The notes under the pieces are model-generated. The model made no database searches. It was not told the origin of the DNA and worked only from the letters and a program-made list of their open reading frames with translations. From Parcubacteria group bacterium (lineage in GTDB: Bacteria > Patescibacteriota > Minisyncoccia > Phycocordibacterales > CSBR16-119), in NCBI GenBank assembly GCA_943356745.1, contig CALRFT010000002.1:7124-71123 (forward strand): DNA of 64,000 nucleotides, read 5' to 3'. Shown here piece by piece: positions 1 through 64,000 of the stretch. Position 1 is the stretch's first letter. Each line of letters begins with the position of its first letter. The position numbers and the translations under genes were made by a program.

Positions 1-1877
1 AAAGTCTCCCAAAAGACTCTCTTGATTATTTTTCAAGTAAAGAAATTTCACTTGGAGATCTCGTTGAAATACCGATTCGTAAACAAACTCACAAAGCAAT
101 CGTGGTAGCAATCAGTGATGCAAAGGAACAAAAAGCAGAACTCAAAGAAGCAGGTTTTCAACTTCGCCCTATAAAAAAAGTTATAGGACCTTCACCTTTT
201 GATGCTCAATTTTTAAAAACACTCACAGAATTACAAAAATATTACATCGGTAACACAAGCCAATTTTTCTCAGAATCAATTTCTCAAGTTATTCTTGATT
301 CAGTCGAATCACTCAAAAAACCAGATTTTGAAATTAAGAAAAATGAATTCAAAAAAGAAACCCTTGTACTTCAAAAACCACTGAATGAAAGAATTGGATT
401 TTACAAGACACTCATCCGTGAATCTTTTGCAAAAGGAGAATCTGTACGTTTTATAGTACCAACCATCCAAGATGCGAATATTCTTTTTGAAACTCTATCA
501 AAAGGTATTCAGGATTATTCTTTTTTGATTCATAGTAAAAAAAATCAAAAACAAATCATCGAGTCTTGGAATACTATAGTTTCGAAAGACCACCCAATCT
601 GTATCATTCACACACCTCAGTTTCTTTGTATTCCAAGACACGACACTGGCGTGATTATTCTTGAACAAGAAAATTCACACCATTTTCAATCAAACAAAAG
701 ACCTTATATTGACGGACGAATTCTAACAGAACTGTTTGCTCGCATACACAACACGAAGCTTATTATGAGTGATACACTTCTCCGAACAGAAACTCTAGTG
801 AGACAACAAAACCAAGAACTCGGAACAGTTGATAATTTGTTTTTCAGAATTGATTCACCTGCTGAACATATTGTGGTGGACATGAGAAAAGAAGAACATA
901 AGGGAGAAATTTTGAGTTCAGAAGTAGCCAAGCAAATTGCAGAAACTTATAGACAAGGAAAAAAAATTCTTCTATTCGCTCTTCGCCCAGGACTCGCAAC
1001 TACAACAATTTGCAATGACTGTGGAACAACTCAAACCTATAAAGGATCACCTCTCACACTACACAGCAACCCTGATACAGGAGAACGATTTTTTAAAAGT
1101 AAAAAATATAATAAAGAATTCAGAACGAATGTAGTCTGCCACAATTGCTCGAGTTGGAATCTCCAAGCGCTTGGTATAGGAACAGAAACTGTTGAATCTT
1201 TGGTTACAAAAAATAATCAAAACCTAACCGTGTTTCGAATTGATCAAAATCAGAATCATACTCCGAAACAAATAAAAACGACTCTTGAAAAATTTGAAAA
1301 ACATGAAGGTGGAGCAATTTTAATTACGAGTCAGATTGGAATTCCCTATCTTTCTCAAAATATTTCTTTGTCTTGTATTGTTTCTCTTGATAGCTTGTTC
1401 AATATTCCTCAATTTAATATGTATGAAAAAATCACACATATTATTATGGACATTTCTTCAAAAACAACGGAAACTTGTTTTTTACAAACCAGATTCGCCG
1501 ATCAAAAAATCACCTCAATTCTTCAAAGTAAAAAATTATTTGATTTTTTTGAATACGACATGGAAGAAAGAAAATTTTGGGAATATCCACCTTTTTCAAC
1601 TATCATAAAAATGTCTTATGAAGGACCGAAGAAAGAAGTTTCATTGATTGAAAACTATTTAAAAAAGACTTTTGAAGGCTATGAATTTTATACCTATCAC
1701 TCTCGAGGGACCTCAGAAACAAAAACACTAACACATGTCATCATTAAGGTTCCAGCAAAATTCTGGCCTTTTCCTTGGGAAAAAGGAACCCAAGAAGAAA
1801 CTAAAAAGCTCAAGGAAAAACTTGATATTTTCCCACCATCTTGGTCTATTGCTATAAATCCCCAAAATATTTTATAA
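1..1877 (+). CDS. priA: Primosomal protein N' (PriA)-like, 5' partial. Frame is open to the window start. Contains the C4 zinc-binding cluster CNDCG...CHNCSS; the helicase core looks degenerate.
   Basis: The ORF continues upstream of position 1 without a stop. Cys-x2-Cys...Cys-x2-Cys zinc finger and segment similarity to PriA (HS..S..R, IIGTRS-like, DEEHD-like region degenerate). Confidence 0.5.
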   Translation, partial: SLPKDSLDYFSSKEISLGDLVEIPIRKQTHKAIVVAISDAKEQKAELKEAGFQLRPIKKVIGPSPFDAQFLKTLTELQKYYIGNTSQFFSESISQVILDSVESLKKPDFEIKKNEFKKETLVLQKPLNERIGFYKTLIRESFAKGESVRFIVPTIQDANILFETLSKGIQDYSFLIHSKKNQKQIIESWNTIVSKDHPICIIHTPQFLCIPRHDTGVIILEQENSHHFQSNKRPYIDGRILTELFARIHNTKLIMSDTLLRTETLVRQQNQELGTVDNLFFRIDSPAEHIVVDMRKEEHKGEILSSEVAKQIAETYRQGKKILLFALRPGLATTTICNDCGTTQTYKGSPLTLHSNPDTGERFFKSKKYNKEFRTNVVCHNCSSWNLQALGIGTETVESLVTKNNQNLTVFRIDQNQNHTPKQIKTTLEKFEKHEGGAILITSQIGIPYLSQNISLSCIVSLDSLFNIPQFNMYEKITHIIMDISSKTTETCFLQTRFADQKITSILQSKKLFDFFEYDMEERKFWEYPPFSTIIKMSYEGPKKEVSLIENYLKKTFEGYEFYTYHSRGTSETKTLTHVIIKVPAKFWPFPWEKGTQEETKKLKEKLDIFPPSWSIAINPQNIL

Positions 1878-1920
1878 AATCTTGCGTTTTTAAATCCTTT
1901 ATGGTATTGTTTTTGACGTT

Positions 1921-2151
1921 ATGAAAAAAACCGTTATTATTGAAGATAAACGACAAGGAAACGAAAGTAGTGCAAATCTCTTGCGACGATTTTCACGACG
2001 CGTGAAGGATTCAAATATCGTTCGAGAAGTTCGAAATAATCGATACGCCTCACGAAAACCTTCTTCTCTTGTAACCAAAAAGAGTGCTTTGCGAAGAATC
2101 ACAAAACAAGCAGAGATTACAAAACTCAAAAAACTTGGTAAGATAGGATAG
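1921..2151 (+). CDS. rpsU: 30S ribosomal protein S21
   Basis: 76 aa and very basic. The motif ANLLRRFSRRVKDSNIVREVRNNRYASRKPS resembles the S21 consensus (RRF.R...G...E.R.R..Y.KP). Confidence 0.65.
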   Translation: MKKTVIIEDKRQGNESSANLLRRFSRRVKDSNIVREVRNNRYASRKPSSLVTKKSALRRITKQAEITKLKKLGKIG

Positions 2152-2547
2152 ATGGAACGCACTGACGGTAATCTCACTATCACCCGCACAACAAAAGGCA
2201 AGCTTCCAAGCTTGCCTTTTTTGGCTGTAAAAAATCATATTCTCGGAAAAAAGTTTACTCTTTCTCTTGCTTTCATTGATTTACCAACAATGAAAAAACT
2301 CAGCAAAGAATACAAAGGTGACGACACTCATACAAACATCCTCACCTTCCCTCTTGATACACAAGAAGCCGAGATTCTTATGAATCTTCAAACTGTTCGA
2401 AGTGCCGCAAAACACTTTGACATGAAATACCAAGAACATCTTCTATTTCTTTTTATTCACGGATGCCTTCACCTGAAAGGATACAAACATGGACCTGAAA
2501 TGGAAGCTTTGGAAGAAAAACTTTTGGTAAAATTTTGGGAAAAATAA
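2152..2547 (+). CDS. ybeY: Endoribonuclease YbeY (rRNA maturation factor)
   Basis: Motif H-G-C-L-H-L-K-G-Y-K-H matches the YbeY zinc-binding signature HGxLHLxGYDH. Confidence 0.8.
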   Translation: MERTDGNLTITRTTKGKLPSLPFLAVKNHILGKKFTLSLAFIDLPTMKKLSKEYKGDDTHTNILTFPLDTQEAEILMNLQTVRSAAKHFDMKYQEHLLFLFIHGCLHLKGYKHGPEMEALEEKLLVKFWEK

Positions 2548-2664
2548 AAAGCCTCTTTGGAGGTTTTTTATTTTTCCCCTTATATAAAAAAAACTTTGTA
2601 GTACAATATCTATGTACTTTTTCAAGGAAATGTCTTTAATACATTTCTTTCTTTTATGTAGTAT

Positions 2665-3840
2665 ATGTCAAAAAATATTACAGTTGGTATTGATATTGGA
2701 AGTCACGAAACACGCGTGATGGTTGTTGAGTATGCAGATGATGGACAAAGAAAAACAACACGAATCATTGGGATGGGATCTTCTGAAACAAAAGGTGTTC
2801 GACATGGGTATGTAGTAAACCCGGAACAAGCATCTGAATCAATCCAAAAAGCAGTATCTCAAGCAGAGCATGCTTCAGGAATCAGAATAAAACAAGCTGT
2901 TATCTCAATCTCAGGAATCAGCCTCGCTTCTCACATTGGTACTGGATCTTCAATTATCTCAAAAGCAGATAACGAAGTAACTCATCTCGATATACAAAAA
3001 GCTCTCAACGACGCAGAAAGCAAACTTTCTGTTCCAAATAAGCAAATCATCGAAACTCTTGTTCTTGAATACAAACTCGATGCAAAACGTGTCTTTGGAC
3101 GTCCAGAAGGAATGAAAGGAATCAAACTTGATGTTACTGTTTTGTATGTAGCAGCTCTGAAGCAACATATTGACGATCTTATTCTTTCAGTTAACCAAGC
3201 AGGGGTTGATGTCATCGATGTTGTTCCGAGTCCTCTTGCTACAAGTTTTGTTACTCTTTCTGAAAAACAAAAAACTGCAGGTTGTATGCTTCTTGATATT
3301 GGTGCTGAAACAGTTTCCCTTACTGTTTTTGAAGATAACCAAATCATCTCACTTCATGTATTTACCATTGGATCAAATGACATAACAAACGACATCGCAC
3401 TTGGTCTCAAAATACCACTTCCAGAAGCTGAAGAAATAAAACAAGGTGTCTTGATTGGAAATGTTCCCCAAGGAGATGTTGAAACAATCATAGAAGCAAG
3501 ACTTACAGATATTTTTGAACTTGTTCAAAAATATCTCAAAAAGATTAAACGAGACGGACTCTTGCCTGCTGGAGTTGTTATAACAGGTGGAGGATCTCAA
3601 ATCCCAATCACTGAAACTCTCGCAAGAAAAATCCTGAATGTTCCCGCAAGTCTTGCTCGTATTCCAACAAATAGCAAGAAAAATCCTCTTCTTAAGGACA
3701 TGAGCTGGCTTGTCGTATATGGCCTTTGTATGTCAAAACGATACACAGCAAGTGGAAACACAAGCTACAACCCTGTTTCAAAAACACTTTCTCATATAGG
3801 ACAATTCTTCAAATCCATCATTAAGCAGTTGAAGCCGTAA
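2665..3840 (+). CDS. ftsA: Cell division protein FtsA
   Basis: Actin-like ATPase motifs: VGIDIGSHETRV, ISISG, VITGGGSQIP. Sits immediately upstream of ftsZ. Confidence 0.85.
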   Translation: MSKNITVGIDIGSHETRVMVVEYADDGQRKTTRIIGMGSSETKGVRHGYVVNPEQASESIQKAVSQAEHASGIRIKQAVISISGISLASHIGTGSSIISKADNEVTHLDIQKALNDAESKLSVPNKQIIETLVLEYKLDAKRVFGRPEGMKGIKLDVTVLYVAALKQHIDDLILSVNQAGVDVIDVVPSPLATSFVTLSEKQKTAGCMLLDIGAETVSLTVFEDNQIISLHVFTIGSNDITNDIALGLKIPLPEAEEIKQGVLIGNVPQGDVETIIEARLTDIFELVQKYLKKIKRDGLLPAGVVITGGGSQIPITETLARKILNVPASLARIPTNSKKNPLLKDMSWLVVYGLCMSKRYTASGNTSYNPVSKTLSHIGQFFKSIIKQLKP

Positions 3841-3979
3841 GTAGTCAATAAGGACAAGCCCTGAAAATATTGATACTATATAACCAGCTTTAATCGGTCA
3901 TTAACATTTAAAACAAAAGCTCTTTTTTGATAGAGCTTTTTGTTTTGATAAAGCAACTTAATTTATAAATATCACTATT

Positions 3980-5233
3980 ATGGCAAAAATTAATTCAGAC
4001 GTAGAAACTTTTGCACGCATCAAAGTTATCGGAATTGGTGGTTCAGGTGGAAATGCAATAAACCACATGATCACTCGTGGAGTACAAGGTGTTGAATTCA
4101 TTGCAATGAACACGGACGTGCAAGATCTTCACCACTCAAAAGCAGATAAGAAAATTCATCTTGGTAAAAATCTCACCAAGGGACTTGGTGCTGGAATGAA
4201 TCCAGAAATTGGACGAAAAGCAGCAGAAGAAACCCGATCAGAAATTCAAGATTTCGTAAAAGGATCAGATATGGTGTTTATCACAGCTGGAATGGGAGGA
4301 GGAACAGGAACAGGAGCTTCTCCAACTGTTGCGCGAGCTGCGAAAGAACAAGGGATTCTCACTGTTGCAGTTGTAACACGACCTTTCTTCTTTGAAGGTA
4401 ATCAACGACTTCGAATTGCGGATGAAGGTATCCGAGCACTTGAAAAAGAAGTTGATGCCATCATTACAATTCCAAACGACCGACTCCTTCAAATCACTGA
4501 AAAAAATACAAGCTTCAATGAAGCCTTTGAAATGGTAGATGAAATCTTGCGACAAGCAGTAGAAGGTATTTCTGATATCATTACAAACCCAGGAAAAATC
4601 AACGTGGACTTTGCAGATATCAAAGCAATCATGGCAGACGCAGGATCAGCACTCATGGGAATCGGATATGCAGCTGGAGAAGGCCGAGCAGAAAATGCAG
4701 CGCTTCAAGCAATCAATTCCCCACTTCTTGAAATCTCAATCAATGGAGCAAAAGGAGTTCTTTTCTCTGTTGCAGGAAGTGAAGATCTTGGAATCCAAGA
4801 AATTCAAGCGATTGCAAAAATCATTACTGAATCAATCGACAAAGACGCAAAAGTTATTTGGGGTAAAACTCAAGATGACAAACTCAAAAAAGGAGAAATC
4901 CGAGTTACTGTTATCGCAACAGGTTTTCCAAATAGCACACAAAGAAAATCTTTGTTTGGTGCTCAACAGCAACAACAAATGATGTCAGCAACGACTTCAC
5001 GACCAAAAGAAGAGACTCGAGAAGAAATGATTGTTGAAGAAGAGACACAAGAAAGAAAATCTCAAAGACGAGAAGAACCAAAAGAAATTCGAAACTCTAT
5101 CCCAAAGGTAGAAGATTTTGAAGAACTGAAAGTACCAGAAAAAGAACCTATTGAAATTGTCGACGGTGATGATTTTGAAGAGGATGACGAAGACTGGTCA
5201 GCGGTTCCAGCGTTTCTACGAAGAAAGAAATAA
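3980..5233 (+). CDS. ftsZ: Cell division GTPase FtsZ
   Basis: IGIGGSGGNAINHM start and the tubulin signature GGGTGTGASP. Acidic C-terminal tail. Confidence 0.95.
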   Translation: MAKINSDVETFARIKVIGIGGSGGNAINHMITRGVQGVEFIAMNTDVQDLHHSKADKKIHLGKNLTKGLGAGMNPEIGRKAAEETRSEIQDFVKGSDMVFITAGMGGGTGTGASPTVARAAKEQGILTVAVVTRPFFFEGNQRLRIADEGIRALEKEVDAIITIPNDRLLQITEKNTSFNEAFEMVDEILRQAVEGISDIITNPGKINVDFADIKAIMADAGSALMGIGYAAGEGRAENAALQAINSPLLEISINGAKGVLFSVAGSEDLGIQEIQAIAKIITESIDKDAKVIWGKTQDDKLKKGEIRVTVIATGFPNSTQRKSLFGAQQQQQMMSATTSRPKEETREEMIVEEETQERKSQRREEPKEIRNSIPKVEDFEELKVPEKEPIEIVDGDDFEEDDEDWSAVPAFLRRKK

Positions 5234-5244
5234 TTACTCACCCA

Positions 5245-5270
5245 AAAACCGCATGAATGTGCGGTTTTTG
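5245..5270 (+). terminator. Rho-independent terminator after ftsZ
   Basis: aaaaaccgcatgaatgtgcggttttt hairpin followed by a T-run. Confidence 0.6.
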
Positions 5271-5299
5271 ATTTACTTAATCATGTATAATACCAAAGT

Positions 5300-6370
5300 A
5301 TGCGAATAATAGAAGAAACAAAACTAGATTATCAGGATGTATTACTTCGTCCAAAACGAAGTACTCTCACATCTAGAAAAGATGTTGATCTTGAACGTGA
5401 GTTTACTTTTTACCATTCCCCAAAAACATGGAAAGGAATTCCAATCATGACAGCAAACATGGCAACCTGTGGAACTTTTGAAATGGCACAGGTTCTAGCT
5501 CCGTACAAAATGATTACAACATTTCACAAATACTACACTGTAGAACAATTTGAAGAGTTTTTCAAAAGTTTTAATAACCCAGATTATGTTGCCTATACAC
5601 TTGGAATTCGTGATGAAGATTTTGAAAAATTAAAAATAATGCAAGAAAAAGATTTATTGAAACATTTTTCTTTTATCTGTCTCGACGTTCCAAATGGATA
5701 TCTTCAAAAATTTTTAGACGCCATTAAAATGGTTCGTACAATCTGCAAGGAACATATTATCATTGCTGGAAATGTTGTTACAAATGAAATGGCAGAAGAA
5801 ATTATTCTCGCTGGAGCAGATATTGTGAAGGTTGGAATAGGTCCTGGTTCTGCTTGTACAACCCGAAGACAAACGGGTGTTGGATATCCACAACTTTCAG
5901 CTGTGATTGAGTGTGGTGACGCAGCACATGGAATGTCAAACTCTCAAGGGGTTGGACGAATCATTGCAGATGGAGGACAACAGTTCCCTTCTTGTGTAGC
6001 GAAAGCATTTTGTGGTGGTGCAGATTTCAATATGTTTGGATCAATGTTTTCTGGATTTGAAGAAAGTGGAGGAAATTTGATTGAAAAAGATGGAAAACAA
6101 TTCAAAGAATATTTTGGATCTTCTTCAAACAAAGCAATGGAAGAATTTTATGGGAAAAAAGATTCGCACCGAGCAAGTGAAGGGCGATACACACTCATTC
6201 CATTCAAAGGAAGTATTCATAATTTCATTCAAGACCTTCTTGGCTCACTTCGAAGTACTGGAACATATATCGGCGCACAATTTCTGAAAGAATTCCCCAA
6301 ACGAGCAACTTTTATTCGAGTAAACAGACAGCTCACAACCTATCTAGAAACTTTTGATACGGGAAAATAA
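5300..6370 (+). CDS. guaC: GMP reductase (IMPDH/GMPR family)
   Basis: N-terminus [23 protein letters not shown] matches the GuaC start. TIM-barrel IMPDH/GMPR motifs [19 protein letters not shown]. Confidence 0.7.
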
Positions 6371-6391
6371 GCCTCTCAAGAGACTTGACTC

Positions 6392-7330
6392 ATGTGCTAT
6401 AATACAAATATGACTTACGAATTAATCATTATCGGAGGTGGACCAGCAGGATGCTCTGCTGCTGTTTACGCTGCACGAAAAAAACTTAAAACCTTACTCA
6501 TCACCTCAGAATGGGGCGGGCAATCAATAGTTTCTGAAACAATCTACAACTGGATTGGAACACCTGAGATCTCAGGTCATGATCTTGCCGAAAGTTTCAA
6601 AAAACATGTTGAATACTATCAAGGAGAAGATCTAGAACTCAAAACTGGATCATATGTAGAAAAGGTAGAAAAAACAGCTGAAGGATTTAAGGTATCTCTT
6701 TCAAATGGAGAATCTTTTGAAACAAAAACAATTCTCATCTCTTCTGGATCAGGACGACGAAAACTTGAAGTAAAAGGTGCTGATGTTTTGGAACACAAAG
6801 GACTTACCTACTGCGCAACCTGTGACGGACCGCTATTTTCTGGACAAGATGTCGCTGTCATTGGTGGAGGAAATGCTGCCTTTGAAAGTGCTTCACAACT
6901 TGCTCAGTATTGCAAAAGTGTAACCATTATTCACCGAGGTTCTGAATGGAGAGCAGAAGCAGTAACGGTTGAAAAAATTCTTGCAAGACCAAATGTAAAA
7001 TCAATCATGAATGCAGACACAACAGAAGTCTATGGAGAAAAATTTGTTGCTGGAATGAAATATAAAGATAAGGAAGGAAATGAACATGATCTTCCCGTAA
7101 CAGGTATCTTTGTTGAAATTGGACAAATTCCAAATACTGGAATTGCAAGTGAGGTAGTTGAGCTTGATGACTACAAACGAATCAAAATCGACTACGCAAC
7201 CCAAAAGACCACCACTCCTGGAATTTGGGCTGCTGGAGATTGCACCAATGTCCTCTATCACCAAAACAACATCGCAGCTGGAGATGCAGTTCGAGCACTT
7301 GAGGATATATACAAATACTTACACGCATAG
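6392..7330 (+). CDS. trxB: Thioredoxin reductase. The likely true start is the MTYEL Met at 6410.
   Basis: FAD-binding motif IIGGGPAGCSAA and redox-active CATCDG. Confidence 0.85.
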   Translation: MCYNTNMTYELIIIGGGPAGCSAAVYAARKKLKTLLITSEWGGQSIVSETIYNWIGTPEISGHDLAESFKKHVEYYQGEDLELKTGSYVEKVEKTAEGFKVSLSNGESFETKTILISSGSGRRKLEVKGADVLEHKGLTYCATCDGPLFSGQDVAVIGGGNAAFESASQLAQYCKSVTIIHRGSEWRAEAVTVEKILARPNVKSIMNADTTEVYGEKFVAGMKYKDKEGNEHDLPVTGIFVEIGQIPNTGIASEVVELDDYKRIKIDYATQKTTTPGIWAAGDCTNVLYHQNNIAAGDAVRALEDIYKYLHA

Positions 7331-7341
7331 CGCATACAAAG

Positions 7342-7366
7342 AACCCACCTTGAGTGGGTTTTTTGT
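7342..7366 (+). terminator. Rho-independent terminator after trxB
   Basis: aacccaccttgagtgggtttttt. Confidence 0.6.
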
Positions 7367-7425
7367 ATGTATTGACATAATTATATAATATTATATAATA
7401 TAAAAAATATTTAAAACTTAAGACG

Positions 7426-7683
7426 ATGAATAAAACAAACTCTCGAAAAGTAACTGAAACCAACTGGGAAAACCTCTTTATTGGGCTTATCGCACTTTTA
7501 TTATCTACAGCATCATTGTGTATCTTCATTGTTAATGCATTCAATCTAGAGTGGTCTTTTCCCGGGACTCTCGTAAGAGATATCCCCACCACCACAACTG
7601 CCCTTTTGGTATTCGCATTTACTCTTCTTCCTGCAGTTATTGCATTTCAAAACAGTAAAAGCGTTAGAACTGAGTGGTGCTAA
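7426..7683 (+). CDS. Hypothetical small membrane protein
   Basis: 85 aa with two hydrophobic helices. A terminator follows at 7708-7738. Confidence 0.3.
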   Translation: MNKTNSRKVTETNWENLFIGLIALLLSTASLCIFIVNAFNLEWSFPGTLVRDIPTTTTALLVFAFTLLPAVIAFQNSKSVRTEWC

Positions 7684-7796
7684 CATATTCAAAAGTATGA
7701 TCTTTCCCAAAACCCTTCTTCTGAAGGGTTTTTGTTTTATCTTTACATAAATACATATTTATGTCACAATAGCACCAAACCCTAAAATGTTATTTT

Positions 7797-8486
7797 ATGT
7801 CTCAAAAACAACTACGTTTCTTAAGTGATGGAACTCTTTGTTCCCTTTTTTCTCAAGGTTCTGTTAAAAGAAAACCTCGAATTGATCCATTTCTTTTCTG
7901 TGAATTTATTAAAAAAGACCAGGTGATAATTTTTAAAAAAGAAAAGATTCGCAAATTTATCATGGGAACCCTAGCGGTAAGCATAGTGTTCTCTGTTGGA
8001 CTTTTTGTGTTCAATTTTATCGATGAAGGAATTCTGGGAGTTTGTCTAACAATGTCTTTTATCGGAAGCCTCATGGTACATTACCTTTTGTTTCCCAAAG
8101 AAGACAGGAATAAAAAAACAAACAAAGAATACAGGGAAGCATTTTTCTCAATTCTTGAAAAAGAACAAACTCTTACTGAAGTCGGACTGAAAGAAATCTT
8201 TTACAGCCTCATTAAGCGAATCCAATTTTTAATGATTGGAGAGAAGAAATCTTCAACAGAAAATTTAAATCGAATCAAAAACATTATCTACTGCATCAAC
8301 CAGACACACGAAGAGAGAGGTATTGTATTAAAAGTTCCGTCAAATTTTAGTGGTATTTGTTCCCAGCTAAAACAACTGTTTCCCCAAGATGCCGACATTG
8401 ATCAATTCATTCAACAGCAATCTTTTATCATTCCCCCTGGAGTTACAGTAGACAAAACCATTCACATTGAAGAAACTCTTGCGTAA
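7797..8486 (+). CDS. Hypothetical membrane protein
   Basis: 229 aa with predicted TM helices near the N-terminus. A terminator follows at 8494-8528. Confidence 0.35.
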   Translation: MSQKQLRFLSDGTLCSLFSQGSVKRKPRIDPFLFCEFIKKDQVIIFKKEKIRKFIMGTLAVSIVFSVGLFVFNFIDEGILGVCLTMSFIGSLMVHYLLFPKEDRNKKTNKEYREAFFSILEKEQTLTEVGLKEIFYSLIKRIQFLMIGEKKSSTENLNRIKNIIYCINQTHEERGIVLKVPSNFSGICSQLKQLFPQDADIDQFIQQQSFIIPPGVTVDKTIHIEETLA

Positions 8487-8552
8487 AGCAAGGAACCGCG
8501 TCGCACAAGCGACGCGGTTTTTATTTTTCCCATTTATGAGTATAATCAAACC

Positions 8553-9179
8553 ATGCAAGGTTTCAGTGAACTCTTCTCAAATATTCTTTTCAGTCTTGGG
8601 CCAGTAACTCGAGAAGTTTTCATATTCTTTCTTGGTTATATCGAAGGACTTCCAATCATCGGCTCTCTTGTTCCTGGTGGCACCATGGCAATCCTCATCG
8701 GTAGTCTTTCAAAGGATGGATACATTGCCCCACTTCTCGCTATCAACCTCATTGCTCTTGGAAGTTTCCTCGGTGACCTCACAGGTTTTGTCTTTGGAAA
8801 ACAACTTCGAAAACTTGAATATGTAAAAAAGATGATGGAAAGTGAGAAGAACAAAAAACACTGGGATGTTTTTGACAGACACATTGCACTTGTAATCATC
8901 ATCGGAAAGGTTTTGCCGGTTGTGAGATCTACTCCTTCTCTTTTTGCAGGAATGCGAAAAATTCCTATTCATCGGTACGTAATCTACACACTCATCGGAT
9001 CATATCTTTGGGCTGTGATTGGAATCTATTCAGGAAGTGCTCTTGCAAATATTCTCGGGGACTATGCAGTACCAGTCATCATTCTCACAGTATTCGTACT
9101 TACATTTGGAAGTTTTGCTTACAATAAAATCAAAAAATATCAAAAACAAAAAAGACAAATAAAAGAAGCCGTCGAGTAA
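8553..9179 (+). CDS. DedA/SNARE-associated family membrane protein
   Basis: Multi-pass membrane protein with the DedA-like motif pattern (LGYIEGLPIIGSLVPGGTMAIL ... GKQL). Confidence 0.65.
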   Translation: MQGFSELFSNILFSLGPVTREVFIFFLGYIEGLPIIGSLVPGGTMAILIGSLSKDGYIAPLLAINLIALGSFLGDLTGFVFGKQLRKLEYVKKMMESEKNKKHWDVFDRHIALVIIIGKVLPVVRSTPSLFAGMRKIPIHRYVIYTLIGSYLWAVIGIYSGSALANILGDYAVPVIILTVFVLTFGSFAYNKIKKYQKQKRQIKEAVE

Positions 9180-9197
9180 ACTCGACGGCTTTTGTTT
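9166..9197. terminator. Bidirectional terminator hairpin between dedA (+) and the TrpF-like gene (-)
   Basis: aagccgtcgagtaaactcgacggctttt with A/T runs on both sides. Confidence 0.55.
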
Positions 9198-9970
9198 TAA
9201 ACTCTCACCCCTTGAAAAAGCGGAATAGACGCTTCCAAATACTTACGAACCTCGGAAAGATCCAAACCACCATGAGCAGCCTGCAACTTCCCTTCTGCAT
9301 CGGTAGAAATGTCTGGATACTGGTTTACAATATCAAGCAATTTCTGCTGAACATTTTCAGGAGATAAACCTCCTGCAACTCCGACTCCAAGATATGAAAT
9401 CGGACTAAACTCAGAAACAAGACTACCAATTTTTTGATGATCCAAATCGAGACCTCTTCCTCCCGACATATCAAGAAGAATGTGATCAATCGCTCTGTCG
9501 TATCCTAGAACAGCTTGGTAAATTTGTGTAAGGTCATTTCCTTTTTGAGAAAAAGCCTCATGTCCAACCTGAAGAACAAATTCAGCATTAGGATACTTTT
9601 CCTTATACCTCAGCAAATGTTCTTTGTCAGGCCAAGCCATATTGAGCTGAAACCCATGAAGGTTCTCACCTGCAAGTTGTGTGATTTGCATCAAATCATC
9701 AAAAAGGTTTGTAGGGTTATCACTTGAAAAATGAACCAAGTTGAGACAACCTTCATCATTCGTAAAAATTGATCCCAAATCTGTCATTTTTGGATATCGC
9801 AGAGGCCATTTGTTTTGAATTCCTTGCAAAGTCTTTGAACTCACAAGGACTCCGACCATTAAACGTCTTCCGACTATCGACGGATGAGTGTTTCGATTTT
9901 TGAGAACAATTTCAACTTGTCCTTGGTTCATAAAACCAGTAACTCCAATGTAGGGTGTTTTTTTATTCAT
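9197..9970 (-). CDS. Phosphoribosylanthranilate isomerase (TrpF)-like TIM-barrel protein
   Basis: Segments resemble the PRAI consensus: IGVTGF (KICGit), LHGFQ (qLHG.E), LLDMSGGRGLDLD (lLDa..GGtGk.fdW), VAGGLSPENV (lAGGlnpeNv). Confidence 0.45.
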   Translation of the reverse strand: MNKKTPYIGVTGFMNQGQVEIVLKNRNTHPSIVGRRLMVGVLVSSKTLQGIQNKWPLRYPKMTDLGSIFTNDEGCLNLVHFSSDNPTNLFDDLMQITQLAGENLHGFQLNMAWPDKEHLLRYKEKYPNAEFVLQVGHEAFSQKGNDLTQIYQAVLGYDRAIDHILLDMSGGRGLDLDHQKIGSLVSEFSPISYLGVGVAGGLSPENVQQKLLDIVNQYPDISTDAEGKLQAAHGGLDLSEVRKYLEASIPLFQGVRV

Positions 9971-10006
9971 AAAAGTACAATTTAAAGGGTTTATTTAAAT
10001 CATACT

Positions 10007-10537
10007 CTAGCATAAAAACCCACAAATCGAAAACACCTCGCAAGAGGTGTTTTTGATTTGTATAGCCATACGTTCACGAACCCCTTTCAAAAACATATCA
10101 GGATTATTTTTAATTTCTTTTTTTAGCTCTTCTTCCGTAAACCACCTTATTTCAGCGACCTCATCTTCTTGTATTGTAAAATCATTAAATCCAGAAGGTA
10201 ATGTTAACAAAAATTCCTGACTAAAATATTGATACTTTGTACTAACTCTTCTCTTCTTTCCAAGAATAGGCTTTATGTTTACAAGTCCTAATTCTTCTTG
10301 AGACTCTTTTATAATATTTTCTTCATAAGTTTCATTTTCTTCAACAGTTCCCGCAACTGCTGGTCCCCATTTACCTGGATCATGTTTTTTATGAAGTGCC
10401 CGTTTTGCAAGTAATATTTTTCCATCGGTATCAGTGATCCACAAGTAAGAAACACGGTAGATAGAATTCTCATCACGACCGTCTCTTTCTTTGTAATCTA
10501 TAATGTTGTCATTTTCATCAACTATCGGTATTTTCAT
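10007..10537 (-). CDS. NUDIX hydrolase
   Basis: Nudix box GTVEENETYEENIIKESQEELGL (Gx5Ex7REuxEExGu). The last ~15 codons are encoded by a palindromic terminator hairpin. Confidence 0.75.
   Translation of the reverse strand: MKIPIVDENDNIIDYKERDGRDENSIYRVSYLWITDTDGKILLAKRALHKKHDPGKWGPAVAGTVEENETYEENIIKESQEELGLVNIKPILGKKRRVSTKYQYFSQEFLLTLPSGFNDFTIQEDEVAEIRWFTEEELKKEIKNNPDMFLKGVRERMAIQIKNTSCEVFSICGFLC
10012..10051. terminator. Palindromic bidirectional terminator-like hairpin (copy 1)
   Basis: acaaatcgaaaacacctc-gcaa-gaggtgtttttgatttgt. ~18 bp stem with A/T runs on both sides. Confidence 0.5.
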
Positions 10538-10685
10538 GTTTAAATATTATCACAAAAACAGCTCCGAAAGGAGCTGTTTTGTATGCTTCTCGTGCTAGCA
10601 CGAAATGGTGACCCCTCTCCGAGGACTGCGTTTTACATACAATCGCTTTGCTCTTGTGTAAAACGGGAGCCTCCGGTACCCTCCG

Positions 10686-10733
10686 GGTCACAAATCAAAA
10701 ACACCTCTTGCGAGGTGTTTTTGATTTGTGACC
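10686..10733. terminator. Palindromic bidirectional terminator-like hairpin (copy 2, near-identical to 10012-10051)
   Basis: ggtcacaaatcaaaaacacctc-ttgc-gaggtgtttttgatttgtgacc. Perfect 22 bp stem. Confidence 0.5.
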
Positions 10734-10842
10734 CCAAGACCTGGATTTCAGAACTTGTTAAGGAAAGTTTAACAATAAAATCCAGCATAAGCGATCTCCA
10801 AGGTATCTTTGTGAATAGCCCCTATAATTTAGCTAGGCAAAG

Positions 10843-11493
10843 TTAATCTTTTTGCTTTCCGATCAGTTTTGCAAATGATCTTGCAATTGGTTCACCTAGA
10901 TGAACCACAAATAAACCGTCAATAGAAAGCTCCTCTTTTATGTCCCAAAAGAAACGCTCGATCCTTTTAGTTATTCTTCTCAGATATCTTGGGTCAAATT
11001 GTACAGGTCTATTAATCTGCATATGACCATTCTCATGGATGTTTAGTTTGGTATTAAAGTGAGCAACCTGGTTACCTCTGGCTCGAACAAGAGGATTGAT
11101 GCTGAGTTTTATGGCTTTCAATCTTTTTAGATATCTATTCTTAATCTTTACATCTTGTATATGATCTACCAGTGTAAAAAGAGAGGATGTTTGCTTATCT
11201 TCATCTAATATATTTCCCAAAATGATGATGGCATCACGAGAATAAACATCCCATAAAGAAATGACAAATGTGGTTGTAATCTTAGGATTGGAGTCTTTGA
11301 CGATAAAATCGTCCTTGTGTTTAGCTAGATACTGCAGTAACTCAGCATGATCAAGCAATCGACTTGTACTACTAAAAATATAATCTGTTATATTTCTTAG
11401 CTTTCTTTCTTCACTTATTGTTACCTTTTTCTTTTGGCTCATATTAATTAGTTGGAATAAGTTTATCAGTCCAAGACTTCTTATCTTCCTCAT
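10843..11493 (-). CDS. Uncharacterised protein co-operonic with the Gabija-like pair. Has an R-x5-H motif (possible HEPN-like RNase). The likely true start is the Met at 11442.
   Basis: The ATG at 11442 lies 1 nt after the upstream helicase stop (TAA-T-ATG). Motif VRARGNQVAHF is at 11059-11079. No recognisable family otherwise. Confidence 0.5.
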   Translation of the reverse strand: MRKIRSLGLINLFQLINMSQKKKVTISEERKLRNITDYIFSSTSRLLDHAELLQYLAKHKDDFIVKDSNPKITTTFVISLWDVYSRDAIIILGNILDEDKQTSSLFTLVDHIQDVKIKNRYLKRLKAIKLSINPLVRARGNQVAHFNTKLNIHENGHMQINRPVQFDPRYLRRITKRIERFFWDIKEELSIDGLFVVHLGEPIARSFAKLIGKQKD

Positions 11494-13168
11494 CAGGTAC
11501 TGCGATTACTAGAACTTTGCTCGGTCGAGAGATTGCTACATACACATTCCTCAACTCCTCATCCTGAGACACGCTACTAGTTTCAAGAAGAGTTTTATAG
11601 TTTTTAGAAACTTTCTTCTTCAGGAATAGTAGGACAGCTTCGAATGTTTCTCCTTTGACTTTATGAATGGTGCTTAATCTATAGTCACGCTGAATATTGT
11701 CCGTGTATTCTTGGGGAAATACACGAGAAAATTCGAGTTCTTTTGCCTCTGTGTTGTATGTGAAAGTGATAGGAATTTCAATTGATTTGAGCTGTTCACT
11801 GGCTGATTGAAGCCAAGCGCCTAGTTTAATATTTGTAAGCGGAAGAACTGCGAGTATAGCCTTGATTTCTTTTCTGAACTCAACAAAACCACGTTCATCA
11901 TGGAAATCATCCAAATCTTTTTCCGAGCAATAGTGTGCTTTCTTTAGAAATTTAAAGTAGCCCTTTTCTATATACTTTATTCCTCGATTGTAATCTTTGT
12001 TGTCTATGAGAAACTTGCCGATAGCAAAATCTCTTGCATAAGGACAACTATTTAACCAAGGCTTAATTTCTACGGTAAATGTGCCAGGAATAAAAAATCC
12101 TTTCGATCTAGCTAAGACTACAGTGGTTTTGGGTGTAATTTCTATGTCATTGGCTTTACATTTCTCTATAAAGTTCTTTACGATATCTTTTGTTTGTCCG
12201 TCAGTGTATGTGATAACCTCTGGCATACATTCAAAGTCCTTTACATCAACATTCGTTGCCAATATCTTGTTATCTCCCAATGAAGACAGGTTGTATACGG
12301 CATTACAAATTTTTTCTGAACTTCTCCAACTTTCATCAAGCACAATAGAGTTATCTTTCCAAAGTACTTGCTTCTCGATGAAAAGCTCTGGCTTTGCATT
12401 ATTCCATTCGAAGATTGCTTGATCAGGATCACCAACTAGCATTACATTTTGATCTGCATTTTCCGCTATTAATAATTCGATTATCTTCATTTGTATGTCG
12501 GTCGTATCCTGTGCCTCATCGACAATTAACCAAGGAAACTTCGAGGCAAGACTTTTTCTTACTGCGGGATATTTTTCAAGAATGACCATTGCGAAATAGT
12601 TTGCATCTGACTGAGTTGCGTAACCTTTCTTAGTAAACGCATCTTTCATCTGCTTCAATTTGAGATAGTTCTTATTTTCATCTCCGCCCTGGTTTAGTTT
12701 CGGCGGGAACGCTCCATGAAAATACTTTCTTTCTTTTCCATAAAGATCGCCATTTATTTCGTAACTTACTTTGTCAAAATAGTAAGGTGCGTCCTGGTCA
12801 TTCATACCCAGTCCCCATACACCATATGGTTCTCCAACCATAACGGGTCTTTGGTCGCAACCTAATACTAAATGCCCAAATGGAAGAAAGATGAATTTAT
12901 TTATAAAGCTATCAATTGTTCCGAGAAAGTGAGGGTAAGATACTTTTGTATTAAAATCTTCAGCACACTTCTTTTCGATTTCTTGCCAAGCAGTGTTAGT
13001 AAAAGAGATCGTGGCAATCCCTTGGTGTGGCAAAGTCCAATTTGAAATTAGCTTTGAAAGCTTTGCTGAAACACAGTATGTCTTTCCGCTCCCAGGACAG
13101 GCACGAACGACAAATTTACCCGTTCTATCGAGGACAACTTTTTGTTTGGTTGATAATTTCTCATACAT
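11444..13168 (-). CDS. gajB: UvrD/PcrA-like SF1 DNA helicase (Gabija GajB-like)
   Basis: Walker A ACPGSGKT, motif II LIVDEAQD, motif III VGDPDQAIFEW, motif V IHKVKGETFE, motif VI VYVAISRP. The start overlaps the stop of the upstream OLD-family gene. Confidence 0.8.
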   Translation of the reverse strand: MYEKLSTKQKVVLDRTGKFVVRACPGSGKTYCVSAKLSKLISNWTLPHQGIATISFTNTAWQEIEKKCAEDFNTKVSYPHFLGTIDSFINKFIFLPFGHLVLGCDQRPVMVGEPYGVWGLGMNDQDAPYYFDKVSYEINGDLYGKERKYFHGAFPPKLNQGGDENKNYLKLKQMKDAFTKKGYATQSDANYFAMVILEKYPAVRKSLASKFPWLIVDEAQDTTDIQMKIIELLIAENADQNVMLVGDPDQAIFEWNNAKPELFIEKQVLWKDNSIVLDESWRSSEKICNAVYNLSSLGDNKILATNVDVKDFECMPEVITYTDGQTKDIVKNFIEKCKANDIEITPKTTVVLARSKGFFIPGTFTVEIKPWLNSCPYARDFAIGKFLIDNKDYNRGIKYIEKGYFKFLKKAHYCSEKDLDDFHDERGFVEFRKEIKAILAVLPLTNIKLGAWLQSASEQLKSIEIPITFTYNTEAKELEFSRVFPQEYTDNIQRDYRLSTIHKVKGETFEAVLLFLKKKVSKNYKTLLETSSVSQDEELRNVYVAISRPSKVLVIAVPDEEDKKSWTDKLIPTN

Positions 13169-13171
13169 AGA

Positions 13172-14926
13172 TTATTCATTTTTTACAGCATACTTTATGG
13201 CATCCTGAATATAAGTTGGAATAACAAAATTTGTCAGAGCACCCGCATCTTCTTCAAGTCGAATTGATAACCGATGCGCCAACTCTGATTTGCCCTGCTG
13301 GTCTGCCACTTTTTTAGCAAAGTTTTTTGCATATGTCGGAATGTCAGCGTCCACAGTAATGGTAGTTTTTGGATGAAATTCTTTATATATCTCTAAAAGA
13401 ATTTGTCTGTTGAAATCACTTGCCAAGAATAGTTCGTATTCAAAAGTGACTGCACCAACGAAGACTTTCAGTAAGTTATTTTCCATTGCCTTTATCTTTG
13501 TTGCCCTTGGTGATCCATCGTCATCGTCCTTTGTTCTATCGTCATCAGTGATAATCGAACATCTATTTTTAAGACCTTTTTCTGGTTTTGCAGAATTGTA
13601 TAACTTTGCAAAATGTTCAAACGCAATTCCGTTTATATTTACAATTTCACAACCTGCTTTCTCCACATCGTAATCCGCACCCATTTTTCTACTAAAAACT
13701 GGAAGAAGTAGGGCTTCAGAAATACCCTCTACAAATATGACGCTATTTGCAAAGAATAACTGTGACTTCGTAACATCTAAGAACTTGTGCAGAAATTTTT
13801 TATTCGCTTCGTCTAGGTCTGAGTTTCTTAATGAAAGTGCAGATATTTCACCAGCTTGATGTTGCAAAACGTTGATTGAATTTAAATCTGCCTTAGCAGT
13901 AATTGTTGGAGAGTGTGAAGAAACAAAAATCTGAAAGTCCTTGTCTGTAGCAAGTTCATTTAGGTAGTTAAAAAATAGGTCTTGGAGCTGAGGATGGAGG
14001 TGAGCTTCTGGTTCTTCAATCAAGAGAGAAAAGTACGCTTCTGGTTCAATCTCTTTTTTCTGTTTTATGTCACCTAAAACTGTGGCTATATAAATCAAGT
14101 TATTATAACCAAGACCGTTTTGCCAAATGCTTAAATATTTCTGTTCATTCGATGGATCGAGTTTAAGTACTTCTTCTGAAAAGAATGGTAACTGAACATG
14201 TAAATTATTTAAGATATCACCAAATTCTAGTCCGCTAAAAGTAACCTCAATCTCTTGCTTCTTATCAAGAAAGGTTGTTCTGCCAAGATGCTCGTTTACT
14301 TTTTCCTTACCCTTAGTAATAAAATCTTTCCATTTGTCACCTTTAAGTACGGTTCTGACCTCTGTTGCTAAAGCTTGCTTCTCAGCTTCAGTATGAGATT
14401 GTGTATCACCGTACAAACGAGCCAATTTGCTATCTCTAAATGGTTTCAAAAATTGTTCTGCGTCACGTAGGGCATCGAGATGAACATAATTTATGAGCTG
14501 TAAAATTTCTGTAGAGATTTGCTGTCCCTCATTTGTTCCGCCCCAGACTTTGTATTTCAGTTTATTTTTCTCATCAAGGTAGTATTTTAAATGAAGCTGT
14601 AAATCTGCCTTATCGTTCTCATCTATAGCCAATAGCTCTCTGTATATAACAGGCTCGAGATCATCTTCTATTTCAAAATGCAGATCAAAAATCGTTTCAT
14701 TCTTTGCATCTTTAGGATCAGACTTGTTTATGTAAAAATCACATTCCTTTGAGAAGTAAATATCTCTCCTGATACTTCCGTATCCAAGGCAAAGTCGTAA
14801 GGCATCAATGATTGCAGTTTTACCTGCATTGTTTTCTCCAATAAGAATATTTAACCCCTTGTTAAAATCTAAGGAGAGTTCTTTGATTGATCTAAATCTA
14901 TTAATTTTTAGTTCTTTTATATACAT
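13172..14926 (-). CDS. gajA: OLD-family ABC ATPase plus TOPRIM nuclease (Gabija GajA-like / class 2 OLD)
   Basis: N-terminus IKELKINRFRSIKELSLDFNKGLNILIGENNAGKTAIIDAL (Walker A). LLIEEPEAHLHPQLQ (Walker B/H-loop typical of OLD/GajA). C-terminal TOPRIM motifs VIFVEGISE and IITDDD. Confidence 0.85.
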   Translation of the reverse strand: MYIKELKINRFRSIKELSLDFNKGLNILIGENNAGKTAIIDALRLCLGYGSIRRDIYFSKECDFYINKSDPKDAKNETIFDLHFEIEDDLEPVIYRELLAIDENDKADLQLHLKYYLDEKNKLKYKVWGGTNEGQQISTEILQLINYVHLDALRDAEQFLKPFRDSKLARLYGDTQSHTEAEKQALATEVRTVLKGDKWKDFITKGKEKVNEHLGRTTFLDKKQEIEVTFSGLEFGDILNNLHVQLPFFSEEVLKLDPSNEQKYLSIWQNGLGYNNLIYIATVLGDIKQKKEIEPEAYFSLLIEEPEAHLHPQLQDLFFNYLNELATDKDFQIFVSSHSPTITAKADLNSINVLQHQAGEISALSLRNSDLDEANKKFLHKFLDVTKSQLFFANSVIFVEGISEALLLPVFSRKMGADYDVEKAGCEIVNINGIAFEHFAKLYNSAKPEKGLKNRCSIITDDDRTKDDDDGSPRATKIKAMENNLLKVFVGAVTFEYELFLASDFNRQILLEIYKEFHPKTTITVDADIPTYAKNFAKKVADQQGKSELAHRLSIRLEEDAGALTNFVIPTYIQDAIKYAVKNE

Positions 14927-15010
14927 GCATCTTCAAGCCCAACCGTTGAGGTTAGTAATCGCATTTTAACATCTTTGGAGCATAAAAGCCTATCCTCCAA
15001 TTCATTTTTT

Positions 15011-15233
15011 TGCTAGAATGAGATTACAGTTGAATACAGTCGCCTAACCCTTGGCATCGAAAACCAAGGCATGGCGCAAAACCCGCTAAAGTGTAAAAAC
15101 CTCCTCGTCAGGAGTCACTTTAGCGGTCATACCTGGAAACGGGTATGGGTTCAGCCGAAAGGTTGGATCGCAACTGGCGAGGAGATTTTTGCATCTTCTC
15201 GGATTATTAGTCTCATAAAAACCGCTAAAGTTT
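15011..15233 (+). ncRNA. GC-rich structured 5' leader (candidate cis-regulatory RNA or riboswitch-like element) upstream of the 141-aa ORF
   Basis: Extended -10-like TGCTAGAAT at 15011-15019. Nested hairpins: ccttgg...ccaagg; ccgctaaagtg...cactttagcgg enclosing ctcct-cgtc-aggag; cagcc-gaaa-ggttg. A third copy of ccgctaaagt at 15222-15231 abuts the start codon and gives mutually exclusive pairing. Confidence 0.4.
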
Positions 15234-15659
15234 ATGAATACAAATATCTCTTCCTGGAGTACGGGAAGAAAGTTAGTCGTTTTTTTATTAGTTCCCATCT
15301 TCATCATCGTTGTCATAGGAATGGCAAACAGTCCAACTCCTGCTTCTGTTCCCAAGACGGCAGAAGAGATCGCATACCAGAAGAAACATGACTTTGCTTC
15401 ACTGGCGAAGATGAATGTCGAGATGACGCTCAAAGCTCCCTCTACAGCGAAGTTCAACACTTCACCAGTAGTGAAAGAAGAGAATGGTATCTACTCGATC
15501 AGCTCTTGGGTTGATAGTGAAAATAGCTACGGTGCAATGATCCGAAGTCAGTGGTCAGTAAAGGCTCATTACATCGGAGGGGACACTGAAGATGAGATCG
15601 GGACAGGTGCAAACTGGATCATCGATGAGTTCATTTTTGATGGGAAAAAGGTGAAATAA
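15234..15659 (+). CDS. Hypothetical small exported or membrane-anchored protein (island cargo)
   Basis: 141 aa with an N-terminal hydrophobic helix (LVVFLLVPIFIIVVIGMA). No recognisable domain. Confidence 0.5.
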   Translation: MNTNISSWSTGRKLVVFLLVPIFIIVVIGMANSPTPASVPKTAEEIAYQKKHDFASLAKMNVEMTLKAPSTAKFNTSPVVKEENGIYSISSWVDSENSYGAMIRSQWSVKAHYIGGDTEDEIGTGANWIIDEFIFDGKKVK

Positions 15660-15660
15660 G

Positions 15661-15900
15661 TGCAAGTACATTAACAGTGCTGAAAACAGTGCTAGAGGGT
15701 GAAAAACAGGCGAAAAAACACGCAAAACGGTAAGTAATGGATTTGGACAAAAACAGTGGAAAAAACAGTGAAAACGGCATCAAAAACACAGTCTCGAAAT
15801 GTGCATTAACAGCGACAAAAACAGCGACAGACTCTCTAGATTGATTTGACCAAAAACAGCGTGGAAACAGTGTGAGAAGCATCAATTTAGGGGTCTAAAA
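15661..15900. repeat. Iteron-like array: at least 10 copies of AAAACAG(T/C)G and close variants in ~240 bp
   Basis: aaaacagtgcta, aaaacaggcg, aaaacagtgg, aaaacagtgaaaacgg, aaaacacagtc, taacagcgac, aaaacagcgac, aaaacagcgtgg, aaacagtgtgag. Located directly upstream of the 232-aa ORF. Confidence 0.55.
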
Positions 15901-15916
15901 TGCTAGTATAAAGATT

Positions 15917-16615
15917 ATGGATTTAAGGACATCATTACAAGTTATTAACCGTGACAATATCTCAGATATTGAGAAGTTTTTAGCGTATGTACTTGATGCC
16001 TCTACTCAGGAACTTAAAGAAGCTCAGAAGAGAACTTTAGCGATCGTATACCACAGACTGTGGTGGTATCGAGATCAGGAGATCAAACGCTTTTTCCCAA
16101 AGACAGAGAAGTTTCAGGAGTATGTACCGTTTGTGTTTTCAGATCACAAGCTAACTGCTGAGCAGGATTTAAAAAACTTATTACTGAACAATAAAGATCG
16201 ATTTGGAAATCCAGACTACCCAGCTCTATTAAAGTTATTTAAATCGGATATCTCTGAGACCCTATCTTTCTTCACAAGCAAAGAAAACAGAACTGTAGAG
16301 GGTACACAGCTAATTCTTCGTTACAACAATTATGGAAAGTTTTGGCATGGAGACATAACAAAATCTTGCTATCCCATCAATTCTAAAAGTAAGCGGTTCA
16401 AGTTACTAAGGTATCTAATTGAAAACGAGGGCTTTCAGGACACTAAGGATATCTTGGCTTCTGTGGGTGGCAAAGATACACACTCTATTCGTACTGCAGT
16501 TAAAGAGATGAGATTGCTTATAGAGAAAAAACTTGATTTAGACGATGTTATTCTCTCTAATCCACCCGATGGATATGCTCTAAATCCTAAATATAAAGTT
16601 GTTTTTGAGAAGTAG
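15917..16615 (+). CDS. Hypothetical protein with a C-terminal winged-helix-like segment. Possible replication initiator or regulator of the island.
   Basis: 232 aa. C-terminal KRFKLLRYLIENEGFQDTKDILASVGG...IRTAVKEMR resembles a wHTH. Preceded by the iteron-like array. Confidence 0.4.
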   Translation: MDLRTSLQVINRDNISDIEKFLAYVLDASTQELKEAQKRTLAIVYHRLWWYRDQEIKRFFPKTEKFQEYVPFVFSDHKLTAEQDLKNLLLNNKDRFGNPDYPALLKLFKSDISETLSFFTSKENRTVEGTQLILRYNNYGKFWHGDITKSCYPINSKSKRFKLLRYLIENEGFQDTKDILASVGGKDTHSIRTAVKEMRLLIEKKLDLDDVILSNPPDGYALNPKYKVVFEK

Positions 16616-16730
16616 CTCTTTCGTAGTGTTGATATCTGTATTTGTTCCTTATTAAATAAACGTTTTCTGATGCAAAAAGCTACCCGAGCCTCATGGACGA
16701 ACTACGGGGTCAGGTTGGTATCGTTCGACT

Positions 16731-16916
16731 ATGGAAGTCGAGCAACTATTCTCAAAAGAAGAAATACAGAACATTTCCGATCTTGGGAATGTGCTACGGG
16801 AGATACGCTCCAGGCTTAAACGTGAGGGTGTCTCAATAGATGAAGCTCGCAAAAAGTTACGAGCCACACGAAAAAGAACTTATGCCTCAAAACAAAGACA
16901 AAAACAATCCGCATAA
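16731..16916 (+). CDS. Small basic protein upstream of and overlapping the recombinase gene. Possible DNA-binding protein or recombination directionality factor.
   Basis: 61 aa, K/R-rich C-terminus. Its position relative to the serine recombinase gene. Confidence 0.25.
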   Translation: MEVEQLFSKEEIQNISDLGNVLREIRSRLKREGVSIDEARKKLRATRKRTYASKQRQKQSA

Positions 16917-18552
16917 AAATGAGTATCTGATCTACTCACGTAAGAGTACGGACGATGCTATTAATCAAAAGAACTCCATTTCCTATCAAGTAGTGGAGGC
17001 ACTTAAATATGCAAAGCATGAGAGACTGCCGATTGCGAAAGTTGATATTGAGGGATTTTGTACAGAGGGCATTATCCGTGAAAGACATACGGCATTTAAA
17101 GAAGACGATAATCTTAATTTTAGTGATGATGGATATATAAAATATCGTATACAAAGACCCAAGTTTAAACGCCTAGTCGATGCTCTGGTTAAAGGAGAAT
17201 ACAAAGGCGTAATTTTTTTATGTTGGGATCGTGCCAGTCGCAACAAGAGTGATAACAGTGTTATTTCAAAGATGATAAATCTTGGAGTTGATGTACTATT
17301 TGTTCAGGCGACATACGAAAAAACTAGCTCTGGTGGTCTTCATATGAATATCGATGGTGTCTTCTCTGAGCATTACTCACTGGTGATTAGAGAGAAAGTA
17401 ACGAACACGAGAAAGAAAATGAGAGACGAGGGTATCTGCACTTACAAAGCCCCGATAGGATATTTAAATAATGGCGATCCTCGCCACAAGCCTTTTGACC
17501 CAGATCGTTCACCACTCGTAAAACAACTTTTTGAAAAATACGCTGAGGGAAATTGGACACTTGCTGATCTTGCACGTTGGGCTAATGAGAACGGTTTGAT
17601 CACTGTACCTGCTCGTCGAAAGAGAACGGAGCAGGAAATGTTGATGGACGATGAGGTTACAATAGATGCGGTCTCTCGTCCTATGACGTTTAATCATATC
17701 CATAAGATATTAACTAACCAGTTCTATATAGGTAAAGTATTAGGAAACGAAAACCAATGGGTGAAAAGTGTTAGTCATGCCCCGCTTGTTGATGAAGATT
17801 TATTTTATAGAGTTCAGGGATTGCTCCGTTCAAAGAAAGTTAGTGTCCACTACAAAACCAAGCCTTATTTCGCCTACAGAGGGCTTGTACGGTGTGGAGA
17901 GTGCCACAGAGTGTATTCGCCTTACATGCAGAAAGGTATAGCGTATTATGGCGCACGATGCATTCTTGGCTGTAAGAATAAGAACCGTAATATAAACGCT
18001 AATTTCATTGAGGAGAAAGTGGGATCAAAGCTATTTAACCTCAATTTCACTAAAGAAGAATTGGCTGATATCGATCGTCAGACCAGAGGTGAAGTTGCTA
18101 CTCTCGATGATAAGCGCAGGGGGCGTTTAAATGTTATTGATCAAGAGAAACGAAAGCTTCGAGATGATCTATCGTACTTACGCAACAATAAATTGTCTCT
18201 GCTTAAAAATCAGGTCTATAGCCATGAAGAATATCTTGAACAAGAGAGTGACATTGCTTCTAAACTTCAAAAGCTGAGGAATGAAGAAGAAGCATCGGAT
18301 GTTTCGATGCAAGAAGTCATTAGAGATGTGGTTCTACTTTCCGAACTCCTAGAAGACGCTTATTTGTATTACTCTTTGGCAAATCCAACAGAAAAGCAAC
18401 AAATAATAACGAAAGTCTTTTCCGAACTTACATTATTTGGTAAAACCCTTGATTACCAATGTAAAAACGGTTTTAAAGTCTTCGAGAAGAAGAAAAATAT
18501 CTTGTGTGACCCTACGGAGAATCGAACTCCGATTTCCAGGATGAAAACCTGA
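16840..18552 (+). CDS. Large serine recombinase (integrase)
   Basis: Catalytic motif LIYSRKSTDDAINQKNSISYQ (YxRxST...SxxxQ). RPKFKRLVDALVKGEYKGVIFLCWDRASRN (DRLSR-like). Recombinase domain, zinc ribbon CGECHRV...CILGC and a C-terminal coiled coil. The last ~15 codons are encoded by the tRNA-Glu 3' half. Confidence 0.85.
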   Translation: MKLAKSYEPHEKELMPQNKDKNNPHKNEYLIYSRKSTDDAINQKNSISYQVVEALKYAKHERLPIAKVDIEGFCTEGIIRERHTAFKEDDNLNFSDDGYIKYRIQRPKFKRLVDALVKGEYKGVIFLCWDRASRNKSDNSVISKMINLGVDVLFVQATYEKTSSGGLHMNIDGVFSEHYSLVIREKVTNTRKKMRDEGICTYKAPIGYLNNGDPRHKPFDPDRSPLVKQLFEKYAEGNWTLADLARWANENGLITVPARRKRTEQEMLMDDEVTIDAVSRPMTFNHIHKILTNQFYIGKVLGNENQWVKSVSHAPLVDEDLFYRVQGLLRSKKVSVHYKTKPYFAYRGLVRCGECHRVYSPYMQKGIAYYGARCILGCKNKNRNINANFIEEKVGSKLFNLNFTKEELADIDRQTRGEVATLDDKRRGRLNVIDQEKRKLRDDLSYLRNNKLSLLKNQVYSHEEYLEQESDIASKLQKLRNEEEASDVSMQEVIRDVVLLSELLEDAYLYYSLANPTEKQQIITKVFSELTLFGKTLDYQCKNGFKVFEKKKNILCDPTENRTPISRMKT

Positions 18553-18578
18553 TGTCCTAACCGTTAGACGATAGGGCC
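18507..18578 (-). tRNA. tRNA-Glu (anticodon TTC)
   Basis: Cloverleaf GGCCCTA-TC-GTCT-AACGGTT-AGGAC-A-TCAGG-TTTTCAT-CCTGG-AAAT-CGGAG-TTCGATT-CTCCG-TAGGGTC-A. Anticodon loop TTTTCAT. T-loop GTTCGATTC. Confidence 0.8.
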
Positions 18579-18624
18579 AATATAACTTGTGACTTTCCAG
18601 AAATTTTGTTATTTTCAGGTTTTT

Positions 18625-18671
18625 GAAAACCTGATGTCCGCTTATCATCTTTCTGGTTAGACGATAGGGCC
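18625..18671 (-). pseudogene. Partial tandem copy of the tRNA-Glu 5' half (acceptor 5' strand to anticodon stem) with an altered D-loop
   Basis: gaaaacctgatgtcc...ggttagacgatagggcc matches 18543-18578 but carries a 15-nt replacement in the D-loop region. No T-arm or 3' acceptor strand. Confidence 0.5.
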
Positions 18672-18816
18672 TTAAAAATCAATCCAAGATTGACGAAAAA
18701 TAGTATAGCATATTTTATAGGCTTTGCAAGATAAAAATACTTTAGTTTTTCCATTAATTCACTAGAAAAACAAAGACTAGTCAATACTAGCTGTTTTTGC
18801 TACAATCGTCCCGTAT

Positions 18817-19998
18817 ATGAAAATCCTCGCAATAGAAACAAGCTGTGATGAAACAGCACTTTCGATACTGGAAATAGAGGGCGACAAACAATCGCCCGTC
18901 TTTCGTATTCTTGCAGATGAAACACACAGCCAGATTGCTCTTCATGCGGAATTTGGAGGTGTCTTCCCCACTCTTGCAAAACGAGAACATGCAAAAAATA
19001 TTCCAGTGATTCTCGAAAAGGTTTTGAAAGATGCAAAGCTTTTTGAATCAGGAGAAACAGAATTTGATACTGAAAAAATGAATAGTATCCTTGAAAGAGA
19101 ACCAGAACTTCTTGCAACAATTTCTTCTTTTTTGAGAAATACAAAGAAACCAGAGATTGATCATATTGTAGTTACAAGCGGACCTGGTCTTGAGCCGACA
19201 CTTTGGATTGGAATCATGTTTGCGCGAGCTCTTTCGCTTGCTTGGAATATTAGAGTGACGCCAGTAAACCACATGGAAGGTCATCTTCTTTCTGTTTTGA
19301 TTGATAGTACTCAAGAAGAAGACAAAACAATCAATCTTACAGAAATTCAATTTCCCGTACTTGGAGTTCTTATTTCTGGAGGACATACAGAGTTTGTAGT
19401 GATTGAAAAGATTGGATCATATAAAAAGATTGGACAAACTGTCGATGATGCGGTCGGAGAAGCATTTGACAAGGTTGCGAGAATTCTCGATCTTCCCTAT
19501 CCAGGTGGACCAAAAATTTCAAAACTCGCACTCGAAGGAAAAAAAAATGAACTGGTAAAACTTCCCCGCCCTATGATTGCAACTCCAGACTACAATCTTT
19601 CTTTTTCAGGACTCAAAACAGCAGTGCTTTATCTTTCAAAAAAATTACAAGAACAAAATTTGTGGAATGAAGAAACAAAGCAAGATATTGCAAGAGAATT
19701 TGAACACGCTTGTGCTGAGGTTTTGACAAGCAAAGCAAAGAAAGCTATCAAAGAGTTTGATATTCAAAGTCTTGTGATTGGTGGTGGCGTAGCAGCAAAT
19801 ACCCACATTCGAAATGAATTTTCAAAACTTGGAATTCCACTTCTTCTTCCAAAACATAAACTTGCAACAGACAACTCAATCATGATTGCAATTGCTGGAT
19901 ATTTTGAAATCTCACAAGGTAAAGAATCATATTTGTACGGCACAGAAAAAACACCAGACGAAATAAAGGCAAATGGAAATTGGAGTGTGGATGCATAA
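18817..19998 (+). CDS. tsaD: tRNA N6-adenosine threonylcarbamoyltransferase TsaD (Kae1/YgjD family)
   Basis: MKILAIETSCDETALSIL, VVTSGPGLEPTLWIG, and GG..AN..IR C-terminal motifs. Confidence 0.85.
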   Translation: MKILAIETSCDETALSILEIEGDKQSPVFRILADETHSQIALHAEFGGVFPTLAKREHAKNIPVILEKVLKDAKLFESGETEFDTEKMNSILEREPELLATISSFLRNTKKPEIDHIVVTSGPGLEPTLWIGIMFARALSLAWNIRVTPVNHMEGHLLSVLIDSTQEEDKTINLTEIQFPVLGVLISGGHTEFVVIEKIGSYKKIGQTVDDAVGEAFDKVARILDLPYPGGPKISKLALEGKKNELVKLPRPMIATPDYNLSFSGLKTAVLYLSKKLQEQNLWNEETKQDIAREFEHACAEVLTSKAKKAIKEFDIQSLVIGGGVAANTHIRNEFSKLGIPLLLPKHKLATDNSIMIAIAGYFEISQGKESYLYGTEKTPDEIKANGNWSVDA

Positions 19999-20000
19999 AT

Positions 20001-20040
20001 AAAAAAGGCCCGAAGCGAAGCTTCGGGCCTTTTTGCTTTT
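20001..20040. terminator. Bidirectional terminator between tsaD (+) and the aspartokinase-like gene (-)
   Basis: aaaaaaggcccgaagcgaagcttcgggccttttt. Confidence 0.6.
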
Positions 20041-21016
20041 AATGAACAATAGAATGAGCAAGAATCTTAGGCGCTTCTGTTGACTGATAAATAGTCACAG
20101 CTTTTTCCGATACAATCATCTCAAAAGATGGGTCGTTTTTGCACAAAATTCGAAAAGGAATTTGGTATTTCTGATACATCTTAACAGCGGCCACATGAAT
20201 ATATGGCTGTTGCCCTTCAAACTGCGTCGAGAGAAACTCTTTGTACGAAACAGTTCTTTTTCCTTTTACAAAACCCTTAATACCTTCGAATGGTTTCTCC
20301 TTGTAATAAGTAGAACTGGGATAAATACCAGATTTAAACAATTCACAAGCTGCAATCGCAGCTGTTGTGTCCGAACCATTTCTGCCAAGATTTTGATGTT
20401 TAGCAGCAATGTACCCTTCCATAATAACTCGACTACCTCGAAAGCGATCAATTCGACCTCTCATTTTTTCACTCGTAAGACTTTCTTCAAGTCGTCCTTC
20501 ACTATCAACAAAGATAGATGTTGCTGAATTAAGGTGGTGAAAAATTCTAGATGAGTCAGCGTTTTGATTGAGATACTGTCCCACGATTTCGCGAGAAACA
20601 ATTTCTCCAAAAGAAGTAAGTCCATTTACAAATTCTTGATCAGAAAGATCTGAAAGAAATCCATCTTTCTTTTTCATAAAGAAATCATGAGATCGAGCAA
20701 AAGAAGAAATTTTTGAAGTATTCAATTCAAGTTCACCACAAATGCTTCTGTGAGGGTTGATAAACTCTTTTTCGAAAAGATTCTCGGACTCTATCCAACT
20801 TCTTGTAAGTGCAATATGTGCAATCTCTTCAAGTTTTGAGGTAACGCCAGACATAGCACTTACAACTAAAAAATGAACATCATTCTCCTCAATAACTTTC
20901 TTGAGGTGTTTGATATCATGAGAACATGAAAGACTTGCTCCACCATATTTCATAATGGGTAGAGTTTGATCATTTCTAAATACTTTCCAGGGTTTTTCTT
21001 GATACTCTTTAAACAT
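20039..21016 (-). CDS. Aspartokinase-like amino-acid kinase, catalytic domain only (no obvious ACT domains)
   Basis: MKYGGASL and VVSAMSGVT near the N-terminus. LGRNGSDTTAAIAACEL matches the aspartokinase LGRGGSDTTA motif. Confidence 0.55.
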   Translation of the reverse strand: MFKEYQEKPWKVFRNDQTLPIMKYGGASLSCSHDIKHLKKVIEENDVHFLVVSAMSGVTSKLEEIAHIALTRSWIESENLFEKEFINPHRSICGELELNTSKISSFARSHDFFMKKKDGFLSDLSDQEFVNGLTSFGEIVSREIVGQYLNQNADSSRIFHHLNSATSIFVDSEGRLEESLTSEKMRGRIDRFRGSRVIMEGYIAAKHQNLGRNGSDTTAAIAACELFKSGIYPSSTYYKEKPFEGIKGFVKGKRTVSYKEFLSTQFEGQQPYIHVAAVKMYQKYQIPFRILCKNDPSFEMIVSEKAVTIYQSTEAPKILAHSIVH

Positions 21017-21138
21017 AAAAAGAACTTTTTTAGGGTGTTTATATAATTTGTATTGTATTTCAAATCAATACTACATTATTTTTCAGTAGTGTCAACTACA
21101 TTGAAAAAAGCTCAAAAATAAGGTATTGTGGAGAAGTT

Positions 21139-23301
21139 ATGGCAATAGATGAAAAATTTTTAAGCGGATACGAACCGCACAAATATGAGGGTGATATCTA
21201 CAAGACTTGGGAAGAGTCAGGATTTTTCAATCCTGATGTTTGTATTGAAAAAGGTGTCGTCTCAGAAGATGCTGAAAAATTTTCTATTGTTCTTCCCCCA
21301 CCAAACGTGACAGGGACACTTCACACAGGACATGCTTCAATGCTTGCAATCCAAGACACGATGGTACGTTTTGCTCGTATGAAAGGATTCAAAACTCTTT
21401 GGCTTCCTGGAACAGACCACGCGGCAATTGCAACTCAATCAAAAGTTGAAAAACTTTTGGAAAAAGATGGGATTCGAAAACATGATCTAGGTCGAGAGGA
21501 ATTCTTGAAACGAGTTGAACAATTTGCACAAGATTCTCACGATACTATTGTTTCGCAGTGTCGAGCAATGGGATCTTCACTCGACTGGTCACGAGAAGCG
21601 TACACACTCGACAAAACACGCCACAAGGCTGTATTTCTTGCATTTAAAAAAATGTATGAGGATGGACTCATCTACCGAAAACACCGAATCGTAAACTGGG
21701 ATCCAAAAGGACAAACAACAATCTCAGATGATGAAGTGGTGCGAGAAGATAGAAAAGGAATGATGTATACATTTAAATACTCTCACGATTTCCCGTTCCC
21801 TATCGCAACAACTCGTCCAGAAACAAAACTTGGTGATACAGCTGTTGCTGTGCATCCAGAAGATTCACGATACAAGGACTATATCGGAAAAGAATATTCT
21901 TTTAATTTTGCAGGTGAAGATGTAACAGTTCGAATTGTTGCTGATGAAGCTGTGGATCCAGAATTTGGCGTGGGAGCACTTGGAGTAACTCCAGCACACA
22001 GTCAAACAGACTGGGAAATAGCAGAGCGTCACAATCTTCCTGTAAAACAAGTTATCAACGAATACGGAAAAATGATGGTTGGAATGGAAGGTGTTCGCGA
22101 TGTGAAAGTTGAGCAAGCTCGAAAAGCTGTTGTGGAATGGCTTCGAAGTGAAGGACTTTTGATGGAAGAAAAAGAAATCGACCAAAGTGTGGGGACAGCA
22201 GAGCGGACAGGAGCAGTTATCGAACCACTTCCAAAAATGCAATGGTGGATTGATGTAAACAAGCCAATCAAAGACGGAAAATCTTTGAAAAACCTCATGC
22301 TCGATGTTGTGCGAGATGGAAACATAGAAATTCTTCCAGAGCGATTTGAAAAAGTATATTTCCACTGGATTGAAAACTTGCGAGATTGGAATATTTCACG
22401 ACAAATTTGGTATGGTCACAGAATCCCAGCTTGGTACAAAGAAGGAGAAACACAAATCTCAATAACTTCACCGGGTGGAAATTGGATTCAAGATGAGGAC
22501 ACACTCGATACATGGTTTTCTTCAGGACTTTGGACCTTCTCTACCCTTCTTGATCCTGAAAAATATGAAGAAGATTTCAAAGTATGGCTTAAAAATTCAC
22601 GAGATGGAATCTATCACCCAACAACTGTTCTTGAAACTGGATATGACATTATTTTCTTCTGGGTAGCTCGAATGATTCTCATGACAACCTACCTAACAGA
22701 TGAAATTCCTTTCAAGACAGTATATCTTCACGGACTTGTGCGAGATAAACAAGGACGAAAGATGTCAAAATCTCTGGGAAATATTATTGACCCAGTAGAT
22801 GTCATCAAAGATTCTGGAGCAGACGCACTTCGAATGGCGCTGATAGTTGGAATCGGACCTGGTGCTGACAACAACCTTTCAGATGACAAAATCAAAGCAT
22901 ATAGAAAGTTTGCAAACAAAATCTGGAATGCATCTCGGTTTGTTTTGGAAAATATCGAAGGAACAAATCTTTCAGATATTCCAGAACTGCAAGACTCTCA
23001 CAAAGCATACATTGAAGAATGGAAGACTCTTGTACAAGAAATCACAAAAGAAATGGAGGAATACAAGTTGTATCTTGTAGGAGAAAAACTGTATCATTTC
23101 TTCTGGCACCGATTTGCTGATGTTGTAATTGAAGAATGTAAAAAAGATTTGAATGAATCTTCCAAATACACACTTCTATTTCTTCTTACAGAGCAACTCA
23201 AAGCACTTCATCCTTTCATGCCGTTTATTACTGAAGAAATTTGGAAATCTCTTGAAAATAAAGATTCTGAACTTCTCATGGTTTCAAAATGGCCAAACTA
23301 A
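21139..23301 (+). CDS. valS: Valyl-tRNA synthetase (short form)
   Basis: PPPNVTGTLHTGHA (class I HIGH region typical of ValS), KMSKS, and a short C-terminal helical region. Confidence 0.85.
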   Translation: MAIDEKFLSGYEPHKYEGDIYKTWEESGFFNPDVCIEKGVVSEDAEKFSIVLPPPNVTGTLHTGHASMLAIQDTMVRFARMKGFKTLWLPGTDHAAIATQSKVEKLLEKDGIRKHDLGREEFLKRVEQFAQDSHDTIVSQCRAMGSSLDWSREAYTLDKTRHKAVFLAFKKMYEDGLIYRKHRIVNWDPKGQTTISDDEVVREDRKGMMYTFKYSHDFPFPIATTRPETKLGDTAVAVHPEDSRYKDYIGKEYSFNFAGEDVTVRIVADEAVDPEFGVGALGVTPAHSQTDWEIAERHNLPVKQVINEYGKMMVGMEGVRDVKVEQARKAVVEWLRSEGLLMEEKEIDQSVGTAERTGAVIEPLPKMQWWIDVNKPIKDGKSLKNLMLDVVRDGNIEILPERFEKVYFHWIENLRDWNISRQIWYGHRIPAWYKEGETQISITSPGGNWIQDEDTLDTWFSSGLWTFSTLLDPEKYEEDFKVWLKNSRDGIYHPTTVLETGYDIIFFWVARMILMTTYLTDEIPFKTVYLHGLVRDKQGRKMSKSLGNIIDPVDVIKDSGADALRMALIVGIGPGADNNLSDDKIKAYRKFANKIWNASRFVLENIEGTNLSDIPELQDSHKAYIEEWKTLVQEITKEMEEYKLYLVGEKLYHFFWHRFADVVIEECKKDLNESSKYTLLFLLTEQLKALHPFMPFITEEIWKSLENKDSELLMVSKWPN

Positions 23302-23304
23302 TAT

Positions 23305-23332
23305 AAAAAATCCCCAAACATGGGGGTTTTTT
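23305..23332 (+). terminator. Rho-independent terminator after valS
   Basis: aaaaaatccccaaacatgggggtttttt. Confidence 0.6.
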
Positions 23333-23465
23333 ATTGTGGCCATGTATCAAGTGTATATTATGTCGCCAGCGGGTGGGTTTGGCTGGGGCGCAAGACAGAA
23401 TATACACTTGATACAAATACAAACTTTCAACAAAAGAAAAATAAACTTTCTGATACAATAAACCT

Positions 23466-24179
23466 ATGCAGAATTTTGATTATCAAACGATTGGAATAGC
23501 ACTTCTCGGTGGACTCATTCCTGCTTTCATATGGCTTTGGTTTTGGCTCAAAGAAGATAGCGCCAACCCAGAACCAAAAGGACTTCTTCTTCTCACATTC
23601 ATTGGTGGAATACTTTCTGTTTTTGCTGTTTTGCCACTCCAAAGACTTACAGAAGGTCTCCTCCCTGACGGAACCACTAGAATGGTAGTGTGGGCTGGAA
23701 TAGAAGAAGTTGTAAAATATCTTTTTGTGGCAATGATTGCTCTTCGTTCACGTCACTGTGACGAACCAGTAGACTTTGCGATTTACATGATCACAGGCGC
23801 TCTTGGTTTTGCAGCGCTCGAAAATGCCCTCTTCCTTCTTGATCCTGTGAGTCTACAAGATTCAGTTGTAAGTTTACTCACAGGAAATCTACGGTTTATT
23901 GGTTCAATGCTTCTTCATGCAGTTGCTTCAGGTGTTATCGGTATGGCGATGGGTTTTGCGTATTACAAAAATTTTGCAAGACGAGAATTTGCATTATTCA
24001 CAGGAATAGTACTCTCCATCGCATTGCACAGCGCTTTCAATTACTTTATAATTAACAGTAGTCAAAATGTATTTTCGGTATTCACACTACTCTGGATTGT
24101 GACAATTGTATTTATATTCTTATTCGAATTATTAAGAAGATTAAGTGGTCGAAATTATAGACCAAGATTTGAACACTAA
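23466..24179 (+). CDS. PrsW-family intramembrane metalloprotease-like protein
   Basis: Multi-pass membrane protein with an EExxK motif (AGIEEVVKY), a His-containing helix (LLHAVASG) and HSAFN, as in the PrsW/CPBP family. Confidence 0.55.
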   Translation: MQNFDYQTIGIALLGGLIPAFIWLWFWLKEDSANPEPKGLLLLTFIGGILSVFAVLPLQRLTEGLLPDGTTRMVVWAGIEEVVKYLFVAMIALRSRHCDEPVDFAIYMITGALGFAALENALFLLDPVSLQDSVVSLLTGNLRFIGSMLLHAVASGVIGMAMGFAYYKNFARREFALFTGIVLSIALHSAFNYFIINSSQNVFSVFTLLWIVTIVFIFLFELLRRLSGRNYRPRFEH

Positions 24180-24181
24180 TT

Positions 24182-24703
24182 ATGTTTAAAAGAAAAAAAT
24201 CACTATTGAGTAGAATAACAGGACGTCTTCGAATGGATGATGACGTGTATGAAGATGACGATATCCAAGACGAGGACGACATCGACACAATCGTAGACAC
24301 AAATCGGTCTATCCGAATTACACCAAATGATGGAGGTGGAAACGATTCACCAGCATGGGCAGATGAAGAAGAATCCGCAGAACTTTCACTTGATTTGTTC
24401 GATAATGGAAAAGAAATTATTGTTCAAACTATGGTTGCAGGAGTTCGTCCGGAAGATTTATCTATCGACATAAGACGCGACTCAATCACAATCGAAGGAA
24501 GCCGAAAAGAAGCTCACACGACAAAAGAAAATAACTATGTTGTACGTGAACTCTACTGGGGATCATTTTCAAGAACAATGGATCTCCCAGAAGAAGTTGA
24601 TCCAGATCTTGCAGAGGCAACAGAAAAACATGGACTTCTTGTGATCCGCCTTCCAAAAATCGATAAAGGAAAGCAAAAGAAAGTTAAGGTTAAATCGATA
24701 TAA
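24182..24703 (+). CDS. Hsp20/alpha-crystallin small heat-shock protein with an acidic N-terminal extension
   Basis: The alpha-crystallin domain pattern ...VDIRRDSITIEGSRKE...RELYWGSFSRTMDLPEEVDPD...LLVIRLPK is typical of IbpA/Hsp20. Confidence 0.75.
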   Translation: MFKRKKSLLSRITGRLRMDDDVYEDDDIQDEDDIDTIVDTNRSIRITPNDGGGNDSPAWADEEESAELSLDLFDNGKEIIVQTMVAGVRPEDLSIDIRRDSITIEGSRKEAHTTKENNYVVRELYWGSFSRTMDLPEEVDPDLAEATEKHGLLVIRLPKIDKGKQKKVKVKSI

Positions 24704-24740
24704 AAAAGAAAAAGCACGGAATTTTCTCCGTGCTTTTTTA
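24703..24740. terminator. Palindromic terminator hairpin (copy A) after the hsp20 gene
   Basis: aaaaagaaaaagcacggaattttctccgtgctttttta. Confidence 0.55.
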
Positions 24741-24742
24741 CC

Positions 24743-25231
24743 CTAATTTTGCAACAAATTGATTTCAAAGAAAAGATAGTCGTCTTTATAAAACAGTGAA
24801 GCATACCCTCCCCAAATTTTATTTATGGCTTCAATCTTTTTTGCGACAGATTCTTTTCGTTTTATACCTGTCATATCTTCAAGACTAGGGATAAAAAGTT
24901 GTGTCTCAATGATACCAGAATTCATTCCGCTGAAACAAGCATCATTGATAAGTCTTTCCAAAAGACTTATCTTTCTACCATCTTCAGGGAAATTAGGGTC
25001 TGAAGAGTGCCAATGCTTATGTTTTAGAATTTTCTTTTGTGAAGGAGTTAGGTCTTCAAGTAAGCGCTCCATAGCGATTCCGTAGACAGCTTTTCGAAGT
25101 TTGTTATGAAGATTTGCACTTCCTTGAAAATACTGAAACATTCTTGATTGAGTAAGCAACACAGTTAGTCGTTCCATGATTATATAATTTTGATTTGTAT
25201 ATGTTTTACTATAAAACACGCTGAAAAACAA
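24743..25231 (-). CDS. Hypothetical protein. An alternative start at MERL gives 144 aa. Flanked by two near-identical terminator hairpins.
   Basis: ORF only. No recognisable motif. Confidence 0.35.
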   Translation of the reverse strand: MFFSVFYSKTYTNQNYIIMERLTVLLTQSRMFQYFQGSANLHNKLRKAVYGIAMERLLEDLTPSQKKILKHKHWHSSDPNFPEDGRKISLLERLINDACFSGMNSGIIETQLFIPSLEDMTGIKRKESVAKKIEAINKIWGGYASLFYKDDYLFFEINLLQN

Positions 25232-25242
25232 GGCAGTTGAAA

Positions 25243-25280
25243 ATCGAGATAAAAAGAAAAAGCACGGAGAATTCTCCGTG
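25243..25280. terminator. Palindromic terminator hairpin (copy B, near-identical to 24703-24740)
   Basis: aaaaagaaaaagcacggagaattctccgtgctttttta. Confidence 0.55.
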
Positions 25281-25285
25281 CTTTT

Positions 25286-25740
25286 TTAAGTAAAGGACAA
25301 ACTACCCGCTTTAGCAGTATTTACACATGTTGAGTATTCTCTTTCCGCAAGTCTGGAAAGTTCCCGTAAGCTTGTTTCTGGCTTTGTAAAAATTTTCAGA
25401 TAAACCAACAATGATAATATTTTTGAAAATTTTAACTCCTCTAACTCTGAAAAGTCTTTTATAACCCACTCATGACCATTGTCAGGCATTGGAACATATT
25501 TTTGAACCAAGTAAACAAAAGGGCTAGAATTTAAATGTAACATTAAATGGACCTCATAATAACCAGAACTATCACCACCGTCGCCAAAAGCATGACCTAT
25601 CTCAATCAGACCATCACTCTCTGCAACGTGGCTGATTTTTAAAAAAAATCATTATTCTTAAAAAATTCATTTTTAATAAAACCATTCTTTTCCAAAAGAA
25701 TTTTTATCTCCTCACTTCTTTTCATATTTTCTTCAAACAT
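25286..25740 (-). pseudogene. Hypothetical gene apparently interrupted by a frameshift at an A8/T8 homopolymer (25641-25648). The 33-aa N-terminal ORF and the 85-aa ORF would fuse with one extra base.
   Basis: Minus-strand ATG at 25740 sits 2 nt after tRNA-Arg. That ORF stops inside the T8 run. The downstream 85-aa frame is open back to the run with no internal Met. Confidence 0.35.
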
Positions 25741-25741
25741 G

Positions 25742-25813
25742 TGTCTTCGGCGGGAATCGAACCTGCAATAACTCCTTAGGACGGAGCAGTTATATCCATT
25801 TAACTACGAAGAC
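25742..25813 (-). tRNA. tRNA-Arg (anticodon CCT)
   Basis: GTCTTCG-TA-GTTA-AATGGATA-TAAC-T-GCTCC-GTCCTAA-GGAGT-TATT-GCAGG-TTCGATT-CCCGC-CGAAGAC-A. One A-C mismatch in the T-stem. Confidence 0.7.
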
Positions 25814-25841
25814 TTTATTCTGTGGAAAGGTATTTCCACTT

Positions 25842-26711
25842 TTGCATTGTATAATAGAGTTTGTAATGCACGCAAGACGCACAAAGAAAAAAGAAAAAAT
25901 TGCACTCATCCTTGCTGGAGGTGGAATGACTACAAGTTATATCGTAGGTTCTTTACTTGCACTCAAGAAAAAATATAAGATGACTCCTGATATTATCATT
26001 GCAGGATCTGGAAGTGCTGGAACTGCGAGTTTTTTTGTTTCAGAGCAATTCAACACTGGAATCAAAAAAGTCTGGCTGAAAGAAATCCTCAATCCAAAAT
26101 TTATATCAGGAAAAGGTTTCTTCAAAAAAATTGATATTGATTTTCTCATTGATGAAATCTTTCGTAAAAAAACAAAACTCAATACAGAAAAAATCCACGC
26201 ATCTTCTACGACTCTCGTAATTCCAATGGTTGATGCAAAATCTGGGAAACTTAAGTATTTTACAAATCATGACAAAGTAGATTGGTTTGAAGTACTTCGC
26301 GCAGCAAAAGCTATACCAATTTTTTACAACAAAGATGTCAAAATTGGAACGAGAACATATCATGACTCACATCTTTCGGCTTCTCCAGAAACACATACAA
26401 AACTTGCTCGAAAAATCGGCGCTACAAAGATAATAAGTATTCACTGTTCTGACATAGCACTTCGTCTTGAAACAGACCTTATTGAATCAGTTTGGTTTTG
26501 GATGAAAAAAGATAGAGCATTCAGAAAAAATTATTACAAAATAAATCAGATTCAAGAAAGTATTGGAGATGACACATTTTTAATTTTCCCCTCACGAAAA
26601 CCTTTTGCAAATCTTCTAGATACAAAATATGACGATATTGTCGACACTATCGAGCTGGGTTACAATGACATTATTACAAACAAACCTCTTGAGAGGTTTA
26701 TAAAAAATTAA
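25842..26711 (+). CDS. Possible patatin-like/alpha-beta hydrolase family protein
   Basis: Gly-rich motif ALILAGGGMTTSY and AGSGSAG near the N-terminus resemble a patatin oxyanion hole and nucleophile elbow. This is weak. Confidence 0.35.
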   Translation: MHCIIEFVMHARRTKKKEKIALILAGGGMTTSYIVGSLLALKKKYKMTPDIIIAGSGSAGTASFFVSEQFNTGIKKVWLKEILNPKFISGKGFFKKIDIDFLIDEIFRKKTKLNTEKIHASSTTLVIPMVDAKSGKLKYFTNHDKVDWFEVLRAAKAIPIFYNKDVKIGTRTYHDSHLSASPETHTKLARKIGATKIISIHCSDIALRLETDLIESVWFWMKKDRAFRKNYYKINQIQESIGDDTFLIFPSRKPFANLLDTKYDDIVDTIELGYNDIITNKPLERFIKN

Positions 26712-26717
26712 TACGAT

Positions 26718-26990
26718 ATGGAACACGACGATTCTCTACTTCGAGAAATACATAAACTTGCAAAGGAAAACAATACCATGCTTCATAGACTTGATCGAGA
26801 AGCAAAACGAGCACGTTTTTGGAAAACACTGCGACTTATAGTAATGGCGGGACTTTTGTTTGGTGCATACTACCTCATTCAACCTTTCATTGAAAATCTT
26901 ACAAGTGCATATGCTTCAATCCAAGAAAGCTTTGCCCAATTACAAGAAACAAAAGATTCTTTGTCAAACTTTGGGAATTCCCTTCGATAG
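26718..26990 (+). CDS. Hypothetical small membrane protein
   Basis: 90 aa with one TM helix (LRLIVMAGLLFGAYYLI). Confidence 0.3.
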   Translation: MEHDDSLLREIHKLAKENNTMLHRLDREAKRARFWKTLRLIVMAGLLFGAYYLIQPFIENLTSAYASIQESFAQLQETKDSLSNFGNSLR

Positions 26991-27030
26991 CTTGAAAAAA
27001 ACAACCTAATAGGTTATTATATTATCTGTT

Positions 27031-27103
27031 GCTCGGGTAGCTCAGATGGTTAGAGCATTCGCCTGAAGAGCGAAGGGTCGGCAGTTCGAGTCTGCCCCCG
27101 AGC
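27031..27103 (+). tRNA. tRNA-Phe (anticodon GAA)
   Basis: GCTCGGG-TA-GCTC-AGATGGTTA-GAGC-A-TTCGC-CTGAAGA-GCGAA-GGGTC-GGCAG-TTCGAGT-CTGCC-CCCGAGC-A. Confidence 0.9.
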
Positions 27104-27119
27104 ACAGAATAAACCATAA

Positions 27120-27150
27120 AGAAAAACCGCTGAAAGGCGGTTTTTCTTTA
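27120..27150. terminator. Bidirectional terminator after tRNA-Phe (+) and the glutaredoxin gene (-)
   Basis: gaaaaaccgctgaaaggcggtttttc within a longer palindrome at 27111-27156. Confidence 0.6.
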
Positions 27151-27155
27151 TGGTT

Positions 27156-27398
27156 TTACATTCCAATCATTTCTCGGACTTTTGCCTCGCTAAATCCAAT
27201 GAGGATTTCATCACCTATTTTTATAACCGGAACTCCCATTTGACCTGTGATTTCAATCATCTCTTGTCGCTTTTCTGCGTCTTCTGCAACGTTAAAATCT
27301 TTATAGGCAACCCCATTATTTTGGAAAAAGGCCTTTGCCATTTGGCAGTAGTGACATGCTGAGGTGCTGTAAATAGTTACTTCTTTTTGATTATCCAT
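27156..27398 (-). CDS. Glutaredoxin-like protein
   Basis: 80 aa. TIYSTSACHYCQMAK (CxxC active site in glutaredoxin/NrdH context) and the GVP...P..I motif GQMGVPVIKIGDEILIGFSE. Confidence 0.7.
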   Translation of the reverse strand: MDNQKEVTIYSTSACHYCQMAKAFFQNNGVAYKDFNVAEDAEKRQEMIEITGQMGVPVIKIGDEILIGFSEAKVREMIGM

Positions 27399-27442
27399 AA
27401 TTTAGAAATATATTTATTGAGTAATAAAAGTATTATATCAAA

Positions 27443-27799
27443 TTAATTCCCTTCTTCATCTTGACCAGTTTCATCTTCCCTTGGCTCATTGTCCTTATTT
27501 TGATGATTTACAATAACCACCACTTTTTCTCCTGGTTTTGAAACCCCAAAGTTTTCTCGAACATACCTCTCAAAACCAAAATCATTTTCAAAATTAGTTA
27601 AAAGATTTTCAATATCCTGACCTCTTTCATATAGTTTTTCATACTCATATTTCATATCCTGCAAATCTTGTTTTGAAACTTGGATGTTTTTCGCAGCTCC
27701 AAAAAGACTTTTAAGGAACAGAATAATAAGCCCAGCTAGAACTATGAGGATTATCCAATTTCTTGTATTACTTTCACTTCGTTTTGTGTGCTTGTTCAT
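27443..27799 (-). CDS. Septum formation initiator (FtsB/DivIC family)
   Basis: N-terminal TM helix, coiled coil, and the ERYVRENFGVSKPGEKVV motif characteristic of FtsB/DivIC. Confidence 0.6.
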   Translation of the reverse strand: MNKHTKRSESNTRNWIILIVLAGLIILFLKSLFGAAKNIQVSKQDLQDMKYEYEKLYERGQDIENLLTNFENDFGFERYVRENFGVSKPGEKVVVIVNHQNKDNEPREDETGQDEEGN

Positions 27800-27976
27800 T
27801 TTTTGGTATGATATGGCTTATATGATGAATAAAAAGAAAAAAGGGAGAAAAATACTGGCTTCTGTTATTGTTATTATTGTAATAATTCTGATGTTGGTAC
27901 TGTATAGTGCTCCAACACTATTTTACTAGAAAAATCAAAAATCCCCCACTTTTTGTGGGGGATTTTTGATTTCGAT

Positions 27977-28004
27977 TTGACTTAGAATGAGTTTCCGTTA
28001 CAAT
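27977..28004 (+). promoter_or_regulatory. Sigma70-like promoter (TTGACT-16-TACAAT) upstream of the 115-aa ORF
   Basis: ttgact at 27977-27982 and tacaat at 27999-28004. Confidence 0.45.
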
Positions 28005-28027
28005 ATGGCCGAAACCCTATATAAAAA

Positions 28028-28375
28028 ATGAAACAAGTACATTTAAGATTACTACCTTTTTTCAACAAAAGAAAAACAAGAATCAGAAGAACCAAAGGAT
28101 TTACAGTTATTGAGAAACAAAAGCCTCTTGAAATTACAGTGATTGAAAGAATTTCAGGATCGGCGCGTGGAATTATTGAATCTTTTCAAAAAAGACACGA
28201 GGTTTATTTTGTGGTAACTTGGAAAAAAACAAAAGGTTCTCAAGTTTTGAAATATACTCACATGACAAATGAGTCTACGGTACACCGAGCTCATTTTGTC
28301 TCAATTCACCTTGAGCAAGAATTTCAAATCTTTTCCAGAATTAAAAGTATTAAAAAAGTCACTCTTAAAGAGTGA
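28028..28375 (+). CDS. Hypothetical basic protein
   Basis: 115 aa. Preceded by a consensus-like promoter. No recognisable domain. Confidence 0.3.
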   Translation: MKQVHLRLLPFFNKRKTRIRRTKGFTVIEKQKPLEITVIERISGSARGIIESFQKRHEVYFVVTWKKTKGSQVLKYTHMTNESTVHRAHFVSIHLEQEFQIFSRIKSIKKVTLKE

Positions 28376-28379
28376 CTTT

Positions 28380-30182
28380 TTAATTTTTCATCATTTTCAA
28401 GAAAACATCATGTGGAATATTTACCTTACTTTTTCCAAGAGATTCCATTTTCTTCTTTCCCTTCTTTTGTTTTTCTCGAAGTTTCATTTTTCGAGTAATA
28501 TCTCCTCCGTACATATGTTGAGTAACATCTTTTCGAAACGCCTTTACTGTTTCTGAAGAGATGATTCGCCCAGACGCTTTTGCTTGAATTTTCATAACAA
28601 ACTGCTGGCGAGGCATCACGGCGTGAAGTTTTTCGACAGCCTTTTTTGATTCTTCTTCAACACGTCGTCTTGAAACAACCCGAGTAAAAGCCACCACAGG
28701 TTCATCAGCAACTAGAATATCGAGACGGACAACATCTGCTTCTCGATATTCACCAATTTCATAAGAGATTGAAGCATATCCAGAAGAGACACTTTTCAAG
28801 GTATCAAAAAATCCTCGCATAAGTTCTCGGAGAGGCATGAGGGCGTCAATTTCCGCTCTATCATCTCCAAAACTTTCAGTTCTGTTAGTTTCAGCCTCGT
28901 GTTCATAGAGTAATTGTGCGATTGGACCAAGATATTCTCGTGGTGTAATGATTCGAACAGAAACCCATGGTTCTTCAATCTTGCTCGCTAGCCCATCATT
29001 TGGAAATACATGTGGAGAATATATTGTTTCTGTTTCTCCTGATTGTTTGTAAGTAACTACATAGGTAATACTTGGACTTGTTACCACAAGATTCAAATCA
29101 AACTCACGATACAAACGTTCTGTAACAATCTCTAAGTGTAACATTCCGAGGAAACCACATCGAAACCCTCGCCCAAGCGCCCCTGAACTTTCTTCTTCAT
29201 ACGTAAATGAAGAATCGGTGAGTTTAAGTTTTCCAAGAGAGGCTTTGAGTTCATCAAAATCATCTTGGCTTTCTGGATAAATTGAAGCCCATACCACAGG
29301 TCGTGGTTCTTCATACCCAGACAGTGCATCAAGCTGATCCTTAAAAAGAGTAATCGTATCTCCCACACGAGCGATTCCTGGTTTTTTAACTCCAGTTACA
29401 ATATATCCGATCTCACCAGCTCGAAGTTCATCTTTTGGTTTTCGATCAGGTGAAAAAATACCAATTTCTGTTGTGATGAATTTTTCTCCAGCAATCTTAA
29501 ATATGAGTTGATCATTTTTCTTTACTGATCCATCAAATACTCGAACATAGACAATCACACCTTGGTGATTTGAATATTCAAAATCGAACACAAGTCCTCT
29601 AAAACTTTTTGAATCAATAACCATTTCTTGCGGAGCAGGAACTCGTTTGATAACTTCTTGTAAAAGAAGATCAACACCCTGACCTGTTTTTCCAGAAACC
29701 TCAAGAACGTCTTCAAGTTCACAATTCAAAAGCGCTGCGAGTTCAAGTTTTGTATCATCAACACGAGAAAGTGGTGAGTCAACTTTTGTGAGAACTGGAA
29801 TAATAGTAAGCCCAAATTTTTGTGCCATTGCAAGTGTGGTAAAAGTCTGAGCTTGAACACCCTGTGTTGAGTCAACAAGAAGAAGAGAGCCTTCGACAGC
29901 TTTCAGGGCTCGAGAAACTTCATATGAAAAGTCGATATGCCCTGGAGTATCAATAAGATTCAAAATATAATTTTGTCCCGCAAAATCATAACTCATTCGA
30001 ACAGGCTGCATTTTAATAGTGATCCCCCGTTCTTGTTCAAGTTCCATTTTGTCGAGCACCTGATCACGCATAAGACGCTCATCGATAGTATGAGTAATTT
30101 CAAGCATTCGATCCGAAAGGGTTGATTTCCCGTGATCGATGTGTGCTATAACAGAAAAATTTCGAATATTAGAAAGATTCAT
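28380..30182 (-). CDS. lepA: Elongation factor 4 (LepA)
   Basis: IRNFSVIAHIDHGKSTL, DTPGHIDF, and the LepA-specific C-terminal domain. Lys-rich C-terminal extension. Confidence 0.9.
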   Translation of the reverse strand: MNLSNIRNFSVIAHIDHGKSTLSDRMLEITHTIDERLMRDQVLDKMELEQERGITIKMQPVRMSYDFAGQNYILNLIDTPGHIDFSYEVSRALKAVEGSLLLVDSTQGVQAQTFTTLAMAQKFGLTIIPVLTKVDSPLSRVDDTKLELAALLNCELEDVLEVSGKTGQGVDLLLQEVIKRVPAPQEMVIDSKSFRGLVFDFEYSNHQGVIVYVRVFDGSVKKNDQLIFKIAGEKFITTEIGIFSPDRKPKDELRAGEIGYIVTGVKKPGIARVGDTITLFKDQLDALSGYEEPRPVVWASIYPESQDDFDELKASLGKLKLTDSSFTYEEESSGALGRGFRCGFLGMLHLEIVTERLYREFDLNLVVTSPSITYVVTYKQSGETETIYSPHVFPNDGLASKIEEPWVSVRIITPREYLGPIAQLLYEHEAETNRTESFGDDRAEIDALMPLRELMRGFFDTLKSVSSGYASISYEIGEYREADVVRLDILVADEPVVAFTRVVSRRRVEEESKKAVEKLHAVMPRQQFVMKIQAKASGRIISSETVKAFRKDVTQHMYGGDITRKMKLREKQKKGKKKMESLGKSKVNIPHDVFLKMMKN

Positions 30183-30223
30183 AAGATGGAGAAACTATAC
30201 CAGAAAAACCGAGGAAAATCTAG

Positions 30224-30262
30224 AGAAAAAGAGCGAAGCCGGAGGCTTCGCTCTTTTTCTCT
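30224..30262 (-). terminator. Terminator after murJ
   Basis: agaaaaagagcgaagccggaggcttcgctctttttct. Confidence 0.55.
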
Positions 30263-31943
30263 ATCCAATATCCTCATGAGTCACAGATATGGTCTTTACA
30301 CCCTTAAATTTGCGCTGAATGGCATTTTTAAGTGAAATATACTCCTCATTATCAAGAAGATGGAAAATCCATATACCGATAACCATAGCAAACAATCCCG
30401 CAAAAAGACCTTGGAAAAATATTCCAGAAAAAGTAGAAAGTGACAACAATCCATCAAGTATATGAAGTCCCACGTAAGCAGCAAGTCCCATTACAAGTGA
30501 ACCAATAAGTGAATCACCTAGAGTTTTACCTAATCCAAATTCTTGTTTTTTAACATGAAGTCTTTGGAAAACTTTCATCAAAACAAGTGCATTGAAAATT
30601 GATCCCAAAGAATATACAAAAGCAAGTGTAATCACTTGCGCTCCAAAGATTCCAGAAACACCCATGATATCACTCAATATTGCTTGTATGAATACAAAAT
30701 ATTTTGTTTGAATAAGCAACAAAGAAACCCCAACAATAATAACCGAAGAAATGATATTTATAAGGGTCGGCCTTCTTGTGTCACCGGTTGCATAAAACGA
30801 CCGAGTGAAAAGCAAAATTAAACTCTGTGCTGTTACTGAGATAACAAATAAAGCAAGAGTCGCTGCAGCAAGTCTTGTATCATTCCAAGAAAATTGTTGA
30901 GAACCCAAAATAATACGAACTATCTGAGCTCGAAGAACAATAAACAAAATAGTAATTGGAATTGACCAAAAAATAATTTGTTTTGCCGCGCTTGCAACCG
31001 TTGCAAGAAATTCTTTTGTTTTTCCATTAGTAAAATCTTTTGCGAGCGCAGGAAAAGCAGCAACTGAAAAAGAAGCTCCTACGAGAGCGAGTGGAATGTT
31101 TTGAAGATTCATCGACAGTCTAAAAATCGAAGCCGAACCTTCCCCGAGAGTTGTTGCGATTGAAATAAGCACCAGAAGTACCAGATTATGAGAAACCAAA
31201 CCAAGCGTTCGTGGAAGTGAAATCAAAATAAGTTCTTTAATTGAAGCCCAATCTACAATCTTTGCAAAACGTGGAAGCATATTATCTTTTATAAGTGCTG
31301 GTACTTGTATGAAAGCATGCATGATTGAACCAAGAACAACTCCATATGCAAGTCCTCGTATTCCAAATGATTCATAAAAAAATACAATTCCAAAAATAAT
31401 TCCGAGATTATACAAAAGTGGACTGAGAGCAAAAAGCATAAATCTTTTTGACATTTGAGTAATCGAACCGAAAATATTTGAAAGACCAAGAAATATTGGA
31501 GAAATGAGTATTATCCTTGAAACATGAATAAGCTCTTGAATTTGAAGAGGAGAAAATCCTGGAGCAACCTTATCAGCAATGTGTGGGATAAGGAAAAATC
31601 CTGCAATACACACCACAATAATTAAACCGAAGAAACCTGTAAAAACTTGGTTAAAAAATTTTTGAGCCGCCTCACTTCCCTTTTGTTCCGTGATTTTCAA
31701 AATCATAGGAAGAACCACCATGACAGAAATGAGAGTGGCAACAAGATTGAAAATAAAATCAGGAACTTGAAAAGCAGTGTAATAAATATCTAGCTGTTCT
31801 CCGACACCAACCTCTGAAGTAAGAAGTCTATCTCGAACAAGTCCAAGAAGTTGAGATATGAGTGTAAATACACCAAGAAGAAGCGCAGCTTGATTAACCG
31901 CGCCTACTTCTTTATTGAAAAATTGTAATACTTTTGATACCAC
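30261..31943 (-). CDS. murJ: Lipid II flippase MurJ (MviN family)
   Basis: 14-TM MOP-superfamily protein with the MviN-like N-terminal region (LLGLVRDRLL...GVGEQLDIYYTAFQVPDF). Confidence 0.8.
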   Translation of the reverse strand: MVSKVLQFFNKEVGAVNQAALLLGVFTLISQLLGLVRDRLLTSEVGVGEQLDIYYTAFQVPDFIFNLVATLISVMVVLPMILKITEQKGSEAAQKFFNQVFTGFFGLIIVVCIAGFFLIPHIADKVAPGFSPLQIQELIHVSRIILISPIFLGLSNIFGSITQMSKRFMLFALSPLLYNLGIIFGIVFFYESFGIRGLAYGVVLGSIMHAFIQVPALIKDNMLPRFAKIVDWASIKELILISLPRTLGLVSHNLVLLVLISIATTLGEGSASIFRLSMNLQNIPLALVGASFSVAAFPALAKDFTNGKTKEFLATVASAAKQIIFWSIPITILFIVLRAQIVRIILGSQQFSWNDTRLAAATLALFVISVTAQSLILLFTRSFYATGDTRRPTLINIISSVIIVGVSLLLIQTKYFVFIQAILSDIMGVSGIFGAQVITLAFVYSLGSIFNALVLMKVFQRLHVKKQEFGLGKTLGDSLIGSLVMGLAAYVGLHILDGLLSLSTFSGIFFQGLFAGLFAMVIGIWIFHLLDNEEYISLKNAIQRKFKGVKTISVTHEDIG

Positions 31944-31944
31944 G

Positions 31945-34875
31945 TTACAAAACGATACTTATGAGTTTATTTGGAACAAAGATAATTTTCTTTGGCTCAC
32001 CGGTTATATGTCTTGCGATTGATCCGTTTTCTTGTACCTTCTGCCAAACATCATCCTGAGATGCACCAAACGAAACTGTGAGACTTCCTTTTATTTTACC
32101 ATTAATTTGAACAGCGATATTCACTTCATCTTGGGTCATTTTTGATTCATCAAATTCAGGCCAAACACTCTTGTGAATTGACGATTGTTGCCCAATAAAA
32201 TCATTCCAAAGCTCTTCTGTAATATGTGGTGCGAAAGGCGCAAGAATTTTTACAAAATCAACAAAAGACTGCTCTGTCATTCCACCTTCTTTTTCCACTA
32301 AGTTTACAAAAGTCATCATAGCAGCAACGGCGGTATTAAACTTAAATGCTGGGATATCTAAAGTTACTTTTTTGATAAGTTTATGAAGTTCTCGAGTTAG
32401 GATTTCTTTTTCTTCATCTACAAGATTTTCTGAAATACGAACAACTCGTTCCACAAAACGCCGTGTCCCAACAAGACCATCTGTGTTCCATGCAATAGCA
32501 TCATCAAATGGACCCATAAATGCTTCGTACAAACGAAATGCATCTGCACCAAAACGTTCCACCATATCATCAGGATTGATAACATTTCCCCATCGTTTTG
32601 ACATTTTTCGTCCATCTTCTGCCAAGATAAGTCCTGGCGCATGAAGTTCAGCAAATGGTTCTTCTGTATTCACTACTCCAATATCAAACAAAAACTTATG
32701 CCAAAATCGCGCATAAATAAGATGCCGAGTTGCATGCTCCATTCCACCCACATACACATCTACTGGTTGCCAGTATTGTTCAAGATTTCTATCTACCAAC
32801 ACTTCAGAATTGTTTGGATCAATATATCGCAAGTAATACCAACATGACCCTGCCCACTGTGGCATGGTATTTGTTTCTCGTCGTCCTTCAATAATTTCTT
32901 CACCATTTGGTGATTTTCCTGCCACAACAAACTCTCCCAGAGAGTTGATATATCCTCGGACATTCACCCACTCTGAAATATCAGCGAGTGGAGATTCTCC
33001 ACTATCACTTGGTTCATAGTTTTCTACTTCTGGAAGTTTGAGTGGAAGATCACTTTCTGGAATTGAATATACTTTTCCTCCAGCGTGAACAAGCGGGATC
33101 GGTTCTCCCCAATATCTCTGACGAGAAAATACCCAGTCACGAAGTTTGTAGGTTGTTTTCATCTTTCCTCCAACAAATTCTGTGATTTTTGCTTTTGCTT
33201 CTTCGGAAGTAAGTCCTTTAAAATTCTGAGAATCGATTAAAACACCACTTTCAACAAAAGGCTTTTTATCATTTTTAATTCTATCAAGCCAAAAAGGTAG
33301 TTCTACGTTTGTAATATTTTCTGGAATGAATTGCTTTGAATCCATCCAGACAATATCAAACAAATCTTTTTCAGATGAAGAAACTTCTTCTTGTTCATCA
33401 TTAATTAATTCGAAATAAAGTCCATGAGAGTAGGCAATACGGTTTTGTTGTTTATGATCTGCTGAATATAATGACTGGATTGGACTTCCAAGATATTTTT
33501 TAAATTCAATATTTTTATATCCTGTTTCCTCAAGAACTTCTCTTTTCGCAGCAGCTATTAAGTCTTCACCTTCATCTATTCCACCAAGTACTATTGTTTT
33601 CCAGTTGTGATTTTTCCAAGCAAGAGTGAGATATGAATCATTTTTAGGATTATACACAACTGCATGTATATTATTACGTTCAACAACAGGCCAATTTTCT
33701 TTATGAGAATTTTTGTGATCTATTATTGAAGGAATTACCACATCTCGTATCTCAAGATTATATTTCTTCGCAAACTCAAAATCTCGTTCATCATGAGCTG
33801 GCACCGCCATCACAGCACCTGTTCCGTAATCGGCCAAAACATAGTCTGCGATCCAAACTGGAACCTCTTCATTGTTTGCTGGATTTACTGCAAAAACACC
33901 CTGAAGCTCTACTCCAGTTTTTTCTCCTTTTTGTCTGTCGAGTGGAGATTTCTTTTTTGTTTCTTCGATATAATTCTTAACCTCGTCCCAGTTTTGAATT
34001 GAATCTTTCAAATCAAAAACAAGCTTACTTTCTGGAGCAAGTACAACATATGTCACACCAAAAAGTGTATCAGGTCGTGTGGTAAATACAGAAATAAAAT
34101 ATGGAGACGAATGGTCTTTTGAAAACGGTTGGGCTTGGGTCTGGGTTTTCAAAAGACTATTCGTTGTAATCTGAAAAGTTATTTCCGCACCTTCTGACTT
34201 TCCAATCCAGTTTCTTTGACTCATTTTTACAGAGTCAGGCCACTTATCGAGTTTGTCCAAATCAGCAAGCATTCGCTCTGCATAGTCAGTAATACGAATA
34301 ACCCACTGACGAAGCGGTTTCTTTTCTACCTCACTTCCACATCGTTCACACTTTCCATCTTCCAAATCTTCATTTGCAAGACCAGTTTTACATGACGGAC
34401 ACCAATTGATTGGTTCATGTGATTCAAATGCGAGACCTTTTTTGAACATTTGCAAAAATGCCCACTGTGTCCATTTGTAATATGCAGGGTCAGTTGTTTT
34501 TAATTCTCGTGACCAGTCATAGTCAAGACCAATAATTGAAAGTTGTTCTTTAAATGTTGCGACATTTTGATCTACTGCAATACTTGGGTGCATTTTGTTT
34601 TTAATTGCAAACTGCTCTGCTGGAAGTCCAAAAGCATCCCATCCCATTGGATGAAGCACATTGAAACCTTGCATTCGATACATTCGAGAAAGAATATCTG
34701 TCGCAATATATCCTTTTGGATGACCAACATGAAGCCCAGCTCCTGATGGATATGGAAACATATCCAAAATGTATTTTTTAGGAAGAGAAGAAGAAGAGTT
34801 TGCCTTATACACCCCTTGTTCGTTCCAAAAATCCTGCCATTTCTTTTCGATGGCTTTATGGTCATACTTTTTCAT
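31945..34875 (-). CDS. leuS: Leucyl-tRNA synthetase carrying an inserted NUDIX-hydrolase-like domain (~aa 385-540)
   Basis: HVGHPKGY (HIGH), GTGAVMAVPAHD (CP1 editing domain), KMSKR (KMSKS). Nudix box GGIDEGEDLIAAAKREVLEETGY at 33517-33585 between the CP1 and leucyl-specific regions. Confidence 0.9.
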   Translation of the reverse strand: MKKYDHKAIEKKWQDFWNEQGVYKANSSSSLPKKYILDMFPYPSGAGLHVGHPKGYIATDILSRMYRMQGFNVLHPMGWDAFGLPAEQFAIKNKMHPSIAVDQNVATFKEQLSIIGLDYDWSRELKTTDPAYYKWTQWAFLQMFKKGLAFESHEPINWCPSCKTGLANEDLEDGKCERCGSEVEKKPLRQWVIRITDYAERMLADLDKLDKWPDSVKMSQRNWIGKSEGAEITFQITTNSLLKTQTQAQPFSKDHSSPYFISVFTTRPDTLFGVTYVVLAPESKLVFDLKDSIQNWDEVKNYIEETKKKSPLDRQKGEKTGVELQGVFAVNPANNEEVPVWIADYVLADYGTGAVMAVPAHDERDFEFAKKYNLEIRDVVIPSIIDHKNSHKENWPVVERNNIHAVVYNPKNDSYLTLAWKNHNWKTIVLGGIDEGEDLIAAAKREVLEETGYKNIEFKKYLGSPIQSLYSADHKQQNRIAYSHGLYFELINDEQEEVSSSEKDLFDIVWMDSKQFIPENITNVELPFWLDRIKNDKKPFVESGVLIDSQNFKGLTSEEAKAKITEFVGGKMKTTYKLRDWVFSRQRYWGEPIPLVHAGGKVYSIPESDLPLKLPEVENYEPSDSGESPLADISEWVNVRGYINSLGEFVVAGKSPNGEEIIEGRRETNTMPQWAGSCWYYLRYIDPNNSEVLVDRNLEQYWQPVDVYVGGMEHATRHLIYARFWHKFLFDIGVVNTEEPFAELHAPGLILAEDGRKMSKRWGNVINPDDMVERFGADAFRLYEAFMGPFDDAIAWNTDGLVGTRRFVERVVRISENLVDEEKEILTRELHKLIKKVTLDIPAFKFNTAVAAMMTFVNLVEKEGGMTEQSFVDFVKILAPFAPHITEELWNDFIGQQSSIHKSVWPEFDESKMTQDEVNIAVQINGKIKGSLTVSFGASQDDVWQKVQENGSIARHITGEPKKIIFVPNKLISIVL

Positions 34876-34911
34876 ATGTTATCAATATTACCGCAAAATG
34901 ACCTTAAAATC

Positions 34912-34950
34912 AAAAATAAAAACCCCCTTTCGGGGTTTTTATGAAAAACT
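34912..34950. terminator. Bidirectional terminator between the leuS 5' region and the surface protein gene
   Basis: aaaaataaaaaccccctttcggggtttttatgaaaaa. Confidence 0.55.
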
Positions 34951-36856
34951 AGTTTACAGTATTAGTTTCTGTAGTTTCTTCTTCTTTTACAAACATTTCT
35001 GTTGAGTATGTTCGTCCTGTATCTTCAAGAACTTGTGACGCTTCTCGACAATCAAGAAGTTCATTTGCCCAAGCTCTTGTTGTTTTGTACCATCGTCCCG
35101 TAGTGTCTTCTGAAAGTTCAGGTGTCCATGGTTTGATAGTTTGTTCCCAATATTTTTGTTGGAATGCATGTACCGCTTTCTCTGTTGCTGGACCATATAC
35201 TCCATCAACAACAAGTCCTGCTTGCATATGATCATTCAAAAATTGTTGAATCATTTTCACATCTCCACCAATGTCTCCTCGTTTGTGGAATTGTGTAAAT
35301 GCTGGACAAGTTGCGTCATCTGAAGCACCAAGTACTTCACCTGATGAAAATGCTCCAAGTACAGATCCTCGAGAAGAAGCAAAACTTCCTGTAGTTGATG
35401 TAGATTGATTATTTTCATCAGAAGGATTTTCTTCTTCTCCATCAATTGGATCTTCATCTCCTGGATTTTCTTCTTCTCCATCTCCCTCTTCGTCATCTCC
35501 ACCATCATCAACAATAACATCTCCGCATGTTACAGAAACATTATCTAGAAACATTCCGTAAGTATTTTCAACTCCAGTATATTCAAATTGAATATATGTA
35601 TATTCATATTGTGCAATGAATGAATACTCATGATGTACCCATTCATTTGTTCCTACGATTGAGTGAGTTTGGGTTGTTTCTTTTCCTTGTTGAATTGAAA
35701 AATCAAGAGAGTTTTCTGATTCATTTGTATCTGGTCTTGCGTGTGTATAGAAAGAGACTGTATATTCTTTTCCTTCAATGGTTTCAATTGATTGACCAAT
35801 TGCAACCCCTGCAGGTTCCCCGTTTCCAAATCCCCAATCAGTGTCGAGCTCAACATATTGATTTCCATCTTGAGCTGTTACTGAAAGATTTGATTGAATT
35901 TCAAGCAAAGCTTCTTCTGGTTGACCTTCGTAGTCTCCAGTCCAAGCAATGTCCCATCCTGTTTCTTCTGAAGAAAAGAGTGACCATTCACTTTCAAGAA
36001 TTGGATTTTCAAAACTTCCATTTTCTATCAGATTTCCCACTGGACAGAATTGTGGTTCTTCAATAACAATTTTTTCTTCCACGTTAAAACCAACGCAGTA
36101 ATATGTTGAATCAGCTTGTGGGTTGTTAATCCAATCCCAGTTATCGTAATTCAAAACATCATTATGGCAGTAAAATTCTGCAGAAATTGAATCCTCATTA
36201 TTTCCATTTGCAGTATAGGTAAATGCAAGATCTCCTTCTTCAAGAACTTGTCGCATTTCAATTCGATTTGATGATTCAAGATCATTAAGGTCTACAGTGA
36301 ATTCAACTCGTCCATTTGTATCTGTTGGATCAGTTGTAAACCACCCTAGAGCTTCTCCGAGAAATGTATCCCCAGGAAAAGAAACGAGGTCATCTCCCCA
36401 TTGGAAAAGTCGCCCTGATTTAAATCGACATTCTTCTCCAGACTCAAGAACAAAATCTTGAGCGGTTGTACTTGTAATATCAAAATATCCATTTCCCCAA
36501 TTTGGTAATAGATTTTCTGAATCACAAACAATCATATCTGCAACAATTGTAACAATTCTAGAATCTTCAATGATTTCTACGGCAACAAGAGATTCTTCTG
36601 TTGCTATTTCCTCCTCAACAAATTCCTTTATTTCAAAATCTTCAGAAACAACTGTTTCTTGCTCAGACTCAGAAATAACAACTTCTTCAGAAACAATAGT
36701 TTCTTGAATAATTTCTTCAGCAGAAACAATAAATGTTCCTCCAAATGAAAACATCACTAAAAAGAGTGATAGAAAAACCTTTTTTATCATAATTCTGTAA
36801 TACACCACATTACTTATTAAACATATATAAAATAACACACTGACATGAAAAAACAA
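34949..36856 (-). CDS. Secreted or surface protein with acidic E/V-rich repeats and a C-terminal peptidoglycan-binding (PG_binding_1-like) domain. The likely start is at MIKKVF.
   Basis: Signal/TM segment VFLSLFLVMFSFGGTFIVSA. Acidic linker DDGGDDEEGDGEEENPGDEDPIDGEEENP. The C-terminal motif GDIGGDVKMIQQFLNDHMQAGLVVDGVYGPATEKAVHAFQ is typical of PG_binding_1. Confidence 0.5.
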   Translation of the reverse strand: MFFHVSVLFYICLISNVVYYRIMIKKVFLSLFLVMFSFGGTFIVSAEEIIQETIVSEEVVISESEQETVVSEDFEIKEFVEEEIATEESLVAVEIIEDSRIVTIVADMIVCDSENLLPNWGNGYFDITSTTAQDFVLESGEECRFKSGRLFQWGDDLVSFPGDTFLGEALGWFTTDPTDTNGRVEFTVDLNDLESSNRIEMRQVLEEGDLAFTYTANGNNEDSISAEFYCHNDVLNYDNWDWINNPQADSTYYCVGFNVEEKIVIEEPQFCPVGNLIENGSFENPILESEWSLFSSEETGWDIAWTGDYEGQPEEALLEIQSNLSVTAQDGNQYVELDTDWGFGNGEPAGVAIGQSIETIEGKEYTVSFYTHARPDTNESENSLDFSIQQGKETTQTHSIVGTNEWVHHEYSFIAQYEYTYIQFEYTGVENTYGMFLDNVSVTCGDVIVDDGGDDEEGDGEEENPGDEDPIDGEEENPSDENNQSTSTTGSFASSRGSVLGAFSSGEVLGASDDATCPAFTQFHKRGDIGGDVKMIQQFLNDHMQAGLVVDGVYGPATEKAVHAFQQKYWEQTIKPWTPELSEDTTGRWYKTTRAWANELLDCREASQVLEDTGRTYSTEMFVKEEETTETNTVN

Positions 36857-36890
36857 CTGGCGTCAGTTGTTTTTTCGTTGCCTTAACAAA

Positions 36891-37943
36891 TTAAGACTCT
36901 ATGAAAGTTTGAGCTTCTTCTGGTGCTATTTCTGTAGTCATAAAGAATTCTTTCTGAAGAAAAAGAGTTCCAAGAAGTCCGAGAATGACCAAAATAAGGA
37001 GAAGAACTCGTCCAATATGGTGCCTTTTAAACTCTATAATAATTCTAAACAAGATTGCGAGAGATAGTACAGCGACTATTCCAAGAATAGCAATTCTTCC
37101 AACCGAAAGCGGAGAGACCGCCATTCTTTCAATAGTATTTGTTTCTGAGGCAAATGATGTTTGTTCATCTTGGGCTCCAAAAACTTGTGTAGTTGGATTT
37201 GTTTCCGTATCAGGACCAGCAAACACAATTGGGACAGTATTTACATTTGCAGTATTTGCAGTATTTGAAATATTTGGAAGGAGTGAAGCTCGAGGTTTTC
37301 CAAACATTTGAACAACAAAAGTTGCTTTTCTACCTTTGTAAAAACCATCAGATGTTGCAATCCCCACTTCTGTAAATCTCTGATCAAGGATATTTTTTTT
37401 GTGTGTTGGTGAAGCAATCCATGCTTTGTGAACATCAACAGATTCTGTGAAGTTTACTGCGAGATTTTCCCCTGCATAGATGTAATTGTAATTTACATCT
37501 TTAAACCAATACCATGGTGTAAGTCCTTCAGGAGAAGTATGTGCGAAGTAACCTTTTGTAGCCATGTCATTTGCTTTCCTTTGAGCAGCTTCCACTAAAA
37601 CAGGGTTTATCGTAAGTGTAGCAACATTTTGTTCTACTCTATCTTCATTTGCCAAGTCAACCAAAAAAGCAGTTTGTATAGACGCAAGAAGATTTGTATT
37701 TTTAATTACGAAAGTACCAAGATAAGATACAAGAGTAATAATAATTCCAAGAAGTAAGATAAAAAGCATGTTTTTTGTCTTAAAAACATGTGGCTCATAT
37801 TTATTTCCCTTGTGTGGAATAAGGTAATTTTTCATGTAAAAAATAATACCACAAAAAATAAAACCACTCAAGATGAGTGGTTTTATTTTTATTTTTCGTA
37901 TTTTCGCCCTGTTTCTGGGTTGATAACAGGTGCTGGAGTCCAA
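36891..37943 (-). CDS. CAP/SCP/PR-1 domain membrane-anchored protein
   Basis: N-terminal TM helix. CAP-domain motifs KGYFAHTSPEG, YAGENLAVNF and HKAWIASPTHKKNIL. C-terminal hydrophobic helices. Confidence 0.6.
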   Translation of the reverse strand: MDSSTCYQPRNRAKIRKIKIKPLILSGFIFCGIIFYMKNYLIPHKGNKYEPHVFKTKNMLFILLLGIIITLVSYLGTFVIKNTNLLASIQTAFLVDLANEDRVEQNVATLTINPVLVEAAQRKANDMATKGYFAHTSPEGLTPWYWFKDVNYNYIYAGENLAVNFTESVDVHKAWIASPTHKKNILDQRFTEVGIATSDGFYKGRKATFVVQMFGKPRASLLPNISNTANTANVNTVPIVFAGPDTETNPTTQVFGAQDEQTSFASETNTIERMAVSPLSVGRIAILGIVAVLSLAILFRIIIEFKRHHIGRVLLLILVILGLLGTLFLQKEFFMTTEIAPEEAQTFIES

Positions 37944-39796
37944 GAATAATTATCTTGTGACTCTTGCGCTGATGTTTCAGAAAGCACCTCTGGTGTTACT
38001 ACCTGCTTTCGAATAACCGGCTTACCATTATACAAAATGTATTCTGGATTTGGATCAATAATCGTTCCATTTGGGTAAATAAGATTTCCTGTGGTTGCAC
38101 AATACAGGATAGGCATTTGGATATTCAACTCTGGACACATAATATTATTTATTCGTCGCACAGTTGTTTCTCTTGTAATACCTGTTGATTCTGTAATTCC
38201 CCATGGTTTAAGAATTTCATCAAATTCTTGTGTTTGGAAACGCTTCACAGCGTCAAAAGTTGCTTGTCCATAGATACCATCCACTTTCAAGTTTTCCCCC
38301 ATATATTCATTCAAGAATATCTGAAGTTTTTCAACATCTGATTTGAGATTCGCTTCACCCATTTGCATATAGGTTGTGAGATATGGTTCACATGTGGTCG
38401 CACCAAGAACTTCACCTTCTGGTTTTTCTTGTCTTGAACCACTTCGTTTACTTCCACCTCCTCCACCTCCATTATCATCTTCCCCCGAAACAACAAGTGT
38501 TACTGTTTGAGAAGACACACATCCTTCATTGTCAGTGAGTGTGATTGTGATTGTGTAGACTCCTTCATTTTGAAATGAAACCGAAGATAGATTTGAAGTG
38601 ATTGAAACCAATCCTTCCCCATCCAAATCCTCAGCAACAATTTCAAACAAAGCAAAAATTTCTTCTTCAGTAAGTGTTGTATTTTCATCAATTGTAACCG
38701 TTGATGTAATTGAAACAATAGAAGGTCCGCCAAATGCTGTACACACATCCACTGGACATTCTTCTGCTTGAAAATCAATCAAGGCAACATCTCCTGAAAA
38801 TGCCATCGCTGACACGACAGAACCTCCTGAAAAATCTACAGAGTTTGCGATTGAATCTGCTAGTTCTGAAGCGTTCACAACACCCGGAGCAACATTTACA
38901 AATAAAGTTGTTCCAACTCGTGTAATCGCAATATCAGGATTTGTCGTAATATTTGATTCACTTTCTGAAAAAGTGGAACCATCAACCATTACCGGAAACC
39001 ATTCACCACTTTGAACACTTGCATTTGTTCCAAGTGAAGCTGTAAGAGTTTCTGGAAAAGTTATTTTTGCATACACAAAACCAGATTGACATACTGGCTG
39101 TTCTTGCGAAATAACAAAAACATCAACAGTTACTGTTGTAACACAACTAACAGAATTTTGTGCTGAAAACTCAACCTGATTAAATCCAGGATTGAGTGTG
39201 ATCGAATCGATATTGTTTGAAACACTAAGTATTCCATCAATTCCAAGCCCGTCTACTGCTGTTGGGTTCACAGTATTTATTATCTGAGATGTAAAATCGT
39301 CTGCAAGAGAAATTTCTACATAATCATTTTGAATTGTAATGATTGGAGAATTTGTCTCATTGCAAATTTTTACATCAATTCTTTCAGATTCCTCTGGAAT
39401 ATCTTGAACCAAAAAATTTTCTTCCTCTTGTTCTGGAATAGTTTTTTCAAGTGGATCCACTTCTACTTGTTGTGAAAAAACAACTTCAGAATCTAAAGAA
39501 GCAATTTCTTCTTGATTCACTAATTCTTGAGAATCTGTAGATTCGACTAGTTCAATACTAGAAACTTCCTCTGATACTATTTCAGAAATACTATCAGTAA
39601 CTGTTTCTGCTTGAGCAGAAGAAAATGAAAAGAGCGAAGTCGCAAGATACAATATCGAAAACGATACTGTAGCTACGCTACGCAAAAAATGAGAATATCG
39701 CTTCATAATTAAAATATGTAAATTGTGACTTATAAATATATGAAAGATCAAGGGTCTATTTACCTTGTATCTTACAGATATGGACCACCCTGTCAA
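37889..39796 (-). CDS. Secreted or surface protein (635 aa, paralogous architecture to 34949-36856) with a C-terminal PG_binding_1-like domain
   Basis: Signal peptide MKRYSHFLRSVATVSFSILYLATSLFSFSSAQA. Gly-run linker DDNGGGGGGSKRSG. ANLKSDVEKLQIFLNEYMGENLKVDGIYGQATFDAVKRFQ. Confidence 0.5.
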   Translation of the reverse strand: MTGWSISVRYKVNRPLIFHIFISHNLHILIMKRYSHFLRSVATVSFSILYLATSLFSFSSAQAETVTDSISEIVSEEVSSIELVESTDSQELVNQEEIASLDSEVVFSQQVEVDPLEKTIPEQEEENFLVQDIPEESERIDVKICNETNSPIITIQNDYVEISLADDFTSQIINTVNPTAVDGLGIDGILSVSNNIDSITLNPGFNQVEFSAQNSVSCVTTVTVDVFVISQEQPVCQSGFVYAKITFPETLTASLGTNASVQSGEWFPVMVDGSTFSESESNITTNPDIAITRVGTTLFVNVAPGVVNASELADSIANSVDFSGGSVVSAMAFSGDVALIDFQAEECPVDVCTAFGGPSIVSITSTVTIDENTTLTEEEIFALFEIVAEDLDGEGLVSITSNLSSVSFQNEGVYTITITLTDNEGCVSSQTVTLVVSGEDDNGGGGGGSKRSGSRQEKPEGEVLGATTCEPYLTTYMQMGEANLKSDVEKLQIFLNEYMGENLKVDGIYGQATFDAVKRFQTQEFDEILKPWGITESTGITRETTVRRINNIMCPELNIQMPILYCATTGNLIYPNGTIIDPNPEYILYNGKPVIRKQVVTPEVLSETSAQESQDNYSWTPAPVINPETGRKYEK

Positions 39797-39858
39797 ACCA
39801 ACAAATCAAGGCTTGCACGTCAAGACTAATCGTGTATAATATTCTCTGTTATACATAT

Positions 39859-39931
39859 GGGCCCGTAGCTTAGCTGGTAGAGCGCCCGCCTTGCACGCGG
39901 GAGGTCAGGAGTTCGAATCTCCTCGGGTCCA
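39859..39931 (+). tRNA. tRNA-Ala (anticodon TGC)
   Basis: GGGCCCG-TA-GCTT-AGCTGGTA-GAGC-G-CCCGC-CTTGCAC-GCGGG-AGGTC-AGGAG-TTCGAAT-CTCCT-CGGGTCC-A. Confidence 0.9.
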
Positions 39932-39940
39932 CAATATATA

Positions 39941-39966
39941 AAAACCGGAGAAATCCGGTTTTTTAT
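39941..39966 (+). terminator. Terminator after tRNA-Ala
   Basis: aaaaccggagaaatccggtttttt. Confidence 0.6.
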
Positions 39967-40015
39967 ATTTTTTTACCAAGAACAAAATTTGTTTATTTTA
40001 ATTACTAATACGTGT

Positions 40016-40972
40016 TTAAATTTTATTCAAAATTATTTTCTGTTGTTCAATTTTCCAGTTAATATCTTGCAACTTTAATTCTAAATCTTTAAATTCTGAT
40101 GAAAATTTTTTATATGTATTTTGATAATCTAAACCAGCTTGTTGAGCTTCAATTTCTAATAAAGAAATATCATATTCATATTTACGATTAATTTCTGCCT
40201 TCATTGCATTTGCCTGAACTATAGACATTCCGGGCGCATTATTAACTTTTTGTAAGTCTTCAAGATATTTTTTTTGTCTATCTATTATCTTCTGGTCTAT
40301 ATCAGATTTATATAAATTATAATCTTTATTTAAATCTTCAATTTCATCATTAATATCATTCATTTGATATTGAATTTTACCGTAATACTCTGTTAGTCCT
40401 GCGATTTTATCTTGAGCTTCTTTTTGTTCACGTGTAAGATTTTTTACTGAAGACTTCACATTTTCGATAGCTAGAGTTTTACTTTCGAGAGAATCTTGCT
40501 CAATTTTAACTATACTAGAGTTTATCTTCTTTTCACTTTTTAAAGAGATATCTTGATTAGTATCTAAAATATCTTCCGTTGGTTTAATTTCTTGTGGAGA
40601 ATTTTCTTTTGATTTAGATAAACTTTCTTTTATTACAGAAACTCTATCATTAACTAATGTATTAAATTCGACATCTAAATTATTAGTATATTTATCAAGC
40701 TTAGTCATTCTTTCCTCTACCTTTCTTTTAATAGAGAGCTTTTTAAAATCATCAACTTCAGACTCATAGGTAAGTAAATCATCCTCTGAAAATTCAAGTA
40801 TTTTTTGTACTTTTTTTTCGGGAGAGAAAGTAAAAAATAATGATATTTTTTGTATAAAAAGATTGGGATTTTTATCTTTCGCAGCAAAAACCAGTCCTGG
40901 GGTTATCAAAAATGTAAAAATAAAGCTTAATATAATTATTTTCTTCATATTACATATTGTATATATAAACAA
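40016..40972 (-). CDS. Secreted coiled-coil protein (K/E/Q-rich)
   Basis: N-terminal signal/TM (IIILSFIFTFLITPGLVFA), then a long heptad-like K/E/D/Q-rich sequence. Confidence 0.4.
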   Translation of the reverse strand: MFIYTICNMKKIIILSFIFTFLITPGLVFAAKDKNPNLFIQKISLFFTFSPEKKVQKILEFSEDDLLTYESEVDDFKKLSIKRKVEERMTKLDKYTNNLDVEFNTLVNDRVSVIKESLSKSKENSPQEIKPTEDILDTNQDISLKSEKKINSSIVKIEQDSLESKTLAIENVKSSVKNLTREQKEAQDKIAGLTEYYGKIQYQMNDINDEIEDLNKDYNLYKSDIDQKIIDRQKKYLEDLQKVNNAPGMSIVQANAMKAEINRKYEYDISLLEIEAQQAGLDYQNTYKKFSSEFKDLELKLQDINWKIEQQKIILNKI

Positions 40973-40997
40973 AAGATAATCAAATGTTTTTTATTTT

Positions 40998-41477
40998 GTG
41001 AATACAAAGAAAAAAGATAGTGGTAGAATGAATTATATGACAATACAATCTTTTGATTCAAAGCTTATTAGATTTTTTAGAAAAATAAGTATACCTTCTG
41101 CACGTTTTGGTTTATTTGTAGTTTTCTTTTGGTTTGGAGCCCTCAAGGTGCTTGGTCTCAGCCCCGCGAGTGGACTCGTTCAGAGTTTGTTCGAACAAAC
41201 AATTCCATTCATTTCTTTTTCAACTTTCTTAGTTCTCTTTGGTTTATTTGAATGTCTCATTGGTATTCTTTTCCTCATTAAAGGAATGGAACGAATCGTA
41301 ATCCCCCTTCTTCTCATTCACATGATCACAACTTTTGGACCACTTGTATATCTTCCACAAGACAGCTGGCAAAGCTTCATGGTTCCAACACTTGCAGGAC
41401 AATATATTATCAAAAATCTTGTCATTGTCGCAGCGGGAATTGGAATTGCAGCACATCTCCACCCACTGAAAAAATAA
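40998..41477 (+). CDS. Hypothetical 4-TM membrane protein
   Basis: Hydrophobic helices GLFVVFFWFGALKVLGL, FLVLFGLFECLIGILFLI and NLVIVAAGIGIAA. Confidence 0.35.
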   Translation: MNTKKKDSGRMNYMTIQSFDSKLIRFFRKISIPSARFGLFVVFFWFGALKVLGLSPASGLVQSLFEQTIPFISFSTFLVLFGLFECLIGILFLIKGMERIVIPLLLIHMITTFGPLVYLPQDSWQSFMVPTLAGQYIIKNLVIVAAGIGIAAHLHPLKK

Positions 41478-41480
41478 AAC

Positions 41481-41512
41481 AAAAAAAACCCGCCTTGTGC
41501 GGGTTTTTTATT
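41481..41512. terminator. Bidirectional terminator
   Basis: aaaaaaaacccgccttgtgcgggtttttta. Confidence 0.6.
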
Positions 41513-42557
41513 GTTCTTTCCTTTTTAAAAGACGAGCAACTCTAGAGAAAATAAATTCATCGGGTGATGAACCTGTGTATTCAAGTCCTCTATACAAAGG
41601 AGCTTGTTCGTGAAGCTCTGGATTATCCTGAACACTAATCACATACAAACCTTTTGGAGACATAATGAAATGGAATACAGCTGTATCATCAAGATTAAAA
41701 TCGTTATGGAGTTCGTGTGTCAGTTCTTCAATAAGTTGTTTAATTTTTGGAGAAATCTGAATAGCAGGTATCATTTCAAAACTTCCTGTTCGACTCGTGT
41801 GGTGAGTAAACATTTCTTTACCATGACGAACCTCGTGTGGAGGAATAATATATTTTTCTTTTCCTCGAAATTCTGGAATAGCACTTGAAACAAACTCTCG
41901 TCCCTGAATGTATTCTTCCACTAAAACATCATCAACATCAAGTGAGATTATTCGAAGTGCAGTAAGAAGTTCTGGGAAAGTTTTTGCAAGATACGTATGA
42001 AATCGCGCTGAAAAGGCAACTGGTTTTACAACCCAAGGCCCAGGAAGTTTTCCAAACACCTCAAATGCTTTCTCTTCGATATGTCTTTCTCGCATATCTT
42101 CTTCCATATCACCTGTATATACATTTTCGAGTTGAATATGATCTGGAGTTTGAAGTCCAAGATCTTTTATTCTTTGTTTCAACCGAGCTCGATTGAAGGT
42201 AAGATCCGCAGTAACAGGATCTGAACCAAGGTATGGAATTTTAAGAGTTTCTAGATGATGCTGAATACTTCCGTTGTCTCCGTGAATAGTAAGCCAAGCA
42301 AGATCGATATAATCTGCTAAAAACTTTTCATTAATTTCCCTTCCATCAACATGCCAGATTCCATCTCGATCAATCAAAACATCAACTACCTTATAAGCAT
42401 GTTTATTTTGAAGACGTTTGAGAATTTCAGCACCTGTTTTAAGAGAGAGTTCAAATTCTGGAGTTTGTCCACCACGAATAACCCCAACCTTTGTTTGGTG
42501 CGAAAATACATCCGAGAAAGAAGTTGATTGATACTTCGACATGTTTTTATTATACAA
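41508..42557 (-). CDS. ddl: D-alanine--D-alanine ligase (ATP-grasp)
   Basis: KVGVIRGGQTPEFELSLKTGAEI (N-domain motif similar to the Ddl GG.S.E.EVSL motif). ATP-grasp core PGPWVVKPV. C-terminal Mg-binding region. Confidence 0.7.
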   Translation of the reverse strand: MYNKNMSKYQSTSFSDVFSHQTKVGVIRGGQTPEFELSLKTGAEILKRLQNKHAYKVVDVLIDRDGIWHVDGREINEKFLADYIDLAWLTIHGDNGSIQHHLETLKIPYLGSDPVTADLTFNRARLKQRIKDLGLQTPDHIQLENVYTGDMEEDMRERHIEEKAFEVFGKLPGPWVVKPVAFSARFHTYLAKTFPELLTALRIISLDVDDVLVEEYIQGREFVSSAIPEFRGKEKYIIPPHEVRHGKEMFTHHTSRTGSFEMIPAIQISPKIKQLIEELTHELHNDFNLDDTAVFHFIMSPKGLYVISVQDNPELHEQAPLYRGLEYTGSSPDEFIFSRVARLLKRKEQ

Positions 42558-42587
42558 CGAAATTATATAACAAACTGTTGAAAGTTT

Positions 42588-43823
42588 TTATATTTTTGAT
42601 CGTCGCTTTCTATGAAATTCAACAGCAAACCGATGAGCCTCTGCGTTAGCTAGAATAATTTCACTTTTATACTTTTCAGTAAATTTTTTAAGACCTAGAA
42701 TTCCTTTTGGTTTATGCTTTTCGTTTTTTACAACAGCAACCACTGGAATTTGAATCCCTTTCAAATTAAGAATCGATTCAAGTTTTGATTTTTGAGGAAG
42801 TGCACCATCTACCACAATAAGGTTTGGGAACTGCCACTCTGTATGCGCAAGTCTTCTTGTAAAAACTTCCCCAAGTGCCCCAATGTCATTCGCACTTGTA
42901 AATCCTTTCACAATAAATTTTCGATATTCTTGTTTGTTTGGTTCTCCATTTTCAATCACTGTCATAACACCGACCATATTTGTTCCTGAAATATGAGCAA
43001 TATCGTAACTTTCAATACGGAAATCAGAAACACGTTTTTCTATGTCTTCTTTTTTAATAAGAGATACATCTTTAATATGTTCAAGAGCAAAAATTTTCTT
43101 TTTAATTTCATTTGCTTTTTCAAACAAAAGTTTTTTTGCATACATATCCATTTCTTTTTTCAAAGCAAGAAGAAGAGTTTGTTTCTTACCCTTAAAAAAT
43201 AAAATAATATGCTTAATTGTTTCGTTGTAACGTTTTTGAATTTCGCTATTTCCAAGATCGGGCGCAAGTTTGATTTGTCTATAAAATTCAGCCTGATCTT
43301 TCTTAATCGAATCTTTATCATTAAATGGAAAAATCTTTCGAATGATTCGAAGTGCTTCTTTGAGTTGTGAACCATATGGAAAAGGACCAAATTTATGTGA
43401 AATTGAAAGTTCTTTTTGGGTAACTTTTTTTTCAATATCACGCCCACGCATGATAAGCACTCTTGGAAAATCTTCTTTTGTAACAACGACAAAATAAAAT
43501 GTTTTATCATCTTTTCCAATCGCATTATATTTTGGTTTATGTTTTGAAATGAGATTTGCCTCAAGAATAAGAGCTTCAAGTACCGAATCTGTAATTTCGT
43601 ATCTCACTGTTTTTGCAAGTGTCACCATATCCACAAGGCGCTTACCTCGCTCTTCTACCAAGTCATTAGAAAAGTAACTTCGCACTCTGTCTTTGAGCGA
43701 AGTTGCTTTTCCAATATATAAAATAGTATTTTTTTCATCGACAAAGATATACACTCCTGGCTTATCTGGAAACTGAAGTGAGTCGAATTCAGACTTTTTC
43801 ATAGGTTTTGTAGTATATATCAA
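42588..43823 (-). CDS. uvrC: Excinuclease ABC subunit C, short form. Has the GIY-YIG and UvrC endonuclease domains; the C-terminal HhH region is apparently absent.
   Basis: FPDKPGVYIFVDEKNTILYIGKATSLKDRVRSYF (GIY-YIG). PNLIVVDGALPQKSKLESILNLKGIQIPVVAVVKNEKH (UvrC RNase-H-like endonuclease region). Only 411 aa. Confidence 0.75.
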   Translation of the reverse strand: MIYTTKPMKKSEFDSLQFPDKPGVYIFVDEKNTILYIGKATSLKDRVRSYFSNDLVEERGKRLVDMVTLAKTVRYEITDSVLEALILEANLISKHKPKYNAIGKDDKTFYFVVVTKEDFPRVLIMRGRDIEKKVTQKELSISHKFGPFPYGSQLKEALRIIRKIFPFNDKDSIKKDQAEFYRQIKLAPDLGNSEIQKRYNETIKHIILFFKGKKQTLLLALKKEMDMYAKKLLFEKANEIKKKIFALEHIKDVSLIKKEDIEKRVSDFRIESYDIAHISGTNMVGVMTVIENGEPNKQEYRKFIVKGFTSANDIGALGEVFTRRLAHTEWQFPNLIVVDGALPQKSKLESILNLKGIQIPVVAVVKNEKHKPKGILGLKKFTEKYKSEIILANAEAHRFAVEFHRKRRSKI

Positions 43824-43826
43824 AAA

Positions 43827-45026
43827 TTACTCTTCTGGAATACATTCTGTATATACAGTAATAATACCTTCTGGAACAGGATTGCACACACGCTTGAAAA
43901 GTAAATCAAAATCTTTGGTATTTTCATCGAAAATATTCCATGAGATTTTATGTGTTCTTCCTTTGTATTGATTAGCGGTATCTAGTGCTTCTTCTGTTAT
44001 ATACAAATTACTCAATGACCTTACGACGATTCTATCTGAGGTTTGCGGAGCTGGATACGCTTTCCCATCACGAAGATCAAGAAGATATGCTGGTCCATTT
44101 GGAACAACATATGTTCTATAAAAATTTGAAAACAAAGGTGGAGCTTGAAAAAAAGAAGGAGTGATAATTTCTTTCAAAAAGTCCGGAGCAGACGAATCTA
44201 TAAAAGGAGATCTATCAAAAGACGAAACTGGTTCTAAAGCATAATCTTGAAATGTTGGAGGAACATAGACATAGTCACCTGTTTCTATGGTGAAAAATTC
44301 ACTTGTTGCAGAATATGTATTATTCGCATACGAAATAGTCAGTTGATATTTGTGAGGTTCAAGAAAATTAACAACAGGCAACAAACAGCTCTGATTTGTA
44401 TACTCAGCAGAACTTTCTTCAAGAAAATCTGGAATCAGCCAAGAAATTTCTTGTGACTCACCCTTGCTTTCAAGCCCAGCTACACAATGAAGAGAGAAAG
44501 TATGTTCTTTTTGATTTGTTTCAATATTATATACATCCATCATTGCAGTATTAAAAAGTGAGGGATTAATCCCACAAAGTTCCCAAGAAAAAACAAGTGT
44601 TTCTCCAACTTGAAATACGCCATCTTTTTCAGGTGTCAGCATTTTTATAAACGGACTTCCTCCACACGTTAAAGAATCGGAAGGTGTATTATCTTCTTCT
44701 GAATTTTCTGAAAGCATAAAATCATCTGGCGACAGGGGTGTAAATTCATTTGGATTAAATGTTTGGAAACGAGAATCTACAAGAATTTGAGCAATACTTA
44801 CAATCGCAACAAGAGCAACAAAAACTGCCACGATGACAAGTATAGTTATTTTTTTCTTATTCAAAGGTTGCTTTATTGGTTCTTCCGAAACTTCTTCTTT
44901 ATTTTCTTCTTTATTAAAAAGTAAAGGAGAATTAAAGCCTGGTTGAATTTCAGGTGTTTTTGTTGGTTCCGGTGGAACAATTATTTCTTTTTGTTCTTCA
45001 TTGTTTTGAGGAGTTTGTTGGTTCAT
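43827..45026 (-). CDS. Hypothetical secreted or membrane-anchored protein
   Basis: N-terminal low-complexity region, then a TM helix ILVIVAVFVALVAIVSIAQIL. No recognisable domain. Confidence 0.35.
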   Translation of the reverse strand: MNQQTPQNNEEQKEIIVPPEPTKTPEIQPGFNSPLLFNKEENKEEVSEEPIKQPLNKKKITILVIVAVFVALVAIVSIAQILVDSRFQTFNPNEFTPLSPDDFMLSENSEEDNTPSDSLTCGGSPFIKMLTPEKDGVFQVGETLVFSWELCGINPSLFNTAMMDVYNIETNQKEHTFSLHCVAGLESKGESQEISWLIPDFLEESSAEYTNQSCLLPVVNFLEPHKYQLTISYANNTYSATSEFFTIETGDYVYVPPTFQDYALEPVSSFDRSPFIDSSAPDFLKEIITPSFFQAPPLFSNFYRTYVVPNGPAYLLDLRDGKAYPAPQTSDRIVVRSLSNLYITEEALDTANQYKGRTHKISWNIFDENTKDFDLLFKRVCNPVPEGIITVYTECIPEE

Positions 45027-45038
45027 GTGTATATTATA

Positions 45039-45076
45039 GCAAACAAAAAAGACCTTTCGGTCTTTTTTGTTTGCTA
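45039..45076. terminator. Perfect palindromic terminator between uvrA and the upstream gene
   Basis: gcaaacaaaaaagacctttcggtcttttttgtttgc. Confidence 0.6.
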
Positions 45077-47755
45077 TTTGTTACTCATCGCTTTTTTTGT
45101 TTTTGCAAGAACTTTCTTAAGATAGTGTCCAGTATGAGATTTTGGATTATTTGCAATTTCCTCGGGCGTTCCTTTAGCAATTACTTTTCCACCTCCAATA
45201 CCTCCCTCTGGCCCCATGTCGATAATATAATCGGCTGTTTTAATAAGATCGAGATTGTGTTCAATAGTTACTACCGAGTTCCCTTTTGAAAGAAGTTTTT
45301 GAATAACCTGAATCAAGTTTTGAACATCATCATAATGAAGTCCAACTGTTGGCTCATCAAGAAGATATAGTCCTTTTTCCACAAATGGTCGATACAACTC
45401 TGATGCAATTTTCACACGTTGAGCTTCTCCACCAGAAAGCGTTGTCGCTGGTTGTCCAATTTTGATATACCCAAGTCCAACATCATCAAGAGTTTTGAGT
45501 CTGTCATAAATCGCTGGAATTTCTTTAAAGAATTCAATTCCTTCTTCAACAGTCATTTCCAGAATATCATGAATACTTTTATCTTTGTATTTTACTTTCA
45601 AAGTTTCTTTTTCAAACCGTTTTCCTTCACAAACATCACAAGTGACATACACTGTTGGCAAGAAGTGCATCTCAACAGCAACCACTCCTTTTCCTTCACA
45701 AGCTTCACATCGTCCACCTTTTACATTGAAAGAAAAACGATTTGATTTCCAACCTCGCAAACGCGCCTCACTTGTTTCAGTGAATATATCTCGAATATGC
45801 GTCCACGCTCCCGTGTAAGTCGCAACATTTGACCGAGGTGTTCTTCCAATTGGACTTTGATCAATCAAGATTGCTCTGTTGAGTAAATCCAAACCTTCAA
45901 TTGACGCACAGTTGTACACTTTTGCAGACCGATATTTTCTATCGAAACGAGCCTGAATATTTTTATGAAGAACTTCATACATAAATGAAGATTTTCCAGA
46001 CCCTGAAACTCCAGTAATACAAACCATTTTTCCGAGTGGAATTTCAAAATTTTGATTTTCAATATTATTTACCGTCGCACCTTTTACAACAATTTTTCCT
46101 TTATCTGCGGTTCTTCGTGATTCAGGAAGTGGGATATATGCTTCTTCTCGAAGATATTTCAAAGTTCTACTTTTTGCATCATCTCCTGTTAAAGTTTTCT
46201 TTGAAAGAAGCTCGTTTAAATATCCAGATGTTACAACATTTCCTCCATGAACTCCTGCCCCAGGACCAATATCAACAATATAGTCAGCCGCATAGAGCGT
46301 GTCTTCATCGTGCTCAACAACAATCACAGTATTTCCAATATCTCTCAAATCAAGCAAGGTATCAATAAGTTTGTCATTATCTCTTTGATGAAGTCCGATT
46401 GTTGGTTCATCCAAAACATACATTGCCCCAACAAGTCTACTTCCAAGTTGTGAAGCGAGACGAATACGCTGTGATTCTCCACCAGAAAGTGTATTTGCTT
46501 TTCGATCAAGAGTCAGATAATCAAGACCGACATTCAACATGAAAATAAGTCTATCTTGAATTTCTTTCAAAATAACTTTCGCAATTTCACGTTCTTTATC
46601 GGTAAGTTTTACTTGAGTAATAAAATCATACGCATCTTTTACAGAAAGATTTGTAAACTTCAAAATATTCACCGCACCCTGCTCTTTTGGACCAAGAAAA
46701 ATATTCAAAGCTTCTTCTCGAAGTCTTGCACCCTGACAAGTGTCACATGGCTCATCTCCAAATAAATGCTTTGTTCCAAGACCATTACAAGCCGGACATG
46801 CTCCGTATGGAGAATTGAAAGAAAAAAGTCTTGGTTCTACTTCCGGGAAAGTGTATCCATCTTCTGGAGAAACAAGTTTTGCAGAAAGAAATGTTTCTTC
46901 AATTTTTTCAGTTTTCTTTTCGTCTGGCTCACCGACAATAATTCGAACAAAACCGGAAGCTTCGTCAATTGCCTTTTCAACCGCTTCGCCGAGACGCATT
47001 TCAAAATCATCTTTATTGTCAGAAAATTCGTGAACTGCAAGAGAGTCAACCAAAAGGTCAATATCATGCTTTTTGGTTTTGGTCATTATAATTTGATCAC
47101 GAAGTTTTTTAACTCGTCCATCGAGACGAATTTCTGAATATCCTTTTCCAAGATAGTCATACAACATTTGATAATGTTCACCTTTTCTCCCTCGAACAAT
47201 CGGGGCGTAAATATGAATCATTGTATCATCAAAAGAAACACCCATGATTTCTTTTTTGTTTCCTCGATCAGCGATAATCCGAACTTGTTTTTTAACAAAT
47301 TCCATAATTTCTTGATTTGAAAGTTTTTTTACTTCCTTTCCTGAAATTGGAGAATATGGACGTCCAATACGTGCATACAAAACCCGAAGATAATCATAAA
47401 TTTCGGTAATTGTTGCAACTGTTGAACGCGGATTATTTGATCGTGTTTTTTGATCAATTGATATCGCAGGAGAAAGTCCAGAAATTTCATCCAGATCTGG
47501 TTTTGGCATTTGTCCCAAAAATTGTCTTGCATATGCCGACAAAGATTCAACGTACCGTCTTTGGCCTTCCGCAAAAATAGTATCAAACGCGAGTGATGAT
47601 TTCCCAGATCCTGAAAGACCCGTAATAACCACCATCTTATCTCGTGGCATTTCAACAGTAATATTTTTGAGATTGTGAGTTCTCGCACCTCGAACCACAA
47701 TCATCTTTTCGTCTTCTTTTTTGTTAATTTTTTTAACCATAGAATTTGACCCCAC
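45074..47755 (-). CDS. uvrA: Excinuclease ABC subunit A. The likely true start is MIVVRG (~47704).
   Basis: [61 protein letters not shown]. Two ABC modules and zinc-finger Cys clusters. Confidence 0.9.
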
Positions 47756-47854
47756 CAGTTGTTCCTAGGGGGTGTATATAAATTTATTATTACTATATCG
47801 AAACTATACCACAACAAGAAACAATACAAAACCCCGCGTTTTGCGGGGTTTTTC

Positions 47855-49546
47855 TTACATTTTTGGATGTTCCTGTCCAATTTCTTTACGTTTTTTAAGT
47901 TTTCGAATATGAGTTTTTCGAACGTCATCTCTTTTATGTGGTTCTTCATGAAGCTTGACCACAAGCTGTGAAGCATAGTGACCACCAAGAAAATGAGGGA
48001 GAATAACGTAGTCTATTCCTCGTTCATAATGTTCAAGCGCTTCATCAATTTTATGCGACACAACCATCACAAGTGCTTTTGGATGTTTTGCGTGAATAGT
48101 TTTATGGATCAAAGTATTTGTGTGCGCGTCCGGAATAGTCGAAACGACCAAATGAACTTTTGACATATCGATTGACTCAAGAAGGTCAAGATTACTTGCA
48201 TCTCCAAAAATTACATCATGTCCATCTTGTGAAATTTTTTCAACTAATTCAGGATTGTGATCAACAACAAGAAATGATTCTCCAGTCGCCTTAAAACTTT
48301 CAATGAAATCATGACCAATACGATTTCCTCCAAACAAAATAATCGAGTGGCGTTTAAGTCGAATTGGTTTCTCATGAGCATTTTTCTTTTCAAAAATTCC
48401 AAGGTATGGTTCAAGCCATTCGTAAATTACATCTGAATACATTACCAAATATGTTGAACCAAATATTGTTACGATTCCAACAAGTGTCACGAGAGAAAGT
48501 GCTTCTTGCGACACGTGACCATATGTCATACCAAGCGTAAGCAGAATCAGAGAAAATTCACTAATCTGAGCAACAGTAAGACCTGTTTGAAGTCCAGTTT
48601 TTTTCTTATACCCGAAGAAACGCATCATGGTCATAAGAATAAGAGGATTTCCGATCAATACCAAAGCAGACAAGATAAGTGCTTTTGGAAGAAGAGCTTG
48701 AATATCTCCAAAGGTCATATGTGTACCAAGCAAGATAAAGAAAATAACAATGAAGAAATCTCGAAGCGGAGACATTCTCGAATGAATCTCATGACGTGAA
48801 GGAAGCATTGAAAGTGAGATACCAGCAATCAAAGCACCAATTTCTATTGAAAAACCTGTCAGTGTGAACAAACTCGCAATACCCATTCCCCACACCGTCG
48901 CAAACAAAAAGAGCATCTCACTTGTTCGAGAAAGGAAACCATTGATTTTTGGGAAAACTCTAAAGCCAACCCAAAGGACTGCAACAGAAAGAAGAATTCC
49001 TTTCAAGGTTCCAATTCCAACAGTTGCTATTGTTGCATCACTCGCAGAAAGAATTGGAATTGCAAACATGATAAGTATTGCAATAAAATCTTGAACCAAA
49101 AGAAAACCTACAGAGATTTTTCCGTACAAAGTTTCCATATCACCCTTATCAGAGATGAGTTTCAAAATAATAATTGTACTACTAAAGGCAAGTGCGATTG
49201 CCATATATACCGCAGTAATACTTTCAAACCCAAGTGCTCGTATTAAGAAATAACCAAGAAGTGAAGTGAATACCACCTGACCAACCCCAGTAACTAGAGA
49301 AACTGCTCCAAATTCCTTGATTGTTTTAGGACTCAAATTGAGACCTACGGTAAACAAAAGAATCGCGATTCCGATCTCAGAAAAAAGCTTGAAAGTTTCC
49401 GGAGAAACAGAACCTGCAATAATTGGACCGACAATAAGTCCAGTAATAATATGACCAATAATAAGTGGCTGACGAAGCATTGTCATAATAATTGAAACAA
49501 CAAAGGCGACCCCGATTATGATACTTAATTCTCCAAATAGTGACAT
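47855..49546 (-). CDS. CPA2-family monovalent cation:proton antiporter with a C-terminal TrkA-N/KTN domain (KefB/KefC-like)
   Basis: ~12 TM helices, then ILFGGNRIGHDFIESF (Rossmann GxGxxG of a KTN domain). Confidence 0.75.
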   Translation of the reverse strand: MSLFGELSIIIGVAFVVSIIMTMLRQPLIIGHIITGLIVGPIIAGSVSPETFKLFSEIGIAILLFTVGLNLSPKTIKEFGAVSLVTGVGQVVFTSLLGYFLIRALGFESITAVYMAIALAFSSTIIILKLISDKGDMETLYGKISVGFLLVQDFIAILIMFAIPILSASDATIATVGIGTLKGILLSVAVLWVGFRVFPKINGFLSRTSEMLFLFATVWGMGIASLFTLTGFSIEIGALIAGISLSMLPSRHEIHSRMSPLRDFFIVIFFILLGTHMTFGDIQALLPKALILSALVLIGNPLILMTMMRFFGYKKKTGLQTGLTVAQISEFSLILLTLGMTYGHVSQEALSLVTLVGIVTIFGSTYLVMYSDVIYEWLEPYLGIFEKKNAHEKPIRLKRHSIILFGGNRIGHDFIESFKATGESFLVVDHNPELVEKISQDGHDVIFGDASNLDLLESIDMSKVHLVVSTIPDAHTNTLIHKTIHAKHPKALVMVVSHKIDEALEHYERGIDYVILPHFLGGHYASQLVVKLHEEPHKRDDVRKTHIRKLKKRKEIGQEHPKM

Positions 49547-49628
49547 ATGTTTCTAGTATATCATTTGATTTTTATTTTCCTTGTGAAAATAGTTTGTTTT
49601 TGTTATAGTCCACCCAAACCCTACAAAC

Positions 49629-49922
49629 ATGAAAGAAAACCAAAAAGATCTTTTAGAAAGAATTCTTGTTATTCTACAAAAATGTGATCCTTCAGATGAG
49701 AAAACTTTAAACCCAGCAAACAATCTCATTACCTACATTGGACGTGCGTACAAGAAAAAATTACGCTTAGTTCCTGGTAGTTATTGGGATTTTGCACAAC
49801 AGATGAAGCATAACTATCCGGCATTTAAGGAATTAAAATGTAACCAAGACAGGCTTGATCTGTTGCAAAAGATAGTGAAAGAATGTCACACCACATTAGA
49901 ATTACAAGAAAATGTTGCATAG
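49629..49922 (+). CDS. Hypothetical protein
   Basis: 97 aa ORF. A terminator follows at 49923-49960. Confidence 0.3.
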   Translation: MKENQKDLLERILVILQKCDPSDEKTLNPANNLITYIGRAYKKKLRLVPGSYWDFAQQMKHNYPAFKELKCNQDRLDLLQKIVKECHTTLELQENVA

Positions 49923-49960
49923 CAAAAAAAACCGCACCCAAAGGTGCGGTTTTTTTATTT
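49923..49960. terminator. Bidirectional terminator
   Basis: aaaaaaaaccgcacccaaaggtgcggtttttttatttt. Confidence 0.6.
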
Positions 49961-51742
49961 TCTTTCAGCTTTTTTTCTATCAGATTCTTTAAGTAATGCT
50001 TTTCGAAGACGAATAGCTTCTGGAGTTACTTCCAAATACTCATCATCTCGCATGAGCCCAAGTGCTCGTTCAAGAGTAAGGTCAAGCGGTGGAACAACGC
50101 GGATAGCTTCATCAGTTCCTGATGCTCGCATGTTTGTGAGCTGCTTTCCTTTTGTTGGATTCACCATCAAGTCTTCTCCTTTTGCAGTATTTCCAATTAC
50201 CATTCCTTCATATACTTCTGTGTTTACATGAATATACAAAGTTCCTCGTTCTTGAAGATTTGCAAGTGAGAATGCAAGCGCTTTTCCTCCTGCCATTGCA
50301 ACCATTGAACCATATTCTGTCTTGATAACATTTCCAGCGTGAGGTTTAAATCCAGAAAAGATTGTTGTCAAAATTCCTTCTCCTTTTGTATCAACAACGA
50401 ATTCGTTTCGATACCCAAGAAGTCCTCGAGTTGGAACATCAAAAATCATTTTTGTTGTTCCATTATCTGAATTCATATAACTCATAAGTCCTCGTCTTTT
50501 TCCAATTTTATCAATTACAGATCCTGATGATTCATCTGGAACGAGAATTGTTACTTCTTCAAAAGGTTCGAGAGTTGCTCCATTTTCTTCTTTCAAGATT
50601 ACTTCTGGATTTGAAACAGCCAGCTCAAAACCTTCTCGTCGCATGTTTTCAATGAGAACAGCAAGGTGAAGTTCCCCTCGTCCAAAGACAGAGAATTTTG
50701 ATTGATCAGCAAAATCAACACGAAGTCCCACGTTGATTTCCAATTCTTTTTCAAGTCGTTCTCGGATTTGTCGTGAAGTCAAAAACTTTCCACTCTTTCC
50801 AGCAAACGGAGAATCGTTTACGAACATTTTGAAAGAGATTGTTGGTTCATCCACCGCAATCGCTGGCATTGCTTCACCTGTTTCGTTTGCAAGAAGAGTT
50901 TCCCCAATGTAAATATCTGGAATACCTGCAATCATGACAATGTCTCCAGCTGTTGCTTCTGCAACATCTTTTCGGCTCATACCTTCAAAGGTAAAGAGTT
51001 TTACAATTTTACCCTTATAGGTTTTTCCTTGATCGTTTTTAATAACGAGCTGTTGTCCTTGCTTCAAAGTTCCTTTATAGATTCGGCACACACCCATACG
51101 TCCAAGAAAGTTGTCATAAGCCAAGTTAAATACTTGTGCCTGAAGAACTTCTTGTTCAAGTCCATTACCTGAAGCACTCGGAACTTTTTCAAGTACCACA
51201 TCAAGAAGTGGAGAAAGATCTTTAAATTCTTCATCCATTGATCGCTTTGCAACTCCTTCACGCCCAATCGCATAGACAGTTGTGAAATCAAGTTGTTCAT
51301 CTGTTGCACCAAGATCGAGGAAAAGTTCGTACACAGCTTCTTCTGCCCATTTCACATCAGCTGCTGGTTTATCAATTTTGTTCAATACCAAAATCGGCTT
51401 AAGACCAAGCTCAAGAGATTTTTTCAATACGAATTTTGTTTGTGGCATTGGACCTTCTGCCGCATCCACCACCAAAAGCACTGAGTCGATTGAACGAAGA
51501 ACTCGTTCTACCTCAGAACCAAAGTCGGCGTGACCTGGTGTGTCTACAATGTTAATTTTTGTACCCTTATAAAAGGTAGATGTATTTTTTGCATAAATAG
51601 TAATACCACGCTCTTTTTCAAGGTCGTTTGAGTCCATTGAAGAACCATCCCCCACCATTTGAGTTTGTGTCAAAATAGCGTCTGTAAGGGTTGTTTTTCC
51701 GTGGTCTACGTGTGCAATAATTGCGATATTTCGGATTTCCAT
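49955..51742 (-). CDS. typA: Translational GTPase TypA/BipA
   Basis: IRNIAIIAHVDHGKTTLTDAIL, DTPGHADF, NKIDKP, and the BipA-specific C-terminal domain. Confidence 0.85.
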   Translation of the reverse strand: MEIRNIAIIAHVDHGKTTLTDAILTQTQMVGDGSSMDSNDLEKERGITIYAKNTSTFYKGTKINIVDTPGHADFGSEVERVLRSIDSVLLVVDAAEGPMPQTKFVLKKSLELGLKPILVLNKIDKPAADVKWAEEAVYELFLDLGATDEQLDFTTVYAIGREGVAKRSMDEEFKDLSPLLDVVLEKVPSASGNGLEQEVLQAQVFNLAYDNFLGRMGVCRIYKGTLKQGQQLVIKNDQGKTYKGKIVKLFTFEGMSRKDVAEATAGDIVMIAGIPDIYIGETLLANETGEAMPAIAVDEPTISFKMFVNDSPFAGKSGKFLTSRQIRERLEKELEINVGLRVDFADQSKFSVFGRGELHLAVLIENMRREGFELAVSNPEVILKEENGATLEPFEEVTILVPDESSGSVIDKIGKRRGLMSYMNSDNGTTKMIFDVPTRGLLGYRNEFVVDTKGEGILTTIFSGFKPHAGNVIKTEYGSMVAMAGGKALAFSLANLQERGTLYIHVNTEVYEGMVIGNTAKGEDLMVNPTKGKQLTNMRASGTDEAIRVVPPLDLTLERALGLMRDDEYLEVTPEAIRLRKALLKESDRKKAERK

Positions 51743-51785
51743 AACCCGAACATATTACATTATTTTTTAGATTTCGTCAAAAATC

Positions 51786-53021
51786 TTATACCGACTTCCC
51801 CACAACAAAACCTGTTGTCCAACAAAGCTGGAGAGAATATCCTCCGCTCGGACGAGTAATGTGAAGCATATCCCCTGTAAAAAATAGGTTTGAAAATATC
51901 TTTGACCGAAAATCCTGAGCATCCACTTCTCGAAGTGGTATTCCCCCATCGGACACAACAGCCTTGTCGTAGCCAAGAGAACCTGAGATTGTCAGTGGTG
52001 ATTGCTTTAAAAATCGCACAATACTTTTTCTTTGTTCTTTTGTAACACTGTGAACTTTCAAATCATCGCTTAAAGAAAGCTCCTCACACAAAACCGGAGC
52101 AAGTGCCGCTGGTATTATTTCTTTCAAAATATTTTTAAGATTTTTGTTTTTGTTTTTTTCAAACAATTCCACAACTTTTTTCTCAAGACTTCCAATATCA
52201 AGTGCTGGAAACATATCAATAAGACAAGTTACTTTTCCTTTTTCGAGTAATTGCAAAACTTCATACGCGGAGTTTAAAACAAGTGGACCCGACATTCCAA
52301 AATGCGTACAGAGAATATTTCCGCGTCTATCAAAAATTCGTTTTTCATCGAGATAAAAATAAAGCTTCACATCAACGAGTGTGGCTCCCGAGAGTTTTTT
52401 GATCCACTTCTCTTTGACCTTGAGTGGAACAATATTTGGATTTGGAGCAACCACAGTGTGTCCGATTTCTTTCATCCAAGAGAATCCATCTCCTGTTGAT
52501 CCCGTTTCTGGATGAGAAAGTCCTCCAGTTGCAATCACATATGACTTTGCAGTATATTTCTTTCCTTTTGTAATCACACCTGAAATGACATTGTTTGTGT
52601 ATTCGATTTTTTCCACCGGAGTACTTGTTTGGATTGAAACCTTATTCGCACGAAGCCAATCTTCCAAAACCCGCACAACATCAAGAGCATTTTCTGTTTT
52701 TGGAAAACATCTATTCCTCTCCTGCACAACCACAGGAAGACCAAGCTTTTTAAAAAAAGCTTTTGTTGTTTCTTTGTTAAATTTTGAAAAAGAAGAATAA
52801 AGGAATTTTTGAGAATCTTTGTATTGGGATAAGAAAGTATGAATATTATCTTCATTGTTTGTAATATTACATCTTCCACCACCAGAAATAGCAAGCTTTG
52901 CTCCAAGCTTTTTGTTTTTCTCAAGCACAAGTACGCGAAGCCCTCGCTCCGCAGCGGTTCCAGCTGTCATCATTCCTGATGCTCCGCCACCTATAACAAT
53001 GAGATCATACATGTAGTTCAC
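51786..53021 (-). CDS. HI0933/YhiN-family FAD-dependent flavoprotein
   Basis: YDLIVIGGGASGMMTAGTAAERGLRVLVLEKNKKLGAKLAISGGGRCNITN is the characteristic N-terminus of the HI0933 family. Confidence 0.7.
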   Translation of the reverse strand: MNYMYDLIVIGGGASGMMTAGTAAERGLRVLVLEKNKKLGAKLAISGGGRCNITNNEDNIHTFLSQYKDSQKFLYSSFSKFNKETTKAFFKKLGLPVVVQERNRCFPKTENALDVVRVLEDWLRANKVSIQTSTPVEKIEYTNNVISGVITKGKKYTAKSYVIATGGLSHPETGSTGDGFSWMKEIGHTVVAPNPNIVPLKVKEKWIKKLSGATLVDVKLYFYLDEKRIFDRRGNILCTHFGMSGPLVLNSAYEVLQLLEKGKVTCLIDMFPALDIGSLEKKVVELFEKNKNKNLKNILKEIIPAALAPVLCEELSLSDDLKVHSVTKEQRKSIVRFLKQSPLTISGSLGYDKAVVSDGGIPLREVDAQDFRSKIFSNLFFTGDMLHITRPSGGYSLQLCWTTGFVVGKSV

Positions 53022-53078
53022 AATACCTATAGCTTACTCTAGTTTGAAATCAAAATCTACATGCGTATCTAACTATAT

Positions 53079-53107
53079 TTGACATACATTCACTAAAAAT
53101 GCATAAT
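53079..53107 (+). promoter_or_regulatory. Near-consensus sigma70 promoter: TTGACA, 17 bp spacer, TG-CATAAT
   Basis: ttgaca at 53079-53084 and tgcataat at 53100-53107. Precedes a 46-codon ORF. Confidence 0.5.
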
Positions 53108-53127
53108 ATGGACAAATTCTTTACACT

Positions 53128-53268
53128 ATGAAAAAAACACAAGTACCTACAAAAAAACCTCTCTCTCTTCATGTGATGGTTTTACAATTTGGCGATGAGA
53201 AAAAAGTGCCTGAAGAAATCGTGACACAGGAAGTACTTCGCAGAACTGAAGCTGAAATAACTTCCTAA
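53128..53268 (+). CDS. Small ORF of 46 aa (MKKTQVPTKKPLSLHVMVLQFGDEKKVPEEIVTQEVLRRTEAEITS). Not in the six-frame track because it is under 60 aa.
   Basis: Near-consensus promoter upstream. Terminator at 53289-53322 downstream. Confidence 0.3.
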   Translation: MKKTQVPTKKPLSLHVMVLQFGDEKKVPEEIVTQEVLRRTEAEITS

Positions 53269-53288
53269 CATGAAAAAAGGTAAATTCA

Positions 53289-53322
53289 AATCCCCCGCGA
53301 ACTGCGGGGGATTTTAAATAAA
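53289..53322. terminator. Terminator hairpin
   Basis: aaatcccccgcgaactgcgggggatttt. Confidence 0.55.
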
Positions 53323-53325
53323 TAT

Positions 53326-53829
53326 TTAAGGAATTATAGGATTCCAAGAATCCCAACCAATCCCTCTCTTCTTACTATCTGTACCAAAATGATTAACTTC
53401 TTTTAACAATGCCTCTGTTTTAATTAAACGACCAAAAATATCTCTATACTCAATAGTTATTTTTCCATTATGTTCTTCATTTTTTTGTAAAATGAAATCA
53501 ATATTATATCTGATAATTACATTATCCGATGTACCAACATCTAAAGAATTTATAGTAACATCTGGTTGTCCAGGAAAAATAATTTTTGGCTTTATTGCAA
53601 TTCCTTTACCACAATTAGTCAATGAGATATTTAAAATATTATCAGTAGAGCTATACGCACGTAAACCAAGTATTAAAACAGGTAAAAAATCTGCTTTTAT
53701 ACTATTCTCCATTTCTTTAACAGACATTTTTGCCCATTTCATCTGCTTATATGTAATACAAAGAAGAACTGCAGTTGATACCACTGAAGCAGTGGATGTA
53801 ATTATTTGAATGTTTTCTGAAGTGATCAT
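53326..53829 (-). CDS. Hypothetical protein with an N-terminal TM helix (AT-rich islet)
   Basis: 167 aa. ITSTASVVSTAVLLCITY helix. Lies 6 nt downstream of the 74-aa ORF. Confidence 0.3.
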   Translation of the reverse strand: MITSENIQIITSTASVVSTAVLLCITYKQMKWAKMSVKEMENSIKADFLPVLILGLRAYSSTDNILNISLTNCGKGIAIKPKIIFPGQPDVTINSLDVGTSDNVIIRYNIDFILQKNEEHNGKITIEYRDIFGRLIKTEALLKEVNHFGTDSKKRGIGWDSWNPIIP

Positions 53830-53835
53830 GGCAAA

Positions 53836-54060
53836 TTACTTATCAATAGTAGAAACATAATCTTTGGCTTCTTTTAATGTTTTAAAAGATTTGTACGCTG
53901 AAAAAATAATCTCTTTTTGATTATTTTCTGAATAAGATTGTTGTTCATCAGTTTTAATATAAATTGTATAAATATTATCTATATTAAATATACGATATTC
54001 TACACCTTTTTCATTTATTCCTTTAAATACGACTTTTGGTCCCATACAAATATAATACAT
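53836..54060 (-). CDS. Hypothetical small protein (AT-rich islet)
   Basis: 74 aa ORF. The first gene of a two-gene unit. Confidence 0.3.
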   Translation of the reverse strand: MYYICMGPKVVFKGINEKGVEYRIFNIDNIYTIYIKTDEQQSYSENNQKEIIFSAYKSFKTLKEAKDYVSTIDK

Positions 54061-54314
54061 CTATAGAAATAATTTTACAAACTTTTTTATCAAACTGACC
54101 CTTACTTGAAAAAGCGTCAAGAAAACCCCTGGAAATTTCAGAGAAAACGAGTACTTGAAGCGAAGCGGTTAGCGAGTTTCTGAAATTTCCAGGGGTTTTT
54201 AGTCTTTTCAAGGGGCCCTAAAGGATTGCATTTTACACAGACTCGTTCCTTGTCTAATAAAACGGGAATCTAGACTTTTTGTTTCTTTTTGGGTGATGCA
54301 AAAAGAAAAATCTT

Positions 54315-54698
54315 TTATTGCTCCAAAACCGATTTCAACTTTTCTAAAACCTCCTGTTTGAAAGGATTTGTAAGTTCACCATTTTCCATCCATTCAAAAT
54401 ATTCCAATTCTGTTACTTGAAAGTCTAAAACCGTATAGGAATATCGTACATGATAGTTACTCTCGGAGTCAGAAAGTGTAAATATTTTATTTGGTAAAAA
54501 TTCAACTACCTTATAAACATCCCAATCCACCCCATTACTTGTATTTTTATAAATAGTATCAATTTCTGGAGGATATTTTTCTACTATTTCTTCTTGAATA
54601 CTTTCAATCCAAACATGGGTATTTATTGGATTTGTTGTAAATTCAAAGACAGCTTCTACTGGTCTATTAATTATTATTGTTAGTTTATTTTCTTTCAT
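54315..54698 (-). CDS. SRPBCC (Bet v1/START-like) superfamily protein
   Basis: 127 aa. The N-terminus IIINRPVEAVFEFTTNPINTHVWI is typical of SRPBCC ligand-binding proteins. Confidence 0.45.
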   Translation of the reverse strand: MKENKLTIIINRPVEAVFEFTTNPINTHVWIESIQEEIVEKYPPEIDTIYKNTSNGVDWDVYKVVEFLPNKIFTLSDSESNYHVRYSYTVLDFQVTELEYFEWMENGELTNPFKQEVLEKLKSVLEQ

Positions 54699-54701
54699 AG
54701 A

Positions 54702-56744
54702 TTATTTCTCAACCATCTCCTTTAAAAACAACATCTCATCGCGTAAAATCGCAGCGGTTTCGAAGTCGAGTTCTTTTACAGCTTCATTCATTTTCTTTTC
54801 TTTTTCTTTAATGAGTTTTTTCAAAGCAGTAGCTTTTTTCTTTGGATCTTGAATATTAAATACCTTCGCATCAAGTTCAAGCTCAGCCTGCACAGCCTTG
54901 TCATGCTTGCTTTCCAAATCTTTTGTAATATCTTTGATTTGTTTTTTGATAGTTTGCGGAGTGATTCCGTTTGCTTTGTTGTACTCTTCCTGCTTTGCGC
55001 GACGACGTTCTGTTTCGCCAATCGCTCGCTCCATTGAACCCGTGATTTTGTCAGCATAGAGAATCACTCGCCCATCTACATTTCGCGCTGCTCGTCCGAT
55101 GGTTTGAATCAGTGAAGTCTCACTTCGAAGAAAACCTTCTTTGTCTGCATCGAGAATTCCAATCAAAGAAACCTCTGGCATATCGAGTCCTTCTCGAAGC
55201 AAGTTTACCCCCACCAAAATATCATAGTCACCTCGACGGAAATTTGTGATAATTTTGATTCTATCGATTGTTTCTACATCTGAGTGAATATATTCTGTTT
55301 TGATTCCCTCACCTTTCAAATAATCTGACAAATCTTCTGCCATCTTTTTTGTGAGAGTTGTCGCAAGTACTCGCCCGCCTTTTTCGATTTCTTTTTTTGC
55401 TTCTTGGATAAAATCCTGAACCTGTCCTGTATAGCCATCTTTTTCCTTTGCAACAATAGGACGGATGACAATCTGTGGATCGAGAAGTCCCGTTGGACGA
55501 ACAATCTGTTCTGCGATTTGTTCGGACTCTTCACGTTCATAGTCGCTTGGTGTTGCAGAAACATACACCTGCTGTCCAACACGTTCTTCAAACTCTTCTG
55601 AGCGAAGTGGTCTGTTGTCCTTTGCACTTGGAAGACGAAAACCGTGTTCAACAAGATTTTCTTTTCGCGCTTGATCGCCTCGATACATTGCTCGAATCTG
55701 TGGAAGAGTCACATGCGACTCATCGATGATTGTGAGGAATTCTGGATTGCCGTTTTCGTCGTGTGGGAAATATGACAAAAGAGTATCAGGCGCTTCACCT
55801 GCTTTTTTCCCTGACAAATGCCGTGAATAGTTTTCAATTCCAGAAACATACCCCACTTCGCGAATCATTGCAATGTCATAGTTTGTCCGTCTTTTGAGTC
55901 GTTCATATTCCAAAACCTTTCCAGCTTTTTCAAGTCTTGCGAGTTCTTCATCGAGTTCTTTTTGAATATTTTTCAAAGCTTCTTCTTTTGCATTCTCTGC
56001 CATCATGAAGTGCTTTGCTGGAAAAACCACCAAGTTTTGAAGTGTTCCCGCGACCTTTGAAGACACAGGGTCAATCTCTAAAATTTCTGTGATGACATTT
56101 CCTGACATTTCGATTCGATAGAGAGAGGTTTCCGAAACAGGAATAATTTCAAGCATTGTTCCAAGAGCGCGGAAAGAACCAGATTTTAAATCAGCCGTAG
56201 TTCTTTCATATTGCATATCAATCAGAGCTTGCATGATATCTTTTCTTGTCCAAGTATCGCCGACAGATATAAAAAGGTTTTTTGCCTTGTATTCTTCTGG
56301 TGAACCGAGTCCGTAGATACAAGAAACTGACGCAACAATAATCACATCGTTTCGAGAAAGAAGTGACTGTGTCGAGGCGTGGCGAAGACGATCAATCTCT
56401 TCGTTGATTTGTGCATCTTTTTCGATATAGGTATCTGTGGTTGGGATATATGCTTCTGGTTGATAGTAGTCGTAGTAGGAAACAAAATAATGCACAGCAT
56501 TTTCTGGAAAAAATTCTTTAAACTCTTGAGCAAGCTGCGCTGCAAGCGTTTTGTTGTGAGCAATCACCAAGGTTGGTTTTTGGATTTCTTGAATCACATT
56601 TGCCATAGTGAAGGTTTTTCCAGAACCGGTAACACCAAGAAGGGTTTGCTTTCGCATTCCCTTGAGGAGCCCAGAAACCAATGTTTTGATAGCTTTTGGT
56701 TGATCTCCAGCTGGAGCGTATTCACTCTGTAGTTTGAATTTCAT
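54702..56744 (-). CDS. uvrB: Excinuclease ABC subunit B. The start is taken at MKFKL; the track ORF extends to 56804 across an upstream terminator.
   Basis: YAPAGDQPKAIKTLVSGLL, GVTGSGKTFTMANVI, YFVSYYDYYQPEAY, and the C-terminal UVR motif ELDFETAAILRDE. Confidence 0.9.
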   Translation of the reverse strand: MKFKLQSEYAPAGDQPKAIKTLVSGLLKGMRKQTLLGVTGSGKTFTMANVIQEIQKPTLVIAHNKTLAAQLAQEFKEFFPENAVHYFVSYYDYYQPEAYIPTTDTYIEKDAQINEEIDRLRHASTQSLLSRNDVIIVASVSCIYGLGSPEEYKAKNLFISVGDTWTRKDIMQALIDMQYERTTADLKSGSFRALGTMLEIIPVSETSLYRIEMSGNVITEILEIDPVSSKVAGTLQNLVVFPAKHFMMAENAKEEALKNIQKELDEELARLEKAGKVLEYERLKRRTNYDIAMIREVGYVSGIENYSRHLSGKKAGEAPDTLLSYFPHDENGNPEFLTIIDESHVTLPQIRAMYRGDQARKENLVEHGFRLPSAKDNRPLRSEEFEERVGQQVYVSATPSDYEREESEQIAEQIVRPTGLLDPQIVIRPIVAKEKDGYTGQVQDFIQEAKKEIEKGGRVLATTLTKKMAEDLSDYLKGEGIKTEYIHSDVETIDRIKIITNFRRGDYDILVGVNLLREGLDMPEVSLIGILDADKEGFLRSETSLIQTIGRAARNVDGRVILYADKITGSMERAIGETERRRAKQEEYNKANGITPQTIKKQIKDITKDLESKHDKAVQAELELDAKVFNIQDPKKKATALKKLIKEKEKKMNEAVKELDFETAAILRDEMLFLKEMVEK

Positions 56745-56760
56745 AATGACTTCATTATAC

Positions 56761-56800
56761 ATAAAAAAAGCCCGCGCGAAACGCAGGCTTTTTATCACAT
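56761..56800 (-). terminator. Terminator between the vWA gene remnants and uvrB
   Basis: aaaaaagcccgcgcgaaacgcaggcttttt. Confidence 0.5.
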
Positions 56801-57416
56801 ACAAGGATCAAATTGTTTGAGTAGGTCTTCATAGACCCACACAAATCCATTAAAATAAATTCCATTATGCAACATGCAATTTTTTAAGTCTTCAATACGA
56901 CAAGCGTCTGTAGCAGCATCCATCTCCATGAGAATAAAAAATACATCTGTCATATTTGAATAAATAAATTCACAAGATTCTACCGGATCAGAAACATCCA
57001 AATCAGTTACTAGAACTACAATCCGAGGTACTGTTTCCTCTCTCTTTTTCACTTATATCAAACATTTCATTGGCGCGACTAAGTGCTGGCTCAATGTAGG
57101 TTCCAGAAGAGCTACAATTTTTACCTTGCAAAATTTTCTCATCCAACAAAATCTTATCATCGGTAAGATGACATGCAAACTGACAAACATCAGCACTAAA
57201 AAATAGAAGACCCGCTTTCAATTGAGAAGAAAGTGGAAGTTCTCCTGCTGTTGCCCGAAGCCATGGTTCATAATATGGAATAGTATTTGACATACTACCA
57301 GAGTAATCAATAACAAAAATAATATCAGCTTTATAACAAGGGGTTACAGGCTGATAGTTTTCCGATTTTGCACCCAGCAAAAATGGAATACACAGGATTG
57401 CAAATAACTTTTTCAT
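56795..57416 (-). pseudogene. Secreted von Willebrand factor A (vWA) domain gene split into two overlapping ORFs by a frameshift (137 aa plus 85 aa)
   Basis: The first ORF has a signal peptide and the MIDAS motif DIIFVIDYSGSM. The second ORF continues with IVVLVTD (vWA beta-strand). The ORFs overlap at 57003-57052 in different frames. Confidence 0.45.
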
Positions 57417-57514
57417 GGTTTTCCTTTTTTTCTTTGTACTGTACGCCTTCTGTTACTTTTTTGCAAGAATTTGATTTAGAACCAAAAAGAATATAAGATA
57501 AGAAAAAAAATAAA

Positions 57515-57676
57515 ATGAGTACACAAAATGAAATACCAATCTGCCCTAATCCAAACTGTAACTCAACAAATGTAAAACAGCACATGGAGCATCCCAGAAG
57601 AGTTCTACTTGGTCCAATCCCAGAAAAATACCTGAAACAGCAGTACAAATGCTGTGAATGTAAGAAAATTTTCTAA
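57515..57676 (+). CDS. Small zinc-ribbon protein of 53 aa (MSTQNEIPICPNPNCNSTNVKQHMEHPRRVLLGPIPEKYLKQQYKCCECKKIF). Not in the six-frame track.
   Basis: CPNPNC...CCEC four-Cys arrangement. A terminator-like hairpin follows at 57680-57710. Confidence 0.3.
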   Translation: MSTQNEIPICPNPNCNSTNVKQHMEHPRRVLLGPIPEKYLKQQYKCCECKKIF

Positions 57677-57705
57677 ACAAAACACTCGCTTTTAAGCGAG
57701 TGTTT

Positions 57706-58947
57706 TTATTTTTTATAATACCTCTTCATAAACTCATCTTTAAATTCATGGAATGTATCATTCAAAATTGATTCTCGAATCTTTTTTACAAGAGAGATAA
57801 TGAAATAAAGATTGTGAACAGATGCAAGTGTCCCACCAAGACTCTCTCCTGCTCGAAACAGATGACAGAGATAGCTTTTTGTAAAACGTTGTGAGGTATA
57901 TGAAGGAATTTCAGGATCAATCGGTGAAAAATCTTCTTTGTATTTTGCATTTGAAATGTGAACTGGACCATCCATGGTGTATACAATCCCATGTCTTGCA
58001 ACACGTGTCGGTGACACACAGTCAAAAAGATCACAGCCATTTTCAACTCCATTAAACAAATCCATCGGTTCACCAATTCCGAGCAAGTGACGAGGTTTTC
58101 CTTCTGGAAGATTTTCATTCACCCACTTCACCGCTGTTGCCATATCGTCTTTATCAAAAGATCCTCCAATCCCAAAACCATCAAACTCATGTCCATCTTT
58201 TGTTTTCATTTCTGCCAAAATTTTTGCGGATTCTTTTCGTAAATCTTCATGTCGTCCACCTTGAACAACACCAAAGAGTGCTTGTACATTTTCAGGATCA
58301 AGTTCCCAGTGTTTTTCAAGAGAGCGAAGTGCCCATCGGTGAGTTCTATCCATTGCTTCTTTTTGGTAATCATAACTTGCTTGGGGTGAAGTACATTCAT
58401 CAAAAGCAAAAATCATATCCGCTCCCAAATTCCACTGAATCTCCATAGAGATTTCTGGTGTGAATCTATGCATTGAACCATCACGATGAGATTTGAAAGT
58501 TACACCTTCTTCATCAATTGTAGCGAGTTTCTTTTTGTTTCCTGTTCCTCCATCTTTCACGCTATTCTTTTTTGTTTTTGAAAGTTCAATATCACCTTTT
58601 GCAACCTTTGAAACATTTGATCCAAAGGCGGCACCGAGAGAAAAAACCTGAAAACCTCCAGAGTCAGTCATGGTTGGGCCATGCCAATCCATCATTGGAC
58701 CAAACCCTCCAGCTTTTTTCACAATCTTGTCTCCTGGTTCAAAATACAAGTGGTAAGTATTTGCCAAAACAACCTGCGTTTCAATATCTCGAAGCATTTC
58801 TGGTGTGACACCTTTTACATTTGCCTTTGTTCCCACCACAACAAAAGAAGGAGTCTGAACTTCTCCGTGTGGGGTACTGATTTGGCCGGCGCGCCCAAGC
58901 GCGCCGGCCATTTTCTTTTCAATTGTAAAATTAAAATTGTTCTTCAT
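57706..58947 (-). CDS. tgt: Queuine tRNA-ribosyltransferase (tRNA-guanine transglycosylase)
   Basis: TPHGEVQTPSFVVVGTKANVKGV, ANTYHLY, the catalytic Asp region, and the zinc site CDLFDCVSPTRVARHG. Confidence 0.85.
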   Translation of the reverse strand: MKNNFNFTIEKKMAGALGRAGQISTPHGEVQTPSFVVVGTKANVKGVTPEMLRDIETQVVLANTYHLYFEPGDKIVKKAGGFGPMMDWHGPTMTDSGGFQVFSLGAAFGSNVSKVAKGDIELSKTKKNSVKDGGTGNKKKLATIDEEGVTFKSHRDGSMHRFTPEISMEIQWNLGADMIFAFDECTSPQASYDYQKEAMDRTHRWALRSLEKHWELDPENVQALFGVVQGGRHEDLRKESAKILAEMKTKDGHEFDGFGIGGSFDKDDMATAVKWVNENLPEGKPRHLLGIGEPMDLFNGVENGCDLFDCVSPTRVARHGIVYTMDGPVHISNAKYKEDFSPIDPEIPSYTSQRFTKSYLCHLFRAGESLGGTLASVHNLYFIISLVKKIRESILNDTFHEFKDEFMKRYYKK

Positions 58948-59719
58948 ATCCAGGTATTACTTCAACAAATTGAATTTGATTTATATTCACAGCACTTTGC
59001 GCAAAAACAGTTTGCACAGGGTCTGTGGCTTCAAATTGAATTTCTTCTATTGTTCCAAACAAAAGCCCGTTTCGAGCAGGGAGAGAAAGTATATCTCCAA
59101 TAGTAATAGAAATATCTCTTGGAACAGTAAACTTCACCATTCCACCTCCATGACCAACAGCATCAATATATGTAGCAGTTTGATTATGTACTAAAACAGA
59201 AGAAATCTCACTTTCGGTAAACAACTCAACAAAAGAAATATTTTTTCTCACGTCAACAATTTTTCCAAGTGCAACAGTTCCATATCCAACCACCAAATCT
59301 CCTTCCTGAATTCCATCCTGAACCCCAGCATCAATAATCAAAGTATCGTACAGTGTGTAGTTTGGTTTTATCAAAATCGCAGCAGTTTTTGCATTTGAAG
59401 ATGTGCTTACAATATCCTTCAAAGAATTATTTTCTACTTCAAACATTCGAAGTCTCATAATCTCAATATCTTTTTGGCGAAGTTCATTTTCTAAATCTTG
59501 AACCTGTCTTTGCAAATTTCTTTTATCTTTCAATACAAAAGAAAGTGATCCATCTTCATTATTTCCCATACTCCAAAATGCAGATGCAAGTGGATGGAAA
59601 CCGCTGGAAAGCCATCTATAGATTCCAGAAAATCCGAGAATAACCAAAAACACGATCACGAAGAAAGCGAGACCGAGTTTTTTCTGTTCTTTTTTCTTTT
59701 TAGCGGAGTGGAAGTTCAT
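58931..59719 (-). CDS. mreC: Rod shape-determining protein MreC
   Basis: N-terminal TM, coiled coil (QRQVQDLENELRQKDIEIMRLR), C-terminal beta-domain. Sits immediately downstream of mreB. Confidence 0.65.
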   Translation of the reverse strand: MNFHSAKKKKEQKKLGLAFFVIVFLVILGFSGIYRWLSSGFHPLASAFWSMGNNEDGSLSFVLKDKRNLQRQVQDLENELRQKDIEIMRLRMFEVENNSLKDIVSTSSNAKTAAILIKPNYTLYDTLIIDAGVQDGIQEGDLVVGYGTVALGKIVDVRKNISFVELFTESEISSVLVHNQTATYIDAVGHGGGMVKFTVPRDISITIGDILSLPARNGLLFGTIEEIQFEATDPVQTVFAQSAVNINQIQFVEVIPGYEEQF

Positions 59720-60755
59720 CGTCGTTTGAAACTAATACATCTTTATATTTTTCAAAATCTTGCAATATAATCCCTGTACCCCTTGCAACTGCAGTAAGCG
59801 GTTCTTCAGCAACATAAATCGGCATCTTTGAAACCTTTTGAAGAATAATATCAAGACCTCGAATAAGAGACCCTCCTCCAGTCAACACAATTCCTCGTCC
59901 CATAATATCAGACAAAATTTCCGGTGGAGTATTTTCGATTACTTGTCGCACGCCATCAATCAAAACTTTAAGTGAGGGCATAATTGCTTCTCGAATATCA
60001 GAATCTGTTACAACTACTTCTCGAGGAAGTCCCGTCACTAAATCTCGTCCACGAACTGGTGTTTCTATTGGTTCTTCTAGTGGAAGAGCAGAACCAACTT
60101 TTATTTTTACCTCTTCTGCTGTTTTTTCTCCAACTAATATTTTAAACTCATCTCGAAAATAAGAAACAATGTCAGCATTAAGCTTGTCACCTGCCATATT
60201 CAAACTTTTTGATTGAATCACACCAGCGAGAGAGATAACAGCAACATCTGTTGTACCACCTCCAATATCGATAATCATTGAACCTGACGCATCATGAACA
60301 GGAAGTCTGATTCCAATCGCAGCAGCCATTGGTTCTTCCACAATATACACTTCTCGTGCACCAGCAGATTTTGCAGCGTCATATACTGCTCTTGTTTCTA
60401 CATTTGTAATTCCAGATGGAACTCCAACAACAACTCGCGGTCGGAACATTTTCTTCCCCATCTTATCTGCTTTGTTAATGTAGTACGCAAGCATTTCTTC
60501 CGTCACTTCAAAATCTGAAACAACACCTTCCACCAAAGGACGCACTGCTTTTATATGACCCGGTGTTCTACCAATCATTTTTTTTGCCTCTGCGCCAATT
60601 GCAACAATCTGACCTGTTTTTTGATTCACTGCGACAACAGAAGGTTCATTAATCACGATTCCCTTTCCAGACAAATACACCAAAGTATTTGCGGTACCAA
60701 GGTCAATTCCAATGTCGTTTGAAAATGATCGATAAAAGTTTTGTAGAAATTTCAT
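59700..60755 (-). CDS. mreB: Rod shape-determining protein MreB
   Basis: DIGIDLGTANTLVY, actin-fold phosphate motifs, IDIGGGTTDVAV. Confidence 0.9.
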   Translation of the reverse strand: MKFLQNFYRSFSNDIGIDLGTANTLVYLSGKGIVINEPSVVAVNQKTGQIVAIGAEAKKMIGRTPGHIKAVRPLVEGVVSDFEVTEEMLAYYINKADKMGKKMFRPRVVVGVPSGITNVETRAVYDAAKSAGAREVYIVEEPMAAAIGIRLPVHDASGSMIIDIGGGTTDVAVISLAGVIQSKSLNMAGDKLNADIVSYFRDEFKILVGEKTAEEVKIKVGSALPLEEPIETPVRGRDLVTGLPREVVVTDSDIREAIMPSLKVLIDGVRQVIENTPPEILSDIMGRGIVLTGGGSLIRGLDIILQKVSKMPIYVAEEPLTAVARGTGIILQDFEKYKDVLVSNDDELPLR

Positions 60756-60761
60756 AATTAA

Positions 60762-62030
60762 TTAAGATATTGTTCTTTGAATTTGTTCGAAAGAGAAAAT
60801 TGAAGAGCTTTGTTCATTTCGTTTTTTATATTCATAACCACCAGCTTCAAGACTTTTTGCAGAAACAACGATTCTATGTGGGATTCCAATCAGATCTGCA
60901 TCTGCAAGCTTTGCTCCCGCAGAAGTATCTCTATCATCAAACAACACTTCAACACCTTGCGCTGTAAGTTTTTTGTATAAATCTTCTGCTTCTTCATTTT
61001 TACCAAGTGAAATAATATGTACTTGAAATGGAGCAACCGATTCTGGCCAGACAATTCCCTTTTCGTCGCTTAAAGTTTCTACGATAGTTCCCATAAGTCT
61101 AGAAATTCCAATTCCATACGATCCCATAAATACTGGGATATTTTTTCCTTCTTCATTTTTATAAGTTAAATCAAATGGCTCAGAAAATTTAAAACCAAGT
61201 GAAAAAATATTTCCAACTTCAATAGATTTTTCCTCCTTGAGAGAATCTTTTGAAACACCCAAATCAGATAAAACTTCATCAGTGAGAACTTCTTTATTGA
61301 TTGCAATATTTTTTGTACTATCAATATAAATGATATCTTCACCAGCATCTGAAAGAGCTTGGAACTCGTGAGAATATTTTGAAAATGTTCCACCAGAAGC
61401 AAAAGTTAGATAAGTTATGCCTCCCAATCCAACACGATTGAAAACATTAATATATGAGTCTGTTATTTTTTTATAAAACTCATTATGTTCATTTTCATCT
61501 TTTGAAAATGAATACAAGGCTTTCCAATGAAACTCTCTCCCTCGCATGATTCCTGATTTTGCCCGAGTTTCATTTCGAAATATTGTTTTAAAATCGTATG
61601 GATATAGTGGTAAATCTTTATATGAACTAATAAACCCTTTCATGAGATTTGAAAAAGCTTCTTCATTTGTAAAAGAAAGTCCTAGCTGTGTTCCATTCTT
61701 AAGTTCTGTCTTAAACCAATTATCTACAACATCATCACTCCATCGATTTGTTTTTTCCCAAACACTTTTTTCTTGAAGCGCAGAAGTTCTCATTTCACTT
61801 CCACCTATAGCATCCATCTCTTCTCGTGTTATCTGTTCAATTTTTTTAAGAACACGAAGTCCGAGCGGAAGATAACTATACACACCAGCAATTTCTTTGG
61901 TGATAAATCCAGCACGAATAAGCAGTTGTGCGTTTTTTGAAACCTCATCAGCTGGAGCTTCTTTTCGAGTCTTGGTGAATAGTTTAGATTGATACATACG
62001 AGTTAAATTTAGCCTTAAAATACAAGACAA
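60762..62030 (-). CDS. proS: Prolyl-tRNA synthetase (short form, 422 aa)
   Basis: N-terminus MYQSKLFTKTRKEAPADEVSKNAQLLIRAGFI matches the bacterial ProRS start. Class II motifs and a C-terminal anticodon-binding domain. Confidence 0.8.
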   Translation of the reverse strand: MSCILRLNLTRMYQSKLFTKTRKEAPADEVSKNAQLLIRAGFITKEIAGVYSYLPLGLRVLKKIEQITREEMDAIGGSEMRTSALQEKSVWEKTNRWSDDVVDNWFKTELKNGTQLGLSFTNEEAFSNLMKGFISSYKDLPLYPYDFKTIFRNETRAKSGIMRGREFHWKALYSFSKDENEHNEFYKKITDSYINVFNRVGLGGITYLTFASGGTFSKYSHEFQALSDAGEDIIYIDSTKNIAINKEVLTDEVLSDLGVSKDSLKEEKSIEVGNIFSLGFKFSEPFDLTYKNEEGKNIPVFMGSYGIGISRLMGTIVETLSDEKGIVWPESVAPFQVHIISLGKNEEAEDLYKKLTAQGVEVLFDDRDTSAGAKLADADLIGIPHRIVVSAKSLEAGGYEYKKRNEQSSSIFSFEQIQRTIS

Positions 62031-62268
62031 GTGTACCGTAAATATAAGCTTTGGTCAAAATTGACATGGGAATTGAAAATACTTGAAAAAAAGCAAAAAG
62101 TATAGTAAAGTACAAATGTCTGAATCAACCTCCCTATGGCGGAGGTGCCCAGAGCCACAAGGCGTCGAAACTGGGTCAAACAAGAGATATTGTGACGTAT
62201 GTTCCCTTTTTGGGATCTTACTTCACCATTATAAGTCCTATCTCTCGTGACAGACGTAAAAAAAACAT

Positions 62269-62943
62269 ATGGATAAACAAACACTCGTAAAAGAACTTAT
62301 CGAACGAGGTGCACATTTTGGTTTTTCAAAATCACGACGACACCCGTCAATGAAGCCTTTTATCTTTACTACAAAAAACAAGACTGATATTTTCGATCTT
62401 GAACGAACAGCAGAAAGACTTGCAACTGCACTTGAGCTTGTAAAAAAAGCAGCAGCTGACAAAAAACAAATTCTTTTTGTTGGAACAAAACCAGAAGCAA
62501 AAATCGTAACTCGAGAAAATGCTGACAGTACAGGAAACCCATTCATCACAGACCGATGGATTGGAGGAACCCTTACAAACTGGAATGAAATTCAAAAACG
62601 AGCAAATCGTCTTGAAACTCTTCGAAAAGAAAAAGAAAACGGAGAACTTAACAAATATACAAAGAAAGAGCGACTAGGTCTTGAACGACTTATGGCAAAG
62701 CTTGATCGATACTTTGGTGGTATTACTATCATGAAAGAACGACCAGCACTTCTTGTTGTTGTTGACCCTAAAAAAGAACATATTGCTATTAAAGAAGCAA
62801 AACAACTTAATATTCCAATTGTTGCAATTGCAAATACAGACTGTGATATTAGTGATCTTTCACTCGCAATTCCTGCAAACGACGCTTCAAAAGCAAGTAT
62901 TGAATACTTCCTCAAGAAGATTACTGCAGAATATAATGCATAA
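62269..62943 (+). CDS. rpsB: 30S ribosomal protein S2
   Basis: LIERGAHFGFSKSRRHPSMKPFIF ... ILFVGTK ... TDRWIGGTLTNW. Confidence 0.9.
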   Translation: MDKQTLVKELIERGAHFGFSKSRRHPSMKPFIFTTKNKTDIFDLERTAERLATALELVKKAAADKKQILFVGTKPEAKIVTRENADSTGNPFITDRWIGGTLTNWNEIQKRANRLETLRKEKENGELNKYTKKERLGLERLMAKLDRYFGGITIMKERPALLVVVDPKKEHIAIKEAKQLNIPIVAIANTDCDISDLSLAIPANDASKASIEYFLKKITAEYNA

Positions 62944-62985
62944 ATCTTAGTTTGATTTTTATTATTTAAATGTTCATTTATATCT

Positions 62986-63750
62986 ATGTCTATAGAACTC
63001 ATTAAAGAACTTCGAGACGCTACAGGACTTTCAGTAATGCAATGTAAAAAAGCACTTGAAGAAACAAATGGAGATATTGAAAAAGCTCTTATGCTTCTTA
63101 AGAAAAAGTCTTCTGATGCTGCTACAAAAAAAGCAGACAGAGACACGGGAGCAGGACGAGTTGCTGTTGCTTCTTCTGAAGGAAAAACAGCTGTTATTAC
63201 TTTGTACTGCGAAACAGATTTCGTAGCAAAAAATGACGACTTCGTAGCTCTTGCAAATGATGTTGCAGCATACGCACTCACAAACGGAAAAGAAGTACTT
63301 GAAACAAACGTTACAGAACTTATCAATCCTCTTATCCAAAAGATTGGAGAAAATATGAAGCTTGGACAAGTTGATATCCTCGAAGGAGAAACAATTGGTT
63401 CATACATTCACAACGGAGCAATTGCTGTTGCTGTAAATCTTCAAGGAGGAAATGTTGATCTTGCAAAAGATATTGCAATGCATATTAGTGCAATGAAGCC
63501 AAGTTACCTTACAAAAGAAGATGTTCCAGCTGAAGCTCTCCAAAAAGCAAAAGAAACTTTTGGAAATGAAGTTGATACTTCAAAGCCAGCTGATATTCAA
63601 GAAAAAATTCTACAAGGAAAGATTGATTCATACTTCAAGGAACAAACTTTGATGGAACAAACTTTCATTAAGGATCCTTCAAAATCAATCAAGCAACTCC
63701 TTTCTGAGAAAAATGCGACTCTTACAAACTACGTAATGCATTCTATCTAA
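62986..63750 (+). CDS. tsf: Elongation factor Ts
   Basis: LIKELRDATGLSVMQCKKALEETNGDIEKALMLLKKK (UBA-like N-terminus of EF-Ts). Immediately downstream of rpsB. Confidence 0.85.
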   Translation: MSIELIKELRDATGLSVMQCKKALEETNGDIEKALMLLKKKSSDAATKKADRDTGAGRVAVASSEGKTAVITLYCETDFVAKNDDFVALANDVAAYALTNGKEVLETNVTELINPLIQKIGENMKLGQVDILEGETIGSYIHNGAIAVAVNLQGGNVDLAKDIAMHISAMKPSYLTKEDVPAEALQKAKETFGNEVDTSKPADIQEKILQGKIDSYFKEQTLMEQTFIKDPSKSIKQLLSEKNATLTNYVMHSI

Positions 63751-63751
63751 C

Positions 63752-63982
63752 ATGTTCCCCTTAGCTACATTTATACTTTCACTTCTTATTCTTCTTGGTA
63801 TGATTATTTACCGAGTAGACGAACTACGTCTCCATGACGATCAGGACGAAATAAAGAATAAATTACCAGAAGTAAAGATTGTAGGTAGCATTAAGCGAGG
63901 AATTGATTCTGTTATCTACTTTGTAGGAATTAGAATCTGGAGACTTATTCGTAAAATCAAGAAAAGATTTCACAAGAAATAA
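63752..63982 (+). CDS. Hypothetical small membrane protein
   Basis: 76 aa with an N-terminal hydrophobic helix. Start codon overlaps the tsf stop. Confidence 0.25.
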   Translation: MFPLATFILSLLILLGMIIYRVDELRLHDDQDEIKNKLPEVKIVGSIKRGIDSVIYFVGIRIWRLIRKIKKRFHKK

Positions 63983-64000
63983 TTGACAGAAACGAGTAAA

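Follow-up and report, generated by a model that had tools for sequence, protein, structure and literature searches.

A stretch of 64,000 nucleotides from a Parcubacteria group bacterium (the window, to whose plus strand and numbering all coordinates refer unless another element is named) carries a dense array of short repeats just upstream of the gene for a 232-residue protein, and the question arises as to what the repeats are for. The first-pass annotation, which offered them either as iterons of a replication origin or as an operator bound by the neighboring protein, placed them correctly between the stop codon of a 141-aa ORF (15659) and the ATG of the 232-aa ORF (15917). Its count of at least ten copies is also upheld, since a regular expression anchored on An-C-(A/G)-(G/C) finds 13 units, all of them on the plus strand. 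The unit itself is longer than the 8-9 nt described, measuring 11-12 nt and consisting of an A4-6 tract followed by a word of 5-7 nt.

The array occupies positions 15670-15880 and is composed of same-strand direct units, each with an A-tract and then a C(A/G)(G/C)-type word, whose C residues are located at 15675, 15687, 15707, 15719, 15728, 15754, 15766, 15775, 15787, 15810, 15822, 15857 and 15868. The units are grouped in five blocks of two to four, with a spacing of 11-12 nt inside the blocks. Block a (15670-15693) contains two units, ATTAACAGTGCT and GAAAACAGTGCT, 12 nt apart; block b (15702-15732) contains three, AAAAACAGGCG, AAAAAACACGC and AAAACGGTA; and block c (15749-15792) contains four, AAAAACAGTGG, AAAAAACAGTG, AAAACGGCA and AAAAACACAGT. 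Block d (15805-15828) is again a pair, ATTAACAGCGAC and AAAAACAGCGAC, as is the promoter-proximal block e (15852-15880), in which AAAAACAGCGTGG and AAACAGTGTG are followed by a conserved tail, AGAAGC.

The enrichment of the motif is local and confined to one strand. Six of the eight matches to AAACAGYG in the window, both strands included, fall in 15684-15872, and 10 of the 81 matches to AAAACRS fall in 15683-15859, every one of them in plus orientation. The densest 250-bp stretch for AAAAC on one strand holds 10 copies, where the background is 0.9 copies per strand for that length; when the window was simulated 300 times with a third-order Markov model, the corresponding maximum averaged 5.4 (sd 0.74) and never exceeded 8. 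The density of the array is thus far above chance. Outside it, the two remaining AAACAGYG matches in 64 kb represent the chance level, which rules out a host-wide motif such as a regulon or uptake sequence, and none occurs elsewhere in the island, so that the target appears to be local, as expected for autoregulation. Helical phasing is imperfect, the A-tracts recurring with a period of about 11.5 bp, off the 10.5 bp of the helix. The array nevertheless holds the third-highest curvature peak of the window, in block c (58.5 degrees at 15765), in a wedge model with the parameters of Bolshoy et al. 1991, whose absolute values are rough. Its 240-bp mean curvature lies in the top 0.3% of the window, and the corresponding arrays of two related elements, L012 and L008, are well above the means of their own loci.

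Two further classes of sequence could be discarded. A structured RNA or a known RNA family is ruled out by the fold of the array, which is not significant (z = -0.81), and by an Rfam search that returned no match even at E = 1. A coding repeat is ruled out by unit spacings of 20, 26, 23, 35 and 11 nt, which are not multiples of 3, and is contradicted also by a 1-nt indel within the conserved block b between the window and the related element L066. The 84-aa ORF of the minus strand is as expected, given how scarce A is on that strand.

Similar arrays are present in four related metagenomic elements (L007, L008, L012 and L066), at the same position and in the same orientation, directly upstream of a homologous winged-helix gene. 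Blocks b and e contain the longest stretches that the window and L066 share exactly: in block b, which has the longest of all, 15702-15727 equals 790-815 of L066 over 26 nt, and in block e, 15861-15880 equals 879-898 over 20 nt. Block a has a near-identical counterpart in L066, the pair AATAACAGTGCT AAAAACAGTGCT, at 838-861. Such exact blocks, found amid cargo proteins that are only 41% identical, must be either constrained or recently exchanged. In L007 the orthologous pair of block c is CAGTGAAAAGAACAGTG, and block d reads CAGCGCG / CAGCGCG, both members of the pair having changed alike relative to the window. Across the pooled arrays of the window, L007, L008 and L012 (four of the five), the two words of an adjacent pair resemble each other more than words from different pairs do (3.62 vs 2.19 of 6 positions identical, permutation p = 5e-5), which could stem from A-tract slippage rather than from selection. 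The order of the blocks is shuffled between arrays. The words CAGTG, CAGCG and CTCG are common to different elements, and L008 and part of L012 use CTCG, CCGA and GCAGGG, which are unlike CAGYG. At least eight other relatives have retained both protein and recombinase and have no array, which is therefore dispensable for the basic role of the protein. In one of these, L004, single AAAAACAGTG units were considered and rejected, being in fact the T-tract of a LOOT promoter and a codon run in a small ORF.

The genes around the array belong to an integrated mobile element. The 232-aa gene is followed by a 61-aa ORF and then by a large serine recombinase gene that ends inside tRNA-Glu. The 61-aa ORF (16731-16916, plus strand) has homologs at the same position in L001 and L004 and no family match in Pfam, PHROGs or NCBIfam; it is possibly a recombination directionality or regulatory factor. 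The recombinase (16840-18552, plus strand; true start probably near 16882) contains both the catalytic Resolvase domain (PF00239) and the Recombinase domain (PF07508) of Pfam and matches a PHROG integrase at 2.8e-54. Its gene abuts the attachment site, as in large serine recombinase integrative elements, and its 3' end overlaps the tRNA-Glu(UUC) gene (18506-18578, minus strand), which the island targets for integration and which lies at its right end; L003 is arranged alike. At the left end, a search for a displaced 3' fragment of tRNA-Glu found only the 8-nt TGTGACCC at 10727-10734, which alone is not significant. The island carries a Gabija defence system.

Upstream of the array, a variable cargo slot is headed by a LOOT RNA (RF03000) at 15041-15169 on the plus strand, which aligns to the covariance model over its full length with 84.1 bits, compared with a gathering score of 46.4. 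LOOT RNA was detected in seven related elements as well. The cargo gene behind it (15234-15659, plus strand) codes for the 141-aa protein, whose N-terminus carries a membrane anchor or signal; the gene ends 11 nt before the array. The 141-aa protein matches PHROG families of unknown function and shares its 41% identity with a 165-aa cargo protein of L066, which is likewise followed by an array. In L007, the LOOT RNA and the cargo gene seem to have been lost, while the array beside the winged-helix gene remains. Our literature search returned nothing about what LOOT does or about islands with serine recombinases in Patescibacteria.

Between the array and the 232-aa gene lies a putative core promoter (15890-15916, plus strand), predicted from sequence, in which a conserved GGGGTCTAAAATG precedes an extended -10 element with TG at 15901-15902 and TAGTAT at 15904-15909. 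A consensus promoter scan picked out TAAAAT at 15896-15901. The string GGGTCTAAAATG(C/G)TAGTAT is conserved between the window and L007, and elements of the TGnTAnTAT type stand 5-7 nt before the ATG in L001 and L004. Only 7 nt separate the -10 element from the ATG in the window, so that the mRNA of the 232-aa gene is probably leaderless. Relative to the predicted extended -10 promoter, the array spans about -45 to -245.

The 232-aa protein (15917-16615, plus strand) is the candidate binder of the array. It was modeled from a 60-sequence alignment with a mean pLDDT of 90, as a four-helix N-terminal domain (residues ~1-125) and a winged helix of OmpR/PhoB type (~132-231), so that the winged-helix C-terminus suspected from the sequence is borne out by the model and by structural matches. 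The model contains strands at 132-137, 141-144 and 151-153, helices at 159-169, 176-183 and 188-206, and strands at 212-215 and 219-222, that is, an N-terminal β-sheet, three helices of which the third is the recognition helix, and a β-hairpin wing. About 40 of the best 42 Foldseek matches in the PDB are OmpR/PhoB-type DNA-binding domains (probability ~1.0, target TM 0.55-0.73), among them those of ToxR, CadC, PhoP, SaeR, ArlR, GlnR, YycF, AdeR, KdpE and OmpR. Sequence-profile support is weak: the best PDB profile matches are DrrD and HP1043, and Trans_reg_C (PF00486) reaches 20.1 bits at residues 154-222 (E = 6.7e-4), below its gathering score of 26.2. The same family is found at E <= 0.01 in 8 of the 60 family members (best 3e-5), and no curated family in Pfam, PHROGs or NCBIfam passes its threshold for the 232-aa protein. 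In the place of a receiver domain with a phospho-acceptor Asp, which marks a two-component response regulator, the model has the four-helix bundle. The C-terminal domain is common to 394 cluster representatives, and no other protein module is present in every array-bearing element. In ultra-small (CPR-like) bacteria, the winged-helix family appears to provide the standard regulator of small defence islands with a serine recombinase.

Among the available readings, the one we favor, tentatively and at somewhat less than an even chance, is that the array is a cooperative, multi-site binding platform for the 232-aa protein, which tunes the recombinase operon. The operator half of the original proposal thus provides the best available account, in a putative form, as this fold class recognizes tandem direct repeats and the array stands directly upstream of the gene's promoter in five related elements. 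OmpR/PhoB-type domains bind tandem direct-repeat half-sites 10-11 bp apart, to which the 11-12 nt found here is close, although longer at 12. The stbS and tubC arrays have units of 11-12 bp, equal to the present spacing (bioRxiv 10.1101/2022.04.29.490116).

On this binding-platform reading, each block would consist of two to four head-to-tail half-sites, 11-12 bp apart, and each half-site of the A4-6 tract and the C(A/G)(G/C)-type word, most commonly CAG(T/C)G. If the protein docks as PhoB does on pho boxes, its recognition helix would contact the word from the major groove, while the wing would sit in the narrow minor groove of the A-tract. The N-terminal four-helix domain may then join two or more DNA-binding domains, and the five blocks, on ~200 bp of intrinsically curved DNA, could assemble into a cooperative nucleoprotein complex upstream of the protein's own promoter. 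Such a complex would control how strongly the winged-helix gene is expressed and, by way of that gene, the 61-aa ORF and the large serine recombinase as well; we propose that it would thereby determine the ease with which the island leaves tRNA-Glu or inserts into it. We infer the binding by the protein, its oligomerization, the sign of the regulation, the transcription start site and the co-transcription of the recombinase.

Several observations speak against a binding platform. The predicted recognition helix is HSIRTAVKEMR in the window, RSVMSEIGKIR in L066 and RSVMNEIGKIK in L012, and such divergence beside identical or very similar blocks argues against recognition by the adjacent protein. 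L007 and L001 have nearly the same recognition helix, yet only L007 has the array; across the five arrays, the co-variation of recognition helix and repeat words is partly contradictory. At least eight relatives lack the array and keep the protein. The subthreshold Trans_reg_C match, the 12-bp spacing and the non-CAGYG words of L008 and part of L012 point in the same direction.

In an alternative reading, the array is a cis site for a factor not encoded next door, such as a host, helper-phage or plasmid protein, and acts in packaging, transfer, replication or segregation, serving the maintenance or spread of the island rather than regulation of the winged-helix gene. Blocks of 26 and 20 nt are identical where the elements' own proteins are ~40% identical with differing recognition helices, the shuffled order is what modular sites would show, and the array is optional among relatives. 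There is also a precedent in StbA/stbS of plasmid R388, where an array upstream of the binder's gene serves segregation without a plasmid-encoded NTPase (bioRxiv 10.1101/2022.04.29.490116). We nevertheless consider this explanation unlikely, as no candidate helper emerged. In 2.9 million viral contigs, two scans with the conserved blocks yielded three matches, all of them within coding sequence and attributable to chance; for the pair pattern there were 46, nearly all of them two-copy lysine-rich coding repeats. The 232-aa protein itself had no tblastn match in phage or plasmid collections, the rest of the 64-kb host window shows no enrichment of the motif, and the array is in every case joined to the winged-helix promoter. 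A site for the serine recombinase was considered and rejected, since the recombinase gene of L001 shares many exact stretches of up to 47 nt with that of the window, yet L001 has no array. A protein-independent role, rather unlikely in our view, would make the array a curved, UP-like element, its phased A-tracts made and kept by slippage, which boosts an extended -10 promoter without a good -35 via the α-subunit of RNA polymerase or upstream contacts. The curvature peak and mean, the A-tract period and the within-pair identity all fit, and the array looks like an add-on, given that array-less relatives keep a working-looking core promoter. The conserved non-A words, namely the two exact blocks and the shared CAGTG, CAGCG and CTCG, are left unexplained, however, and a period off the helical repeat means that the bends add only locally, in a model whose wedge values are approximate.

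A further account makes the array neutral. In a slippage-prone minisatellite of this kind, whether debris of the cargo-slot junction or a sequence that acts solely at the RNA level, such as an A-rich 3' UTR behind the cargo gene, the within-pair identity, the A5/A6 length variation and the presence or absence of the array would follow, and the array of L007, lying directly after a LOOT-type promoter, is probably transcribed. We rate this account as highly improbable, because the array keeps one position and one orientation in five diverged elements with exact conservation of blocks, has neither significant RNA structure nor an Rfam match, and is non-coding by its spacings and the indel in block b. 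Little better can be said for the other half of the first-pass proposal, in which the repeats are iterons and the 232-aa protein is an initiator that lets an excised circle replicate; this seems to us very doubtful. Numerous direct, same-strand repeats beside a winged-helix gene do recall an origin, and one relative only, the distant L061, has a primase-helicase gene (Toprim_2 and AAA_25) between the winged-helix and recombinase genes, which indicates that elements of this type can carry replication functions. Yet the units are 11-12 bp long and heterogeneous between blocks, compared with 17-22 bp and near-identity in iterons, and an AT-rich unwinding element was not found: the array has 60% A+T against roughly 63% in the surrounding window (G+C 0.35-0.40), and the eight most AT-rich 40-mers between 10.5 and 18.7 kb are all inside ORFs outside the array. 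No perfect DnaA box lies within 5 kb, the only perfect TTWTNCACA being at 10655. The protein has an OmpR-type winged helix and a helical bundle rather than the double winged helix of Rep and matches no Rep family (e.g. Rep_3) in Pfam, PHROGs or NCBIfam, the element in the window is without a helicase, primase or loader gene, and many relatives that keep the protein have no array.

The array in itself embodies no new principle, since direct-repeat arrays beside a binder gene are well known from plasmid centromeres, from iterons and from operators. The novelty lies in the setting, an uncatalogued winged-helix family of 394 cluster representatives, for one member of which the array offers a concrete candidate DNA target; if the binding is true, it would give a handle on the control of excision in such islands, here a Gabija-carrying one. 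The orphan LOOT RNA is also placed inside a defined mobile element, apparently for the first time according to literature and database searches, which should make its function easier to approach. One may go further and picture the array and the OmpR-like protein as a motor-less, minimal maintenance module of small serine-recombinase islands in candidate-phyla-radiation (CPR) bacteria, in which a centromere- or origin-like platform in the manner of StbA/stbS is built of modular blocks of 24-32 bp, renewed by slippage and exchanged between otherwise diverged elements, alongside the LOOT RNA. This extension is a long shot.

Comparison with known systems places the array among several partial likenesses. 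Iteron-type origins, such as those of RepA, π and RepE plasmids and of lambda O, resemble it in their multiple same-orientation repeats beside a winged-helix gene and often autoregulate; they differ in unit length, homogeneity and protein fold, and in the unwinding element and DnaA box that are lacking here, where the array is moreover dispensable. Curved DNA and UP elements likewise place phased A-tracts, with high predicted curvature, ahead of a promoter whose -35 is weak, whereas the present array has conserved non-A words, reaches to about -245 and has a period of 11.5 bp.

The plasmid centromeres come closer in layout, the array having at least seven direct repeats, which recur every 11-12 bp ahead of the gene of an adjacent candidate binder and adjoin its promoter. 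In the type III partition systems of plasmids and prophages, TubR, a winged-helix protein, is paired with tubC, where direct repeats in blocks similarly lie upstream of an HTH-type protein gene. The tubC site has about seven 12-bp direct repeats upstream of the TubR gene (bioRxiv 10.1101/2022.04.29.490116), and the TubR/tubC complex covers or adjoins the promoter, autoregulates and bends the DNA into a higher-order structure (PMC6009700). The island, by contrast, is chromosomally integrated, its winged helix is of the OmpR and not the TubR type, and it has no gene for TubZ GTPase or another motor: between 10.8 and 18.6 kb no partner NTPase (ParM, ParA or TubZ) was found, although systems of the StbA type need none. 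In R388, the stbS site precedes stbA and has two groups of 9-bp direct repeats, five in each, with spacers of 2 bp that make an 11-bp cycle; every two repeats are occupied by one StbA dimer. StbA represses its own gene and also acts in segregation, with no NTPase encoded by the plasmid (bioRxiv 10.1101/2022.04.29.490116). Its DNA-binding part is an N-terminal, PadR-related HTH, in contrast to the C-terminal OmpR-type winged helix of the 232-aa protein, and the stbS repeats are near-identical to one consensus, whereas the words here differ between blocks.

The regulators of the OmpR/PhoB family (PhoB on pho boxes, WalR/YycF, SaeR, AdeR and GlnR) share the fold itself, with its β-sheet, three helices and C-terminal β-hairpin wing. 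Their sites are head-to-tail repeats about one helical turn apart, in which a GC-containing word is joined to an A/T-rich segment, upstream of a promoter, and this layout is likewise seen in the array. The 232-aa protein has a four-helix bundle instead of their receiver domain, and its sequence falls below the Pfam threshold. Their two to six half-sites at 10-11 bp compare with 13 half-sites at 12 bp over ~200 bp here, in a mobile island rather than in a two-component system.

The 257-bp spacer between the stop codon of a 141-aa ORF (15659) and the ATG of the 232-aa ORF (15917) is full of same-strand repeats, in agreement with the dense motif array that the first-pass annotation had described there. 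Six of the eight AAACAGYG matches on both strands of the 64-kb window fall in 15684-15872, and 10 of the 81 AAAACRS matches in 15683-15859, all of them on the + strand, and 13 units emerge when the array is anchored on An-C-(A/G)-(G/C). The suspected enrichment over the rest of the window is also borne out: the densest 250 bp contains 10 AAAAC on one strand, compared to a background of 0.9 and to simulated maxima averaging 5.4, the largest being 8 (300 third-order Markov simulations). The unit is longer than the proposed 8-9 nt, measuring 11-12 nt and comprising an A4-6 tract and a word of 5-7 nt, most commonly CAG(T/C)G. With Tandem Repeats Finder the period comes out at 11-12 nt, the best autocorrelation lag is 12, and the A-tracts recur every ~11.5 bp, not every 10.5 bp. 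The units form blocks a (15670-15693), b (15702-15732), c (15749-15792), d (15805-15828) and e (15852-15880), all on the + strand, and a higher-order likeness links block a to block d and the lead-in of c to that of e. A coding repeat is excluded, as the unit spacings and indels break the frame.

The array lies within an integrative island, whose contents, read from the left, are a weak HEPN/AbiU2-like ORF (10843-11493, -), the Gabija genes GajB (11444-13168, -) and GajA (13172-14926, -), identified by PADLOC with E-values of 6e-179 and 4e-157, the LOOT RNA (RF03000; 15041-15169, +; 84 bits), the 141-aa membrane protein gene as cargo (15234-15659, +), the array, the 232-aa winged-helix gene, a conserved 61-aa ORF and a large serine recombinase gene (16840-18552), the last 47 nt of which lie inside the overlapping tRNA-Glu(UUC) (18506-18578, -). 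The Gabija pair is complete and directly adjoins the LOOT RNA; in related metagenomic elements, restriction-modification or Abi genes often occupy the matching side, left of the backbone. The whole is probably a defence island of ~8 kb. Among species-representative genomes a Saccharibacteria MAG is the sole hit, and the host is thus probably a CPR-type bacterium. The 5' half of the tRNA has a second, interrupted copy (18624-18639 and 18656-18671), and the 8-mer TGTGACCC of its 3' end reappears at 10727-10734. There it forms part of a perfect 23-bp hairpin (10685-10734) flanked by a NUDIX gene and the HEPN-like ORF, tentatively the left end of the island. The 141-aa cargo protein and the product of 185-682 in the related element L066 belong to one family, marked by its conserved C-terminal domain (...APSTAKFN...SENSYGAM...FDGKK); the 141-aa protein matches PHROG families without an assigned function (best 6e-14). 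Other occupants of the cargo slot include bPH_2 and Imm_superinfect/SHOCT proteins, a hint of roles in superinfection exclusion.

The winged helix suspected at the C-terminus of the 232-aa protein is confirmed by its structural model (mean pLDDT 90; alignment of 60 of 394 representatives), for which ~40 of the 42 top Foldseek matches in the PDB are OmpR/PhoB-type DNA-binding domains (probability ~1.0), including those of ToxR, CadC, PhoP, SaeR, ArlR, GlnR, YycF, AdeR, KdpE and OmpR. The sequence itself gives weak but consistent indications of the OmpR type: Pfam Trans_reg_C matches at E = 6.7e-4, under the gathering score, and is touched by 8 of 60 family members, and the top PDB profile matches are the OmpR-family domains of HP1043 and DrrD (E = 0.02-0.08). 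The N-terminal 125 residues are modelled as a four-helix bundle, with no receiver domain. Through an exhaustive profile search, the C-terminal ~105 residues were traced to 394 cluster representatives whose N-termini vary. Full-length relatives of close similarity are very scarce, a word search of 5.8 billion sequences having retrieved 4. No family match was found in PHROG, NCBIfam or PADLOC, nor any tblastn match in phage and plasmid collections.

Contigs of both close homologues and more distant members share a backbone of LOOT RNA, variable cargo gene(s), winged-helix gene, small ORF(s), large serine recombinase and tRNA. Four related elements carry arrays of this kind, each with unchanged orientation and immediately 5' of the winged-helix gene: L007 and L008, with proteins 60% and 39% identical to that of the window; L012 (5395-5645), sharing the C-terminal domain only (40%); and L066 (685-950), whose protein is 62% identical to that of L012. 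Such arrays are lacking in L001/L002, L003-L005/L010, L006, L011, L060, L061, L062, L063, L064/L065 and L067, most of which have merely ~30-100 bp before the winged-helix gene. L007 appears to have lost the LOOT RNA and cargo gene and kept the array, its LOOT-type promoter being fused straight to it. The recombinase genes of the window (16913-17924) and L001 (6390-7401) share many exact stretches of 17-47 nt; L001 carries a different cargo gene and no array, and the island modules have thus been exchanged independently.

Orthologous unit pairs can be aligned between the window and L007 arrays, and in block d both members differ alike, with CAGCGAC twice in the window and CAGCGCG twice in L007; the core promoter sequence GGGTCTAAAATG(C/G)TAGTAT is likewise conserved. 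The window and L066 have cargo proteins 41% identical, winged-helix domains ~40% identical, differing N-terminal domains, and LOOT copies with no exact 12-mer in common. The longest exact matches between these two elements are 26 nt of block b and 20 nt of block e; block a is nearly identical, and the order is a-b-c-d-e in the window versus b-a-e plus other blocks in L066. L012 and L008 add the words CTCG, CCGA, GCAGGG and CAGAG, mostly as adjacent [A5 word][A6-7 word] pairs. Across four of the five arrays (window, L007, L008 and L012, pooled), word identity is 3.62 of 6 positions within adjacent pairs versus 2.19 otherwise (p = 5e-5). From these sequences, the array may be read as modular blocks of 24-32 bp, either strongly constrained or swapped among elements, with A-tract slippage a plausible origin of new unit pairs.

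At 15901-15909 the conserved TGcTAGTAT makes up an extended -10. The mRNA of the 232-aa gene would be leaderless, since this element stands just 7 nt from the ATG and a similar layout precedes the homologous genes in L001, L004 and L007. The array spans ~-45 to -245, upstream of the core promoter rather than over it, a position more in keeping with activation or with architectural/cooperative control than with simple occlusion. The stretch from the winged-helix gene to the recombinase gene showed no terminator-like site, and co-transcription of the two is therefore possible; in L060 and L062 the winged-helix gene is succeeded by a GC-rich hairpin and then a T-run, by eye an intrinsic terminator.

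Several further features recur among the relatives. LOOT, an orphan sRNA family, is found in L001 (4698-4817), L004 (936-1055), L006 (8325-8444), L012 (4273-4393), L061 (3576-3700, -), L063 (4334-4455) and L066 (1-119). A dedicated extended -10 promoter precedes the RNA by ~25 nt (read in the window, L001, L004, L012 and L063), and the RNA lies ~60-70 nt upstream of the variable cargo gene, usually encoding a small membrane protein, in the window and in all of these but L061; this position would also fit a cis-acting leader. Every array found belongs to an element with LOOT or a LOOT-type promoter, with the exception of L008, where the contig does not extend far enough to decide. In many related elements a TGTCGACA palindrome, frequently inside TTTGTCGACAAA, coincides with or closely precedes the beginning of the winged-helix gene or of a small ORF nearby (L006 ~9955, L008 ~398, L011 ~1350, L012 ~5663, L062 ~2632, L063 ~4775, L066 ~962, L067 ~3158), and is probably a second operator, different in kind from the array; in the window element, TTCGAC...GTCGAG surrounds the 61-aa ORF start (16725-16743). 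Group I introns mark the right-hand edge of L006 (13071-13329, -) and L061 (11171-11403, -), the latter overlapping the 3' end of the recombinase gene, and the integration target there may be an intron-containing tRNA gene. The distant relative L061 also has three 12-nt tandem repeats GAGAGTTCCGGG (~4207-4243) in an 840-bp intergenic region beside LOOT, and a Toprim_2 + AAA_25 primase-helicase gene (7332-9242) that separates the winged-helix gene from that of the recombinase. L061 is possibly a replicative version of the island.

The leading reading, a tentative one, is that the array serves as an operator or platform for the adjacent 232-aa protein, whose binding is predicted. It is favoured by the class of the DNA-binding domain, the paired head-to-tail half-sites, the constant position and orientation beside the winged-helix gene, the retention of the array in L007 after cargo loss, the winged helix as sole protein module common to array-bearing elements, and the restriction of the target to the island. 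Against it, the recognition helices of the window and of L066/L012 differ strongly although blocks are shared, those of L001 and L007 are almost alike with an array in L007 only, and many relatives dispense with the array. A site for another factor is rather unlikely, and three scans of viral contigs gave no support for a helper-phage site.

Curved promoter DNA acting independently of protein is likewise improbable. In a wedge model, with parameters reportedly those of Bolshoy et al. 1991, the third-highest curvature peak of the window lies at 15765 and the 240-bp mean of the array is in the top 0.3%, so intrinsic bending is probably real, yet it leaves the conserved words unexplained. The resemblance to plasmid or phage origin iterons proposed by the first-pass annotation fares poorly, and such a function is quite unlikely: the array is 60% A+T versus ~63% in the surrounding window (G+C 0.35-0.40), no AT-rich 40-mer lies near it, the sole perfect DnaA box within 10.5-18.7 kb is at 10655, and genes for a Rep protein, helicase or primase are missing from the island, the Toprim_2 + AAA_25 gene being confined to L061. 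A neutral or RNA-level repeat is the least probable, the array having no significant structure and no Rfam match.

A repeat array beside the gene of its binding protein is a known design. In tubC, seven 12-bp repeats lie upstream of tubR (bioRxiv 10.1101/2022.04.29.490116; PMC6009700), and stbS of R388 consists of two sets of five 9-bp repeats on an 11-bp cycle, with one StbA dimer per two repeats (bioRxiv 10.1101/2022.04.29.490116). As to partition, no motor NTPase gene was found in the island; StbA/stbS functions without a plasmid-encoded NTPase (bioRxiv 10.1101/2022.04.29.490116), and its layout is strikingly similar to that of the array and 232-aa gene. What is new beside such systems is an uncatalogued OmpR-like family typical of serine-recombinase defence islands in ultra-small bacteria, an array built in modular blocks and pairs, and the link to the LOOT RNA.
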